From a virus (taxonomy: Duplodnaviria; Caudoviricetes), in IMG/VR virus record IMGVR_UViG_3300038436_000236, positions 1 through 55,741 of that record: DNA of 55,741 nucleotides. One strand, given 5' to 3'. The notes beneath the pieces were generated by a model. That model had not been told where the DNA came from and did no database searches. It saw nothing but the letters and a program-made list of their open reading frames with translations. The position numbers and the translations under genes were made by a program. Shown here one piece after another: positions 1 to 55,741 of the stretch (position 1 is its first letter; each line of letters starts with the position of its first letter).

Positions 1-1428
1 CTGGCGATTGAGTTTCGCGATCTGCTGGTCGGTCCTGATCCGCTGGGTGATGTCGCGCATCACCACCAGGCAGCCGTTTATTTTTTTCTGTTCGTTGAGT
101 TGGGGAATAACGATGGATTCCAGGCAGATGGTTTCGCCATGGTCATCAGCGGGAAGTTCGACGGTCCCCTTGCGGATGGACAGGCTGGTAAAGGATTGCA
201 GGCAGAGACAGTCGGTCCGGGACTGGCCGGTCGTTTTGCGGCAGAAGTTGCATGATTTGCCGATGGCAACCGGGGCGAGTTTCAAGGCCGATTCATTGGC
301 CCAGGTAATGATAAAATGCCGGTCAACGAGAAAGATGTGGTCCGGCAGGCTGTTCAGAATATGGCGGTGCTGGATCTCGTTCTCGGACAGCGCCTTTTCA
401 GCTTCGGTCCGGACCTCGATTTCCTGGTTGAGTTTTTTGATGAGCTGGTCCTGGGTTGCCTTGGCATTTTCCAGGTTGCCGATCAGGTTCTGGAAGCTGA
501 ACGAGAGAAAAAGGATGCAGATGGCGCCAACACCGCCGCTGATCAGCAGCGACTGGATGATGAAATGTTTTTTTTCCGCGATTTCGTCCGAGATGTCCTG
601 GGCGGCGATGATGCCGCCGATGGGTTCCTGGAAACAGTTTTTAAACCCTTCGAGGGTGTGAATGAGATACGTCCGGCCATCTGCTTCCACCTGTTCGGCG
701 GCGTTGGTGAAGTTGAAGCCGGCCGGCAGAATCCCGGCTACCCGGGGTTCATCTTCAACAAGAGTATACCGTCCGTATGTCCTGCGGGTCTGTTTATTGT
801 TCGTAGCCCTGTGCCGGAAGGTATCGGCAAAGAAGGCCGCGGTCTCCTTGCCGGTGGTGCGGCGCAGTTCATCGACAATTTCTTCGGTTTTGATGCCGAT
901 CTCCACGGCCCCCACATATTCGCCCTTGTAGAAAACTGGGTGGATGATGCGGTAAAAGGCCCCTGAAACGCCGATTTCATAGCCGAAAAGGGGATTGAAG
1001 TTTTTATGGACATCCTGCACCGCCAAGCGTATGCCCCGCAGGTCGTCACCGTAAAAATCGGGCTTATGCATGCGCAGAAAGGTTCTGCCGTCCGGCAGGT
1101 GGAAATGCATGACATGAAGGTACGGGTAGGATTTTTTCAAGGCCTCATACATGGGACGGGTCAGCGTATAAAGCTGCTGCCTGTCCCCCTCGGCAAAGGC
1201 CCGGATATGTTCCGGGTTGTTTTCGATGTAATTCTGCAGCCAGTTGTTATAGATGGAAAAATAAAAGTGCTGGGTGGAGGTGAAGATGCGCTGGAAGTCT
1301 TTTTTTTCTTCCTTCAGATGGTAATTGATATGCTCATTGTAACCGGACACCTGATGCAGGGAATAGAAGAGCGCAAGAATGGTGATGAGAGAGGTGACAA
1401 GCAGAATGGCTTTTGTTTTAACTGTCAT
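1..1428 (-). CDS. Host membrane sensor protein (Cache-type periplasmic domain, TM, PAS), 3' end outside window; probable histidine kinase or diguanylate cyclase
   Basis: Manual minus-strand translation from ATG 1428: N-terminal TM (ILLVTSLITILALFYSL), Cache_3/Cache_2-like MHFHLPDGRTFLRMHKPDFYGDDL, second TM, PAS-type end GCLVVMRDITQR; not in the ORF track because no stop codon falls in the window. Confidence 0.8.
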   Translation of the reverse strand, partial: MTVKTKAILLVTSLITILALFYSLHQVSGYNEHINYHLKEEKKDFQRIFTSTQHFYFSIYNNWLQNYIENNPEHIRAFAEGDRQQLYTLTRPMYEALKKSYPYLHVMHFHLPDGRTFLRMHKPDFYGDDLRGIRLAVQDVHKNFNPLFGYEIGVSGAFYRIIHPVFYKGEYVGAVEIGIKTEEIVDELRRTTGKETAAFFADTFRHRATNNKQTRRTYGRYTLVEDEPRVAGILPAGFNFTNAAEQVEADGRTYLIHTLEGFKNCFQEPIGGIIAAQDISDEIAEKKHFIIQSLLISGGVGAICILFLSFSFQNLIGNLENAKATQDQLIKKLNQEIEVRTEAEKALSENEIQHRHILNSLPDHIFLVDRHFIITWANESALKLAPVAIGKSCNFCRKTTGQSRTDCLCLQSFTSLSIRKGTVELPADDHGETICLESIVIPQLNEQKKINGCLVVMRDITQRIRTDQQIAKLNRQ

Positions 1429-1952
1429 TGCCAGTGGTGCTGATGGTGTGCTGCCTGTGCGGTTAGGGTCTTTTTATAAAGAAAAATCCGGGCATGGCGG
1501 CCTTGCAGGGAATAAAAATCTTCCGTGCCCGGTTGGCATGTTTTGCTAAACTAGCAGAAGAAGAATCGGCCTGTCAATAGGTTAAACTACCGAAATTAGA
1601 ACTTTTCCTGCACACTGCGTGGTACTGCCGATCTGTTTTTCCGGCAGAGTCCGCCTGCTATGGTTGCTCAGGCATCAAACACAATGTGACACCAGGCTGT
1701 CAAGGATTAAATGGGGAGGAATATATTTTTTATTCCTCAATATCGATATGTTAATGCAGTAATATGGATATTGGCGCTTCCTGGCAGCCTGTATATGCTG
1801 ATGTGCTGAAAGCCGCCGGCCGGGCGGCAGGCTGCCGTTTCCGGCGCAGGAGCCCGACTATGGGAAAAGTTCTCCCCCGCTTGTGCGGCGGCATGGACAA
1901 AAAACTTTACGGCCTGAGCCATTCATGGTAAATAAAAACCGATGTACGCAGT

Positions 1953-2029
1953 GGGCGGGTAGCTCAGCTGGATAGAGTGTTGGCCTCCGAAGCCAAAGGC
2001 CGTGAGTTCGAATCTCATCCCGCCCACCA
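1953..2029 (+). tRNA. tRNA-Arg(CCG)
   Basis: Acceptor stem GGGCGGG/CCCGCCC, D arm GCTC..GAGT, anticodon arm TTGGC-CT CCG AA-GCCAA, T loop TTCGAAT, encoded CCA end. Confidence 0.97.
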
Positions 2030-2037
2030 CTTACAAC

Positions 2038-2069
2038 AAGGCCGAATCCCTTTAGATTCGGCCTTTTTT
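2038..2069 (+). terminator. Rho-independent terminator after the tRNA, possibly bidirectional with the convergent integrase
   Basis: AAGGCCGAATC-loop-GATTCGGCCTT followed by a T run. Confidence 0.75.
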
Positions 2070-2169
2070 GCGTCTTATGCGCCTTGTTATTGATGGACGC
2101 TGCGGTTATTGGGTTGCGTTGTGTGTGGTTATGTTTTCGGGCCACCATCGGGCCATCGTCATGAATGTG

Positions 2170-3330
2170 CTACTGGACTTTGTCGGGCTTATCTGACATA
2201 AACGGTAGCTTATCTTCCAGGATTTCAAATTCTTCTTCTTTTGCCACCAGGTGGGTGTAGTGCTCAGTCATTTCAAGGTCGGAGTGCCCGAGACGGTCGC
2301 GTGTGTCCTCTTTCGAGGCCCCGGACCCTTGCAGGATGGTGGAAAATGTGTGGCGGGCATCATGTAGGCGGATGTTGTAGCCGTGCTGGACGAAAAACTT
2401 TTTTATCTGGTCGGTGATTGTGCTCGGGTGGTACTGCTGCACTACGGGGCCGGACTTTTTAGAGAGCTTCAGCAGTTCGGTGTATAGTCTATGCCCGATT
2501 CCTACCTTGCGCGGCTTTCTGTTTTTGGTGATTGAACCGGGGAGGTTGATCAGGCGGTGGTCGAGGTCTATCATTGACCATTCGAGTTTTAAGAGTTCTG
2601 ACCGACGCATTCCACATCCGAAATAAAAGAGCAGGAACAGTTCGAGGAAACCACCGAGGCGGATTTTCCCTTTTGCTTTTTTGTCGTTTTCTGCTGCGAA
2701 CTGCAGGAGTATTGAAACATCCTGCGCGGTAATGGCTGTCGGTTTGAATTTTTCGTGATCGTCGATTTTGAGAGAAGGGACCCGCGCCATGGGGTTTACT
2801 GTCACAACGCCATTTGCAAGGGCGAGATCGAAAAGTCGCTTGATTTCCTGCACATGCTTGTTGACTGTCGGCTTTGACAGGCCGCGTTCTTCGGCGAGGA
2901 CGCGCCGGAGCCTGATGCCGTCCTGATGGGTAAGGGATGCGATCCTTGTTTTTTCTCCCCATACTTGCGCGATATTCTTCAGGCGGCTTTTCCGGCTCTT
3001 GATTTCTGCGGCGCTCACGTCCCACGATTCCTGATAGTCTGTTATCGCTTCTTGCAGGTTTTTTTCTTGCGCGTTGCCTGCGCCTAGTCGTGTGGCGTCC
3101 TCTTTCGATATGAGCCCTTCGTTTTGCCAAACGATCAGGTCTTTTGCATCGTATCTGAGGCGCGATGTCGCTGCCTCAATTTCTGTTGCTACTTGCTTCT
3201 TGTGCTGGGAGAGGATTTTTTTTGTGTATGTGCGATAGCGATAAATTATCCCGCCGTCCGGAAAACAAACTTTGAATGTGAGCCGGTAAATTGAGGAGTC
3301 GCGTTTTTTGTAGACTGACAGCTTTACCAT
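2170..3330 (-). CDS. int: Tyrosine recombinase (phage integrase)
   Basis: Catalytic motifs GMRRSELL (R), TKNRK (K), LHDARH (HxxR), LGHSD, HYTH (Y); adjacent to tRNA. Confidence 0.95.
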   Translation of the reverse strand: MVKLSVYKKRDSSIYRLTFKVCFPDGGIIYRYRTYTKKILSQHKKQVATEIEAATSRLRYDAKDLIVWQNEGLISKEDATRLGAGNAQEKNLQEAITDYQESWDVSAAEIKSRKSRLKNIAQVWGEKTRIASLTHQDGIRLRRVLAEERGLSKPTVNKHVQEIKRLFDLALANGVVTVNPMARVPSLKIDDHEKFKPTAITAQDVSILLQFAAENDKKAKGKIRLGGFLELFLLFYFGCGMRRSELLKLEWSMIDLDHRLINLPGSITKNRKPRKVGIGHRLYTELLKLSKKSGPVVQQYHPSTITDQIKKFFVQHGYNIRLHDARHTFSTILQGSGASKEDTRDRLGHSDLEMTEHYTHLVAKEEEFEILEDKLPFMSDKPDKVQ

Positions 3331-3336
3331 CGCAGC

Positions 3337-3600
3337 TTATTGCAAGTGCTTGTTCAGGTATCGCTTGAGGGTGTGCAGGCTGTCGATTTCTTCCCCGGTG
3401 CAGTATTCTTGCGGGGGAACCTCGTAGTGCTTAAGGATTCGGAGTTTCATTTCAAAAGAAACGCCGCTTGTACCCAACAGCCACCTGTTTAGAGTCGGCT
3501 GGCCGACATTGAACACGCGTGCCGCTTCGGACTGGTTAAATTTGCCATGTGGTGTCTGGAATTTTTTGTCATTTAAAACTAAGTCAATTACTGTTTTCAT
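3337..3600 (-). CDS. XRE-type HTH protein, probable prophage repressor
   Basis: NQSEAARVFNVGQPTLNRWLLG helix-turn-helix; divergent from early operon, directly upstream of int. Confidence 0.75.
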   Translation of the reverse strand: MKTVIDLVLNDKKFQTPHGKFNQSEAARVFNVGQPTLNRWLLGTSGVSFEMKLRILKHYEVPPQEYCTGEEIDSLHTLKRYLNKHLQ

Positions 3601-3645
3601 TTTTACACCTTTCGTTGATAATAAATTGCGTTGCTCCACGACGGT

Positions 3646-3663
3646 TATTATTCCTGAATAATA
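3646..3663. promoter_or_regulatory. 18-bp palindromic operator copy TATTATTCCTGAATAATA
   Basis: Near-perfect palindrome upstream of the repressor gene; matches the dispersed consensus. Confidence 0.65.
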
Positions 3664-3726
3664 CGTGTATTATTGCTATATATGCTTAAAAAATAGCAAA
3701 CGCAATAGGAAAAGTTAAAAAAACAG

Positions 3727-3755
3727 TTGACCGCCTATAATTCATGATGTATAGA
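3727..3755 (+). promoter_or_regulatory. Putative early promoter with overlapping operator (3736-3753)
   Basis: TTGACC-17 nt-TATAGA; TATAATTCATGATGTATA lies over the spacer and -10. Confidence 0.55.
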
Positions 3756-3807
3756 TTTATAAAAAGCGGGTAATACGCGCAAACAATAATTGTAACTGGT
3801 GATAATA

Positions 3808-3993
3808 ATGGCAGAATCTAAATTGCTTACTTATGTCGAAATGTCCAATCGCATTAACGTAAAAAAGAATACGCTGGCGCAGTGGGTTATGCAAAAGCGC
3901 ATCCCCCATATAAAAATTGGGCGGCTCGTTCGGTTTGATGAAAATGAAGTAATCAAGTGGTTTGACTCTCATAAAGTCAAACCTGCCGCGTAA
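3808..3993 (+). CDS. Excisionase/Cro-like HTH DNA-binding protein
   Basis: LLTYVEMSNRINVKKNTLAQWV..RIPHIKIGRLVRFD is typical of the HTH_17 excisionase family. Confidence 0.85.
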   Translation: MAESKLLTYVEMSNRINVKKNTLAQWVMQKRIPHIKIGRLVRFDENEVIKWFDSHKVKPAA

Positions 3994-4004
3994 TCGCGGC
4001 TATT

Positions 4005-4022
4005 TATAACCCATGGATTATA
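4005..4022. promoter_or_regulatory. 18-bp palindromic operator copy TATAACCCATGGATTATA
   Basis: 17/18 match to the perfect palindrome TATAATCCATGGATTATA; abuts the RBS of the next gene. Confidence 0.7.
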
Positions 4023-4035
4023 GGAGATCAGAAAA

Positions 4036-5073
4036 ATGACAACCGCGACAAGTATGGTAAACGGAACGAAGGATAGGCATGAAGCTATACCGTATGAGGA
4101 TTTTCTTGATATGGTCGCTGAAAAAAACGTAGCGCGTGCCCCGCAGGACCTTTTCGGGACTCTCCCCAGGTTCCGGTATGTCCCGAGGCACAAAAAGAGC
4201 GACAGCGAAGTTGTAGGCCCGCAGTTGCTCCCCTTCCGCGATGAGGCGGGCGAAATTTCTATGCCCGACCTTGATCTTATGCCTGTCGCTCATAAGCAGA
4301 TGTGTGACCGCTTGAAGGTCAACGAATCGCTTCTTGAGCGGCTCCCGCCGAAACTGTCGCATGATGTCGTCAACGTCCTGGTTCAGAATAATGGATACGA
4401 CAAGGATTTGATGATCAGGACGGTGAACGGAAATAAGGTCCGGGCGCTGATGTCGCGGAGCTATACCCCTTTTGATGATATTGACCTTTTCATGGCACTG
4501 CGGCCTTTCATGGGCGGGGCGCTGGTCCGCTGGAGCGATACGACAGAGACTTTCTCACATCTGCGTATTTCGTGGCCGAATATGCGCACTGAAGTGAAAC
4601 CCGGCGATATCGTCGAATCAGGGCTGCATATCTCTAATTCTGAGGTTGGTTTCAGGTCTGTGACTATTCAGGCTGTCGTTATCCGGCTGGTATGTACGAA
4701 TGGGATGCTGTCCACAAAGGTCGGCGGCGGCTTCCGGCATGTCGGCGACCCTGCGGGCCTCAAGTCAAAAGTGATTTCAACGGTTGAAGAGGCGAAATTT
4801 TCTACTGAGACATTGACGGCTAAATTCAGGGCGTCACTGACTGCGCGGGTTGATCAGCCGATTGACGTGATGGAGTCATTTGCAAAGGACGGCGGGCTGT
4901 CGCAGGACCAATTCAAGCGGACGCTGGAGCGGTTTACGATGGATAGTGAAACTGGCGGGTCAGTGTTTGATATGGTCAATGCTTTTACGCGGGAAGCGCA
5001 GGAAGAGCCCACGGTAGAAAACAGGTATCAATTTGAAGGGGTCGGGGCGCGAATGTTGAACGATCTGGTATAG
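4036..5073 (+). CDS. DUF932-like phage protein
   Basis: ISNSEVGFRSVTIQAVVIRLVCTNG motif; GGAG RBS. Confidence 0.75.
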   Translation: MTTATSMVNGTKDRHEAIPYEDFLDMVAEKNVARAPQDLFGTLPRFRYVPRHKKSDSEVVGPQLLPFRDEAGEISMPDLDLMPVAHKQMCDRLKVNESLLERLPPKLSHDVVNVLVQNNGYDKDLMIRTVNGNKVRALMSRSYTPFDDIDLFMALRPFMGGALVRWSDTTETFSHLRISWPNMRTEVKPGDIVESGLHISNSEVGFRSVTIQAVVIRLVCTNGMLSTKVGGGFRHVGDPAGLKSKVISTVEEAKFSTETLTAKFRASLTARVDQPIDVMESFAKDGGLSQDQFKRTLERFTMDSETGGSVFDMVNAFTREAQEEPTVENRYQFEGVGARMLNDLV

Positions 5074-5087
5074 GTCGTTTCGTGGTG

Positions 5088-5112
5088 GGGCGGCGGTTGC
5101 CGCCCTTTTTTT
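5088..5112 (+). terminator. Rho-independent terminator
   Basis: GGGCGGC-GGTT-GCCGCCC followed by T7. Confidence 0.75.
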
Positions 5113-5136
5113 ATAACTATCTCTGAGGTTTATTTT

Positions 5137-5520
5137 ATGTCGAGTAGCGAAAATTTTATCATGTTCCTGGCTGATTTGCGGCGGGGCGGAGTATTGGCAG
5201 ATTTGGGCGAAAAGCTCGAAGAACTTGCCGAGGCGATCAGGGAAACGGAGCGCGGCGGGAAGATGGTTTTTACCCTCAGCATCAAACCTGACGGCCACGG
5301 GCGTGTTTTCGTCAAGGAAAGCATCAAGATTGAAAAACCGGAGCTTGCCACGGCTGAAACGATTCTTTTTGCCACTGCTGATAATAAGTTTCAGCGGAAT
5401 GACCCTGTCCAGCCTGATTTGCCTTTCAGGGACACGGCTCCGGCTGAAAGAGGCGAGTTGAAGGACGTGGAAGAGGGCAAGCCGGAGCTGCGGTCGATTG
5501 CTGGCGGCGCTGGTCGGTAA
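5137..5520 (+). CDS. Conserved phage protein usually found upstream of DUF2303
   Basis: FLADLRRG..LEELAEAIRETERGGKMVFTLSIKP..FATADNKFQRNDPVQ pattern and gene context. Confidence 0.65.
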   Translation: MSSSENFIMFLADLRRGGVLADLGEKLEELAEAIRETERGGKMVFTLSIKPDGHGRVFVKESIKIEKPELATAETILFATADNKFQRNDPVQPDLPFRDTAPAERGELKDVEEGKPELRSIAGGAGR

Positions 5521-5563
5521 GACGTTTCAAACAAACTTTTAACAATGCGAGGTATTGAAAAAA

Positions 5564-6388
5564 ATGAATGATGAAAGCGTTGCATCTGGAATTGCTGATT
5601 GCGGGACCGCTGCCGTTGTGCGCGACCTTGCCCGCGAGTCGGTAAAAAAAGAGATCTTGTATGTTGGCGGCGGATCGGTCCCCTTTATGGTGCTGCAGGA
5701 AGGGTATAATGTTCATGATTTGTCAAAATTTCTTGATAAGCCGTTGCGCACCAAGAGGGACGTTACCGTGTTGGACGCGGAGAGTTTTAAGCGGTATTTC
5801 GATATGTTTAATTGTGAAAGCACGATTGTGTTTGCTGGAGAAGAAAGAAAAAAAATCACCGCAATTTTTGATTATCCCACCGCTTTACAGCCTGCATTCT
5901 CTGAGCATTCCCTTACCCTTGGCCTGGCGTCCTCGCCTGAATGGGACGCATGGTCGGGGGCGAGCGGAAAGATGATGACCCAAACGGTTTTTGCAGAGTT
6001 TGTTGAACGGCATATAAAGGATATCGTCGAGCCTGACGGCGCTACGATGCTTGAAATCTCCAGGGGGATCGAGGCCACGAAAACCGCCGAATTCAAGTCT
6101 GGCGTGCGCTTGGATAATGGGCAAATCCAGTTGACTTACAACGAGAATATCCAGGGAAGTGTTCAGAAAAACAACATGCCCATTCCATCCGCGTTCGTCA
6201 TCGGGATAGCCCCGTTCAAGGGTGGTGATCATTATAAAATCGTGGTCAACTTCCGGTACAGGATCAATTCCGGGAATTTGTCGTTGATTTTCGAGCTGCT
6301 TAACCCTGAAAAAATCCTTGAGGACGCTTTCAAGGTCGAGCTGGAGAAGGTCGAGACAGCCATCGGGAAAAAAGCAATTCTTCAGTAA
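5564..6388 (+). CDS. DUF2303 (YfdQ-like) protein
   Basis: ITAIFDY..SPEWDAW..QTVFAEFVE..IGIAPFKG..FRYRI motifs. Confidence 0.8.
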   Translation: MNDESVASGIADCGTAAVVRDLARESVKKEILYVGGGSVPFMVLQEGYNVHDLSKFLDKPLRTKRDVTVLDAESFKRYFDMFNCESTIVFAGEERKKITAIFDYPTALQPAFSEHSLTLGLASSPEWDAWSGASGKMMTQTVFAEFVERHIKDIVEPDGATMLEISRGIEATKTAEFKSGVRLDNGQIQLTYNENIQGSVQKNNMPIPSAFVIGIAPFKGGDHYKIVVNFRYRINSGNLSLIFELLNPEKILEDAFKVELEKVETAIGKKAILQ

Positions 6389-6417
6389 GCTTTTTGTGTT
6401 TGATTCTTAAAAAGAAA

Positions 6418-6447
6418 AAGGGGAGGCCGCGACGCCTCCCCTTCTTA
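6418..6447 (+). terminator. Hairpin, putative terminator
   Basis: AAGGGGAGGC-CGCGAC-GCCTCCCCTT with a weak T tail. Confidence 0.5.
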
Positions 6448-6465
6448 TGATGGAGATCAAAAAAA

Positions 6466-7509
6466 ATGATCAAAAATATCGTACCAACTCTTGCAGAGGT
6501 AGGCAAGATAAAAATCGGCAGGAAAGGGGAGGTCAAGCGGTCAAAGACTGGAAAGGATTTTCGCCTGCCGCAGAAAGATGACCATTTTACCATCACCGGG
6601 TTGTCGCGGGATAGAAACGACGACTTTATACCTGACAAGAGGATCATGGCCACTATTGCAGAGCGCACAGGACAAAAGCCTGAACAGTTGACTGAATTGC
6701 CTATCAGGCTCCTTTACGACGACCCTGACCTGAATTTTCTTACACGCCTTGCTTGTTTCAAGGGGGTTAGCTGTTGGTGTTCCGGCGACGGTGAGAATGC
6801 CGATAGACTGGATGAGCGGACGGGCGAAATGAAAAAGGTAAAGTGTCCGTGTGAGCGGCAGAGCCCCGAATATAAGGGGCAGGATAAGTGCAAGGCCACT
6901 GGTGTTCTTTCTGCGGTGCTGGAGGGCGTTTCAGTGGTCGGTGGGGTCTGGAAGTTCAGGACCACATCTTATAATTCTGTGGTGAATATCCTTTCTTCTA
7001 TGAGTTTCATTAAGTCCCTGACTGGTGGTGTTTTGGCTGGCCTGCCCCTTCATCTGGTCGTTTCGCCGAAAACTGTCAATATACCAGGCGGCGGCGGGGT
7101 CACTACCGTCTTTATTGTCCGGGTTGAATATCGCGGGACTGTCGAGGCATTGGTGGAAATCGGATACAAAGAAGCGGAGCGGCGGGTTACTGCTCGCATC
7201 CGTATGGATGATGTGGAAAACAGGGTCCGGCTCATGCTTGACGCCCCGATGGACGCGGAAGAGGAGCGGGATATTGCCGATGAATTTTACCCTGAAACTG
7301 CAAGCGCTGCGGCTGTTGCCGAGACGCCTGCGGGCGGGTCTTTCCTTGATGGCGATCCTGTACAAGCGGATGAACCTGCCGATGCTGACGTTTCGGATAC
7401 ATCTGCTGATTCTGTGCATGATGCGGAGTACCGGGAAGAAGCACCGGCGAATCATGTTGCCGAGGCTCAGGAGGTTGAAAAACCTGCTGTTCCCCAAACA
7501 CTTTTCTAG
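6466..7509 (+). CDS. phiC31 gp3-like (recombination-directionality-factor-like) protein with acidic tail
   Basis: LAEVGKIKIGRKG..PQKDDHF, CSGDGE..CPC..CK, GVWKFRTTSYNS motifs. Confidence 0.65.
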   Translation: MIKNIVPTLAEVGKIKIGRKGEVKRSKTGKDFRLPQKDDHFTITGLSRDRNDDFIPDKRIMATIAERTGQKPEQLTELPIRLLYDDPDLNFLTRLACFKGVSCWCSGDGENADRLDERTGEMKKVKCPCERQSPEYKGQDKCKATGVLSAVLEGVSVVGGVWKFRTTSYNSVVNILSSMSFIKSLTGGVLAGLPLHLVVSPKTVNIPGGGGVTTVFIVRVEYRGTVEALVEIGYKEAERRVTARIRMDDVENRVRLMLDAPMDAEEERDIADEFYPETASAAAVAETPAGGSFLDGDPVQADEPADADVSDTSADSVHDAEYREEAPANHVAEAQEVEKPAVPQTLF

Positions 7510-7519
7510 GGGGTGCGTT

Positions 7520-7762
7520 GTGGAATCGATTTTGTCTAAATGGGAACAATTTGCAAGCGCGGAGCTTGCGGGCGTGCCGGAAGAAGAACGCGAAAAACTG
7601 AAAGAAGCATTTTATTGCGGCGCTTTAGCTGCTTTGCATATCACTGTAAATATTGCGAGGCTTCCGGTTGCTGATGAGGTTGGCGCAAGAGCGTTCACTC
7701 TCCTTGTTGAAGAAAGCAAAGAATTCAAATCAACATTTTTAAGTAAAGGGAGGAAAATGTGA
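7520..7762 (+). CDS. Hypothetical phage protein
   Basis: GTG start after GGGGG; 3' part of ORF 7025..7762; KEAFYCGA motif; stop overlaps next start. Confidence 0.6.
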   Translation: MESILSKWEQFASAELAGVPEEEREKLKEAFYCGALAALHITVNIARLPVADEVGARAFTLLVEESKEFKSTFLSKGRKM

Positions 7763-8910
7763 GAAAATATTCGCATTCTACAATTCAACTTTTTGACAGG
7801 TGCCCTCTTGCGTATAGAATCAAAAAAATTGACGGCGTGGTTGAGGCGCAGGGGGACGGGGCACGCCTTGGCTCCTATGGCCACAAGGTTGCAGAGGGGT
7901 ATATCAAGTACCTGCTGAGTTCCGGGCAGGTCACTGATTATGGCATGCTGGACGGCATTATTGCCGCGTGTAGAAAGTCAAAAGACGTGGCGGGCGCAAA
8001 GCCTGAAGATCTTGACGAGATCGCCGAAAAAATGCAGTCGTGGGGCCAAAATTTCATCTTGCCGTCCGACATGGACAGGCCAGAAGTTGAGTTGTTGGCT
8101 GCATTTGATGAGCGGTGGAGGCGGGTCGATTGGCGGGATAAAACAGCAAGATTCCGCGCAAAGCTTGATTTCACGTATTATCTGGACCCTACGACGTGCG
8201 TTATTACTGACTGGAAATCAGACAGGCATATTCCGGGGAGTGATATTGTCAACGACAACGAGCAGTTGCTCAGGTATGCCTTTGTCAAGGCGCTACTGGA
8301 CAGCCGGATTACACGGTTTATTCTGCGGCTGCACTACTTGCGATATGGGCGGACATACGAGATCGAAATAACCCCCCGCGATATTGCGCATATCGGGCGA
8401 GCGCTGGCGCAAAAAATGACTGAAATCGATAACTGCACGGCGTTTTTGCCTCGTATGGGGTCACATTGCGATTGGTGCGGCTATCCTGATCTGTGCCCTA
8501 AAATGCAGAATGCATTGGCTGTGCGGGAAAATCCGTATACTATCGTTACGGCTGAAAACGCGGGGCGGGCGGCTGAATTGCTTCTCGCTTTGGATCGCGT
8601 CAAGTCTGAAGTAAATGGACGGCTGAAAGACTATGTCGTGGCGCATGGGCCTGTCGTTGTCGGCGATGAAGTTCTTGCTTTTCATCCCACTGAATCAACA
8701 AGCTTCCCGGATGGCGAAAAATTGGCGGCGGCGCTTCTCGGGGCTGGGCTGGAGAAGCATGAAGTATGGACGGCTTTTTCCGCTACGAAAACGAGTGTCG
8801 AGAAGGCGCTGAAAAAAGCGAGAAAATCCGCTATGCTGCAAGGCGTCAAGGAACTGTCCGGAGCGATAGACAAAACTGGTAAGCGGTTTGAATTCAAGAA
8901 GGTGGCGTAA
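7759..8910 (+). CDS. PD-(D/E)XK exonuclease, Cas4/RecB-like, with probable Fe-S staple
   Basis: N-terminal CP, AKLD..ITDWKS nuclease motif, QLLRYA, CDWCGYPDLCP cluster. Confidence 0.85.
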   Translation: MRKYSHSTIQLFDRCPLAYRIKKIDGVVEAQGDGARLGSYGHKVAEGYIKYLLSSGQVTDYGMLDGIIAACRKSKDVAGAKPEDLDEIAEKMQSWGQNFILPSDMDRPEVELLAAFDERWRRVDWRDKTARFRAKLDFTYYLDPTTCVITDWKSDRHIPGSDIVNDNEQLLRYAFVKALLDSRITRFILRLHYLRYGRTYEIEITPRDIAHIGRALAQKMTEIDNCTAFLPRMGSHCDWCGYPDLCPKMQNALAVRENPYTIVTAENAGRAAELLLALDRVKSEVNGRLKDYVVAHGPVVVGDEVLAFHPTESTSFPDGEKLAAALLGAGLEKHEVWTAFSATKTSVEKALKKARKSAMLQGVKELSGAIDKTGKRFEFKKVA

Positions 8911-9149
8911 TGAATGGGTGCTGCCACGCTGTTGTTGAAATCGATACTTGCCGCGAGTGCGGGCTTACCAGGCGCGGCGATGAGTTCATCCAGGTATGCA
9001 AGGCGTGCGGGAAAGAGGGCGAGAAATTGTATGGCCTTTTTGTCCCGCATCTTTGCGCGGATTGTTACCGCAATATCCTTGAAGAAGAACGAAAAAACGG
9101 GAGTATTTGCCGATTTTGCAGGCAACCATATTCAAATTGTTGCTGCTGA
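8910..9149 (+). CDS. Small Cys-rich protein
   Basis: Four CxxC pairs; start overlaps the upstream stop. Confidence 0.55.
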   Translation: MNGCCHAVVEIDTCRECGLTRRGDEFIQVCKACGKEGEKLYGLFVPHLCADCYRNILEEERKNGSICRFCRQPYSNCCC

Positions 9150-9166
9150 TATATAGGGGAAAACGC

Positions 9167-10963
9167 ATGAAAATAGAAAATTTTGTTTGTGCTGATTTTT
9201 TGGGGATTAAGGCTGCAAGGCTTGGTTTGAAAACAGGGGTGCATCTTTTTGCTGGAGAAAACGGGCAGGGGAAAAGCTCTGTCCGTGATTCGATTTCCTG
9301 GGGATTGACCGGCGTGGTCCGGGGGCTCAAAAAAAACAAGGACTATGCATCTGTTGTCAGGAACGGTGCAAAGCGTGCGGAAGTTGCTTTTGACCTTTCT
9401 CATGGCGGTAAGGTTCTGAAAATTGATAAGAAGCGGACAAAAAGCACTTTCGGCGGCAATTCGGAAAAGGAAGTTGCGGACTTCCTGTCGGTGTCGCCTG
9501 GCGCTATTGCTGCGTGCCTTGACGCGTGGGCTTTCGGGCTGATGTCAAAGGCGGAGCGGGAAGCGATTATAAAGGCTGTTTTCGGTGGCGCTGGCGCTGG
9601 CGCTGGCGAAATTGAGGCTGTTCTTGTGGAATATGGGTTTACTGAAAAGTATAATTCATGGATAATTAAAAACATCCAGGGCGGGGCCGATATCTCTGCG
9701 GTCCATGAACTGGCTGTTGCTGAACGGATAGCGGCAAAACGGCTGCTGGCGGGTATCGAGCCCCCGGAGGAGATCCCGGAAACAGTCGAGATAGGCGGGC
9801 AGGCGCAGAAAATAAGTTTGCTCGTTGACAAAGATATTGAAAGCCCTTTTGCTGGGCGTATTCCGGCGTATCAGAAAAAAAGGGATGAGTTGTTGCAGAA
9901 GGCGGGGAGCCTGAAGGCGGGGGCTGATTTGCCCGGTAAACGAAGCGCTCTTGTTGCGAGGATGAACGCTTTCAAGGCTGAACGGTTCACGGATGCGCAT
10001 GAAAAAGAGCTGGCGGAGCTGCGCGGCGAGCTGATTGACAGGGATAAAAAGATTTCTGGGAATAACCGGCTGATCGCGGACACTTCCGCGAAAGCTGCGG
10101 GGCGGGCTAAAAATACTGCGTGCCCTGCGCCCCTGGTGTCCGGGGTTAATATCTGTCCGGGATGTGATGGGTTTTCGGATACGGACAGGGAGCTTGTTGC
10201 CGGAATGCGGCAGGAGAATAGTAAGCTCGTTGAGGAAAAGGAACGGATTGCCTCCCTGGAACGATACGAGCGGGCCTTTAACGAGATCCTCGCGGAGCTT
10301 GATGAAATCGACGCGCTTATAACGGCTGGCGGCAATGTTGACGTTTCGGCGGAGATTGCAGAAGTCGAGCGAGAGATAGCCGAGCTGGCGGTGAGAATAG
10401 ATAATTCACGGGCGGCTGATGAGGCTATAAAGGAATTTTTCCGTGCTCGCGATGCTGGAGTTGCTGCAGAAAACGCAAAGGCAGGACTGAAGGCGGAAGT
10501 TGAGGCGTGGGATAAAGTCGCGGCGTGTCTGTCCGTGGATGGTATCCGGCAAAAACTCAATTCTGGCGGGGTGTCTCTGCTCAACGGGCGGCTTGAAAAA
10601 TCGTTCGTAATGGTTGGCTTTGGCTTCCGGGTTGATGATGATTATGAGCCTGTCATTGCCGATGGTAGGCCATTTCAATTGCTCTCAACATCCGAAAAGT
10701 GGCGGGTCGGGGCGGCGATTGCTGAGGCGATCGCGTACCATTCCGGGCTGCGGTTTTTTTGCCTTGATGAGTGTGACCTGCTGGTGCAGGCAAGCCAGGG
10801 GCGTTTTGTGTCCTGGGTGCTGTCTTTGTCTCCTGACTATGATCAGATTTTCATTTTTGCATCCGCAAAGGAATCGCCGAAGCCGACGCCTATCGAAAAT
10901 CTCTATGTTTGGCACGTTGTTGATGGGCGTGTTGCTCCGGTAATAAACCAAAAAGCTGTTTGA
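9167..10963 (+). CDS. SMC/Rad50/SbcC-like ATPase
   Basis: Walker A GENGQGKS, long coiled coil with central Cys motif (CPAP..CPGC), signature-like LSTSEK, Walker B FFCLDE. Confidence 0.85.
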   Translation: MKIENFVCADFLGIKAARLGLKTGVHLFAGENGQGKSSVRDSISWGLTGVVRGLKKNKDYASVVRNGAKRAEVAFDLSHGGKVLKIDKKRTKSTFGGNSEKEVADFLSVSPGAIAACLDAWAFGLMSKAEREAIIKAVFGGAGAGAGEIEAVLVEYGFTEKYNSWIIKNIQGGADISAVHELAVAERIAAKRLLAGIEPPEEIPETVEIGGQAQKISLLVDKDIESPFAGRIPAYQKKRDELLQKAGSLKAGADLPGKRSALVARMNAFKAERFTDAHEKELAELRGELIDRDKKISGNNRLIADTSAKAAGRAKNTACPAPLVSGVNICPGCDGFSDTDRELVAGMRQENSKLVEEKERIASLERYERAFNEILAELDEIDALITAGGNVDVSAEIAEVEREIAELAVRIDNSRAADEAIKEFFRARDAGVAAENAKAGLKAEVEAWDKVAACLSVDGIRQKLNSGGVSLLNGRLEKSFVMVGFGFRVDDDYEPVIADGRPFQLLSTSEKWRVGAAIAEAIAYHSGLRFFCLDECDLLVQASQGRFVSWVLSLSPDYDQIFIFASAKESPKPTPIENLYVWHVVDGRVAPVINQKAV

Positions 10964-10973
10964 CGGTGCCCTT

Positions 10974-11771
10974 ATGAATTCGGATATTCGCCTTGCTGTT
11001 ACCTTTCGAGATCATCGGAAAATAAAAAAATTGCGGCTGATGATCGGTGATAGGGCTGTTGAGTATTTAACAAATTTCTGGCTGGGGGTGGCTACGGTCG
11101 CCCCTGGGGGGGAATTGATCGGGTGGGACGTTGACGACATCGCGCATGAAGCGCGGTTTGAAGGTAATCCGCAGGACTTTGTTGACGCGCTGCTGCATCC
11201 GCGTGTTCACTTGTTGGATATGCTGGGCGAAAATCATTATTATGTCCACGATTGGGAAGAGAATAACTCTTGGGCGGCTAAAGCACAGCGGCGGTCTGCT
11301 GCGGCTCGGAAGGCGAGCGAAACACGATGGTCTAAACGTGCGGATGCTGATGCTGATGCGGTCGCATTGCCATCGCAGTGCGGCGGCAATGCGCCGGAGC
11401 CTGAGAATGAGCCTGCAGAAAAGAAAGCGAGGAAGACATCAACGCCGAAAGTTTTTTTGATAGATGACGGGATGAGAGCGTATGCCGCGGGCGCTGGATA
11501 TGTCGGGGATCTTGAGTCTGAAACAGAAAGCTTTCTTATCTGGCATCGCGGGAAGGGGAGCAAGTTTGTTGACTGGTATGCCGCTTGGCAGGGCTGGATC
11601 AGGAAGGCGATGGATTTTGATAAATCAAAAAAAGTAGTTGATTTGAAAAATGGCGAAATGCGCAAGTGCGGGTCATGTCATTGGCTTTTTAAGTGTAAGG
11701 AACAGGGGAAAAAATCAAGCGACACGATATGCCAGGCTGGACTTTATGAGCCGATGGGGGATAAAAAATGA
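10974..11771 (+). CDS. Phage replication initiator (lambda O-like role)
   Basis: Directly upstream of dnaB; HRKIKKL..HDWEENN N-domain, low-complexity linker with 11-bp repeats, C-terminal DWYAAWQGWIRK. Confidence 0.7.
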   Translation: MNSDIRLAVTFRDHRKIKKLRLMIGDRAVEYLTNFWLGVATVAPGGELIGWDVDDIAHEARFEGNPQDFVDALLHPRVHLLDMLGENHYYVHDWEENNSWAAKAQRRSAAARKASETRWSKRADADADAVALPSQCGGNAPEPENEPAEKKARKTSTPKVFLIDDGMRAYAAGAGYVGDLESETESFLIWHRGKGSKFVDWYAAWQGWIRKAMDFDKSKKVVDLKNGEMRKCGSCHWLFKCKEQGKKSSDTICQAGLYEPMGDKK

Positions 11772-13087
11772 TGCGAAAAATTGTGCCGCCGCACAGCGTC
11801 GATGCTGAACTTGCGTGTATGGCTGTGGGGCTGCGTTCTGCTGATGCTATGGTTGATTTTGCGGCTGTTATGTCTGCTGATGATTTTTATGACCCACGGC
11901 ACCGCCTGATAGCTGCGGCTATGCTTGACGTTTTCGGCGGAAACCGTCCGGTTGACATGATAACTGTCTCGCAAAAACTCATGTCTGGCGGCGATATTCA
12001 GCGGGCTGGCGGCGCTGAATATGTCGCTGGAATTACCGATTGCCAGGCGTCACCGGGCAATATCATGGCGTATGTCGAGACGGTGAAAGAAAAAGCGAAG
12101 GCGCGGCGGCTGATTTCTGAGTGTGGGTTGATCATTGACAGGGGGTATATCGAGGATGACGTTGACGGCTTGCTGTCGGACGCGGAAATGGTAATCTGCT
12201 CTATCGGCAATGACACGTCAAAAAGCAATTTCGTTGATGTTCGTGCGATGGTTCCGGGGATAATGGACAGGCTCAACAACAGAATAAATAATCCTGGGAA
12301 GGCTATCGGCCTGTCAACCGGGTATGTCGATCTTGATAAAATCACATGCGGGTTGAATCCTGCTGATTTGATCATCCTTGCAGGACGCCCGAGCATGGGA
12401 AAAACTGCATTCGCCTTGAATATTCTCAAAAGTGTGTCTGTTGAAAACCATCTGCCTGCCGCTATGTTTTCGCTGGAAATGTCAAGGGAATTATTAGGGG
12501 ATAGGCTGCTGTGTGCGGTTTCTAAGGTGAATTCACAGAAAATCAGGACGGGGTACTTACAGGACAGCGATTATCCTAAACTTGATGCTGGATTCGAGCG
12601 GCTCAGGGGGGCACCTATCTTCCTTGATGACTCTGGCGACATTTCTGTTTCGCAGATGCGGGCCAAGGCGCGGCGGCTGAAAAATAGGCACCCTGACCTT
12701 GCTCTTGTCGTGGTTGATTATCTTCAGCTTATGCGAGGGAAGGGGGACAACAGGAACCTGGAATTGTCCGATATTTCGCGATCGCTGAAGCTGATGGCGA
12801 AAGACTTAAACGTTCCGGTTATGGCGCTGTCGCAGCTAAACCGGGAACTTGAAAAGCGGAACGATAAACGGCCGATCATGTCAGACCTGCGGGAATCCGG
12901 CGCGATTGAGCAGGATGCTGATTTGATCATGTTTTTGTACCGCGATGAGGTTTACAACAAGTCGCCTGATAATCCGCGCCGGGGGGTAACTGAGGTGATT
13001 ATAGGCAAGCAGCGAAACGGTCCTGTCGGCACGGTTGAGTTGATCTTTCAGGGCGAACATTCATTATTTCTCAATAAGGTGGCGTGA
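11768..13087 (+). CDS. dnaB: Replicative DNA helicase
   Basis: PPHSVDAE, AGRPSMGKT, FSLEM, VVVDYLQLM, LSQLNR, SDLRESGAIEQDAD, KQRNGP. Confidence 0.97.
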   Translation: MMRKIVPPHSVDAELACMAVGLRSADAMVDFAAVMSADDFYDPRHRLIAAAMLDVFGGNRPVDMITVSQKLMSGGDIQRAGGAEYVAGITDCQASPGNIMAYVETVKEKAKARRLISECGLIIDRGYIEDDVDGLLSDAEMVICSIGNDTSKSNFVDVRAMVPGIMDRLNNRINNPGKAIGLSTGYVDLDKITCGLNPADLIILAGRPSMGKTAFALNILKSVSVENHLPAAMFSLEMSRELLGDRLLCAVSKVNSQKIRTGYLQDSDYPKLDAGFERLRGAPIFLDDSGDISVSQMRAKARRLKNRHPDLALVVVDYLQLMRGKGDNRNLELSDISRSLKLMAKDLNVPVMALSQLNRELEKRNDKRPIMSDLRESGAIEQDADLIMFLYRDEVYNKSPDNPRRGVTEVIIGKQRNGPVGTVELIFQGEHSLFLNKVA

Positions 13088-13434
13088 TGCATATCTGGCG
13101 CAGATCGTTGAATAAAAAACATAAGCTTTGCCCTGCATCGCCTAGCCCTTGTCGGCTTGCTGCTGTTTTTAAAAACAAGAAATGCCGCGATTGCGGGGAA
13201 GAGTTTCACCCTACTGGAACACGGCAGGTCAGGTGTAAAAAATGCGCACTGGAGAGAGTTACTAAAAATCAAATGAAGCGGTTGGCGATGGTTGACCCGG
13301 ATAAGAATATTTTTTGGGACAGGTTCCCGGACGCATACGGCGACCCTTATTGCGATTTTGGGGAATACCATTGCGATATTGTCGAGCGTTTTGCGGTATT
13401 ACAGAAAAAAAGTGTTGACCTTGGCGCCTCATAG
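13084..13434 (+). CDS. Hypothetical zinc-ribbon protein
   Basis: CRDCGEEF..RCKKC; overlaps dnaB stop. Confidence 0.5.
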   Translation: MMHIWRRSLNKKHKLCPASPSPCRLAAVFKNKKCRDCGEEFHPTGTRQVRCKKCALERVTKNQMKRLAMVDPDKNIFWDRFPDAYGDPYCDFGEYHCDIVERFAVLQKKSVDLGAS

Positions 13435-13452
13435 TATTATGCATGGATTATA
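13405..13452 (+). promoter_or_regulatory. Putative promoter/operator unit, repeated at 18080-18127
   Basis: AAAAAAAGTGTTGACC-14 nt-TATTATGCATGGATTATA at both sites. Confidence 0.65.
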
Positions 13453-13486
13453 GGCGAAATGATTTTCAAAACTGAGTTGGCGAGAT

Positions 13487-13852
13487 ATGACGAAGAGAGA
13501 AATTAAAAAAATCCTTTCCGGGGTTGAGAGAGCGAGAGCGAAATCGATAAAGCTGCGCCAGGATGCCGAGTCTCTCAGGGTTGAGGCGCAAAAGGCGCTT
13601 GATCGTCTCGCAAAAGACTCTTGCCCGTTCAAGCGCGGGAAAATGTTCAAAGCTGCTGCGCGAAATGTGTGGATTAAACTATACACGGTAAATGGCACAC
13701 AAATGAAATATGGTGCTGTTGGTAATGAGTATTCATCGGCACCGTATGTCATGGAATGTCACAGGTGTAATGTCAATGGCGTCATTGAGAAGGAAAAGTT
13801 TATTTTCGTATATGGCACTGAAATTTGCACGGAATGGTTGCCGTGCGAATAA
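13487..13852 (+). CDS. Hypothetical protein
   Basis: ATG ORF filling the gap after the promoter/operator unit. Confidence 0.55.
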   Translation: MTKREIKKILSGVERARAKSIKLRQDAESLRVEAQKALDRLAKDSCPFKRGKMFKAAARNVWIKLYTVNGTQMKYGAVGNEYSSAPYVMECHRCNVNGVIEKEKFIFVYGTEICTEWLPCE

Positions 13853-13876
13853 TCAATTAAACAAGGAGATTTTGCA

Positions 13877-14887
13877 ATGAAATTACGTGATTTAGCATCT
13901 AAACGAAACGATCTGTTTATGATTGACCCGAGGTTGCTTAAGATAAAAGAGGGATGGAACGCCCGTGTGCCTGGTGATGAGCTGGCAAGCCATGTTGATA
14001 TGCTCAAAACGTCAATCAAGGAAATCGGCGTTTCGCAGCCTTTGACCATCGTTCTTGAGGGCGATGATGTTTTCGTAACTGACGGGCATTGCAGGCTTGC
14101 GGCTGTTATGCTGGCGATTGCTGAAGGAACGGATATCAAGGCTGTCCCTTGTCGGCCCGAGGAGCGCTATGCCTCTGAGGCTGACAGGGTGTTGTCGATG
14201 ATTACCAGGAACTCCGGGAAGGCGTTGACGATGCTTGAACAGTCAAATGTCGTCAAGCGCCTGGCGGCGTTCGGTTGGGATTCGAAGCAGATTGCCGGGA
14301 AAACTGGATATTCAGGGCAGCATATCGAAAATTTGTTGCGGCTGTCGGGTGCCCCTGAAGAGCTGAAAGGGCAGGTCGCGGCGGGGCATGTGTCGGCGTC
14401 AAGCGCTGTCGCGTTGCTGCGCAAGCATGGCGGCGGTGCTCCTGCTGTCGTCGCTGACGCCGTTAAGAAAACCGGTAAGCGGTACACGAACAAAAGCGGG
14501 AAGAGGGCGGAGCCAAAGCCGCAGGGAAGCGAGGTCAAGGGGGCTATGGCTGCTGCATTCCTGCGACCGAATGTCGTGTGCCTGTGCGGCTCATGCAGGT
14601 TCAGGGAAGAGTACGAGCAGGCGAACAGGGTTGAAACGCTTGCCGGTAATATCGTGCTGTCTGGCGGGGTGTTCATGGGGCCTGAAGAGCAGGCGTTAGA
14701 GCCTGACGTGAAGAAACGGCTTGATGCGCTCCATTTGCGGAAAATCGATATTGCCGATGAGGTGCTTATTTTGAATGTCGGCGGGTATATCGGCGAATCT
14801 ACGCGGGAAGAGATCGAATATGCTAAGAAAAATTTTAAAAGTGTCCGGTATCTTGAACAGGTCCAGGCTGAAGGGGGTGACAAATGA
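13877..14887 (+). CDS. ParB/Srx N-terminal domain and HTH fused to a C-terminal nucleoside deoxyribosyltransferase/DUF4406-like domain
   Basis: SIKEIGVSQPL..VTDGHCRLAA; C-terminal VCLCGSCRF..LHLRKIDIADEVLILNVGGYIGESTREEIEYA. Confidence 0.7.
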   Translation: MKLRDLASKRNDLFMIDPRLLKIKEGWNARVPGDELASHVDMLKTSIKEIGVSQPLTIVLEGDDVFVTDGHCRLAAVMLAIAEGTDIKAVPCRPEERYASEADRVLSMITRNSGKALTMLEQSNVVKRLAAFGWDSKQIAGKTGYSGQHIENLLRLSGAPEELKGQVAAGHVSASSAVALLRKHGGGAPAVVADAVKKTGKRYTNKSGKRAEPKPQGSEVKGAMAAAFLRPNVVCLCGSCRFREEYEQANRVETLAGNIVLSGGVFMGPEEQALEPDVKKRLDALHLRKIDIADEVLILNVGGYIGESTREEIEYAKKNFKSVRYLEQVQAEGGDK

Positions 14888-15039
14888 GCGTTGGTGCAGA
14901 AAAAAGGCAAGAGGGGTACGAGGCATGCTTTGACGGGAGCGGTGATGACGAAAACCCCTATGTGCCTGGCACAGATGAGCATGCGTCATGGAATGATGGT
15001 TGGTATGAGTGCCAGGAAGAAATGGGAATTGACGACTGA
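14884..15039 (+). CDS. Rmf/CrpP-like small protein (51 aa, not in the ORF track)
   Basis: Manual translation MSVGAEKRQEGYEACFDGSGDDENPYVPGTDEHASWNDGWYECQEEMGIDD; G..A..G..NPY..W..GW pattern; ATGA overlap with upstream stop. Confidence 0.6.
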   Translation: MSVGAEKRQEGYEACFDGSGDDENPYVPGTDEHASWNDGWYECQEEMGIDD

Positions 15040-15051
15040 ACGGGGTGGGTG

Positions 15052-15417
15052 ATGTGGCTATTTACGAAACAAGGTTTTTTCTCTGTTGTCCATAAGGATT
15101 GTGCGCATGACGAAGTTGTCGTCAGGGCGCGGGTGAGGGCGGACCTTGACGGTTTGCTGCGGGTGGCGAAAGTTAAGGGCCGGATTTTGTCGCATACTGG
15201 CACAGATTACCCGTTTCGCGTGATTATGAAGAGGTCCGATTTTTCTGTATATCTGATTGAGTACTGTATCGACCTTAATTACTCGAATTTCAAGGACACT
15301 ATTTCTGCTGCTGATGATGACAGGCATAGCGTTTATTGCTCTGTCTGGTATTCGCTGCTGCGGCTGTATTCTGTCGCCAAGGGGAAATCAGGGCGGAAAC
15401 CTATAATTCATGTATAA
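15052..15417 (+). CDS. Conserved hypothetical phage protein
   Basis: MWLFTKQGFFSVV..VRAR..TDYPFR..YSNFK pattern. Confidence 0.65.
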   Translation: MWLFTKQGFFSVVHKDCAHDEVVVRARVRADLDGLLRVAKVKGRILSHTGTDYPFRVIMKRSDFSVYLIEYCIDLNYSNFKDTISAADDDRHSVYCSVWYSLLRLYSVAKGKSGRKPIIHV

Positions 15418-15419
15418 TA
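15402..15419. promoter_or_regulatory. 18-bp operator copy TATAATTCATGTATAATA
   Basis: 15/18 match to the perfect palindrome; upstream of the ssb leader. Confidence 0.6.
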
Positions 15420-15575
15420 TGTTTGCAGCCCTAGCGGGAAGTGGGCGATAACCACCGCATCAAGCGACGTATATCTCCTAGATTGTCCTAAAAAAAAGCG
15501 GGCGCTTGGCGTTCCCCCGGTACGAGAACCGGGGTTTATTTTCAAATCAAATATTAATTTCTTTGGGGAGGAATC

Positions 15576-15989
15576 ATGCTGAACAAGATCCAGATAATCG
15601 GTCGGCTCGGGCGCGATCCGGAAGTAAGATATACGCAGAGCGGGACGGCGATTGCCAATTTTTCTGTTGCTACCACTGAAAAATATAAGGGAAGCGACGG
15701 GAACATGGTTGAAAACACCGAATGGCATAAGGTCGTCGCGTTCGGGCGGTTGGGCGAGGTCTGCGGCGAGTATCTCGCAAAGGGCTCTTTGGTATATGCA
15801 GAGGGGAAAGTTCAGACCCGTGAATGGGAAGATAAGGACGGCGGGAAACGGTATACAACTGAAATTGTTATTCGGGAAATGAAAATGCTGTCAGGAAAAG
15901 GCGAATCGTCGGGAGGTGGCCGTGGTGATAATCGAGGCGAGGGCCGAGGCGATTCTGAGCCTCAAAATTACGAAGATGTCCCGTTTTGA
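15576..15989 (+). CDS. ssb: Single-stranded DNA-binding protein
   Basis: LNKIQIIGRLGRDPEVR..TEWHKVV..KGSLVYAEG; acidic tail ending EDVPF. Confidence 0.97.
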   Translation: MLNKIQIIGRLGRDPEVRYTQSGTAIANFSVATTEKYKGSDGNMVENTEWHKVVAFGRLGEVCGEYLAKGSLVYAEGKVQTREWEDKDGGKRYTTEIVIREMKMLSGKGESSGGGRGDNRGEGRGDSEPQNYEDVPF

Positions 15990-15990
15990 T

Positions 15991-16437
15991 ATGATGCCTA
16001 ATAATTTTGAGTTACGGTTTGATGTCGTTAATGATGGAGAGCAAGCGGCTGGAATTGCCGCCTATAATGACACCGTGGCGGTAACGGTCGAAAGCGGCGA
16101 TCCTGGCGGAGAGATAGGCGAGTTCGCCGAATATATGCGCGGTTGTCTTGCCGAATGGTTTGACGGCGCAAAAGTCACGTTGGAAAAAGGGAGCACAAAC
16201 GGAGAGCGAGAAGGGCGCGGCGGAAGCAAAGAGGAGTCGCGGTTAGTCGTCGCTGGTTGGCTGGTGACATGGGGGCTCGGCGGATACTCATTTTTCATGC
16301 GCGAAAGCTTTGCTCATCTTAAAAAAGATGAAGTCTTGTGCGCCGGATTCGGTGATTGCGAGATTGCCCAATTGTTCAAGATGAAAGATTCAGGCGCGCC
16401 AAAGGGGAATGAACGTGAAAAAAATATTATGCCTTGA
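15991..16437 (+). CDS. Hypothetical protein
   Basis: ATG directly after ssb stop; same-strand operon packing. Confidence 0.5.
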   Translation: MMPNNFELRFDVVNDGEQAAGIAAYNDTVAVTVESGDPGGEIGEFAEYMRGCLAEWFDGAKVTLEKGSTNGEREGRGGSKEESRLVVAGWLVTWGLGGYSFFMRESFAHLKKDEVLCAGFGDCEIAQLFKMKDSGAPKGNEREKNIMP

Positions 16438-16855
16438 CCTCGGCACAAAAACGGGTTGGGCGTCGAATCGCGGGTCAGGGACTATGACGTTTGCGAATGG
16501 ACGGTTTGAGGGCGGCGGCATGCGCTATCTCAGGTTTGAGAACTGGTTAAACGAAATGCTTGCCATGGAAAAGCCTACGGCGGTTTATTTTGAGGAGGTG
16601 CGTCGTCATATCGGCACTGATGCCGGGCATGTTTACGGCGGGTTCATGTCAATCCTGACTGCGTGGTGTGAAAAGCATAAAATCCCATATGCCGGGGTGC
16701 CTGTCGGGACTATTAAGAAACACGCTACCGGAAAGGGGAACAGCGGGAAGCCTGAAATGATGGCGGCGTATTTAAAAAAATATGGGGTGTCGCCGCAGGA
16801 TGACAACGAATGCGACGCACGGTTTATATTCGACTATGCGTCAAAGAATATGTGA
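16409..16855 (+). CDS. RuvC-like Holliday junction resolvase
   Basis: LCLDLGTKTGWA, VYFEEV, VGTIKKHATGKGN, DDNECDA acidic motifs. Confidence 0.85.
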   Translation: MNVKKILCLDLGTKTGWASNRGSGTMTFANGRFEGGGMRYLRFENWLNEMLAMEKPTAVYFEEVRRHIGTDAGHVYGGFMSILTAWCEKHKIPYAGVPVGTIKKHATGKGNSGKPEMMAAYLKKYGVSPQDDNECDARFIFDYASKNM

Positions 16856-16862
16856 GTGCGTT

Positions 16863-17174
16863 ATGGGAAAGGCGAATGCTGAAAATAATCTGAAAATATG
16901 GAAGTGGGCCACGGGCGGACAGCTCTCTGCTGACTCTGCGATCCCTGATTACGGAAACTCGCCCGATGCCGCCTACTCTCTGCTGGATGTGTTGATCAAG
17001 AAAAATTTCAAGGTCGAACTACAGCACGAAGGTGTGGGCGATGGCTGGTGGTGTATAGTTGAGGGAGTTATCGGCGATCAATATCGCAAGCTGTGCGGTT
17101 GCCGCTTGTCTCTCCCTGCCGCAATTGCAGATGTTGCAAAAACAATTGCCGACATTGAGGCATCCGCAGAATAA
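16863..17174 (+). CDS. Phage ABA-sandwich-like protein
   Basis: IPDYGNSPDAAYSLL..LPAAIA pattern. Confidence 0.5.
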   Translation: MGKANAENNLKIWKWATGGQLSADSAIPDYGNSPDAAYSLLDVLIKKNFKVELQHEGVGDGWWCIVEGVIGDQYRKLCGCRLSLPAAIADVAKTIADIEASAE

Positions 17175-17644
17175 TGTCATCAAAAAGCGTTAAGCAGGCA
17201 ATGGCGATCCTGGCAGCGTGCCATGGTGCGCTTTTGGGTATAAAGGACGATTGCTCATTAGGGGCTCAGGAAGTGGTCAAGGCGCTTGATAGCGCCCTCG
17301 CCGCTGCTGACTGCGCAATGAGGCTTTATCCTGGCGCTGTGGTCAAGGATGAGCGCGCAGACGGCAAATGGATCATAGAGCGGATGCTGAGGTGGAAAAA
17401 GAGTATAGAGAGCGTTCCACGGGAGTTTGAATATTTTGTGCTGGTGTCAATTGCTCATCAGTGCGTCGTTGATCTGCTCGGGAAGGTGCGGGACAAGAAA
17501 AAGATTTTCCTGCTTGAGCCTCTTCTGCAGGCTTTGCAGCATATGTCTGATTTTTCGGACCCGCTTGGTCGAAATATCGCGGCTTTCGAGTGCGCAGAAT
17601 CTGCGCTTCGGGAGCTGTATACACAGGTTGATTTCCAACCGTAA
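17174..17644 (+). CDS. Hypothetical protein
   Basis: TAATG coupling to upstream gene. Confidence 0.6.
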   Translation: MSSKSVKQAMAILAACHGALLGIKDDCSLGAQEVVKALDSALAAADCAMRLYPGAVVKDERADGKWIIERMLRWKKSIESVPREFEYFVLVSIAHQCVVDLLGKVRDKKKIFLLEPLLQALQHMSDFSDPLGRNIAAFECAESALRELYTQVDFQP

Positions 17645-17672
17645 ACACTCAAAAAAAAGGAATGGTTTGACA

Positions 17673-18011
17673 ATGTATAAAGTGTTATCAGCCCGGAATC
17701 ATAAGGAACTTGAGACACAGGTGAACTCTGTTTGCGAAAACGGTTTTCAGCCAACTGGCGGGATTGCAATCATTGCGGGGCCGCTCAATTCTGCTTTTTT
17801 CTTTCAGGCTGTCGTGTCGGTGCCGCCTGCTGATCTGCCGGTTGCGGTTGAACTCCCTGCGTGGTCGGCTGAAATCCCCGTTGAAACTGACAGCGAAAAC
17901 ATGCGCGATGCTCTTTCCCCCCATGAGCTTTCCCCCCAGCATGAAGACGCGGCGAGTGCTGACGCGGGGAGTGCTGACGCGGTGAAAACGGAGAAAAAAA
18001 CGAAAAAATAA
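17673..18011 (+). CDS. DUF1737-like protein with low-complexity tail
   Basis: YKVL..ELETQVN..GFQPTGGI..FFQAVV. Confidence 0.6.
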   Translation: MYKVLSARNHKELETQVNSVCENGFQPTGGIAIIAGPLNSAFFFQAVVSVPPADLPVAVELPAWSAEIPVETDSENMRDALSPHELSPQHEDAASADAGSADAVKTEKKTKK

Positions 18012-18035
18012 GCAGGTTTTTGGCTTGCAGAAATG

Positions 18036-18066
18036 GGGTTCCCCTTGTCGGGGGAGCCCTTTTTTT
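18036..18066 (+). terminator. Rho-independent terminator
   Basis: GGGTTCCCC-loop-GGGGAGCCC followed by T7. Confidence 0.75.
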
Positions 18067-18079
18067 GTTTGGGCTATAG

Positions 18080-18127
18080 AAAAAAAGTGTTGACCGTTTC
18101 ACCTGATGGTATTATGCATGGATTATA
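18080..18127 (+). promoter_or_regulatory. Second copy of the promoter/operator unit
   Basis: TTGACC 18090-18095; operator 18110-18127 identical to 13435-13452. Confidence 0.65.
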
Positions 18128-18165
18128 TGAAGCGCATCTTCAATAAAAAAAACAACGGTGAGATT

Positions 18166-18390
18166 ATGAAAAAAATTACTGCAAAGAAAATAAATGCTTC
18201 TATTGACGAAATAGAAGAGCTGGCCTCTTCCATTGAAGAGGTAATTGCCGAACTGCAAGAATCGCTAGATAATCGCACCGACAAATACCGGGAAAGCGAA
18301 AAGGGAGAATCTGCCCAGGAAGAAATAGATAAGCTCCAGGACCTTATCGACTCTCTCTCTTATGTCGGAGATTATAGAATAGATGACTAA
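18166..18390 (+). CDS. Small acidic coiled-coil protein
   Basis: D/E-rich 74-aa ORF, first gene after the promoter. Confidence 0.6.
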   Translation: MKKITAKKINASIDEIEELASSIEEVIAELQESLDNRTDKYRESEKGESAQEEIDKLQDLIDSLSYVGDYRIDD

Positions 18391-18670
18391 ATATGATTAT
18401 TACCTGCACAAAAGTCTTGGATTTGCCGGGGATTATTTCGGGGAAATAGGCCCGCCATTCAAGGTTTCTATGCTCCGATTTTATATATTTAAGTTGTTCA
18501 GATATCGAGCAACAAGGGTGCCGACTGGTTCAAAAAAACTGACTCTTACTGTCCAGAGTTTGATCAATGATAATTGCTCCATTGTCTCATACAAAGCGGA
18601 AAGGCTGTTGGCTGAAGCAGGGGTACGAATAGAATTAATCGCAACGGGAGGGAATAATGACAATACCTGA
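18383..18670 (+). CDS. Hypothetical protein
   Basis: Overlapping operon packing. Confidence 0.45.
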   Translation: MTKYDYYLHKSLGFAGDYFGEIGPPFKVSMLRFYIFKLFRYRATRVPTGSKKLTLTVQSLINDNCSIVSYKAERLLAEAGVRIELIATGGNNDNT

Positions 18671-19031
18671 GTATGATATATGTGACTGCGGCAAGCGTGG
18701 GGTCCACTCGAAATGCAATGATCCCGAGCCGGGGCGCTTGGCTTTGGAATTGCCCTATACTGCTGATTTTTCTAAATCGGTGAGCGATCATTTTTTGAAA
18801 ATCGCTGAAGATGTGTGGACCGAACGATATGGAGCCCTGGCGAGGGTGAACGGCTGGACGCCTAAAATCAAGTTGGTCCGGCTGAAGGATCGGGAATGCA
18901 CGTCTTTGCTGGGCACGCGTGGAACAGTCGTGGTGATTGAGGCGACTGCCGAAATGGGCGGGATAAAATCGACATTCTCGTTTCATCTGGATGGCGATTA
19001 TTTTGAATATGAAGACGAAAAAGAAGTTTGA
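18657..19031 (+). CDS. Hypothetical protein
   Basis: GGAGG RBS, operon packing. Confidence 0.55.
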   Translation: MTIPEYDICDCGKRGVHSKCNDPEPGRLALELPYTADFSKSVSDHFLKIAEDVWTERYGALARVNGWTPKIKLVRLKDRECTSLLGTRGTVVVIEATAEMGGIKSTFSFHLDGDYFEYEDEKEV

Positions 19032-19046
19032 CGGGGGGGTGTAGAA

Positions 19047-19277
19047 ATGTCGCAACGTTATTTCTTTTTTTCCTATTCCTGCAGGAACATAATTGTTGGG
19101 AATCTTTGGTTTGCCTGCAACAAGTTCCCGCCAAATAAATTGTTTCGTGATGCTGCTGCAAAGCAATGCGGTGGCAAAGCTGATGAGATACTCATAACAA
19201 GCATTTTTGAGTTTAAGGATAAAGAGGATTACGACTCTTTCTCTATGGGAAATGGGGGTGGCAAAGTTGAAAGCTGA
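19047..19277 (+). CDS. Hypothetical protein
   Basis: G-rich RBS, operon packing. Confidence 0.55.
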   Translation: MSQRYFFFSYSCRNIIVGNLWFACNKFPPNKLFRDAAAKQCGGKADEILITSIFEFKDKEDYDSFSMGNGGGKVES

Positions 19278-19506
19278 AGAGCAGGGCGCGGTCGAGGAAA
19301 TGCCCGTGTTGCTTTCGTGTCCATTTTGCGGATGCGATGCGATATTGATTTGCAAACAACTCCCAAGCGGACGGGCTGATGTGTTTTTCAGAGCCGAATG
19401 CGTCAATAGTCGGTGCGGCTGTAGGACGCCGGAGCTGCATCCTGCGCGTGCTGCTATTGATGTTTGGAATCAGAGAGCGGCGAAGCGGCTGCGACAAGGA
19501 AACTAA
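19267..19506 (+). CDS. Lar-family restriction alleviation protein
   Basis: LLSCPFCG..ECVNSRCGC..AIDVWNQR; start codon uncertain. Confidence 0.7.
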   Translation: MKAEEQGAVEEMPVLLSCPFCGCDAILICKQLPSGRADVFFRAECVNSRCGCRTPELHPARAAIDVWNQRAAKRLRQGN

Positions 19507-21108
19507 ATGAAAAAAGAAGCTGAGAAGTGTGCGATGTTCGGTGATACTTTCTACCCGTCATCGCCTGCGGTCATTGGGAAAATGATCAAAAAAGTTCATA
19601 AATCTGCAAATAAAATCCTTGACCCTTCTGCGGGGATGGGCGCTTTGATCGAGGGGTATATGGAGCGGTATTCTAGGTATAATATGCCTGACATATCCGC
19701 AATCGAAATTGATAAGGATTTGCGTTCGGTGCTCAGGGGGAAAGGAATCAAGGTTATTGATACTGATTTTCTTGCTTTCTCCGGGCCTGATAAGTTTGAC
19801 CTTATCATCGCAAATCCGCCGTTCAGGGACGGCGACAAGCACTTGCTCAAGGCAATTGAAATAATGTACCGCGGGCAGATTGTTTTTTTGCTCAATGCCG
19901 AGACGATCAGGAACCCATGCACGAATACTCGCAAAGAGCTGGTGCGAAAGCTTGAAGAGCTTGGCGCGGAAGTTGAGTATATTCATGATGCGTTTGCTGA
20001 TGCCGAAAGACCTGCATGCGTTGATGTCGCGCTGATCGACATCCGCATCAACAGGAATGTCGAAGAGGATTTGTTCGCAGGGGCTGACGATGTGGCTGCA
20101 GGGTGTACGGAAACAATCCGGGGAGCCAATGAACTCGCTACCGGGAAGGGCGTTTATGAGCTTGTTGCGGAATATAACCAGGTGGTCAGTATCTGCATGG
20201 AAACAATCGTTTCCTATTTCCGCAATTACCGAAAAGTGTGCAGTTACGTGGCGATCAATCGTGAAGCTGAAAAGTGCAATTACATGAAGGGCGACCTTAC
20301 CGACGAAATGCAGGGAATCGTTAATAAAATGCTTACTTCTGTCCGTAGGGATTTTTGGCGGAAAACGCTTGACCTGCGGGAGGTCGGCAGCAGAATGACT
20401 AAGAAAAAAATTGCAGAGTTTGAGCACGCCATAAATGAACGTTGCAATATGGATTTCACGGAAAATAATATTCGGGCGTTTGTCCTAAATGTTATCAGCG
20501 GATATGAAAAAACGATAACTGACGCGGTTATTGATATTTTTGATATGTTCACGGCGCGGCACGCATACGGGGAGATGGGCGTTTATGAGAAAAATATTCA
20601 CTACTTCAACGGCTGGAAAACAAACAAAGTTTTCAAGGTCTGTCGGCGTGTGGTAATCCCCGTTTATGGTAGTTTTGGCGGGGCGTTTAGATCGTGGGGG
20701 GCGTGGAAGCTAGATTACAGGGCGGCTGAGAAATTGCGCGACATCGATGTGGTCATGAATTATTTCGACGGGATGAGCAGTTATGTCTCTATCAACAAGG
20801 CCCTGGAGGATGCTTTTGCCAGGGGGGAATCGAGCAAGATAAGAAGTACATACTTCACGATAACTGCCCATAAAAAGGGCACGATTCATCTGACCTTCAA
20901 TGATGACGACATCCTGCGGCGGTTCAATGTCGCGGCGTGCTCCGGCAAGGGCTGGTTGCCTGGTGATTACGGGCGGACTGAATATGCGAAACTGTTGCCG
21001 GAAGAGAAGACGGTTATTGATGAGTTCGAGGGGCGGGAAAGCTATGACGAAAATCGCGTGAAACCTGTTTTCCCGCAGTCGGTCAAGGTGCTGAAGATCG
21101 CGGCGTGA
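19507..21108 (+). CDS. Amino (N6-adenine-type) DNA methyltransferase with DUF4942-like C-terminus
   Basis: FYPS, motif I ILDPSAGMG, motif IV IIANPPF, C-terminal GWKTNK..KKGTIHLTF. Confidence 0.85.
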   Translation: MKKEAEKCAMFGDTFYPSSPAVIGKMIKKVHKSANKILDPSAGMGALIEGYMERYSRYNMPDISAIEIDKDLRSVLRGKGIKVIDTDFLAFSGPDKFDLIIANPPFRDGDKHLLKAIEIMYRGQIVFLLNAETIRNPCTNTRKELVRKLEELGAEVEYIHDAFADAERPACVDVALIDIRINRNVEEDLFAGADDVAAGCTETIRGANELATGKGVYELVAEYNQVVSICMETIVSYFRNYRKVCSYVAINREAEKCNYMKGDLTDEMQGIVNKMLTSVRRDFWRKTLDLREVGSRMTKKKIAEFEHAINERCNMDFTENNIRAFVLNVISGYEKTITDAVIDIFDMFTARHAYGEMGVYEKNIHYFNGWKTNKVFKVCRRVVIPVYGSFGGAFRSWGAWKLDYRAAEKLRDIDVVMNYFDGMSSYVSINKALEDAFARGESSKIRSTYFTITAHKKGTIHLTFNDDDILRRFNVAACSGKGWLPGDYGRTEYAKLLPEEKTVIDEFEGRESYDENRVKPVFPQSVKVLKIAA

Positions 21109-21115
21109 AATAAAT

Positions 21116-21167
21116 TAACTGTAGTGTTAAAATAATGTTGGACATATCGTAACACGGGTGTTAATAT
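21116..21167 (+). promoter_or_regulatory. Putative promoter with two TAACnnnnGTGTTA inverted-repeat boxes
   Basis: TGGACA (21139)-17 nt-TAATAT (21162); TAACACGGGTGTTA 21150-21163 and TAACTGTAGTGTTA 21116-21129. Confidence 0.55.
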
Positions 21168-21169
21168 AC

Positions 21170-21294
21170 AAATCAAAGGGAAGGGAATTCGGCTAAAAAA
21201 CAAAAAAGAGGAGGCGATTATGATTACCTGGACTGAGACACGAATGAGAGAGATATTTGCAATATCTGATGTTACCGGTAAAGCCTTTCCGGCT
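21170..21294 (+). repeat. Imperfect direct repeat of about 125 bp, copy 1
   Basis: AAATCAAAGGGAAGGG..GGAGGCGATTATGA.TACCTGG..ACACGAATGAGAGA..TTTGCAATA..ACCGG.AAAGC.TTTCC.GCTG recurs at 22075-22198. Confidence 0.85.
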
Positions 21295-21372
21295 GCGCGG
21301 CGGTTGATGGTCCATATCAACCGATACGGTGGGCCTCGCGGGTTCCATGTGCGCCCTGTTTGCTGGCTGTAA
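21220..21372 (+). CDS. 50-aa ORF sharing its N-terminus with 22125..22685 (not in the ORF track)
   Basis: MITWTETRMREIFAISDVTGKAFPA versus MTTWKDTRMREIFAIDVTGKAFPA; GGAGG RBS. Confidence 0.55.
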   Translation: MITWTETRMREIFAISDVTGKAFPAARRLMVHINRYGGPRGFHVRPVCWL

Positions 21373-21418
21373 CCATTCCCTGGCCCGGCATACCGGGAAA
21401 TATTGAGCGGAGTGTACC

Positions 21419-21619
21419 ATGAGCCTTGAAGATTTAGAAGCGACACTCAAAAAATGGGAGGAGGAAATAAGAGTATTTTCTCCAAAAGAAACTTGCTTAA
21501 GACCCAAACACATAAAAAGGTTGAAAAAGGAAATTGACAAAATCTATCGGATGAACTCGATGGTGCGTATATACGAGGAAAAAATAGAAGCTTGGGCAAG
21601 AGGAGAAATAGAAATATGA
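21419..21619 (+). CDS. Small charged helical protein
   Basis: GGAG RBS; ATGA overlap with next gene. Confidence 0.6.
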   Translation: MSLEDLEATLKKWEEEIRVFSPKETCLRPKHIKRLKKEIDKIYRMNSMVRIYEEKIEAWARGEIEI

Positions 21620-21852
21620 AAGCAGGACAAGTTGTAAAAGATACCCGTAATGCCCTCATCGACCACCCTGGTCAACGTATCAGGATAGTGTGGACGGATA
21701 AAGGCAAGATTTCCGACATAATCGAATTCGACCATGAGCAGCTTATTAAAAGCGGTTGCGGAATCAGCGCAACGCTCAGAAAGTTCATTGAAGGGGGGTG
21801 CAAACGCGCTGATAAAGCTAGTTTTGAATACATCCCACGGATAGATGATTGA
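21616..21852 (+). CDS. Hypothetical small protein
   Basis: AGGAG RBS, ATGA overlap. Confidence 0.6.
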   Translation: MKAGQVVKDTRNALIDHPGQRIRIVWTDKGKISDIIEFDHEQLIKSGCGISATLRKFIEGGCKRADKASFEYIPRIDD

Positions 21853-21874
21853 AAATTCAATGGAGGCAAGGACT

Positions 21875-22102
21875 ATGGCAAAGCTCGTAAATCAAAGATA
21901 CCAAGAATATTTCATGGGGCCGGTCACAGTTGTCAAGGAAGTTGAGATCATCGAAGAGTACAAGGACTATTCATTTTTGGCAAGGGTGGATGGGGTTGTA
22001 AAAAAAATGCGCCTGAGCCCATGCGGCGGCGAGATTGTTTTGAAACCGAGTTGGTCGGGAATGGAAAAGCTCGTAAATCAAAGGGAAGGGGCATTCGGTT
22101 AA
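21875..22102 (+). CDS. Hypothetical small protein
   Basis: GGAGG RBS; MAKLVNQR at start and MEKLVNQR near end. Confidence 0.55.
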   Translation: MAKLVNQRYQEYFMGPVTVVKEVEIIEEYKDYSFLARVDGVVKKMRLSPCGGEIVLKPSWSGMEKLVNQREGAFG

Positions 22103-22198
22103 GAAAACAAAATAGGAGGCGATTATGACTACCTGGAAAGATACACGAATGAGAGAAATTTTTGCAATAGATGTGACCGGAAAAGCATTTCCTGCTGG
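22075..22198 (+). repeat. Imperfect direct repeat of about 125 bp, copy 2
   Basis: Aligns with 21170-21294. Confidence 0.85.
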
Positions 22199-22685
22199 TC
22201 AGGAATGGGAAAATGTGAGGATTGAAATGGGAGAATTTGAAAACTACATTCTGCGGGCTGATACTCTCCGGGGTATCTCCTTGGGTGATGAGTCAGAATT
22301 TTGGGCCGGGTATATGCGCGGCTTGCGCCGCCTGCACCATGGCGAGGCGTTTGGAACGGATGCCGAGCACGCGTTATGGCACGGTATTCCAGCAGACGAA
22401 CCGGACCTTACCAGGAGGGCCAGGGGCGAGGGGTATCGGTCGGGGTTCGCCGGGAAAAACCCGGTTGAACTGTTCCGCGATATGAATGAAAACTACCTGT
22501 CCGCAAAGCAGCTTGCCGATGCATGCGGGATGGTCGATAGCCGGATCAGGCAGCTTGCGGATGTGATCCCTGGCGGGCGGCTAACTGATGCTGGGTGGCG
22601 GTTCCCGGTGTCGTCGGTTGAGTTCGTAAAGTCCCTTCCTGGCCGCGGTAGGCCGAAGGGCGTAAAGAAAGAGGGGGGGGAATGA
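22125..22685 (+). CDS. Hypothetical protein with C-terminal HTH and GRPK motif
   Basis: YLSAKQLADACGMVDSRIRQL..GWRFP..GRGRPK. Confidence 0.65.
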   Translation: MTTWKDTRMREIFAIDVTGKAFPAGQEWENVRIEMGEFENYILRADTLRGISLGDESEFWAGYMRGLRRLHHGEAFGTDAEHALWHGIPADEPDLTRRARGEGYRSGFAGKNPVELFRDMNENYLSAKQLADACGMVDSRIRQLADVIPGGRLTDAGWRFPVSSVEFVKSLPGRGRPKGVKKEGGE

Positions 22686-23032
22686 AAATACAAGTTGAAG
22701 TCGATTACAAACTTGTTGAACGCGGAATCATTAATATGCTCGCACAGGCTGTTGCCGTTGAGGTGGGGGTGATAATGGGGCCTGTGGGCGATGGATTGGC
22801 AACTTCATTAACGTGTTTTGATGATGTTGAGGACCCTAACGCGCTGGTTGATTTTGATAAAGCTTGTCGGCAGGTTGATTTTGATAAAGTTTGTCGGCAG
22901 GTCGTTGATGATATCGTCAATAATGGGTTGCCTGAAATAAAAGGAATACGGATAGTCAACAAGAGCATAGCAGAATATTTGGTTGCCGACGCGTTAATGT
23001 GGGGGGGGGGGAATGACAACCAGCGTGATTGA
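22682..23032 (+). CDS. Hypothetical protein with an internal 27-bp tandem duplication
   Basis: VDFDKACRQ-VDFDKVCRQ encoded at 22847-22900. Confidence 0.55.
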   Translation: MKIQVEVDYKLVERGIINMLAQAVAVEVGVIMGPVGDGLATSLTCFDDVEDPNALVDFDKACRQVDFDKVCRQVVDDIVNNGLPEIKGIRIVNKSIAEYLVADALMWGGGNDNQRD

Positions 23033-23615
23033 ACAGAAAGCCTCCCGTCCCATCCTGTTCTCGGGGCCGATGGTTCGCGTTATCCTGGCCGGTGAGAAGA
23101 CCCAGACACGGCGGATTGTAAAATTGAATATGTCTGGTAGGGTGGCTCGGGGCGGTAAAAACTGGCACATTGACGACAAGAATGCGTCGCTTGCATGCCC
23201 ATACGGGCAACCTGGCGACATGCTGTGGGTGCGGGAGACATGGGCCGATGTCCCGCACCCTGGGCAAGGGCCGAAGTGCAAGATGTCGCCTGACGGACGG
23301 GGCGCAACTTTTCGTGCTGACTGGCAGGGGAACCCGAGCGGTTTCAAATGGCGACCTTCAATCCATATGCCCCGGTGGGCGTCTCGGCTCGCGCTGGAGA
23401 TCATCGGCGTAAGGATGGAGCGGCTGCGCGACATAACCCGCGCTGATGCAAAGGCTGAGGGCTTTATGCCGCAGGCGAACGGGCTCGAATCGTGGGCCGG
23501 GAAAAGTTACGGAAATGCGCAGCTTGCATTTGAAGCATGTTGGCGAGAAATCAACGGGATTGATTCGTGGGAAGGCAACCCGCTTGTATGGGTTGTTTCG
23601 TTTCGGGTAGCTTGA
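23013..23615 (+). CDS. Conserved phage ASCH/PUA-like protein
   Basis: RPILFSGPMVR..KTQTRR, CPYGQPGDMLWVRETW, WRPSIHMPRWASR, NPLVWVVSF. Confidence 0.8.
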   Translation: MTTSVIEQKASRPILFSGPMVRVILAGEKTQTRRIVKLNMSGRVARGGKNWHIDDKNASLACPYGQPGDMLWVRETWADVPHPGQGPKCKMSPDGRGATFRADWQGNPSGFKWRPSIHMPRWASRLALEIIGVRMERLRDITRADAKAEGFMPQANGLESWAGKSYGNAQLAFEACWREINGIDSWEGNPLVWVVSFRVA

Positions 23616-23625
23616 GGAGGTGCTT

Positions 23626-23868
23626 ATGAGCGTTTTTGATGAAATGATAGCTTCCCAGCTCAAGGGCTGGCTTGATGCGGAAATTACTGATCTTGAATCA
23701 GAAAATAATGGGTGTGGGTCCTTCTTTGCGCCCGCATCGTGGAATCTTAACCCAAAAGACTTTAAACGGTTGGTATCCGCTGCAAAGAGGGAATCAAAAC
23801 GCCTCGGGAAACGAGCGGGCGGATGCCCGGTTAATCCAAAGTATTGGCAGAAGTTTTATGCCGAGTAA
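23626..23868 (+). CDS. Hypothetical protein
   Basis: GAGGAGG RBS before ATG. Confidence 0.5.
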   Translation: MSVFDEMIASQLKGWLDAEITDLESENNGCGSFFAPASWNLNPKDFKRLVSAAKRESKRLGKRAGGCPVNPKYWQKFYAE

Positions 23869-23883
23869 CGCTATAGGTGAACC

Positions 23884-24123
23884 ATGAACAAACTTGACGT
23901 TTGCCCGTGCTGCGGCGGTATTCCGAAGCACCACGACGAGCGCGTGACATATGGTCATGGCGACTGCCCTGTAGAATGGAGTGTGCGCTGCGAGTGCGGC
24001 ATGCGGACTAAGGGCTTCCCAACTGGCTGGGAAGGAACGGAGGAGCAGTGCAAGGACAAGGCAGCAGCCGTCTGGAACAGGCGGGCAATGAAAGACGGGA
24101 AACCTTTACCAAAAGGAGGATGA
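23884..24123 (+). CDS. Second Lar-family protein
   Basis: LDVCPCCGG..VRCECG..AAAVWNRR. Confidence 0.65.
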   Translation: MNKLDVCPCCGGIPKHHDERVTYGHGDCPVEWSVRCECGMRTKGFPTGWEGTEEQCKDKAAAVWNRRAMKDGKPLPKGG

Positions 24124-24148
24124 CATAAGCGAATTCCAGGATGCCCAT

Positions 24149-24385
24149 GTGTGCCATGAGAGGTGTTGTCCGCGCAATGATGAATACCTCGGTAAACCGT
24201 GCCAGTGCGCAGAGTGCTGGCATACGGATGGGGTTTGTATAGATCATTCGTCCGGTGGTGGCTGTCATGTCTGCGATGGCCCAGTAACGGGTTGTGATTT
24301 GACTGGTATTGATGATGATGATGATGATGATGATGATTTATGCGGCCAAAGCGTGGAGATCAAAAGGAGAATGATACTAAAATGA
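24149..24385 (+). CDS. Cys-rich hypothetical protein with poly-Asp tract
   Basis: (GAT)9 at 24311-24337; start codon uncertain. Confidence 0.4.
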   Translation: MCHERCCPRNDEYLGKPCQCAECWHTDGVCIDHSSGGGCHVCDGPVTGCDLTGIDDDDDDDDDLCGQSVEIKRRMILK

Positions 24386-24591
24386 GAGGCGGGAAGCGTA
24401 AAGGCTCAGGGGCGAAACCAGGCTGCAGGAAAAATCCTGAAGACAAGGCGAGGCGGTTCAACACCACAATGGCACCTGATTTGCTCGAATGGCTGAACGT
24501 GATGCGGCGAGACGGGCATTTCAAGGCGGCTATCATCGACAGGGCGTTGCGTGATTATCGCGGGCGGCTGGGTGAAAAAAATGGCAAATGA
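24382..24591 (+). CDS. Small DNA-binding protein (RGGKRKGSG motif, ribbon-helix-helix-like)
   Basis: MRGGKRKGSGAKPG..TTMAPDLLEWL..IIDRALRDY; AGGAG RBS. Confidence 0.6.
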   Translation: MRGGKRKGSGAKPGCRKNPEDKARRFNTTMAPDLLEWLNVMRRDGHFKAAIIDRALRDYRGRLGEKNGK

Positions 24592-24787
24592 AATAAAGGA
24601 CGGCGATGTTTTCGTTTTCCGGAGCGGTGTTCGATCTGGACGTATTGATATTATTCATGTTTTGTGGCGATATGCGATCATAAATATGAATGGCGTGATC
24701 ATGTGCGTGCGTGCGGCTACGGTGCTTGATATTGTGAAAGCGCGGGGGGCTGTGCTGGTTGACCGTGCGATTGAGGCGGGGAATTAA
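24581..24787 (+). CDS. Hypothetical protein
   Basis: Operon packing. Confidence 0.45.
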   Translation: MANEIKDGDVFVFRSGVRSGRIDIIHVLWRYAIINMNGVIMCVRAATVLDIVKARGAVLVDRAIEAGN

Positions 24788-24889
24788 CCTGTTAATCCGA
24801 ATGGTTGAGATGAAGGTGGCGAACTTCTTCCCAACCCTTTTATTTAAAATAAATTTCGATTATGGCACTAAAGTCAAGTTGAGGTAATT

Positions 24890-25096
24890 ATGCCTGATGA
24901 TGTTTTTACCATGCGTGCAGCAGCCCCAGAGATGCGGCAGGTTTTGCTTTTGGTTGAGTCGCTGAAAAAGGCGGGTGTGCTCTTTGTCCCTCTCCCCATT
25001 TTGAGCACTGCTGATAAAGAAGCGTTGCTTGCAGAGCTTTTTCGGCGGATTGAATTAATTGAAGGGAAGCATTTTGTTGTCAGTCCCAAACGATAA
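24890..25096 (+). CDS. Hypothetical protein
   Basis: GAGGT RBS; followed by a terminator. Confidence 0.55.
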   Translation: MPDDVFTMRAAAPEMRQVLLLVESLKKAGVLFVPLPILSTADKEALLAELFRRIELIEGKHFVVSPKR

Positions 25097-25123
25097 AGAG
25101 CACTTGCACATAAAAAATATACG

Positions 25124-25149
25124 AAAAGCTGCCTTCGGGCGGCTTTTTT
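25124..25149 (+). terminator. Rho-independent terminator
   Basis: AAAAGCTGCC-TTCG-GGCGGCTTTTTT. Confidence 0.8.
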
Positions 25150-25170
25150 GTTGCCTTTTCCGTGGCAACA

Positions 25171-25211
25171 TTGACAGATTGCACACGATAATCTATTATC
25201 CATGTTGAATA
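25171..25211 (+). promoter_or_regulatory. Sigma70-type promoter with operator over the -10 box
   Basis: TTGACA-17 nt-TATTAT; TATTATCCATGTTGAATA at 25194-25211. Confidence 0.7.
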
Positions 25212-25259
25212 GTTTTTTGTTGCATTTTTTAGATTAATTCAAATTGTGGGGGTTCGAAG

Positions 25260-25631
25260 ATGAGGAATTTGCTTGCTGGTCGGTTGCTTAAAAAAGTTGT
25301 TGGTTTGCTCCTGTTGCTCCTGTCGGTTTGCGCATGCACACCTGTGATGGCTGCGGAGCTGTCCTTTTCGTGGTTGCCGAGTGATGAGGAGAGCATGGCA
25401 GGGTATAAGATTCATTACGGACCATCGGAGCGGGTCTATAACTATTCGATTGATGTCGGCAAGGCGGAGATCATCGACGGGCGGGTGGTCGCGAAGGTAA
25501 AGATACCGTCAGGGAAAAAGTTCTTTGCGGCGACGGTGTACGACACTGAAGGCGTGGAAAGCGATTACTCGAATGAGGTTTTTGCGATTGCACGTCCTGG
25601 CCTGCTGGTCGATTTCGCAAAGAAACGCTGA
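25260..25631 (+). CDS. Secreted fibronectin type III domain protein
   Basis: Signal peptide, then SFSWLP..AGYKIHYG..YSIDVG..FFAATVYD..ESDYSNEV. Confidence 0.75.
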   Translation: MRNLLAGRLLKKVVGLLLLLLSVCACTPVMAAELSFSWLPSDEESMAGYKIHYGPSERVYNYSIDVGKAEIIDGRVVAKVKIPSGKKFFAATVYDTEGVESDYSNEVFAIARPGLLVDFAKKR

Positions 25632-25684
25632 ACGTTTGCCCGTCATTATCATGCATGAGTTATAAGGAATCGGAAGGTGCGCGA

Positions 25685-26374
25685 ATGGAAAAAGCTTGTT
25701 TGAAAATTGAGTATGTCCCTATTTCGCAGTTGATCCCGTATGCGGCGAATGCTCGAACGCATAGCGATCAGCAGGTGGAACAGATCGCGGCGAGTATCGA
25801 CGAATTCGGATTTGTCAATCCTGTCCTTGTTGGGCAGGACGGCGGGATTATCGCGGGGCATGGTCGAGTTCTGGCGGCTGAGAAGAGGAAAATGGCCGAA
25901 GTGCCTACTATTGTGCTCGGGCATTTGTCGGACGCTCAGAAGCGGGCATTCATCATTGCTGACAACAAGTTGCCGGAGAATGCTGGTTGGGATGAAGAGC
26001 TGTTGAAGTCTGAGCTTGAGCGGCTCAACGATGACGGTGTTGACCTGACTGTTCTCGGATTTTCCGATAGCGAGCTTGACGAACTGATGAAAGAGGACTT
26101 GAACGATATCCGAAACGATGGCGGGGCTGGTGGCTCTATCGAGCAGGCCATCCAGCTCAAGCCGCCGCGTGAATATGTCCTTGTCGTCTGTGCGGATGAT
26201 GACGGGCTCGAATTTGAGAAATTGAAAGATATTCTCGGGCTGAAGCCTGTCCGGCGCGGCGGGTATAAAATTGGGTCGCCTTTTGATGATATCGGGACTC
26301 AGCGGGTCGTCAACGCAGCTCAGGTAATCGCTTTGATTGAGGGGAATGAAGATGCTGATAGCGATCCCGAGTAA
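25685..26374 (+). CDS. ParB/Srx N-terminal domain protein of the type found next to terminase genes
   Basis: LIPYAANARTHSDQQVEQIAASIDEFGFVNPVLV..IIAGHGRVLAA..IADNKL..GWD. Confidence 0.9.
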   Translation: MEKACLKIEYVPISQLIPYAANARTHSDQQVEQIAASIDEFGFVNPVLVGQDGGIIAGHGRVLAAEKRKMAEVPTIVLGHLSDAQKRAFIIADNKLPENAGWDEELLKSELERLNDDGVDLTVLGFSDSELDELMKEDLNDIRNDGGAGGSIEQAIQLKPPREYVLVVCADDDGLEFEKLKDILGLKPVRRGGYKIGSPFDDIGTQRVVNAAQVIALIEGNEDADSDPE

Positions 26375-27068
26375 GGGTAGGGCCGGAGTGCTGAAGTCTC
26401 AGGCCCTTATCACTTGCGCTTCTGTTTTTGTGCCTGAAAATGAGGTTGAGGCGTACAAGCAGGGGGGCGCTAAGAATGTTGTTGGCGTCCCGTCCGATAT
26501 CCGGGGGATTACGAGAACTCGCAACTGGATTCTGGATTATAGCGACGATCCGTGGGTGGTGATGATCGATGATGACTTGAAAACTGCTGGCTGGTGCGAG
26601 CTGTTGCCGTTTAATGGCAAGCATCGCAAGCTGACTGAAGGCCAGTGGCTGGGCGAATGGGGCAAGTTGTTTGAGGTCACAGAGGGGATGAATTATCGAA
26701 TATGGGGCACATCTACGGACAGCTCCTTGCGGGCGATTTATCCGTATAAGCCTTTCATGTTTCAGTCATATGTCACGGCGTCATGCATGGGGATCATAAA
26801 CAGCTCAGGTATCCGATTTGATGAGAATTTCCCGGTCAAGGAGGATTACGAGATCTGTCTCAGGTGCGTGAAAGAGGATGGCGGCATTGTCGCTGCTCGT
26901 TATTTGTATTGGGAGAACCATCATTGGTCAGGTGACGGTGGGTGTAAGGATTATCGGACCAAGGCGATGGAGAGAAAAGCTATTTTGAATTTGCAGAAGC
27001 TTTATCCAGGTCAGGTTGATTATGCGACTGACAGGAAGGGCGAGTTCTGTATCGGGCTCAACTTTTAG
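26346..27068 (+). CDS. GT-A fold glycosyltransferase, GREB1/TET-associated-like
   Basis: IAIPSKGR, TRNWILD, VMIDDD (DxD), KEDYEICLR, GGC. Confidence 0.7.
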   Translation: MKMLIAIPSKGRAGVLKSQALITCASVFVPENEVEAYKQGGAKNVVGVPSDIRGITRTRNWILDYSDDPWVVMIDDDLKTAGWCELLPFNGKHRKLTEGQWLGEWGKLFEVTEGMNYRIWGTSTDSSLRAIYPYKPFMFQSYVTASCMGIINSSGIRFDENFPVKEDYEICLRCVKEDGGIVAARYLYWENHHWSGDGGCKDYRTKAMERKAILNLQKLYPGQVDYATDRKGEFCIGLNF

Positions 27069-27086
27069 AGTTATAGGGTGGTGATT

Positions 27087-27551
27087 ATGTCGGCTCCAAA
27101 AACAAGGAAGAAAAATATACGGGCTGTCGAGTTCAGGAGACAGTGCCTTGACCTGCGGAAACGCGGGTACACGTATCAGAAAATCGCTGAGGCATTGAAC
27201 AGCAGAAGCGGGACGGTAGAGAAGGGGATCAAAAAAGCCCTGGCTGAAATGATAGCGGAACCTGCGGCTGAAGTCCTGCTACTTGAGCTTGCGCGGCTTG
27301 ACTTGCTACTCATCCCGCAGATGTCGGCGGCGATCAGGGGGAATCAGGGGGCCTGTGACAGGGCCATAAAAATCATGGAGCGCCGGGCGAAATATCTCGG
27401 CCTTGATAAGAAGGAAGAGGCGGACGCGAACAAGCTTTCTCCTGACGATATTGTCAAGATGTTCGACGCCTTTAAGAGCTTCTTGCCTATCCCTGGCGAT
27501 GACGGGCAGGAGCTTGAAGAAGCTGACGGCCTGGAACCTGAAGAAGCCTGA
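27087..27551 (+). CDS. Terminase small subunit (HTH)
   Basis: LDLRKRGYTYQKIAEAL..ELARLD..IMERRAKYLGLD; coupled to the large subunit gene. Confidence 0.75.
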   Translation: MSAPKTRKKNIRAVEFRRQCLDLRKRGYTYQKIAEALNSRSGTVEKGIKKALAEMIAEPAAEVLLLELARLDLLLIPQMSAAIRGNQGACDRAIKIMERRAKYLGLDKKEEADANKLSPDDIVKMFDAFKSFLPIPGDDGQELEEADGLEPEEA

Positions 27552-28846
27552 TGGCGATCTGTAGGGAAATCCCGTGGGGTGAAAAAATCTTCACGCCCCG
27601 ATGGACCCGCTTGAGGTGGCATCGTCAACAGGTCGCTCTCTGGAATTCGACAAAACGCTTTATCGTGCTGCCTTGCGGTCGGCGGTCCGGTAAAACTGAA
27701 ATAGCTAAACGGCGGCTTGTCCTGTCTCTCATGGTCCCGAAGCCGTGGCCTGACCCTCGTTTTTTCGCTGCTGCCCCTACCCGCGATCAGGCGAAAAAAA
27801 TCTACTGGAATGACCTTAACCGGATGGTGCCGAAAAAGTGGGTCAAGAAGAGCTATGACACCGATCTTTGCATCGTCACAAAGTGGGGCGCGGAGCTGTG
27901 GGTTCTCGGGCTGGATAAGCCACAGCGCATTGAGGGCTCACCGTGGGACGGTGGCGTGTTGGATGAGTATGCCAACATGAAAAAACAGGCGTGGGGCGAA
28001 AACGTCCGGCCTGCGCTGTCTGATCGTACCGGGTGGTGCTGGCTGATCGGGGTGCCTGAGGGTCGGAATCACTATTTCCTGCTGTGGCAGCGTGCGGTAG
28101 CCGGGTTGGACAGGATGTGGGGCGGGTTTTCCTGGAAGTCGAAAGACATCTTGCCTGCGAGCGAAATCGCGGCGGCTCGGCGCGATCTTGACGAGCGGAC
28201 ATTCCAACAGGAATATGAGGCGGATTTCGTCACACGGGCGGGGACTGCCTATTATGCGTTTGATAGGAAAGTTCATGCGTCGAAGCGTATCTATGCGCCA
28301 CCGCCGCCGCTGAAGGAATGGAAAGAGCGAACGCTGATCAATGTCGGGATGGATTTCAACGTCGCGAAAATGTGTTCATGCTTTGCAAACTCGGAATTGC
28401 AGGTTTTCGGCGAGTTGTGCTTGAGGAATTCGAACACACCCGAAATGGCAAAAGCGGTCAATGAAAGATTTCCTTCCGGAGATTACCGGGTTGTGGTCTG
28501 GCCGGATGCGACTGGCAAGAATAGAGATTCAACGAGTTCGACGACTGATCATAAAATCCTGCGCGATATGGGATTTGAGGTCATGGCTAAAAATTCTAAC
28601 CCGCTGGTCAAGGACCGCGTGAATACGACAAACTCTGTTTTCAAAAATGCTGCTGGCGATATCTGGACACACGTAGACCCTTCATGCACTGAGCTGATAG
28701 AGGACCTTGAACTTGTTGTATGGGGAAAAAGCGGCGACCTTGACGAATCCGACAAGGAACGCACGCATATGTCTGATGGGTTTGGCTATATGGCTTGCGG
28801 GGTCAAACCGATGCTCGGCGGCGGAAGTCGCGGGGTGAAATATTAA
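27551..28846 (+). CDS. terL: Terminase large subunit
   Basis: Walker A GRRSGKT, APTRDQAK, Walker B VLDEYA, nuclease GMDFN..PDATG..HMSDGFGY. Confidence 0.95.
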   Translation: MAICREIPWGEKIFTPRWTRLRWHRQQVALWNSTKRFIVLPCGRRSGKTEIAKRRLVLSLMVPKPWPDPRFFAAAPTRDQAKKIYWNDLNRMVPKKWVKKSYDTDLCIVTKWGAELWVLGLDKPQRIEGSPWDGGVLDEYANMKKQAWGENVRPALSDRTGWCWLIGVPEGRNHYFLLWQRAVAGLDRMWGGFSWKSKDILPASEIAAARRDLDERTFQQEYEADFVTRAGTAYYAFDRKVHASKRIYAPPPPLKEWKERTLINVGMDFNVAKMCSCFANSELQVFGELCLRNSNTPEMAKAVNERFPSGDYRVVVWPDATGKNRDSTSSTTDHKILRDMGFEVMAKNSNPLVKDRVNTTNSVFKNAAGDIWTHVDPSCTELIEDLELVVWGKSGDLDESDKERTHMSDGFGYMACGVKPMLGGGSRGVKY

Positions 28847-28865
28847 ATTGCTGGGGGGTGTTATT

Positions 28866-30272
28866 ATGGCTCAGATTGAAAACCATCCGGAATATGCGGG
28901 ACGGGCGGCTGATTATATTTATTACCGGGACCACTTCGAGGGCGGGAGGAACTACGCGAATAAATCGGAAAAGTATCTGCCGAAATTTTCGCTGGAGAGC
29001 GACGAAGCTTATAAAAACCGAAAGGACAGGTCGGTTTATATCAACTATTGCGAAACGGTGATTTCTATTTACCAGGGCGCTATCTGGAAAATTGCACCGT
29101 CTCGGGTGCTGCCTGATAGCCTGGCTGGTTTCGGCAATGACGTTGACCTCATGGGCACCTCGGCCAATGATTTCTTTATGGGAGTCACGGAACAGGCCCA
29201 GGCGGTCGGAATGCATTTTGTCATGGTTGACGCTCCGGTGCGTGAGGATGATGGCATGACGGTTGGCGATGCTAAAAAGTCGCGCCTGCGACCGTATGTC
29301 GCTGGGATTCCTGCGGAGAATGTCAAGGCGTGGTCAATCGAGACTGAGGACCCGGCAAGAATCGGACAGTTTAACTTTTTGGTGATTGAGGAGACTTTCT
29401 ATTCAGGCAATGATCCGGCTGTCAAGATGGTGCATGAAACCCATGCTCGCGTCCTCTATCCGGACAAGTGGGAACTGTATAAAAAAGAGGGGACCGGATA
29501 CACGCTACTGAAAAACGGTGTGAATAAAATAGGCGAGGTCGCTGTGGTCCCGTTCTATGGACGGCGGCGCGGGCATTTCGACGGGGAAAGCGATCTGAAA
29601 GAAATTGCATCTCTGGCTCAGAAGATCGCGAATTGGGTGTCTTGGCTTGACGAAGATATGCTTTATCATGCGGTGCGACAGCTGGTCATCAAGACGAATC
29701 AGGACATCACAAAAATGGGCATCGGCTCTAATCGTGCTATTCGGTTAAACCCTGACGATGGCGAGCATGCTTTCATCCTGGAGAGCGCGGGGAGCGCGTC
29801 AAATGAGCTGTGGAGTTCGGTCGTCAAGCTGCAGGATTTGATTTTCCGGCTTGCCACGAATCAGATCGCAAGCGTCAAAGAGACGGCGCAGGTTGAATCT
29901 GCTGAAAAAAAGGAAGCGGACTATAAAGAGCTGGTCAGCCTTTTGAAAAAGAAGGCTGGCTCATTCGAGCGATCGGAGAAAAAGGTATGGGAATTGATGG
30001 CGAAGTTCGCGGGCGTCGAGGGCTCTGAAATTGACGTGTCTTACCATCGGGAATTTGAAATTACGGAGCGCACCGTTGAGGGGTGGCGGGAATTAATCGG
30101 AGCGGGGATTTTGTCCGTCATTGATTGGTATATGGCCGAAAATCCTACTGTCACGGACGCGAAAGAGGCGGAAAAGCTGCTGAAAGAAAACCTCAAGCTC
30201 CGGGCGCTGGTAAATGACAAGGTCGGCATTGGCGATATGCTGGCGGGGGCTGGCGATGGGGGCGCGGAATAA
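28866..30272 (+). CDS. Portal protein (DUF4055/SPP1-like)
   Basis: Position after terL; HPEY..YLPKF..E.DEAY..R..YINY, DVDLMG, VMVDAP, RPYV, VVPFY. Confidence 0.85.
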   Translation: MAQIENHPEYAGRAADYIYYRDHFEGGRNYANKSEKYLPKFSLESDEAYKNRKDRSVYINYCETVISIYQGAIWKIAPSRVLPDSLAGFGNDVDLMGTSANDFFMGVTEQAQAVGMHFVMVDAPVREDDGMTVGDAKKSRLRPYVAGIPAENVKAWSIETEDPARIGQFNFLVIEETFYSGNDPAVKMVHETHARVLYPDKWELYKKEGTGYTLLKNGVNKIGEVAVVPFYGRRRGHFDGESDLKEIASLAQKIANWVSWLDEDMLYHAVRQLVIKTNQDITKMGIGSNRAIRLNPDDGEHAFILESAGSASNELWSSVVKLQDLIFRLATNQIASVKETAQVESAEKKEADYKELVSLLKKKAGSFERSEKKVWELMAKFAGVEGSEIDVSYHREFEITERTVEGWRELIGAGILSVIDWYMAENPTVTDAKEAEKLLKENLKLRALVNDKVGIGDMLAGAGDGGAE

Positions 30273-30273
30273 A

Positions 30274-30543
30274 ATGTCCGAACAGTTCGAGCTAGATATT
30301 GCAAAGAAGCTGAACAAGCATCTTGATGAGCAAGACGCCCACCAGGACGTGGTTAAAGCGTGGTTCGCTGGATGGTTCGAAAAGAATCTTGATCCTGTCG
30401 CGCTGGCGAATGAGCCGGACAAGTATCTTGACGAAATGGGCGAAAAGGCGATTGCGGCTTTCCGGGTCCGGTTCCTTCCTGCTATCGAAAAGATGGGGAG
30501 TGAATTCGGGAAATCAATCTATGAAAAGGCGGTTGAAAAATGA
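30274..30543 (+). CDS. Hypothetical protein
   Basis: Tightly packed after portal; ATGA overlap with next gene. Confidence 0.65.
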   Translation: MSEQFELDIAKKLNKHLDEQDAHQDVVKAWFAGWFEKNLDPVALANEPDKYLDEMGEKAIAAFRVRFLPAIEKMGSEFGKSIYEKAVEK

Positions 30544-31397
30544 AATGTTTTTACCATTCGAGGGACCTTGACGGGCACTGCGCCGGGGCTATCGTGAAGA
30601 TGTTCAACCCGGAATGCGAGCTGATCGGAATAGACTATGATCAGCCGTTTGACATGAGTTCAATCGGTCTGCTGGAAATCATCTATATGGTCGATTTTTC
30701 TTTGCCTGTTGCGCAAATGCTCGAACTGCAGGACTTTTCAGAATTGATCTGGATTGACCACCACAAGACCGCTATGGAGGCAAAGGAGCTTGCCGGGGTA
30801 CTCGGGAAAAGGGGCGTTGATTTTTCCGGGTGTGAGCTGGCGTGGATGTATTTTGCCCCTGGAACGCCTATGCCGCCTGCCGTGTATCTGCTCGGGCGGT
30901 ATGACGTGTGGGACCATTCGGCTAACCCTGACGTGCTGCCTTTTCAGTACGGCATGAAGAAGTTCAAAAGCACTGCGCCTGAGCGGGCGGGGTGGCTGTG
31001 GCAGATGTTATTCAGCGCCGGGTGGGATGACACGATAATCAAAGAGATCTGCGAGGCTGGCCGGTATATCGAGGATTACGAGCGGTCAAAGTCTGCATTC
31101 GCTGCTGGGATTACGGCGTTCGAAACTTATTTTGCTGGTCATCGGGCTATCGCGATGAATGTGTGGCCTGCAAGCTCTATCATGTTCGCTTCTGTTTTTG
31201 ATCCGGCGCGGCACGATATCATGGTTGCGTTCGGGATCGTCCGGGGCAAGTGGTCAGTGTCGGTTTATGGCGGGAATAATGAGGTTGACGCGGGGGAGAT
31301 CGTCAAGCGATACGGGGGCGGCGGTCATAAAAGCGCTGCTGGTTTCGTCTCTGACGTGTTGCCTTTCAGTTGCGGGGTTGATGAGGTGGCTGCATGA
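30540..31397 (+). CDS. DHH/DHHA1 phosphoesterase
   Basis: YHSRDLDG, MVDFS, WIDHH, GGGGHKSAAGF. Confidence 0.92.
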   Translation: MKCFYHSRDLDGHCAGAIVKMFNPECELIGIDYDQPFDMSSIGLLEIIYMVDFSLPVAQMLELQDFSELIWIDHHKTAMEAKELAGVLGKRGVDFSGCELAWMYFAPGTPMPPAVYLLGRYDVWDHSANPDVLPFQYGMKKFKSTAPERAGWLWQMLFSAGWDDTIIKEICEAGRYIEDYERSKSAFAAGITAFETYFAGHRAIAMNVWPASSIMFASVFDPARHDIMVAFGIVRGKWSVSVYGGNNEVDAGEIVKRYGGGGHKSAAGFVSDVLPFSCGVDEVAA

Positions 31398-31582
31398 GCG
31401 ATAGCATAAAAGACCTTGGCCCGCGGCTGGATGGTTGCCGCGCTTATCCTGGCGGTAAAGTCCCGGTGACGTGGTGTAAGGAAAATCAAGGAGAATGGTG
31501 CGGGCGGTGTAAAAACAGGAGGGTTAAGAGGGGCGGCGTGCTTCAAGTGCGTGACGGTGTGGTGGGAACGGTGGCGGCATGA
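31394..31582 (+). CDS. Small Cys-containing hypothetical protein
   Basis: ATGA overlaps on both sides. Confidence 0.55.
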   Translation: MSDSIKDLGPRLDGCRAYPGGKVPVTWCKENQGEWCGRCKNRRVKRGGVLQVRDGVVGTVAA

Positions 31583-32214
31583 TCCATATGAATTTGAGGA
31601 AAGAAGGTGCTTGGCATATCAGTTTCCCGGCTGGGGGGTTGACGTTGCCTGCTTCGTTTTTCAAGTACGCGGCTGAAGTCCTGGTAAAGGATATTCAGGG
31701 CCGGATGAATCGCGGCGTTGGCGCTGATAATCAGTTGATGGTCGATAATGCGGCGAACACGCGGAGCGCGGCGGGGTATGCTGGGCAACTCGGGAAGCTT
31801 AAAAAGGCGGGGACGTATGGAGGGAAGAGCTTCGGCGAGCGAACGGGGTGGAAGCGTAAGCGGCCTTCGGTGGCTTCCGGCTGGCTGCGCGATCATATCA
31901 AAGTTGCCTCGGTCGGCGTAAATGGCGCTGTTGTCCATGTCGAGGATGCGCCTTACCCTGATAGCGAGTATGGTGCAACAACCCTGATGGCGGCAAACTT
32001 TCTGCAGGTCGGGACCAAGGCGCATGTGATCCGGCCACGCGGGCAATGGCTGCTCAGGTTCCCCACGTCCAGGGGGGTTGCTTTTGCAAAACAGGTGAAT
32101 CATCCGGGTACTGTTCCGCGTGCCTTTTTCGGGATTTCGCCTGCCTATGAGAAGCAGATGATGAAGCGGGTCGAGCAGATCATCAGCAAGATTATCGAGG
32201 ACGGTTTTAAATGA
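31579..32214 (+). CDS. Virion morphogenesis / neck protein (Mu gpG or HK97 gp10-like)
   Basis: SGWLRDHI..GTKAHVIRP..VNHPGTVPRAFFG. Confidence 0.65.
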   Translation: MIHMNLRKEGAWHISFPAGGLTLPASFFKYAAEVLVKDIQGRMNRGVGADNQLMVDNAANTRSAAGYAGQLGKLKKAGTYGGKSFGERTGWKRKRPSVASGWLRDHIKVASVGVNGAVVHVEDAPYPDSEYGATTLMAANFLQVGTKAHVIRPRGQWLLRFPTSRGVAFAKQVNHPGTVPRAFFGISPAYEKQMMKRVEQIISKIIEDGFK

Positions 32215-35200
32215 GCAATTCGAATGATGGGCTGTCAAAAGATGACCTGTATAAAAAATATAATATCGTCAAGATGGAGCTGGAGATTACCGGCGCGGAG
32301 CTGAAAAACAAAATCGGGAAAACGAAAATTTCCGTTTCCGATTATGTTTCCAGGCTGAAGGCGCAGGGGATGAGTGCGAAAGACATTCAGGCCCTGCTTA
32401 TCTCCGATTTGAAGACTGGTGGCCCGCTGTTCTCTGAGCTGCGGGCCACGTTCGTTTCCCCGTTCTCTTCTTCTGCTTCGAGGATTACCGCGACGGTTGC
32501 CAATTTTGCGGCTGCGGGCGGTGATGCGGCTCAGAAAATGGTTTGGATCGCGTCGTTCAAGAACACATGCACTTCCTGCGTTCCACGGCATGGGGTTGCA
32601 AAGTCCTATGCGGAATGGGTCAAGGTTGGGCTCCCTGGGAATTTCGGCTCGTATTGCAACGGCTATTGTCAGTGCCGGCTGTTCCCGATTGAATACCCTG
32701 GCGTTGCTGACATGAAACTGCCGAATAATCGGAAGCAGTGGAAGGCATTGATGACGGGCGGGGATAAGGGGAAATTGCCGGGTGCCCTGGCCGAGGCTGA
32801 AAGGTTGCTGGCGAAGCAGCAGAAGGTTGTCGCTGTGCGAATAGCGGCGGCGGAAAAGCATGCTGCCGACCTTGAAGAAAAGGCGAAGAAGCTGAAAGAC
32901 GATATCGAGATATCGCAGCAGGCCCTGGCGGCACAAAAAACGCTCCAGGACGCGGCGAATGATCACCTGGCTACGCTCACCTTCATTGCTGACGGAAAAA
33001 CGCCTACGCCTTCCGTGCTGATCCCTGGTAACGGCAATATACTCGGCGGCGGACGGGCTACTGTTCAGAGCTGGAAGAGGTTCAGAAAAACGGTCAAGGA
33101 CGAACCTGATTTTGTCCTGCCTGCCCATCTGGAGGGGAAAAAGGAACTTGCGTCCGGCGTGATCATCAAAGAGGCGGACGGTAGAATATGGCTCGTTGAG
33201 CCTCGGGACAATTTCGGCGGTTATAAAATGACCTATCCGAAAGGTCGGCTTGAGTCTGGCCTTACCCCTGCTCAGAACGCGGTGAAAGAGGCGTATGAAG
33301 AAACGGGGCTCAAGGTCGAGCTGACTGGATTTGTCGGAGATTACGAAAAGACGGAAACTTTCACGCGGTATTATGTCGGGCGGCGGGTCGGCGGAGATCC
33401 GGCTTTCGCCCATTGGGAGAGTAACAGGGTCCGGCTGCTCACACCTGATGAAGCGCGGAAATATCTGAATGTGCCTGTTGACCGGGAAATCCTTGACGAT
33501 TTCCTTGCTGGTGGACAGCGCAAGGAGCTTGCGGATAGGCTGCGGCTGATCCCTGGGAGCCAGAAGGGGACGAACGCGGGCGGCATGTATGTCGATTCGG
33601 TGTCTGGCGAGAAGTACTATGCAAAGTTCTACGGGGACGCGAAACAGGCGCGGTCTGAGTTTGCCGCAAACGAGATAGGCAAGGCGCTTGGCGTACAGAC
33701 CCCTGAAAGTCAGTTGCTTGAAATGGTAGGGCCTGGCGGGGAGGCGCGGCTTGCTATCGTCACGAAGTGGGAAGATGGGCTTGAACGGCTGAACTTGCGG
33801 AATAATACTTTGCTGCTGGAGAACGCGGAAGAGCTTGCAAAGCATCATCTGAATGCTGCGCTGGTGGCAAATTGGGATGTTGTCGGGTTCGAGTTTGACA
33901 ACCTGCTGCGGATGCCAAACGGCAGGATTGTTGTTGTTGATTCTGGCGGCGCATTCAGGTTCCGGGCTCAGGGCGCGGGGAAGGCGTTCGGGCGCGATCC
34001 TGCGGAGTTCGACAGCCTGCTTGATTCTGCGGTCAATCGGCAATCAGGTTCCGTTTTTTCTCCTGTCGTTGAGGGCTACACGTCAAAGCAGCCGGAAAAG
34101 CTCATCGTCTGGCTGCGTGGACTTGATGATGCTGCTATAAGGGACGTATTCGACCGGTCCGGGGTCCGCGACTGGGAGTCGATGGCGGAAATTACTGCTG
34201 CCCGGCGCGACGCTCTGATCAAAAGACTTGAGCGGTATATCGAGCGGCCCAAAGAGACGGATGCACGGGTTATCGTCAGCATCAAGGAGGCTGTTGAAAA
34301 AATCAAGGCGTCGCGGCTCAACGGGTATGCTATCCCCCTTGATGAGGATGATATCGAGGATGTGTATGTTCTCTTTTGGGAGGAGATCGGAGCGGACGGA
34401 AATAAGAAGCTGCGGGCTCGGATGAAATTGACGCCGCGCGGCGGTGAAAAGGTCGATGCTATCTTGCTTGATGAGCTTGGCGCACCGGCTGTGACTTCGG
34501 CGAGGAGGTTTTCGAAAACCGGGCCTCAGCCTTTGAGCGATGATTTCTACTATGACAAGGTCATGGCCGGGGTAAAGAATATTGCTTACCATGTAAAAGA
34601 CGGCGTCTATAACCTTGAGAAAATTGCACTCATGAAGGCGCAGGAGGTGCCGCTTAAAAAATTGATGGCAAGCGGCTCAGTGCAGCAGAAGCAAATGGCG
34701 ATGAAATATTTGTACGCGATAGATGACGCGGAAAAGGCCATGGCTGCGAAAGGGATGCCGGGGAAGCTAGAGCAGTTCCTGTATGAGGCCCCCAAGGGCA
34801 ACGTTGAATCGGTTGCGGAGAAAGTGCGCGGGGCGGCTCGGCCAAAGGTTGAACCGTTTCGGGCTGAGGGTAAAGCTGTTGATAATGGCAAGGCTGCGGT
34901 CCATGGGGACAACACCCCTTCCTACCTGTCTGATCAGCGGCTATACTCTTTCGATTTGTCCGGGGACGTGACGGCCCGCTATGTCCCGTGGGGCTACGGA
35001 GCGAACAAGTATGCCTTGCGCGGGCAGATGGATTTGTTCATTGATGGGGGCGCGACTGAAAAAAATATTCAGGACGCAATTGATGCAATCGCTGATCTTG
35101 GCATCAAGAATAAGATGGCTGATCCTGACTATATCGAGCTGGTCTATCTGCATAAGCACGCTTATCTACGCGGTGACGATCTGAAGGCGGAATACCTGGT

Positions 35201-35906
35201 GATCTGGAATAATACATCCCTGCAGACGAAAGAGAAGGTCGAGAAGATCAAGGACTATTTCGAGGCTGACGGGTTAAAAGTTCGGGGGAATCCTGCTTAT
35301 ATGCCGATGGGGGAGTATAATCATTTTGGCCAGGGGCGTATTGTGTGGCGTCGGTTCGATATCTCTCGGGAAAAAATCAAGGAAGAAATGCCGGATTTCC
35401 GTATTTATCATTCTCTGACTGGTGGCGCGTCTGTGGATAAATTGATTGATAATGTCTTGAATTCTGGTGGCGAGTTTTCCGCGACGAATGAGCGGCTCAG
35501 GCGCGGGATTAACGCTTTAGGTACAAGCTCACAAGAGGCGGATATGAGCACGGGCGGTGCTGGGTATTTTTTCACGCGTATAACAAAAAGCGCAGCCAGA
35601 AAAGGGGCGATTGAATGGGATGTGTCAGAACTTTCCCGAATTGACTCTGTCAGTTACGAAGGAGACTTTTACGGTGAGGTTAAAGACAATTCAGTAATCC
35701 GCCGAAGAAAAATAAATATATCTGGGTGGAAAGCGAATGCTGCATTCGGTTCTAACGAGACAATTTTCAAACATGGTTTGGATATCTGGCACGTTACCGC
35801 GATTAATACAAGCAGCCTTGTTGAGCGGTTGAAGGTTCTTGATGTGTTCAGGAAGCATAAGATTTCCGAAATAAACGGGAAAAAAATTGAGGATATAGTC
35901 AGATGA
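32211..35906 (+). CDS. MuF-type minor head protein fused to Nudix, kinase-like and putative ADP-ribosyltransferase domains
   Basis: MuF-like W..TCTSCVPRHG..CNGYCQC; Nudix box PKGRLESGLTPAQNAVKEAYEETGL; kinase-like GTNAGG..YYAK..EFAA..NWDVVG..DN..VDSGG; C-terminal YH..YFFTR..NETIF. Confidence 0.75.
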   Translation: MSNSNDGLSKDDLYKKYNIVKMELEITGAELKNKIGKTKISVSDYVSRLKAQGMSAKDIQALLISDLKTGGPLFSELRATFVSPFSSSASRITATVANFAAAGGDAAQKMVWIASFKNTCTSCVPRHGVAKSYAEWVKVGLPGNFGSYCNGYCQCRLFPIEYPGVADMKLPNNRKQWKALMTGGDKGKLPGALAEAERLLAKQQKVVAVRIAAAEKHAADLEEKAKKLKDDIEISQQALAAQKTLQDAANDHLATLTFIADGKTPTPSVLIPGNGNILGGGRATVQSWKRFRKTVKDEPDFVLPAHLEGKKELASGVIIKEADGRIWLVEPRDNFGGYKMTYPKGRLESGLTPAQNAVKEAYEETGLKVELTGFVGDYEKTETFTRYYVGRRVGGDPAFAHWESNRVRLLTPDEARKYLNVPVDREILDDFLAGGQRKELADRLRLIPGSQKGTNAGGMYVDSVSGEKYYAKFYGDAKQARSEFAANEIGKALGVQTPESQLLEMVGPGGEARLAIVTKWEDGLERLNLRNNTLLLENAEELAKHHLNAALVANWDVVGFEFDNLLRMPNGRIVVVDSGGAFRFRAQGAGKAFGRDPAEFDSLLDSAVNRQSGSVFSPVVEGYTSKQPEKLIVWLRGLDDAAIRDVFDRSGVRDWESMAEITAARRDALIKRLERYIERPKETDARVIVSIKEAVEKIKASRLNGYAIPLDEDDIEDVYVLFWEEIGADGNKKLRARMKLTPRGGEKVDAILLDELGAPAVTSARRFSKTGPQPLSDDFYYDKVMAGVKNIAYHVKDGVYNLEKIALMKAQEVPLKKLMASGSVQQKQMAMKYLYAIDDAEKAMAAKGMPGKLEQFLYEAPKGNVESVAEKVRGAARPKVEPFRAEGKAVDNGKAAVHGDNTPSYLSDQRLYSFDLSGDVTARYVPWGYGANKYALRGQMDLFIDGGATEKNIQDAIDAIADLGIKNKMADPDYIELVYLHKHAYLRGDDLKAEYLVIWNNTSLQTKEKVEKIKDYFEADGLKVRGNPAYMPMGEYNHFGQGRIVWRRFDISREKIKEEMPDFRIYHSLTGGASVDKLIDNVLNSGGEFSATNERLRRGINALGTSSQEADMSTGGAGYFFTRITKSAARKGAIEWDVSELSRIDSVSYEGDFYGEVKDNSVIRRRKINISGWKANAAFGSNETIFKHGLDIWHVTAINTSSLVERLKVLDVFRKHKISEINGKKIEDIVR

Positions 35907-36247
35907 TATCTGCTGAACTGAAAAATAAAATTGGCGCTCTGGTTGACAGCGGAAGTGTTTTTACGTTCCACGAAATGGATATCGCGCCGGTGGTCGGGCT
36001 CATTGATTTTGGCGATGATACAATTTATTGGTGCGACTGGTTCCCAGAAGATCAGCACCATTTCCATGTTTTGGTTGTCTATGGGGTGAGGATGATCAAC
36101 AAATGGAATTTTGAGTTGCTCACTGACAAGGGGAGGGTTTCGTTGAACGCGCTTGAACCGTATGAGGAGCGGTACAAATTGAATTGGCAACGGTGGGTTG
36201 ATTGTAGGGGCGGCTATAAAGAAGATTTGCGACGGATAACCGAATAA
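35903..36247 (+). CDS. Hypothetical protein, candidate immunity partner of the MuF protein
   Basis: ATGA-coupled to the MuF gene; 114 aa, acidic and aromatic. Confidence 0.6.
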   Translation: MISAELKNKIGALVDSGSVFTFHEMDIAPVVGLIDFGDDTIYWCDWFPEDQHHFHVLVVYGVRMINKWNFELLTDKGRVSLNALEPYEERYKLNWQRWVDCRGGYKEDLRRITE

Positions 36248-36254
36248 GGCTTGC

Positions 36255-36479
36255 TCACTCTGCCTTTTCGCCGCAGATCGCCCAGGCTATACATGCTGCC
36301 CATGCAACAAATGTCCAGCCTAATGCGATGCTCACTATCGACAGGCTTTTTATTTTTTTAACCTTCCTGGCGCGGGCTATGAATACCGGGATGAGGTATA
36401 TTAAAAGGGCGAATGCTGCTGGTATTCCCATGTGCCATAGGTTGTTTATTGCGCTCAGGAACTTCTCTAATAAAAACAT
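36255..36479 (-). CDS. Superinfection immunity membrane protein (T4 Imm-like)
   Basis: IYLIPVFIARAR..IALGWTFVAWAACIAWA matches the YFLP..A..R..LGWT..GW..AL.WA family pattern. Confidence 0.8.
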   Translation of the reverse strand: MFLLEKFLSAINNLWHMGIPAAFALLIYLIPVFIARARKVKKIKSLSIVSIALGWTFVAWAACIAWAICGEKAE

Positions 36480-36574
36480 ATTTTTTCTTCCTTGTGCGTT
36501 TTGGTGATTAAGGCATTATTATTTCATAATAACCCGTTTAACATGATATCAAACTTAATGGAATAGGTGATTTT

Positions 36575-36793
36575 ATGAGCAGAAGTATGGCTATACAAAA
36601 TAACGCTTCAACGGACGAAGCGGGAACAGATATTGCTACTCAGGGGCTTCATGCTGCGGCTGGGATAATTTCAATGACTGAGCGGTTCCTTGACGGTTTC
36701 TCCTCAACGCAGCTTGCTCGTGACGACATCGAGATTGTACAGCAGAGCTGTGTCGGAACTCGGATGTTGATTGATGAGGTTCTCAACAGGTAA
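36575..36793 (+). CDS. Small hypothetical protein, paralog of 37155..37379
   Basis: AGGTG RBS; FLD..EIVQQSC..LIDEVL; own terminator. Confidence 0.65.
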   Translation: MSRSMAIQNNASTDEAGTDIATQGLHAAAGIISMTERFLDGFSSTQLARDDIEIVQQSCVGTRMLIDEVLNR

Positions 36794-36819
36794 AAGCATC
36801 AAGTCGGAATTGCCTTTGT

Positions 36820-36856
36820 AAGCCGCTGCCACTGGAAAATGGTAAGCGGCTTTTTT
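36820..36856 (+). terminator. Rho-independent terminator
   Basis: AAGCCGCT..AGCGGCTT followed by a T run. Confidence 0.7.
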
Positions 36857-36866
36857 GTTTTTCCCC

Positions 36867-36895
36867 TTGATTTTGTGCAGGTATCTTTGTAATTT
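36867..36895 (+). promoter_or_regulatory. Putative promoter of the C4-like unit
   Basis: TTGATT-17 nt-TAATTT upstream of the CACGGCAAAATCCGTG hairpin. Confidence 0.5.
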
Positions 36896-37021
36896 GTGGC
36901 TGTCACGGCAAAATCCGTGATCTGGTTTGCAAGCCAGGATTCGAGGTGGGCATGCCGCCGCTTATAACAAGCATCAGGCGGCTTTTTTTATGCCCACGGC
37001 TAGGCTCTCGCATTTCTTTTT

Positions 37022-37094
37022 GGGCGGGCCTGGCGGGGAGCTTTCGGGCTCGCCGGTTCTCGAATCCGGTCTTGCAACCTGCCAGGTTCCGTCC
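37022..37094 (+). ncRNA. P1 C4 / P4 CI-type antisense RNA
   Basis: Outer stem GGGCGGGCCTGGCGGG/CCTGCCAGGTTCCGTCC, hairpin GAGC-TTTCGG-GCTC, hairpin CCGG-TTCTCGAAT-CCGG, bulge CTTGCAA; complementary targets on both sides; overlapping ORF 36927..37121 reads like the Ash family. Confidence 0.8.
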
Positions 37095-37154
37095 TTTTCG
37101 TTTGCAAGCGTTGGGGACTGAATTTCCAGCATTCTCTATTCGAGGTGTAGTGTC

Positions 37155-37379
37155 ATGCAATCCAAAAACGTCATAGACTTGAATAATCGTAGTAACCTTG
37201 GGGCGCGCCCTGCAACAAGCGGTCTTCCTTGTGAGAATATGTTACGGCAGGCGTCTGGAGTTGCAAAGTTGGTCGATATGTATCTTGACAACGGGGTCAA
37301 TACTGTTGCCGAAAAAGAGATCATTCAGCAGGCGTGCGGTGCAATTTCAAGCCTGATCGATGTGGCGTTGCATAATTAA
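37155..37379 (+). CDS. Small hypothetical protein under C4-like control, paralog of 36575..36793
   Basis: RBS GAGGTG overlaps target ATTCGAG; YLD..EIIQQAC..LIDVAL. Confidence 0.7.
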   Translation: MQSKNVIDLNNRSNLGARPATSGLPCENMLRQASGVAKLVDMYLDNGVNTVAEKEIIQQACGAISSLIDVALHN

Positions 37380-37440
37380 TTTATAAAAAATCCTGCTTAT
37401 TTTCCCAAAAAATATACTCCTAAAAATAAAAAAGTCATTG

Positions 37441-37473
37441 AGCCCCTGTCTTTTCGGAGATAGGGGCTTTTTT
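37441..37473 (+). terminator. Rho-independent terminator
   Basis: AGCCCCTGTCT-TTTCGG-AGATAGGGGCT followed by a T run. Confidence 0.8.
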
Positions 37474-37606
37474 GTTGTTTTTTGTTAAACATCTGTGAAC
37501 ATTCGGAAACATTCGAATGTCATTCGCCGCATCATATGTGCCGTGTAACTGGTTATTAAATCATCTTTTTTAGGAGATATAGCTTTTCGTCAGATCTTGC
37601 GCTTTA

Positions 37607-37912
37607 TGCGACCGCATATGCGACCGCATTGCGACCGGAATGCGGATTTTATGCGTTGAAAATGCGCTTGAATTTTGGCCAAAAAACACCCGAAAAAGTG
37701 AAGGGTAATATTGTTTGCTAGGCGGATAATTTCCGATTTTGAAGGGTAATATTGATTGATAGGTTTGACGAAATTCAAGGAAAAATATTCGTAATGTGTT
37801 GATATTAAAAGATAAAACCATCATGCGGTCGCAATGCGGTCGCAATGCGGTCGCATTACGGGCGGATATGCGGAGTTAAAGCGACCGGAATGCCCCTTTC
37901 CTTTCCTTTCCC
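37607..37912. repeat. Two inverted arrays of an 11-bp repeat (ATGCGGTCGCA) flanking an AT-rich spacer; candidate replication origin
   Basis: TGCGACCGCAT at 37607 and 37619, variant at 37630; ATGCGGTCGCA three times at 37823-37855; variant at 37881; (CCTTT)3 at 37895-37909. Confidence 0.8.
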
Positions 37913-37995
37913 TTATAAAAAATAATAGCCTCGTTTATTTTTTTTCTCTGGATTTTTCCTAACACATTTCCTGCTGAGAGAAGTTGAAAAAAACC

Positions 37996-38036
37996 TTGAC
38001 GACATAAAAAAGAAAATCTATTATCCATGGTGAATA
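37996..38036 (+). promoter_or_regulatory. Promoter of scaffold/capsid genes with operator over the -10 box
   Basis: TTGACG-17 nt-TATTAT; TATTATCCATGGTGAATA at 38019-38036 inside the longer inverted repeat AAAATCTATT..AATAGATTTT. Confidence 0.7.
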
Positions 38037-38080
38037 GATTTTTATCTTAACCGGCGAGAGCCTCATGGAGAAAAAGCGAG

Positions 38081-38854
38081 ATGCCTTTCAAAGCAAAAGT
38101 TGATGAAAACGGGTTTGTGGTGGTCAAAGACGGCAATGCGGTGTTGCTCAACGACGCAGGGGAAGAGGTCATGTTCACGGCACCTGAGAAGGTCAGCGAG
38201 CTTAACCGGGAATCTGCGAGCCGCAGGCATGAAATCAAAGAGCTGAAAGAAAAGCTCTCGCCGTTTGATGGCCTGGATGCTGCCGAAATCAAGGAGCTGA
38301 AGGCGTTCAAGGAGAATAACAAGGACGCAAAAACTCAAATCGAGCAGATCAAGGCTCAGATCGCCAAAACCTACGAGGAACAGATCGCCGGGAAAGATTC
38401 CGTCCTTTCGGAAAAAGATAAGCTGATCCGCAAGTTGTCTGTCTCAAATCAGTTTGTCGGGTCAAAGTTTTTGACGGAGAACACCGTTTTGCCGGCTGAA
38501 ATCGCTGAAGCGTATTTTGGCCAGTATTTCGAGGTGCGGGACGGCGGGTCTGTGGTCGCAAAGTTCGGAGGCAATGATATTTATTCCAAGACCAAGCCGG
38601 GGGAGCTGGCTTCGTTCGAGGAAGCGATTAAGCACATTGTCGAAAATTCCGCGTTCAAGGACGCGATCATGCGTGATCCTGGCCAAAGCGGAACGGGAGC
38701 GCTGGGTGGACAGAGAAAGCCCGCGACGGGCGGCGGGGTGAACCCGTGGATGAAGGAAACAAGAAACCTCACTATGCAAAGTAAAATTGCCTCGGAAAAC
38801 CCGCAACTCGCCAGCAACATGAAGGCGGCGGCGGGAATTCAGACCGGGGCGTAA
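38081..38854 (+). CDS. Capsid scaffolding protein (DUF6651-like)
   Basis: Directly upstream of capsid; coiled coil, QFVGSKF..AYFGQYF..IYSKTKPGELASFEEAI, C-terminal NPW..NLTMQ. Confidence 0.8.
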   Translation: MPFKAKVDENGFVVVKDGNAVLLNDAGEEVMFTAPEKVSELNRESASRRHEIKELKEKLSPFDGLDAAEIKELKAFKENNKDAKTQIEQIKAQIAKTYEEQIAGKDSVLSEKDKLIRKLSVSNQFVGSKFLTENTVLPAEIAEAYFGQYFEVRDGGSVVAKFGGNDIYSKTKPGELASFEEAIKHIVENSAFKDAIMRDPGQSGTGALGGQRKPATGGGVNPWMKETRNLTMQSKIASENPQLASNMKAAAGIQTGA

Positions 38855-38874
38855 AATAAAAAGGACGGTAAAAA

Positions 38875-39915
38875 ATGCCCCCCACTTTAGGCGCAGATAT
38901 CACAATTGTTCCGGAAGAATTTCTTCCCCATGTAATCGAGTACTCCACGAAGTTGTCGGCGCTTGTTCAGGCTGGCATCGTTATTCCTGACCCTGTTTTC
39001 GACGCGGAAGCGAAGAAGGGCGGGAAGCTGATTGATATGCCATTCTGGAAGGATGTCGATGATGATTCGCAGGTCATTGACGACACTGTTGACACCACTA
39101 TCAACCCCATTGACCAGAGCGGTGATATTGCGGTCAAGCTCATGCGGGAAAATGCGTGGGGTGCGTCTGACCTGTCCGCTGCCCTGGCCGGGTCTGATCC
39201 GGTTGACTCTCTGGCTCAGATGATCGGCGGGTACTGGGCAAGGGAGGAGCAGCGCGTTTTGATGTATGTTCTTAACGGGGTGTTTGCCGACAACCTTGCG
39301 AATTTCACGGGTGATCTGATCTATGACGCGTCGGTCGCTGATATTGCCGACGCGACATATGGCAACTATCTCTCCGGCGAGGTCATCATCGACGCAAAAT
39401 CGCGGCTTGGTGACGCACACGGGAAATTGACGGCGATTGCTATGCATTCCGTGCCGTACCACAACCTGGAGAAGCTCGGCCTGGTCAAGTATATCCAGAC
39501 CATCAGCACTGACGGCACGACCACGACCACGTCCGTGGCGCAGGGCGAGCCGAATCTTGTTGCAACCGGCATTCCTACCGTGTTCGGTCGGCGTGTTGTG
39601 GTTGACGACACGCTGCCCGCTGTCGCCGTGACTGGTGGGTACAAATACACGTCTTATCTGTTCGGGGCTGGCGCGATTGCCCGCGGTGAAGGTACGCCGA
39701 AGCACCCGTTTGAGATGGCGCGTGTCGCAAAGCGCGGAATCACAGAGATCTACCACCGAAGAAACTTCATTCTGCACCCGCGTGGTGTCAAGTTCCTTAA
39801 TGCCAGCGTTGCAAAGCAGTCGCCGACGAATGCGGAACTGGCCCTTGCCGCCAACTGGTCGAGGGTGTGGGAAAAGAAAAATATCCGGATTGTCAAGCTG
39901 GTAACGAACGGATAA
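38875..39915 (+). CDS. Major capsid protein
   Basis: IVPEEF..ALVQAGI..GGKLIDMPFWKD..AGSDP..AIAMHS..GRRVVVDD..YLFGAGAI..ILHPRG..NWSRV. Confidence 0.92.
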   Translation: MPPTLGADITIVPEEFLPHVIEYSTKLSALVQAGIVIPDPVFDAEAKKGGKLIDMPFWKDVDDDSQVIDDTVDTTINPIDQSGDIAVKLMRENAWGASDLSAALAGSDPVDSLAQMIGGYWAREEQRVLMYVLNGVFADNLANFTGDLIYDASVADIADATYGNYLSGEVIIDAKSRLGDAHGKLTAIAMHSVPYHNLEKLGLVKYIQTISTDGTTTTTSVAQGEPNLVATGIPTVFGRRVVVDDTLPAVAVTGGYKYTSYLFGAGAIARGEGTPKHPFEMARVAKRGITEIYHRRNFILHPRGVKFLNASVAKQSPTNAELALAANWSRVWEKKNIRIVKLVTNG

Positions 39916-39936
39916 AGGGTTGCCGCAGAAAAAGCG

Positions 39937-39977
39937 AAAAGCCGGGATTTGGGGTTTACCCGAACCCGGCTTTTTTT
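39937..39977 (+). terminator. Terminator after capsid gene
   Basis: AAAAGCCGGG..CCCGGCTTTTTTT. Confidence 0.8.
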
Positions 39978-40008
39978 GTTTAAAGATTTCATGTTTGAGG
40001 TGGTCGAT

Positions 40009-40311
40009 ATGATGCAATGGAATTCGTTGAATATTATGCCTGGCCTGGTATTTGAAGGGGCGCTTCCCGATGGCGCTGAAAAGGTGCACGCCATGCGCGG
40101 GCTCCCGATTCCTTGCCGTGTGTGGGTCGAGCCTGCTGCCGGTGATACTGTGGCGGTCGAGTATAGCTATAACAACGGGAAGACGTGGAAGCCGTGGGCT
40201 AACGGCCCTGTCACCGTAAACGCAGAGGACGGGCTTGACCTTGGGGTCACGCATCTGAAATTCCAGCGAACTGCAGGCGAGGGCGTAACCTCTGCTTATG
40301 GGGTGTGCTGA
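40009..40311 (+). CDS. Small beta-rich virion protein (possible head decoration or fibre base)
   Basis: GAGGTG RBS; VAVEYSYNNGKTW; position after capsid. Confidence 0.5.
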   Translation: MMQWNSLNIMPGLVFEGALPDGAEKVHAMRGLPIPCRVWVEPAAGDTVAVEYSYNNGKTWKPWANGPVTVNAEDGLDLGVTHLKFQRTAGEGVTSAYGVC

Positions 40312-40958
40312 TGATCGGCTGGAGAAATGAAAGCAGGGTTGCGATTGATTTTGCCGCTTTACCGCCTGCTGCACAGAATCCTGGTCGAGCTATCCGCTGC
40401 AATCCTTTGGTTGTCGGACAGCCTTATTTCTGGATGGAATCAGATGGGGAATTCTGGCGTCCGCTTGGTGGTGCGCAGGTGTTGTATTCACTCAATGCGG
40501 ATATCCAGATGCCAGCGTCACCTACGTCTGATTGGGTTGAATGTGTGTCAATACCTATCCCGCCTATGATGTTTCCGGACAGTCGGCTTGCCTTACGCAC
40601 TATTATTGGTATTGATAAGGTTGGTACTGCTGATATTCTTAACGTTTATCAGAAGTTTAGTGCTTCTGAAACTGCACCAAACCTGTTTCAGTCAACACTA
40701 AGTATGACAGCAGTGTCGGGTGGTATGACAAACCAGGCATCGCGAGAAACTTCCACCACGTTCCGCAAACACGGAGCGGCAGGAGCGGCAACAAATGCAG
40801 CATTATCTGTCGTGTCTGTTACAGCTCGCATGGCTGCAGTAACTGTGCAGGATCTTGATACTCAAACTAACTATTTCTCAGTATGGGGGCGGCTGACCAC
40901 GGGCGGATTAGGAGATTACGGGATTCTCCATGAGTTCAACATGGAGATTGTTGGATGA
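40311..40958 (+). CDS. Fibre-like virion protein, paralog A
   Basis: FAALPPA..CNPL..YFWMESDGEFWRP..AQVLYSL; TGATG coupling. Confidence 0.6.
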   Translation: MIGWRNESRVAIDFAALPPAAQNPGRAIRCNPLVVGQPYFWMESDGEFWRPLGGAQVLYSLNADIQMPASPTSDWVECVSIPIPPMMFPDSRLALRTIIGIDKVGTADILNVYQKFSASETAPNLFQSTLSMTAVSGGMTNQASRETSTTFRKHGAAGAATNAALSVVSVTARMAAVTVQDLDTQTNYFSVWGRLTTGGLGDYGILHEFNMEIVG

Positions 40959-41581
40959 GAACAGTTAATTTTACAGACCTCCCTCCGGCTGTGTTGAATT
41001 CTGGGCGGAAAATGCGTTGTAATCCGCTGGCCGCCGGACAGTCGTACTTCTGGATGGAATCTGATGGTGTGTTTTGGCGACCATGGTGTGGTGCACAAGT
41101 GCTGTATTCGCTTGCTGCGCCTATAACGTTTTCTGATGTTGCCGGGCTGCAGCTTGGCTTGTCCGTACCTGTTCCACCGAAATTACTACCTGACGGTCGT
41201 GCACGACTGCGCGTTGTCGCGGGGTTTGATCATCTTGGCGGGGTCACTCAGTCACCGGCTATTCAAATAAAAATAGGGCCACTTCAAGAGGATAACGAGC
41301 CGAATCTTATCAGCATTGCATTGGTCACGGCAAATATTTCTTTAGGAATGGTGCAGCAGTTCTATAGGACTGCGCCAACAGTAATGCGCAAACAGGGTTC
41401 TGGTTCTGTAGGTAACGCCGCATCGATGTCTGGGAGTGGCTCTGTCGTGAGACCTGCAGGATGGGATGTCGGGGATATGGACACTGTAACGAATTACCTC
41501 ACAGTTTGGCAATCTCTCGCTACAGGAAACATTGGAGAATATGGCGTACTGCACACTTTCATTCTTGAATTAATCGGATAA
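40955..41581 (+). CDS. Fibre-like virion protein, paralog B
   Basis: FTDLPPA..CNPL..YFWMESDGVFWRP..AQVLYSL; C-terminus YGVLHTFILELIG similar to paralog A. Confidence 0.6.
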   Translation: MRTVNFTDLPPAVLNSGRKMRCNPLAAGQSYFWMESDGVFWRPWCGAQVLYSLAAPITFSDVAGLQLGLSVPVPPKLLPDGRARLRVVAGFDHLGGVTQSPAIQIKIGPLQEDNEPNLISIALVTANISLGMVQQFYRTAPTVMRKQGSGSVGNAASMSGSGSVVRPAGWDVGDMDTVTNYLTVWQSLATGNIGEYGVLHTFILELIG

Positions 41582-41588
41582 GGAAAAT

Positions 41589-41948
41589 ATGAAAACAAAT
41601 TTAACAATGGCGGAAAGAGAAGCGCTCCCAAACAAAGCCTTGTGTGTTGCTCAAGGTGATGGCTTGTGGACGGTATACGAAGTTGGCGATACTCTGCCGG
41701 AATTGCCTGTGCCGGTGGTCACGCCCGAGGTTTCACGATTTCAGTTTAAATTGGCTTTGGCGCAAGCTGGGTTATTGAAACTTGTTGAGGACTATGTCGC
41801 AGGATCATCGGATATGCAGTTGAAAGTCTTTTGGGCAGAGGCCCCGCTGTTTGCCCGTAATCATCCGATGGTTGTCGGGACAGGCGCTGTTCTCGGTAAA
41901 ACCGATGCGGAGCTTGACGGCCTTTTCACTTTGGCGATGAGCTTATAA
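41589..41948 (+). CDS. Fibre-associated (assembly chaperone-like) protein
   Basis: VSRFQFKLAL..GLL..W..A..F.RNHP..ELDGLF pattern usually seen after tail fibre genes. Confidence 0.6.
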   Translation: MKTNLTMAEREALPNKALCVAQGDGLWTVYEVGDTLPELPVPVVTPEVSRFQFKLALAQAGLLKLVEDYVAGSSDMQLKVFWAEAPLFARNHPMVVGTGAVLGKTDAELDGLFTLAMSL

Positions 41949-41963
41949 AGGGGCTGGTGATTT

Positions 41964-42338
41964 ATGGCATATTCACAAGATACTGATTTTGCGAAATACG
42001 AGAAGCGTGTTCTTGACCTGTCTTCGTCAGGTGAATGGACGGGGAAACACGATCTTGCCGGTGAGGATATCGACTTGAGGCTTACCGCAAAGGGAATTGA
42101 TCCTGCCGAATTGACCGTAGAAGGGAAAGAGCAGCTCAAGAAAGCATCAGTGTTCCGGGCGCTGTATCTCATTTTTGACGAACTCGCATCAATGGGGTCG
42201 GAGCTGCACGCCGCGAGAAGCGAATCATACGGGAAGCGGTTCAAGGAGGAGTTCGACTTGCAACTCAGTATCGGGCTTGACGCTGACGCTGACAACGGGG
42301 CCGAACAGGGGTCTATCTCTATCGAGCTGGTGCGCTGA
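41964..42338 (+). CDS. Putative head-tail adaptor
   Basis: MAYS start, size and position before tail genes. Confidence 0.55.
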   Translation: MAYSQDTDFAKYEKRVLDLSSSGEWTGKHDLAGEDIDLRLTAKGIDPAELTVEGKEQLKKASVFRALYLIFDELASMGSELHAARSESYGKRFKEEFDLQLSIGLDADADNGAEQGSISIELVR

Positions 42339-42339
42339 C

Positions 42340-42816
42340 ATGAGTGACGGGGATAATGTCATTGAGGCGGGGAAAACGCGTCTTGAGTCAATTACGGTGG
42401 TTAACGGGTACACTCTTGATGTCGGGTATGTCGAAAGGCAATTCGCTTGGCCTGATGAAATCGGGCAGCGGTTTCCTGCGCTGCTTATCATCCCTGGCGG
42501 GGTTGTGCCGCTGGAGAAGGGAATGCAGAGCTATAACCAACCAGTGGACAGGCGAATTTCTGTTTTTTGTTATGTTTTTGAACAGCATAACCCGTCTTCT
42601 GCTCTGGAGAATTTGCAGGCTGAGGTATTGAAGGCTTTTTTCTCTGAGCCTGCTTGTCTTGGCGGCGCGGTAAGCGACATTCGGTGGGTTGGCGCTGATT
42701 CGTCGGCGTCGGCGTTTTCGGTTGTCGGGTTCAATGTTGGGTTTCTGCCGCCGATCGGGGTGGCGCGGATGGATTTTATTTTCCGGCATAATCAAAATTT
42801 AGTTGGGGGTGCATGA
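42340..42816 (+). CDS. Putative tail terminator
   Basis: RLESITVVNGY..FPAL..LGGAV; directly upstream of the major tail gene. Confidence 0.6.
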   Translation: MSDGDNVIEAGKTRLESITVVNGYTLDVGYVERQFAWPDEIGQRFPALLIIPGGVVPLEKGMQSYNQPVDRRISVFCYVFEQHNPSSALENLQAEVLKAFFSEPACLGGAVSDIRWVGADSSASAFSVVGFNVGFLPPIGVARMDFIFRHNQNLVGGA

Positions 42817-44162
42817 TGGGAAGAAAATTTACTAATAAAATGGCTTTACTGATCGGTGCGGAGGGCGCGGGAAATTACGGCATTCCGCCCACCCCATACG
42901 ATAACACGAATTATGAGGGGGTTATTGTTTCCTCGCCGAATATCAAGCCGACCGGTGAAAAAATTGTGCGGGATTTCGTCCGTACAACTTTCACCAAGAC
43001 TGCAAACGGCGTCGGCAGAAAGCTGAACGCTATTTCCTTCAATACGGAGTTCAAGGGGACAAATAATGCAGCGAATCCCGAGTCCTCTTTTTATCTGCAT
43101 ACACTGATGAAGGCGTGTGGCCTTATCCCTGTTTCGCTCACCTGGTTGTCTTCTACCGGCACGGGTGCGTCTGTATGCGACAAGGTGTATCTCATCGAGC
43201 TGAAGAACACGGACAATTGTCATGAGCTGACGCTTTATGAAAACCTCTGGATGGTGGACAATGCGGCTACGCCGTTGAACGTCAAGGCTGTAGTGGTCGG
43301 CCTTGGTCGGCGCAAGGATTCCGACGCGGACACCGCCCATAATGACCTGCTCGCCATTGCTATCCCCACGGCATCGACTGTTGATCTTACAAAAACGCAT
43401 GTGTTCCGCAGGGATAATGCCGGGGCTCCTGCCGCATTGACGATTGTTGAAGCGTTGTTCGTTGCCTCCGCTTCGGTGATGTGGCGCGGTGCGGCGTTCA
43501 TGCCCACTTCCGCGTATCAGAGCATCGTTGACCAGGCTTTCACGGCGCATTATCAGCTTGACGATATCAGGCACGAATCGCCCGGCTGTCTCGGGTCTTT
43601 TCAGCTTGTGATTAAAGACGGGTCTGTTCCGAGCCTTGATTTCAATATTACCGGGCTATGGAAAGACCCGATTGACCTTGCTCCGATTGCTGGGATCGTC
43701 TTCCCTGACTGGCAACCGCCTTCCGTCTGTCGAGCCAATTTTATTATTGCGCAAAACGGCGGCGCTGGCGTCGGCCTGACTTCAGTATTCAGGCCGAGCT
43801 TTACACAGTTCAGTTTTGATATTGGAACGGCTGTTACTCTCATTCCGAACTGCAACGCAACGGAATGCGCGGGGGAGGTCGGCATTACAGATCGGAACTC
43901 AAAGGGCAGCGTTGATCCGCTGGTGGATAGTCTTTCTGCATTCAACCCGTGGTCAACCTGGAGCGCCGGGAGCACAAAGTTTATTTCTTTCTGTATCGGA
44001 TATGCGGCGACGGGAGACAAGGGCAAGGTGGTCATGTTCAATGCCCCTGAAGCTGTCTTTGAGGGTAACGGGTATCAGGACAGAAGCGGGATGGCTGCGT
44101 ATGCTATCGAATTGTCGTTTGCGGGTAATGCTGATGATGAATTTGTTTTCATTTTCGGTTAA
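42813..44162 (+). CDS. Major tail (tube) protein with internal insertion
   Basis: E..YG, R.FVR, LMKACG, GCLGSF, FNITGL, ITDRNSKGS, YQDRSG, DDEF motifs; precedes chaperone and tape measure. Confidence 0.75.
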   Translation: MMGRKFTNKMALLIGAEGAGNYGIPPTPYDNTNYEGVIVSSPNIKPTGEKIVRDFVRTTFTKTANGVGRKLNAISFNTEFKGTNNAANPESSFYLHTLMKACGLIPVSLTWLSSTGTGASVCDKVYLIELKNTDNCHELTLYENLWMVDNAATPLNVKAVVVGLGRRKDSDADTAHNDLLAIAIPTASTVDLTKTHVFRRDNAGAPAALTIVEALFVASASVMWRGAAFMPTSAYQSIVDQAFTAHYQLDDIRHESPGCLGSFQLVIKDGSVPSLDFNITGLWKDPIDLAPIAGIVFPDWQPPSVCRANFIIAQNGGAGVGLTSVFRPSFTQFSFDIGTAVTLIPNCNATECAGEVGITDRNSKGSVDPLVDSLSAFNPWSTWSAGSTKFISFCIGYAATGDKGKVVMFNAPEAVFEGNGYQDRSGMAAYAIELSFAGNADDEFVFIFG

Positions 44163-44164
44163 TC

Positions 44165-44182
44165 TATAATCCATGTATAATA
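44165..44182. promoter_or_regulatory. 18-bp operator copy TATAATCCATGTATAATA
   Basis: 16/18 match; in the gap between tail tube and chaperone genes. Confidence 0.65.
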
Positions 44183-44201
44183 GGGAATTGAGGTTTTAAA
44201 T

Positions 44202-44654
44202 ATGCGTGATTTGTCGAAAAAAAAGAACGTGATGGAGATTCAGGACGGTGTGTCCGGAGATATTCATGAGCTGTTTTACCGGCTCCCCACCAACACGGAA
44301 ATTGCCGCCTTTCATGCCTCCTGCTTTGCGCGGGAGGGGAATACCATCAAGGTCAATGTCCATGGTTCCCGCGTGCAATACGGGTTGCTTGTCCTGGAGG
44401 GATTCACGAAAGGGTCTTTCGGTCTTGATGGAAAGCCGTTTGCAAGCGATCCGGCAGACGCGGATTATATGGAGAACTGGAAAGACATTCTGAGGGAAGA
44501 GGCTTCCGATATCCTGGCCGTGTTCGCGGTGCAGGTGTTTGAGGGCACGAAGGTCCGGAAAGGCGGTGGCGTGAAAGTTGATTTCGTGGGCGGAAGCGGC
44601 GGCGATGGGGGAACCGATAAGCTCCCTTTAGCGCCGGGCCTGGCTTCGATTTAA
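44202..44654 (+). CDS. Tail assembly chaperone (gpG-like)
   Basis: Between tube and tape measure genes; slippery C-CCT-TTA at 44624-44630. Confidence 0.75.
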   Translation: MRDLSKKKNVMEIQDGVSGDIHELFYRLPTNTEIAAFHASCFAREGNTIKVNVHGSRVQYGLLVLEGFTKGSFGLDGKPFASDPADADYMENWKDILREEASDILAVFAVQVFEGTKVRKGGGVKVDFVGGSGGDGGTDKLPLAPGLASI

Positions 44655-44923
44655 TCGCGGAGCTTGAGGCGTATTTCGATGGGGGGTGTACTGATGCGCG
44701 GCGGAAGAAGTGTACTGCAGACAATGGGGTGTATCTGGATGCCGTCTGCAAGTCGTGCGATAGGCGGGACTGGTCCCCATCGGAATACGTTTCAACCCTG
44801 TGCGATATCGTGTTGTTAATCGAGGCTGGCTTTCATTTTGGGACCGAAGATTTCCCGCTTTCCTATTGGCTGGATATCGGCAGGGCGAGGATGTTTTTCC
44901 GTGCGCGGTTTAATCCGCTTTAG
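44624..44923 (+). CDS. -1 frameshift extension of the tail chaperone (gpGT-like)
   Basis: The -1 frame is open from the slippery site through ORF 44729..44923. Confidence 0.7.
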   Translation, partial: PFSAGPGFDLIAELEAYFDGGCTDARRKKCTADNGVYLDAVCKSCDRRDWSPSEYVSTLCDIVLLIEAGFHFGTEDFPLSYWLDIGRARMFFRARFNPL

Positions 44924-44932
44924 GGTGCGTTG

Positions 44933-47881
44933 ATGGGCGAAAATAGATTTCGAATAGTGATCGAGGCCGACAACAAGGGGCGTCCTGTCATCAAGCAGGC
45001 GGAGAGCGACCTTGACAGCCTGGGGAATAAGGCGAAAGGGGCGGGGCAGAAGGTCGATAGTGCGTTTAGTGGCATGGGGCGGGCATCGAGCACGTTGCTT
45101 TCTACCTTGTCCGGGCTGGTCGGCGTGTTCGGCGTTGGTTTCGGAGTTGCGCAAGTTGTTGCCATGGCCGACGAATACCAGAACCTGAATGGCAGGCTGA
45201 AACTGGTTGTCGCCACCCAGCAAGAGCAGGCTGCGGTTGAAAAAGAGCTGTATGAATCCTCGCAGGATGCGCGGGTTGGGTATGGGCAGACCATAGACCT
45301 GTACGCGAGGATGGCGCGGGCGACGAAGGAAATGAATGTCGAACGGGCGGACCTCCTGACGGTTACTGACTCCATCAATAAATCGCTGATCATCTCCGGG
45401 GCATCTGCTGAGGCGGCGAATGCGGCTTTGATTCAGCTTGGCCAGGGCCTGGCGTCCGGGACGTTGCGCGGCGAGGAGCTGACCTCTGTGCTTGAGCAGG
45501 CCCCTCGCTTGGCTGAGGCGATCGCGTCCGGCATGGGTGTTGGTATCGGCGAGCTGCGGCGGCTTGGAACTGAAGGCGAGTTGACGGCGGAAAAGATTCT
45601 TGGAGCACTCTTGAATCAGACTGAGAAGATCAACAGCGAATTTGCGCAGATGCCGAAGACCATCGGCCAGGCCATGACGGTTATTAATAACACGCTTGGC
45701 AAGTTCATTTCCGATACTGATCGGGCGGGGAGTCTTACCGCGTCGCTTGCTGGCGGAATAATTGAGGTTGCCGAAGCGACTGATAAGTGGACGGAAGAGA
45801 ATGACGAATTGCTCAAGCAGGACATCCCTGCCATTCTCGGGGCTGCGTGGGATGCTATGCAGTTTTACGATGATGAGGTGGAAGTGCTTGTCGAGGTGTT
45901 GATCGCTGCCAAGCTGGCACAGCTCGCTTTCAACGGCGTGGTTGCTGCGAACCCGTATCTGGTCGCTGCTGCTGCTGTAGTCACGTTGAATGAATCGCTG
46001 AAGGCATACGGCCTTGATCTTATTTCGGTGCGGGATAGTGCGGGGCGCTTTGCTGATGATATCGGCGATATGTACGATGTCGCGGCGGGCGATCGCGATG
46101 CAATGACGGGGAAATGGGTTGCTGAGGGCGAGCAGATCGGCAGACAGATTGCTGCGCTCAAGACGGAGCTTGCGGCGGCGTCGCAGACGGAAAAGCCGTG
46201 GTATCTGTTTTCTGCCTTCCCTGATGCTCAGGCGGGCGCTGAGAATGTGCGACGGCTCACTGCTGAGATCGAGGCGCTGCAACGGCGGTTGTCGGCGGTT
46301 AATGCTGATGAGCTGAAAGACAGCGTCGCGTGGTTTTATGCTGCGCAAACTACGGAAAAGGAACCTGTCAAGAAGAGCGGGCCTTTCGTTCCGATGTCGG
46401 ATGATGAGGAAAAGGAAAGTTCCTTTTTTAGCTCTTTGCGGGCGCAAAAGCCTTCTGCGGCGGCAATCGCCGAGGCAAAAAAACTTGCCGACGAATGGGC
46501 GAAGCTGAAAGAAGAGCTGGAGAAAGACATCAGGATCGGCGGTGTTGATGGCCTGGCCCGCGACCTGATGGAGATCGGCATCAAGGCTGAAGAGCTGCGG
46601 GAAGCGGCGGTAAAGGGCGGCGGCAATAGTGCCCTGGTCGATTCCTGGGAGAAGCAGGCGCGGTCTGTTGCTCTCCTGAATTACAACCTGGATGAGCAGA
46701 AAAAGCTTGTTGACCAGGTGGCGAAAGCACAGGGCGCGTGGGATAGCGCGGCTATTGCGGGGATGACTGGGCAGGAACAGGCCATTGCAAGGGTGCGGGC
46801 GGAGTTCGACAAGAACCGGCAAGAGGTCGCTGAAAGTGCGGGCTTGCTGGATAAGTCGAGCGCGGATGTCATCATTGCAATCCAGGCGATTGACAAGGCC
46901 GAGGAGCGGGCGGTCAACACTATTGTCCGGACAAACGAGCTTGGCGGCAAGAGCTTGGAAGAGCTGGCGGAGAAGTTCAGGGATATCGAGAAGGGCGCGA
47001 TGTCTGAGTTTGACAGGGGCCTTGCTGAGATCAACGAGAAATTCTATGAAATGCGCGACGTTTTGCCCGGCTTGATTGAACTCCCGGGAATGACGTTTGA
47101 AAAACTTGCGGAGCTTGACGAGCGGCTTGCGGCACAGCAAGAGGACGCGATTGATCGATTTACCCGCGATGAGGGGAAGTTAACGAACTACTGGCAGGCG
47201 ATGGCGGCAGGCGCTGGGAGCTACGGCGATACGATCGAGGATGTTTTCCGGGGGATTGCTGAGGCGACGGAAAACGCTTTTGGCAGCATGGATGATATGC
47301 TTGTTGACTTTGTCGTCAAGGGGAAATTCGACTTCTCCGGATTCATTGATTCCGTCCTTGCCGACCTGGCGCGGTTGGCGATTCAGAAGGAGGTCACGGG
47401 GCCGCTGTCAAGCGCCTTGATGTCATTTGCGAGCGGCATGTTCGGCGGCGCGTCGTCTTCGGCGGCTGTTCCGTTTGATACTACCACGGCAGTGTGGGCG
47501 CATTCTGGGGGGACTGTCGGTTTCGGCGGTTTCGGAAATGGCATGCGGCAGGTTCAGAGTGATTTATTTCGCAACGCGCCACGGCTTCACAACGGCCTTG
47601 CTGCTGATGAGTTTCCGGCGATCCTTCAGCGGGGGGAGACGGTTACGCCGAAGGGTCAAGCGGCGGGCGGTGGCGGGATTGTGGTTAATCTTATCGAGTC
47701 GCCGGGCGGTGGCGGAAAGGTTGAACAGCGCGATAGCGGCCAGGGTGGCGAGCAAATGATTAATATTTTTGTTGATCAGATTAAGGGGTCAATCGCACGC
47801 GATGTGACGATGGGGAGCGGGGTTATCCCTGCGGCGATAACGCAGACATACGGGCTGAACAGAGTCCCAGGGGGATATTGA
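44933..47881 (+). CDS. Tail tape measure protein
   Basis: ADEYQNLNGRLKLV..QLGQGLASGTLRGEELTSVLEQAP, long helical body, lambda-type C-terminal region, AHSGG..DEFPAILQRGE. Confidence 0.95.
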   Translation: MGENRFRIVIEADNKGRPVIKQAESDLDSLGNKAKGAGQKVDSAFSGMGRASSTLLSTLSGLVGVFGVGFGVAQVVAMADEYQNLNGRLKLVVATQQEQAAVEKELYESSQDARVGYGQTIDLYARMARATKEMNVERADLLTVTDSINKSLIISGASAEAANAALIQLGQGLASGTLRGEELTSVLEQAPRLAEAIASGMGVGIGELRRLGTEGELTAEKILGALLNQTEKINSEFAQMPKTIGQAMTVINNTLGKFISDTDRAGSLTASLAGGIIEVAEATDKWTEENDELLKQDIPAILGAAWDAMQFYDDEVEVLVEVLIAAKLAQLAFNGVVAANPYLVAAAAVVTLNESLKAYGLDLISVRDSAGRFADDIGDMYDVAAGDRDAMTGKWVAEGEQIGRQIAALKTELAAASQTEKPWYLFSAFPDAQAGAENVRRLTAEIEALQRRLSAVNADELKDSVAWFYAAQTTEKEPVKKSGPFVPMSDDEEKESSFFSSLRAQKPSAAAIAEAKKLADEWAKLKEELEKDIRIGGVDGLARDLMEIGIKAEELREAAVKGGGNSALVDSWEKQARSVALLNYNLDEQKKLVDQVAKAQGAWDSAAIAGMTGQEQAIARVRAEFDKNRQEVAESAGLLDKSSADVIIAIQAIDKAEERAVNTIVRTNELGGKSLEELAEKFRDIEKGAMSEFDRGLAEINEKFYEMRDVLPGLIELPGMTFEKLAELDERLAAQQEDAIDRFTRDEGKLTNYWQAMAAGAGSYGDTIEDVFRGIAEATENAFGSMDDMLVDFVVKGKFDFSGFIDSVLADLARLAIQKEVTGPLSSALMSFASGMFGGASSSAAVPFDTTTAVWAHSGGTVGFGGFGNGMRQVQSDLFRNAPRLHNGLAADEFPAILQRGETVTPKGQAAGGGGIVVNLIESPGGGGKVEQRDSGQGGEQMINIFVDQIKGSIARDVTMGSGVIPAAITQTYGLNRVPGGY

Positions 47882-47882
47882 T

Positions 47883-48260
47883 ATGGCGTTTTGGCCTGGT
47901 TTGCCGTCTCCGAAAATGAGCGGATATAAAATAAACCCTGGATCGCAAACAATCACCAGCGATATGGAGGTGGGGCCTGCTCGGGTAAGGAGGATTACGA
48001 AGGCGAGGGGGGACCGTGTCACATGCAGATGGGTTTTTACGGGGGCGCAGATGGCCGTGTTCAGGGCGTGGTTTGATGACGATATTGCCGGGGTCGCTGG
48101 TGGCTCGTTATGGTTCAACGGCATGGAAATGTCGGTTGGCGACAACGAGATTGTGACGCCGGACTGTCGTTTCGTCGTCGGGTCAAATGGGCCATTCTCG
48201 GCGGAGCCGGTATCGTGCATGGATCAGTTCATTGTGTCCGCTGTCCTTGAGGTGCGTTGA
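47883..48260 (+). CDS. Distal tail protein (lambda gpM-like)
   Basis: WPGLPSP..SDMEVGPARVRR..FRAWF..GSLWF. Confidence 0.75.
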   Translation: MAFWPGLPSPKMSGYKINPGSQTITSDMEVGPARVRRITKARGDRVTCRWVFTGAQMAVFRAWFDDDIAGVAGGSLWFNGMEMSVGDNEIVTPDCRFVVGSNGPFSAEPVSCMDQFIVSAVLEVR

Positions 48261-49741
48261 TGCCTGACCCTACTCTTTCAGCGGCGATCAAGGAAGCGTA
48301 TGCTTCGGACCCGAAAAACGTCGTTTATCCGACACTTGAAATCAATCACGATTCATTTACTCAGCCGATCCGTGTTGTCCGCGACAAGGTAAATCTGGTT
48401 GCTACACTTGAGGACACAGCCCCGCTGAATCCTGGTGAGTCTGTCGAATTTATCGCTTACCAATTCAATTTGGTAAAGCCTGAAATCGGGCCGTCCGGAG
48501 TTCCGCAATGTACGATTGAAATTGATAATATTTCTCGGGAAATCCTGGCGCAAATTGATGCGGCTGTTTCTGGCGGCAGTCAAAACCTTATCACCGTCAC
48601 ATATCGGGAATATCTTGACTCGAACGTTCGAGGCGGGGCGGCTGTGGCCGTCGGCGCGCCTGAAATGGCAGGCGCTTTTTATCAATCCGCTGGGGCTCCG
48701 GCTGGCTCTGCGGTGCCATTCGGCGTGTATTTGACAGACAACGGCAATGGAACTTTCGACATCCTTGTTTCGTGGGAGCGCTATGCCGATATCGCACCGC
48801 TCAAGGCTGACTATGTCTTGCTATTCACGCGGGCAGATGCTGCGCCGCCGTCTATTCAGGACACTGTCCGCGCATTTATGGTCAATCGTAATCGTGCTTA
48901 TTTTTTGGTAAGCGGGGTGCCCGCGGCTGAGGTCCGGTCAATCGGGATCGCTGCTGCAAGATCGACTGAAAACGGGCTGGAGATCGGGGAAATAAAAACG
49001 GGGGAGATGTTGGGCGAAAATTTTATCGACGATATCTCTGTATGGGGTGCAACTGCTGATCGGGTTCTTTCTGGGACGCATTCGCCTGATGGGTCGCCCG
49101 GCTATACGCTTACCGACAACAATGTGTTGACTTATGGGTATACTACTTCTGCGTATCTGCCGTATGTCGGTGGGGATGTTTGCTTGTGCGACATTTTTAT
49201 CGCAAAGGACACAGTTTCTGACAGGGTGGTGCTGCTGCGGTGTTTGAGCTATAACGGCGCGAGTTACCTTGATTTCAGAGTGCGCACTGATACCGGGGAG
49301 TATTTGCGGAATGCGGTCGGTTCCGCTGTCTTCACATCGTGGGGAATATACGATTTTGGGGACTGGTGGCGGGTGCGCGTGGCTGGATCTGTAGGGGTGG
49401 GCGGTGCTACATTCCGGGTCCGGTTTTATCCGGCTATCGGGCCTGACCTTACGTCAAATACAGTAGCCACAACTGGCAGCGCTACGATTGCCGGGGCAAA
49501 TTTGTTTAAAGTGCTCGGGACACCGCCTTTCACTCTGCTGAATATCGGCGCGGGAACGGCGAATTACCCGGACAGTATTCCGGGGCCTGAGAATGATCCA
49601 CCGTTGAAAATGGTACTCTCTGATATCGTCGCTAATCCGTTCCGAATCAAGGCGGTTGCGGGATTCCCTAATATGGCGAATCGGCGTTTTCCTTCTGACG
49701 AATACACGGCTGAAGTGTTTCCGGGGTTGGTTAATCAATGA
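48260..49741 (+). CDS. DUF1833-like tail tip protein with a large internal insertion
   Basis: N-half AIKEAYAS..TLEINH..PIRVV..IDNISREI..VTYREYL and C-half GPENDPP..NRRFP..YT..FPGL separated by about 320 aa. Confidence 0.75.
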   Translation: MPDPTLSAAIKEAYASDPKNVVYPTLEINHDSFTQPIRVVRDKVNLVATLEDTAPLNPGESVEFIAYQFNLVKPEIGPSGVPQCTIEIDNISREILAQIDAAVSGGSQNLITVTYREYLDSNVRGGAAVAVGAPEMAGAFYQSAGAPAGSAVPFGVYLTDNGNGTFDILVSWERYADIAPLKADYVLLFTRADAAPPSIQDTVRAFMVNRNRAYFLVSGVPAAEVRSIGIAAARSTENGLEIGEIKTGEMLGENFIDDISVWGATADRVLSGTHSPDGSPGYTLTDNNVLTYGYTTSAYLPYVGGDVCLCDIFIAKDTVSDRVVLLRCLSYNGASYLDFRVRTDTGEYLRNAVGSAVFTSWGIYDFGDWWRVRVAGSVGVGGATFRVRFYPAIGPDLTSNTVATTGSATIAGANLFKVLGTPPFTLLNIGAGTANYPDSIPGPENDPPLKMVLSDIVANPFRIKAVAGFPNMANRRFPSDEYTAEVFPGLVNQ

Positions 49742-50121
49742 AATGGATCGATGATTATGTGGGGAAGCCTTGGGCGGCTATTGATAATAATTGCTGGGAT
49801 TTTGTCCGTCTCATCTGGCGGGAGCATTTCGGGCTGGAGGTGCCCGCGGTCGATGTTGACGCATACAGTCGGCTTGCATGTTGCCGCGCTTTGTCGGCGC
49901 ATGATCATCGGCATGAATGGGTTGAGGTGGAAACGCCTGCTGATGGTGACGCGGTGCTGATGGGGCGGTCAAAGCTCATGGCGCATGTGGGCGTGTTCGT
50001 GGCTGGTCGTGTTTTGCACTGCCTGGAGGGGCATGGCGTTGTCTGGCAGCGGTTATCTGATGTCAAGCTTTCCGGACTCAAGAATATACTTTTTTATCGG
50101 CATAGGGAGTTGATGAAATGA
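49738..50121 (+). CDS. NlpC/P60 tail tip protein (gpK-like)
   Basis: YVGKPW..NCWDFV..HVGV..LHC. Confidence 0.85.
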   Translation: MKWIDDYVGKPWAAIDNNCWDFVRLIWREHFGLEVPAVDVDAYSRLACCRALSAHDHRHEWVEVETPADGDAVLMGRSKLMAHVGVFVAGRVLHCLEGHGVVWQRLSDVKLSGLKNILFYRHRELMK

Positions 50122-52790
50122 GCGCTGTTGCATTCATTGTGAGTGATCCTTTCCGGCCTCTTGACTCAAGGAAGAGGATCAGTGCCGTGGTTGGTGCGTC
50201 GGTTTCGTCGCTGTCGGTTACTGATCGGCGGCATATCATTATCAGGAATGGCGCGGCTGTGCTGCGGGCTGATTGGGATGAGGAAATTATAGAAGGTGAT
50301 TTTTTTTCTGTGGTTGTTTTGCCCCGTGGCGGGGGCGGTGGGTCGAATCCTCTGCATATTGTGGCTATGCTGGCCGTTGTGGTTCTCGCAGCGTATACAG
50401 GCGGCGCGGCGTTCGGTGCTGTCGGGGCGTTCGGCGCTGGTTCGGCTGGCGGCGCATTCGGGGTTAGTGCGCTGGGGGCTGGTCTTGTTTCTGCTGCTGT
50501 AATGGTTGCGGGCTCGGCGCTGGTGAATGCGGTAATCCCGCCCGCGTCTGTGCCTTCTTCTCAGCAAGCTGCCGCCCTGGCGTCGCCTTCACCTACTTAT
50601 AACTTGCAGGCGCAGGGGAATGCGGCGAGGCTTGAGCAGGCTATTCCTGTGCAGTATGGGAGGCTGAGGTGCTTCCCTGATTTCGCTGCAATGCCGTATC
50701 TCGAATATGCCGGGAATGAGCAATACTTGTATATGCTGCTGTGCATCGGGAAGGGCGAGTATGATATCGAGGGAATTTACATCGAGGATACGGACATTGA
50801 GTCATTTGCCGAGGTGGAAACGGAAATTGTTCCACCTGGTGGGGCACTTAGTTTGTTCCCGGCGAACGTTGCCAGCTCCGGGGAGGTAAGCGGGCAGGAG
50901 TTGTTGAACGGTGCGTTTGTCGGCGGCTTTGTCGCTAATCCTGCGGGTACACTGACAACGAAATTAGGGATTGATGTTGTTATGCCGCGTGGCCTTTATG
51001 TCTTTGATACGGAATCCGGCGCAATCGGGAATGTGAGCCTTACAGTGCAAACCGATGCAAGGCTGGTTGATGATGACGGCGTCGCGATCGGGGCGTGGGT
51101 GACGCTGGGGACAAAAACTTTTACGTTCAAATCAACAACACCACAGCGGGCAAGTATTCGGTATGCTGTCGCGTCCGGTCGGTACGAAGTCCGCATGACG
51201 CGTACTGATACCAAGCAGACCGCGAGCAACTACGGACACGAGGTGGTGTGGGCTGGGCTACGGGCGTACTTGCCAGGGAGTAGGACGTTCGGGAATGTCA
51301 CGTTGCTGGCTATCATCATGCGGGCGTCGAATAACCTGTCACCACGGGCGAGCAGGCGAATCAACGTGGTTTGTACGAGAAAATTGCCGATTTTTAATGG
51401 CGTATCCTGGAGCGCCCCCGTTAAAACCGCGTCCCTGGCGTGGGCTATCGCTGATGTGTGTATGAATGCTGACTATAGCGTCGGGCTCGGCGGTGATGCT
51501 GTCGATTTAGCGGGGCTCCTTGAGCTTGACGCAATATGGAGTGCGCGGGGCGATGAGTTCAACGGGCGATTTGATGCGACCATTTCTTTTTGGGAGGCGA
51601 TAACGAAAATTTGCCGCGCTGGTAGGGCAAAGCCTTTCATGCAGGGCGGGATTATCCGGGTTGCACGGGATAATGAGGACCAGGCCCCTGTTGCTCTGTT
51701 CAATATGCGGAATATTAAGCGCGGCTCTTTCTCAATTCACTATGTCATGCCTACAGAGGACACTGCGGACGCGGTTAATGTGTCGTATTTCGATGAGCAG
51801 ACGTGGACAACAAGGCGAGTTTTGGCGGCGCTTCCTGGGGGAACTACAAATAAGCCTGCGAAAGTTGATTTGTTCGGCGTCACTTCTCGGCGGTTGGCGA
51901 ATATCGACGGAATTTACAGCGCGGCGTGTAATCGGTATCGGCGGACGTTTATCAGCTTTTCGACTGAACTTGAAGGGCTTATTCCTTCCTACGGGGATCT
52001 GATCGCGGTATCACATGATATGCCGATGTGGGGGCAGTCTACGGGCGAAATCGTTGGATATGATGGCTTGGCGCAGACGATTTTATGCTCTGAACCTCTG
52101 GTATACACTGACGGGGCTAACCATTATATCGGGATGAATAGGGCGGATGGGTCGCTTGCAGGGCCTTATCAGGTTATGAGGGGGATAGATGACTGCCAGG
52201 CCATTTTGCTGGATACTCTTGACTTTGTTCCTTACACAGGGATGGAAAGGGAGCGCACGCGGTTTTCTTTCGGTCCTGGCGAGGCGTGGCGTAAACCGGC
52301 GAAAGTGCTGGCTGTCACGCCGCGAGGGATGCATGATATAAGGATTGACTGCGTGAACGATGATCCGGCTGTTTATACGGCTGAGGAGGGGAGCGTTACC
52401 CCGCCCGTGCAGTATAGCAGCCTGCCGACCCTGTTCACTGTTCCGGTCATTTCCTCGCTTTCTATAAAAAGTAGTGTTCCTGACGCGATGAAAATTTTGC
52501 TGGCCTGGACGCCTGCCCCTGGAGCTGATAATTATCACCTGGAAATGGCGGCGGGGGTTGACCCTTATGCTGAAGATTTGGTGTGGACCCGCGTTGCTGA
52601 ATCTACCGCGAATAATGCGGCGGTAACGGCCTTGTACGGGGCGCAGACGCTTATCCGGGTGCGCGGTGTCGGCATGTCGGTTGGGCCTTGGAAAACTGCC
52701 TTCTATGGGGATGAATCTGACTTTATGTGGTCAAACGACACGGCGCTCATGTGGGATGCCGTGGACACAACTTTGATGTGGAGATATTAA
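50118..52790 (+). CDS. Central tail tip / host specificity protein (TipJ-like)
   Basis: N-terminal gpI-like region, NAARLEQAIPVQYGR, GRYEVRMTR, LFNMRNI, C-terminal FN3-like segment. Confidence 0.88.
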   Translation: MSAVAFIVSDPFRPLDSRKRISAVVGASVSSLSVTDRRHIIIRNGAAVLRADWDEEIIEGDFFSVVVLPRGGGGGSNPLHIVAMLAVVVLAAYTGGAAFGAVGAFGAGSAGGAFGVSALGAGLVSAAVMVAGSALVNAVIPPASVPSSQQAAALASPSPTYNLQAQGNAARLEQAIPVQYGRLRCFPDFAAMPYLEYAGNEQYLYMLLCIGKGEYDIEGIYIEDTDIESFAEVETEIVPPGGALSLFPANVASSGEVSGQELLNGAFVGGFVANPAGTLTTKLGIDVVMPRGLYVFDTESGAIGNVSLTVQTDARLVDDDGVAIGAWVTLGTKTFTFKSTTPQRASIRYAVASGRYEVRMTRTDTKQTASNYGHEVVWAGLRAYLPGSRTFGNVTLLAIIMRASNNLSPRASRRINVVCTRKLPIFNGVSWSAPVKTASLAWAIADVCMNADYSVGLGGDAVDLAGLLELDAIWSARGDEFNGRFDATISFWEAITKICRAGRAKPFMQGGIIRVARDNEDQAPVALFNMRNIKRGSFSIHYVMPTEDTADAVNVSYFDEQTWTTRRVLAALPGGTTNKPAKVDLFGVTSRRLANIDGIYSAACNRYRRTFISFSTELEGLIPSYGDLIAVSHDMPMWGQSTGEIVGYDGLAQTILCSEPLVYTDGANHYIGMNRADGSLAGPYQVMRGIDDCQAILLDTLDFVPYTGMERERTRFSFGPGEAWRKPAKVLAVTPRGMHDIRIDCVNDDPAVYTAEEGSVTPPVQYSSLPTLFTVPVISSLSIKSSVPDAMKILLAWTPAPGADNYHLEMAAGVDPYAEDLVWTRVAESTANNAAVTALYGAQTLIRVRGVGMSVGPWKTAFYGDESDFMWSNDTALMWDAVDTTLMWRY

Positions 52791-52793
52791 AAA

Positions 52794-53648
52794 ATGGTCG
52801 CATTACCTGATGTTGCTGATTTTACCGGGTCAACCGTTACAGAGGCAGGGTTTAAGACTGCGCAGGCTGACCTTATTGCATTTCTGTCCGGACTGTTTGG
52901 GACGGCTGGAACTCAGGCGGCAGCGCTTGCTGCACTCGGGGCGCTGTGCGGTTCTGTCGCGAGTAAAACAGGCGCTTATACGGTCCTTGTGGCTGACAGG
53001 GGGAAAGTGCTTGTTTGCTCCGGCACATTCACGCTTTCCGTAACGGCTGCTGCGACGTTGGGGAGTGGCTTTGCTTTTATCGTGGTTAATTCCGGGGCCG
53101 GATCAATAACGGTTGATCCGAATAGCGCAGAGTTGATTGATGGCGTGGCTACGAAAAGTGTTCCGGCTGGAACGGGGCTTATTTGTATCTGCGACGGGGT
53201 TGGAATCCGGACTGTCGGGTCGCTGCCTATCGCGTCTGCTTCTGTCCTGGGCGGGGTGAAGGTGGGGAGCGGTCTTTCTATTACGTCTGGTGTTCTTTCT
53301 ACAAGTTTACCGTTACCGCTTACGGTGGCGAATGGCGGGACTGGCGCGAATGTTGCGGCTACGGCTGCGGATAACTTGAGCGTGGTGAAGCGTGACCATG
53401 GTTATAATGTGGTCGGGAGTCTGTGCTTCGCTGTTTGCAGTTCTGATTGCGCGTCTGGTGGGACTATGGCGGGAGCATCGCTAAATTCAGTTGGTATAGG
53501 CTGGTGGGTAGATACCGACTATGACACGCGCGTTGTATGGAGCACCGGAGGTGTATTATCTGGCACATGGCGATGCCTTGGCAGTAGTAACAATTATTCT
53601 TCTGCAACGTCTAATGGGGGCGCGACGCTTTGGCAGCGCATTGCATAA
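52794..53648 (+). CDS. Tail fibre protein
   Basis: Gly/Ala/Thr-rich; KTGAYTV, ASASVLGGVKVG, VANGGTGA, C-terminal SGTWRCLG..TLWQRIA. Confidence 0.85.
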   Translation: MVALPDVADFTGSTVTEAGFKTAQADLIAFLSGLFGTAGTQAAALAALGALCGSVASKTGAYTVLVADRGKVLVCSGTFTLSVTAAATLGSGFAFIVVNSGAGSITVDPNSAELIDGVATKSVPAGTGLICICDGVGIRTVGSLPIASASVLGGVKVGSGLSITSGVLSTSLPLPLTVANGGTGANVAATAADNLSVVKRDHGYNVVGSLCFAVCSSDCASGGTMAGASLNSVGIGWWVDTDYDTRVVWSTGGVLSGTWRCLGSSNNYSSATSNGGATLWQRIA

Positions 53649-53687
53649 TTAATTTAGGCGCATACTGCGCAATTGTGAGGACTTGAA

Positions 53688-54245
53688 ATGAATATCTTAT
53701 CAGTAAAAAATCCGCGCTTTAACGCTGGCGGCACCATCGATATGGAAATTGAAATTGCTGTGGGGGAATTTATTCCGTTCACCGCTTCCGCTGATGATGT
53801 CGAGCCGCACGGGGTCGAGCTGTACGGGCTGGCGGTTGCCGGTGAGTTCGGGGTGGTGGCTGCTGCGCCGACGATATCAATTGACCAGTATAAGGCCGAG
53901 GCGTGCGCAAGCATCGACAGGATGAGAGAAACGAAGTTACGGGATGGTTTTCTTTTCAACGGCGGATTGTTTCAGAACGACACGACATCAATGCTGCGGA
54001 TAGCGGGGGCGTTCTCCCTTGCATTGGCTGCGAAAGCTGCTTTGAATTCGTCGTGGTCAAAAAGTTGGATTATCGCGGATAATACGGTTGTCACTTTATC
54101 GGCTGATGACATGATCGCGGTCGGCGAGGCGGCGGCGGCGCATGAGCAGGAAATGATTTATATCGGACACGCCCACAAGCAGGCGGTGTTGGCGCTGACC
54201 GACATTGAAAGCGTTATCGGTTATGATTACTCACTCGGCTGGTGA
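53688..54245 (+). CDS. Tail fibre assembly protein (DUF4376-like C-terminus)
   Basis: IPFTASADDVEPHG; WIIADNTVVTLSADDM. Confidence 0.8.
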   Translation: MNILSVKNPRFNAGGTIDMEIEIAVGEFIPFTASADDVEPHGVELYGLAVAGEFGVVAAAPTISIDQYKAEACASIDRMRETKLRDGFLFNGGLFQNDTTSMLRIAGAFSLALAAKAALNSSWSKSWIIADNTVVTLSADDMIAVGEAAAAHEQEMIYIGHAHKQAVLALTDIESVIGYDYSLGW

Positions 54246-54262
54246 AAAAGCTTGCAGAGAAC

Positions 54263-54280
54263 TATTATCCATGTATTATA
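54263..54280. promoter_or_regulatory. 18-bp operator copy TATTATCCATGTATTATA upstream of the lysis cassette
   Basis: 16/18 match; overlaps TATAAT at 54277-54282. Confidence 0.65.
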
Positions 54281-54314
54281 ATTTCCATTATCAATAAATA
54301 ATCGCGAGGGAATT

Positions 54315-54620
54315 ATGGATATACCGACAGGCTACACACTCACAGGTGCACAGGATTGGCCGATGCTCATTACCACCATGAAACTGGCGTCAGGGATCGT
54401 CGGCGGCTTGCTATCGTCTATCATTGGCTTGCTGGGGGCGTTCTGGCTTGATTTCAGGAATAAGTTTGCCACCCACGTTAAAGAGGGGGAAAAGTCGTGC
54501 GGGAAATGCAAGGTCGGCATAGATGAAGAGTTTGACGCGATATGGGACACGATTGATACCTGTTTCCCGCGTGTGGCCGGGGCGGCGTCGAAGCGTAAGA
54601 AAAAAGTGGCGCCTGCATGA
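54315..54620 (+). CDS. Putative holin-like membrane protein
   Basis: One TM segment (GIVGGLLSSIIGLLGAFWL), basic C-terminus KRKKK, upstream of endolysin. Confidence 0.5.
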   Translation: MDIPTGYTLTGAQDWPMLITTMKLASGIVGGLLSSIIGLLGAFWLDFRNKFATHVKEGEKSCGKCKVGIDEEFDAIWDTIDTCFPRVAGAASKRKKKVAPA

Positions 54621-54823
54621 AAATGCGGCTGCATGTCGATACTGAATTGTGCTGCGGCTGCGGTAACTGCTTTTATTTTTTCGCTAAATTGCGGCTGGAC
54701 GCGCCGAAGACTGTGTTATTCGATGACGAAGAGGTCGAGCGTTATCAAAGCGACTTTGACGTGATAGTCCCAGGTTGTTACCTTGAGGCTATAACTATTA
54801 TTGAGGTAAACGATGAAAAATGA
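54617..54823 (+). CDS. Ferredoxin-like protein (single-cluster type)
   Basis: VDTELCCGCGNC (C12-C15-C18) and distal C54 in GCYLEAI; 68 aa, acidic. Confidence 0.65.
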   Translation: MKMRLHVDTELCCGCGNCFYFFAKLRLDAPKTVLFDDEEVERYQSDFDVIVPGCYLEAITIIEVNDEK

Positions 54824-55244
54824 TCCGGCTTTTATCATTATCCACCATTCGGCTACGGCGGATTCGGATTCGTCTTCGTGGAATGCGATCAGAGAATACC
54901 ATATTGGCCTCGGGTGGAATGATATAGGGTATCATTTCGGAATTGAAAAAATTGACGGGAAATATAATGTCCTGGTCGGTCGCATGCTGGATGAGGTCGG
55001 GGCGCATTGTAAGCAGGCGAGAATGAATTCGCGGTCAATCGGGATTTGTTGTGTCGGCATGTTCGATGAGGTCGCGCCATCGCATGAACTGCTGGCTGTG
55101 CTGCGGCGCTTGGTCCTGTCGTTGATGAGGGTATTTGATATTTCTGTGGTAAACGTCAGGGGACATAATGATTACGCGCCTAAAAGTTGTCCTGGCAAAA
55201 TGTTCGATATGAATTTGTTCCGCAAGTCTTTGGTGGAATTATGA
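54813..55244 (+). CDS. Endolysin, N-acetylmuramoyl-L-alanine amidase (T7 lysozyme-like)
   Basis: IIIHHSAT, GWNDIGYHF, GAHC..NSRSIGIC, GHND..KSCPG. Confidence 0.93.
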   Translation: MKNDPAFIIIHHSATADSDSSSWNAIREYHIGLGWNDIGYHFGIEKIDGKYNVLVGRMLDEVGAHCKQARMNSRSIGICCVGMFDEVAPSHELLAVLRRLVLSLMRVFDISVVNVRGHNDYAPKSCPGKMFDMNLFRKSLVEL

Positions 55245-55741
55245 TAGAAAAAAAAGCGTCTGCGCAGCTTGTCACATGCCGTAGCGGTTACTGGTCTTTC
55301 CGCCCTGAATACGGTTTTTTCTCCGGCGACATCGAAACGGTATGGTGGGATGACGGCGTGCTGCTCCAATTGACAAAAACGGTGTTTTTCCGTGATCGTC
55401 GCGGGGTAATGTGGCCCGCGTATGCTGGGAATATCGTTAATGGCAGCAATATCCCGTGGCGGGTGTGGTCTGTCATGCAACGCAGCCCGATGAGCGGGCG
55501 GCACAGGGTCGCGTCGGTATTCCATGACGTGGCTTGCGTCGAGCGTAAGGCGGCTTGCGTTGATGTACATATGATGTTTTACGAGGCTTGCCTTGCTGCT
55601 GGGGAAGATGAAGTTTCTGCCAATACAATGGGGGCTGCTGTTGCTCTTGGCGGGCCGAAGTGGGGCGAAGATGAAAAACGCATTGATGCAAGTGACTGTG
55701 ACGACTACATGCGCGGTGTTTTTTGCCTTGGTCGGGCGTGA
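55241..55741 (+). CDS. DUF1353-like protein
   Basis: NGSNIP..W..ASVFHD..FYEA..AV.LGG. Confidence 0.7.
   Translation: MIEKKASAQLVTCRSGYWSFRPEYGFFSGDIETVWWDDGVLLQLTKTVFFRDRRGVMWPAYAGNIVNGSNIPWRVWSVMQRSPMSGRHRVASVFHDVACVERKAACVDVHMMFYEACLAAGEDEVSANTMGAAVALGGPKWGEDEKRIDASDCDDYMRGVFCLGRA

Follow-up and report, generated by a model that had tools for sequence, protein, structure and literature searches.

The DNA analysed here is a 55,741-nucleotide stretch of a Caudoviricetes virus record, referred to below as the window. The carrier phage is a temperate siphophage with an integrase gene at 2170-3330, and its head region runs in the order TerL (27551), portal (28848-30272; phrog_145, E 1.7e-66), a 1231-aa gene that we call P0001 (32211..35906, from the ORF and its translation), a 114-aa partner gene, P0002 (35903..36247), and the scaffold and major capsid genes (38081-39915, starting at 38081 and 38875, respectively). 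P0001, a candidate polyvalent head-module protein, is thus encoded within the packaging/head module, 3' of the portal, and all of the features described below lie on the plus strand. Four ORFs separate the portal gene from P0001 and encode a 109-aa protein, a DHH phosphoesterase, a 62-aa protein and a 211-aa protein. The last of these (31579..32214) is coupled to the P0001 gene by an ATGA overlap at 32211-32214, and an ATGA overlap that can be read directly in the sequence (35903-35906) likewise couples P0001 to P0002, a candidate inhibitor or immunity protein. The 211-aa ORF is without a family in Pfam, PHROG or NCBIfam and is found at one of 80 related viral loci (L004), a lineage-specific distribution that possibly places it outside the system. 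We considered both this ORF and the DHH phosphoesterase as system parts and rejected them, as each occurs at a single one of the 80 loci. Conservation shows that the P0001 ORF is real: 42 homologues share words with it, full-length relatives have 72% and 53% identity, and its C-terminal 542 residues have 746 cluster representatives (protein clusters at 50% identity).

The N-terminal part of P0001 contains a divergent MuF-like region (aa ~41-163; 32331..32699), in which the MuF "NCRC" motif takes the variant form CxxC...CxC. The Cys/His motif at aa 110-163 aligns with the MuF core motif W..D..C..C..G...P..NCRC, a profile-profile comparison with hhalign gives P 5.9e-4, and 22 of the 23 long family members carry a MuF domain (PF04233). 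Searches with the whole protein or aa 1-180 returned no Pfam match, including PF04233, even at E<=10. No NCBIfam match (MuF TIGR01641) was obtained at E<=0.1, and neither a HMMER profile from the N-termini of 47 relatives nor a local jackhmmer search matched P0001. The first-pass annotation had called the protein a MuF head protein; its head-module position agrees with this, but MuF homology of the N-terminus is weakly supported. The coiled coil proposed to follow this region is seen as a predicted linker at aa ~190-255 (32778..32975), a stretch of A/K/E/Q-rich heptads whose Pfam matches, at aa ~193-251, are weak and of coiled-coil type (for example, KASH_CCD, E 0.008).

Downstream of the linker lies a Nudix hydrolase domain (aa 312-431; 33144..33503). 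Its PF00293 match scores 48.7 bits (E 9.5e-13; cut-off, 21.1) and spans positions 3-134 of the 134 in the profile. Nudix families in PHROG match at about 1e-7, and the Ap4A hydrolase structure 3i7u in the PDB matches at 1.7e-9. The Nudix box consensus is Gx5Ex7REUxEExGU. In P0001 the box reads G-RLESG-L-TPAQNAV-KEAYEETGL, which keeps the E-x2-E-E core and the G-U end and changes the first E to L and the R to K. The same changes are present in a homologue from Pseudomonas phage Jeremy, where a separate Nudix gene is 40% identical to aa 254-434 of P0001. A Nudix protein of Yersinia phage fHe-Yen8-01, annotated by its depositors as "particle associated protein", has 42% identity. Present in 5 of the 23 long family members and at 3 of the 80 viral loci, the Nudix domain is a variable cassette within the family. 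Other cassettes found between MuF and the C-terminal part of long members are an Alt-type ADP-ribosyltransferase (ART; 3 of 23), a zeta toxin, GNAT and HNH.

A CtkA-like atypical kinase domain follows (aa ~449-690; 33555..34280), with a bilobal kinase fold of the CtkA/PI4KII/CotH/HipA group. Its characteristic residues, K472, E483, N554/D556, D563/N564 and the D577-x-G-G motif, are kept in 139-171 of 173 members. Individual counts are 170 for K472, 158 for E483 (with a further 12 D), 171 for D556, 170 for D577 and 144 for N564 (with 29 gaps). Assigned by motif order and not by superposition, these residues would correspond to the ATP-binding lysine, helix-C glutamate, catalytic-loop Asp/Asn and metal-binding aspartate of kinases. 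Pfam searches of aa 440-720 at E<=10 returned noise only, with no match to a kinase family (Pkinase, Kinase-PolyVal, PI3_PI4_kinase or HipA_C), and the corresponding regions of relatives gave sub-threshold matches to PI3_PI4_kinase (E 0.023) and HipA_C (E 0.14). CtkA itself, from Helicobacter pylori, has reported Ser/Thr kinase activity. Its structures (PDB 3akk/3akl/3akj) share 16% identity with the P0001 domain without a shared sequence family, and CtkA is a stand-alone secreted protein, whereas the P0001 kinase is part of a head-module protein.

Between the kinase and the C-terminal domain, residues ~690-1045 (34278..35345) form a beta-rich, saddle-like domain with an inserted helical bundle. 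Kinase, middle and ART occur together in 161 of 170 ART-bearing family members and thus constitute one conserved C-terminal module of ~780 residues. Among the best 150 of the 746 cluster representatives, the match ends at most about 40 residues from the C-terminus. The module is present in 249 IMG/VR contigs, and the hosts of prophages that carry it include Proteobacteria, Verrucomicrobiota, Desulfobacterota, Chloroflexota, Acidobacteriota, Nitrospirota and others. Of 50,697 deposited phage genome records, a single one contains it, and searches with whole P0001 and five segments yielded no family model for it in Pfam, PHROG or NCBIfam; this rarity and the missing family model are probably why the module went unnoticed. 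Sequence searches of the PDB with P0001 and the family profile returned, for the non-Nudix parts, only de novo helical proteins and a choline kinase (E 0.65). P0143, P0036 and Pan1 keep the middle and ART without the kinase. Pan1 is a culturable cyanophage. The first-pass annotation had described three separate enzyme domains around an unassigned middle region: its Nudix assignment is confirmed by Pfam and its kinase-like motifs lie where it placed them and are near-invariant, but the separateness does not hold, as kinase, middle and ART form one unit and the Nudix is a variable cassette.

In the structural model, the C-terminal domain (aa ~1050-1231; 35358..35903) has a DarT-like ART fold with a putative active site at H1067/R1097/Y1119/E1183. 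Foldseek, queried with a 542-residue model as one piece and not with the single domain, finds an ART fold with a probability of 0.98. The top seven structure matches are all DarT entries, from four organisms, with about 75% of the DarT chain covered, and the remaining matches over this region are also ARTs. The motifs YH (H1067), YFFTR (Y1119 and R1123) and NET (E1183) are kept in 158-169 of 170 members, with the putative triad at 165 for H1067, 158 for Y1119 and 168 for E1183. According to DSSP of the model, H1067 ends the first strand, Y1119 starts the next main strand and E1183 starts a later strand; equivalence to the H-Y-E residues of DarT is drawn from strand position and linear offsets, not superposition. 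No Pfam match at E<=10 was found for this domain in any of the 19 members tested, nor did PF14487 (DarT) match anywhere in the window at E<=10. Set against 17 DarT sequences by hhalign, the ART family gives no significant match (P 0.019, Prob 2.4%; six controls, P 0.13-0.66), and the sole local alignment pairs E1183 with the glutamate of a putative DarT catalytic motif, which we take to be the catalytic glutamate of DarT. The ART fold read into the last domain at first pass is supported by the proposed fold check, and its H-Y-E triad stays putative, though no sequence model links the domain to ARTs. Matches in the BFVD are to small proteins from giant viruses, an iridovirus and a baculovirus, groups in which a DarT-like family has been placed (Iyer 2022, PMC9503650).

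The partner gene proved equally constant. Using a profile of 23 partner sequences, we found a homologue directly 3' of the module gene at 78 of the 80 viral loci, mostly with a 4-nt overlap, which extends the ATGA coupling initially noticed at this single locus. H55 is an invariant residue of the partner. A separate set of 80 genome loci was collected with a degenerate DNA pattern; tblastn confirmed 40, about half being chance matches, as the degeneracy of the pattern predicted, and 32 of the 40 confirmed loci have the partner. A word-based search had returned one relative of P0002, and we rejected the idea that it is an ORFan given its homologues at 78 loci; P0002 is a conserved partner of the module and belongs to a single homologous family. 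P0002 has no family in Pfam, NCBIfam or PHROG, and the 13 partner proteins tested gave no Pfam family, macrodomain or NADAR, with noise only at E>0.03. The ESM Atlas offered no usable lead (best score 0.83; model pLDDT 0.41, low confidence). No fused or longer form of the partner turned up in a search for such forms, a negative that carries little weight, and a typical partner had no tblastn match in the phage collection.

With moderate confidence, we favour a reading of P0001 as a head-module polyvalent protein that delivers a packaged, ejected set of kinase, ART and Nudix enzymes silenced by a cognate partner, a course that we infer from packaging through to targets. The divergent MuF-type N-terminus would probably bring P0001 into the capsid, and the few copies packaged would exit together with the DNA. 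Early in infection, the CtkA-like kinase, using ATP, and the DarT-like H-Y-E ART, using NAD+, would covalently modify macromolecules of the new host, with the middle beta-saddle/helical domain possibly binding the substrate and the Nudix hydrolysing products or signals of the ADP-ribose type or other dinucleotides. Until packaging, the 114-aa partner would most likely bind and silence either the ART or the module as a whole inside the cell that produces them. Because the fold is DarT-like and an arginine is conserved, nucleic acid is as plausible a target as protein. An ART at the C-terminus appears to be a recurring design, since Jeremy and the Morganella phage Mecenats66 share the kinase-like domain together with a C-terminal Alt/VIP2-type ART. 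The second, Alt-type ART in some long members fits poorly with the DarT-like domain as "the" effector ART.

The constancy of the module across many phyla, unlike typical fast-changing effectors, may hint at a core function in the virion or in infection. The module might accordingly serve genome delivery, through control of DNA ejection, protection or marking of genome ends, or head assembly by auto-modification, with the partner as a chaperone or second virion subunit. We regard this as unlikely, though it would account for a module that is always C-terminal in MuF proteins while effector cassettes vary upstream of it, and for a nearly universal, subunit-like partner; MuF proteins have also been described as head components that touch portal and DNA (Iyer 2017, PMC5512222; Jamet 2017, PMC5576092). 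Against it, the catalytic-type residues of both enzyme folds are near-invariant, which argues that chemistry and not shape alone is under selection, and most MuF proteins of sequenced phages do without the module, which is therefore not a general requirement of MuF function. The members that retain middle and ART without a kinase also speak against it.

The C-terminal domain could instead have an ART-like fold with other chemistry, whether as a NAD+ glycohydrolase, a Tpt1/KptA-type RNA 2'-phosphotransferase, a small-molecule modifier or a common alpha/beta resemblance without shared function. This seems improbable to us given that the seven top structure matches are uniformly DarT over most of the chain, that the further matches are ARTs as well, and that the only local hhalign alignment pairs E1183 with the putative catalytic glutamate of DarT. 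About equally improbable, in our judgement, is a polymorphic MuF toxin as defined by Jamet, whose C-terminal ART would be an antibacterial toxin against the competitors of the lysogen and whose 114-aa neighbour would confer immunity. The temperate lifestyle with its integrase, the MuF gene position, the toxin-type C-terminal fold and the small coupled downstream ORF all suit such a toxin, and Bxa provides a characterised example of a prophage ART that has immunity proteins (PMC11699363). Yet the C-terminal module and its partner are constant and the middle is variable, which is the reverse of a variable C-terminal toxin on a conserved N-terminus, and the partner is one homologous family in place of diverse immunity proteins. 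By the same constancy, the C-terminus differs from the MuF toxin-immunity systems cited in the earlier annotation.

Within the reading of P0001 as a packaged polyvalent protein, a more specific proposal, which we hold to be unlikely, is a widespread phage-borne counterpart of DarT that is head-packaged, kinase-coupled and partner-silenced. Such an enzyme would ADP-ribosylate single-stranded DNA of the host, stalling replication or repair, or the phage's own genome ends as a shield against nucleases, with the kinase and a TBP/CYTH-like middle preparing or holding the substrate. If true, this would add a new class of enzyme, one that the virion delivers, that modifies nucleic acids and that comes with its own antidote. 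To our knowledge, DarT-type enzymes have so far been host weapons against phages; an active P0001 would put a DarT-type ART on the phage side of the conflict, linked to a kinase and a dedicated partner. Virion-packaged enzymes act ahead of phage gene expression and so decide the first minutes of infection; T4 Alt and the N4 virion RNA polymerase are among the few that we know to be understood. With its three defined parts, kinase, ART and partner, the system lends itself to tests in E. coli and Pan1.

A comparison with DarT of the DarTG system (PDB 8baq, 7omv, 7omu, 7yk3; Schuller et al. 2023, PMC11543638) reveals the closest fold, without sequence-level membership for P0001. DarT is a stand-alone host toxin of ~200 residues directed against phages, whereas the P0001 domain is the kinase-fused C-terminus of a phage head protein. 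The DarT antitoxin is a macrodomain or NADAR hydrolase, signatures that the P0001 partner lacks. A different relationship is seen with Pseudomonas phages Jeremy and Dolphis and Mecenats66, which share the kinase-like domain of P0001 (32% identity over 225 aa) and likewise end in an ART, with an ORF of ~165 aa directly 3' and a related Nudix gene. Their ART is of the Alt/VIP2 type (PF03496) and not DarT-like, their small ORF falls outside the P0002 family, their Nudix is a separate gene and, unlike P0001, their kinase-ART proteins are not at the portal-adjacent MuF position.

Effectors fused to MuF and small immunity ORFs downstream of them are established in the literature (Jamet 2017, PMC5576092; Iyer 2017, PMC5512222), and the prophage ART Bxa has an immunity protein that binds it, Bsi being such a binding inhibitor (PMC11699363, Bacteroides stercoris Bxa/Bsi/BAH). 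As these systems are described there, they share with P0001 a temperate phage, the MuF position, an ART-type C-terminus and a small ORF directly 3', but they pair variable C-terminal toxins with unrelated immunity proteins, whereas the P0001 module and partner are one conserved pair. We rejected an identity between Jamet's Ct_MAD and the P0001 module, because Ct_MAD comprises the last 251 residues of Mu gpF-type proteins that are 410-493 residues long (PMC5576092, Tables S3 and S4).

A further close parallel is with polyvalent proteins, which are described as large, multidomain products of head genes in which a MuF-type N-terminus precedes unrelated enzymes (Iyer 2017, PMC5512222; Iyer 2022, PMC9503650). 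P0001 likewise combines a Nudix domain, a kinase fold and an ART fold in one head-module ORF. The same accounts report MuF or portal fusions of ARTs, kinases and Nudix domains and predict that these are packaged and injected. The ARTs described there are H-Y-D "Tox-ART-HYD2", R-S-E Alt/VIP2 and N4-ART, whereas that of P0001 is DarT-like with a putative H-Y-E triad; the kinase is a truncated Ser/Thr/Tyr kinase, where P0001 has a CtkA/PI4KII/CotH-like domain. A fixed kinase-middle-ART module with a conserved partner is, as far as we know, not described in the text of either account. MuF-fused, polyvalent effectors are a known kind, of which P0001 would be a variant with a fixed kinase-middle-ART module and its partner.

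The 1231-aa protein P0001 (32211-35906, +) is encoded within a 55.7-kb IMG/VR provirus record whose gene layout is of the temperate siphophage type. Besides an integrase gene (2170-3330), the window has genes for replication and for DNA methyltransferases, a TerS-like gene followed by TerL (27551), and a portal gene (28848); a DHH phosphoesterase gene (30540) and several small genes separate the portal from the P0001 gene. Downstream lie a 114-aa partner gene (35903-36247, +), a low-GC gap and genes for the scaffold (38081), major capsid (38875), tape measure (44930), central fibre (50118) and endolysin. ATGA overlaps couple the P0001 gene to a neighbour at both ends, to the partner downstream and to a 211-aa ORF upstream (31579-32214, +). 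No Pfam, PHROGs or NCBIfam family matches the latter, which is common only to the window and its closest relative, locus L004.

Every feature listed for P0001 in the first-pass annotation was found where that annotation had placed it. Its designation of P0001 as a MuF head protein is weakly supported: no Pfam or NCBIfam family matches the N-terminus, but residues 110-163 align to the MuF motif in a profile-profile comparison against 23 MuF cores (P 5.9e-4, Prob 29%), which would fit a divergent MuF domain. The proposed Nudix domain is matched directly by Pfam at residues 312-431 (48.7 bits, cut-off 21.1, E 9.5e-13). By sequence, its nearest solved structure is the Ap4A hydrolase 3i7u (E 1.7e-9) and its nearest phage relatives are stand-alone Nudix genes of ~90-kb phages (40-45% identity); one phage relative is annotated as a 'particle associated protein'.

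Residues 449-1231 align as a single block to the C-terminal parts of many PF04233 MuF proteins, at ~30% identity. An exhaustive search with residues 690-1231 returned 746 cluster representatives at E<=1e-3 (235 at <=1e-30); among the best 150 of these 746, the match stops no more than ~40 residues from the C-terminus and the proteins are mostly 1000-3200 residues long. Kinase-like, middle and ART-like (ADP-ribosyltransferase-like) parts are all present in 161 of 170 compared proteins with the ART-like domain, and seven of the remaining nine are fragments of <=558 residues. MuF lies near the N-terminus in 22 of 23 long members scanned, and the cassettes between it and the module include Nudix (five members), Alt-type ART (three), zeta toxin, GNAT and HNH domains and inteins. 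Since these cassettes vary, the Nudix domain counts as one of them, and what stays constant is the kinase-middle-ART block. The three enzyme-like domains are thus not independent additions: two belong to one block and the third is variable.

Relatives of the module occur on 249 IMG/VR contigs. Of 80 GTDB loci taken from a pattern scan, 40 are true relatives spread over many phyla, and the other 40 fit the pattern by chance. Only one of the 50,697 phage genomes on deposit, that of Pseudanabaena phage Pan1, encodes the middle and ART parts (in gp15), and there the kinase is absent. As to individual related proteins, P0059 and P0166 carry intein splicing domains directly after the MuF domain, and P0007 (1905 aa, Paraburkholderia/Burkholderiaceae) combines a kinase-like domain with five tandem Nudix domains.

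The kinase-like block (residues 449-690) matched no sequence family. Its AlphaFold model, built from 55 relatives, is confident (pLDDT 93.2, pTM 0.89) and yielded 158 PDB matches at E<=1e-3 in Foldseek, kinases throughout among the matches listed. Further fold matches include PI4KIIalpha (14.7), CotH (14.1), HipA (12.9) and LepB (11.5). Residues at the ATP-lysine, helix-C-glutamate, catalytic-loop and metal-binding-aspartate positions are conserved in 139-171 of 173 family members.

Residues 690-1231 were modelled as one 542-residue piece from 62 relatives (pLDDT 91.8, pTM 0.81); the middle part (residues 690-1045) carries a hint of a TBP/CYTH-type fold. Searched whole with Foldseek, this model had no match in the PDB at E<=1e-3, and its only high-probability matches are DarT entries (8baq, probability 0.98, TM 0.52 by target; 7omu, probability 0.92). 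A viral structure library gave as its best matches uncharacterised small proteins from Tupanvirus, Pithovirus, iridovirus IIV6 (422L) and a betabaculovirus; a DarT-related family of baculoviruses, ascoviruses and iridoviruses is described by Iyer et al., 2022 (PMC9503650). In the model, the domain's first strand ends at H1067, the following long strand (YFFTR) starts at Y1119 and a later one (NETIFK) at E1183. These residues are conserved in 165, 158 and 168 of 170 members, respectively, and R1097 (169/170) and D1111, D1145 and D1152 (170/170 each) equally so. By linear offset within the alignment ranges rather than superposition, and using DarT residues from PMC11543638, H1067 would lie near DarT1 F18/T19 and R1097 near R52, and Y1119 near the position of DarT2 Y71 and E1183 near E152.

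Sequence comparison gave a different picture from the fold. The DarT profile PF14487 has no match in the window at E<=10, and no Pfam model matched any of 19 members of the C-terminal domain family. Aligned by hhalign to 17 DarT sequences from actinobacterial genomes, the family scored only P 0.019, against 0.13-0.66 for six unrelated control pairs, and the sole local alignment places E1183 opposite the 'AE'-motif glutamate of DarT. Sequence alone does not place the domain in the DarT family. The fold agrees with the earlier proposal of an ART, with H1067, Y1119 and E1183 as its putative H-Y-E triad.

The expectation of a coupled downstream gene is borne out by the ATGA overlap and by a conserved partner across relatives. 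In the 80 related viral loci a small ORF lies directly 3' of the large gene, with a 4-nt overlap in most; 55 of these ORFs form one BLAST cluster with the window's partner. A profile built from 23 partner sequences matches in 78 of the 80 loci, one of the other two lying on a contig that leaves no room for the gene, and the partner also occurs in 32 of the 40 confirmed genome loci. Family members are 114-195 aa long, share one invariant histidine and have no match in Pfam, NCBIfam or PHROGs. A search for fused partner forms found none, which is weak evidence.

We consider it somewhat probable that P0001 represents an enzyme set that is packaged in the particle and ejected into the cell. At the very start of infection, the kinase would phosphorylate host targets at the expense of ATP and the ART would ADP-ribosylate host targets using NAD+, while the Nudix domain could clear ADP-ribose-type products or signals and the partner would hold the module in check in the producing cell. 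The main rival, a role for the module in the particle or in delivering the genome, fits the module's constancy, but nearly all sequenced MuF phages lack the module, which speaks against such a role; we regard it as unlikely.

Several other genes of the window merit mention beside those of P0001 and its partner. The DHH/DHHA1 phosphoesterase (30540-31397, +; phrog_4771, E 2.4e-34; Pfam DHHA1, E 9.4e-6) sits within the head module, flanked by the portal and the P0001 gene, and is present in only one of 80 related loci; it might break down (cyclic) oligonucleotide signals or pAp. Between the partner and scaffold genes, a GC-poor island (36.2-38.1 kb; GC 0.44 vs ~0.52) contains a 74-aa ORF matching Imm_superinfect (36255-36479, -; PF14373, E 1.2e-11) that looks like a moron. 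Directly 5' of the terminase genes, a match to phrog_842, 'beta-glucosyl-HMC-alpha-glucosyltransferase' (26337-27068, +; E 5.4e-18), and a ParB-like nuclease/methyltransferase-type neighbour (25655-26374, +) may have a DNA-modification function. The ORF at the small-terminase position (27078-27551, +) matches phrog_645 ('Rnase E', E 9.2e-22), a label that looks misleading here, and weakly sigma-70 region 4.

A parallel design is found in the phages Jeremy, Dolphis and Mecenats66. Their ~1210-1240-aa proteins share the kinase-like domain of P0001 (32% identity) and end in an Alt/VIP2-type ART (PF03496); immediately 3' of the gene comes a ~165-aa ORF, and a Nudix gene 40% identical to the P0001 Nudix is also present. 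The order kinase-ART gene, ~165-aa ORF, Nudix is seen in the ~90-kb Pseudomonas phage Jeremy (locus L001, 2078-7063) and Morganella phage Mecenats66 (locus L003, 1988-6939). Other kinase-domain relatives are part of portal fusions, of which some also contain Nudix and an Alt-type ART, or adjoin WGR domains. Kinase, ART and Nudix thus form a recurring set in such phage proteins, in some cases joined to a MuF or portal domain, and by analogy this supports the view that the DarT-like domain functions as an ART.

Published work (PMC5512222, PMC9503650, PMC5576092 and PMC11699363) already covers effectors fused to MuF, polyvalent proteins, ARTs packaged in heads, fusions of Nudix with MuF, and small immunity ORFs. 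The module itself (CtkA-like kinase, middle domain, DarT-like ART and conserved partner) was not found in print, in a comparison to which the supplements of the polyvalent-protein paper, lying outside it, could add. PMC9503650 was the only phage paper found to mention both MuF and DarT, and its available text draws no link between them; searches for CtkA-type kinases in phages returned H. pylori papers and unrelated work only. Jamet's Ct_MAD is a different domain (PMC5576092) and was rejected as the module. The part that seems novel is the specific kinase-middle-ART combination with its conserved partner, the MuF-fused effector being a known kind. Its arrangement is the opposite of that in polymorphic toxins: in this family the C-terminal block is constant and the upstream cassettes vary.
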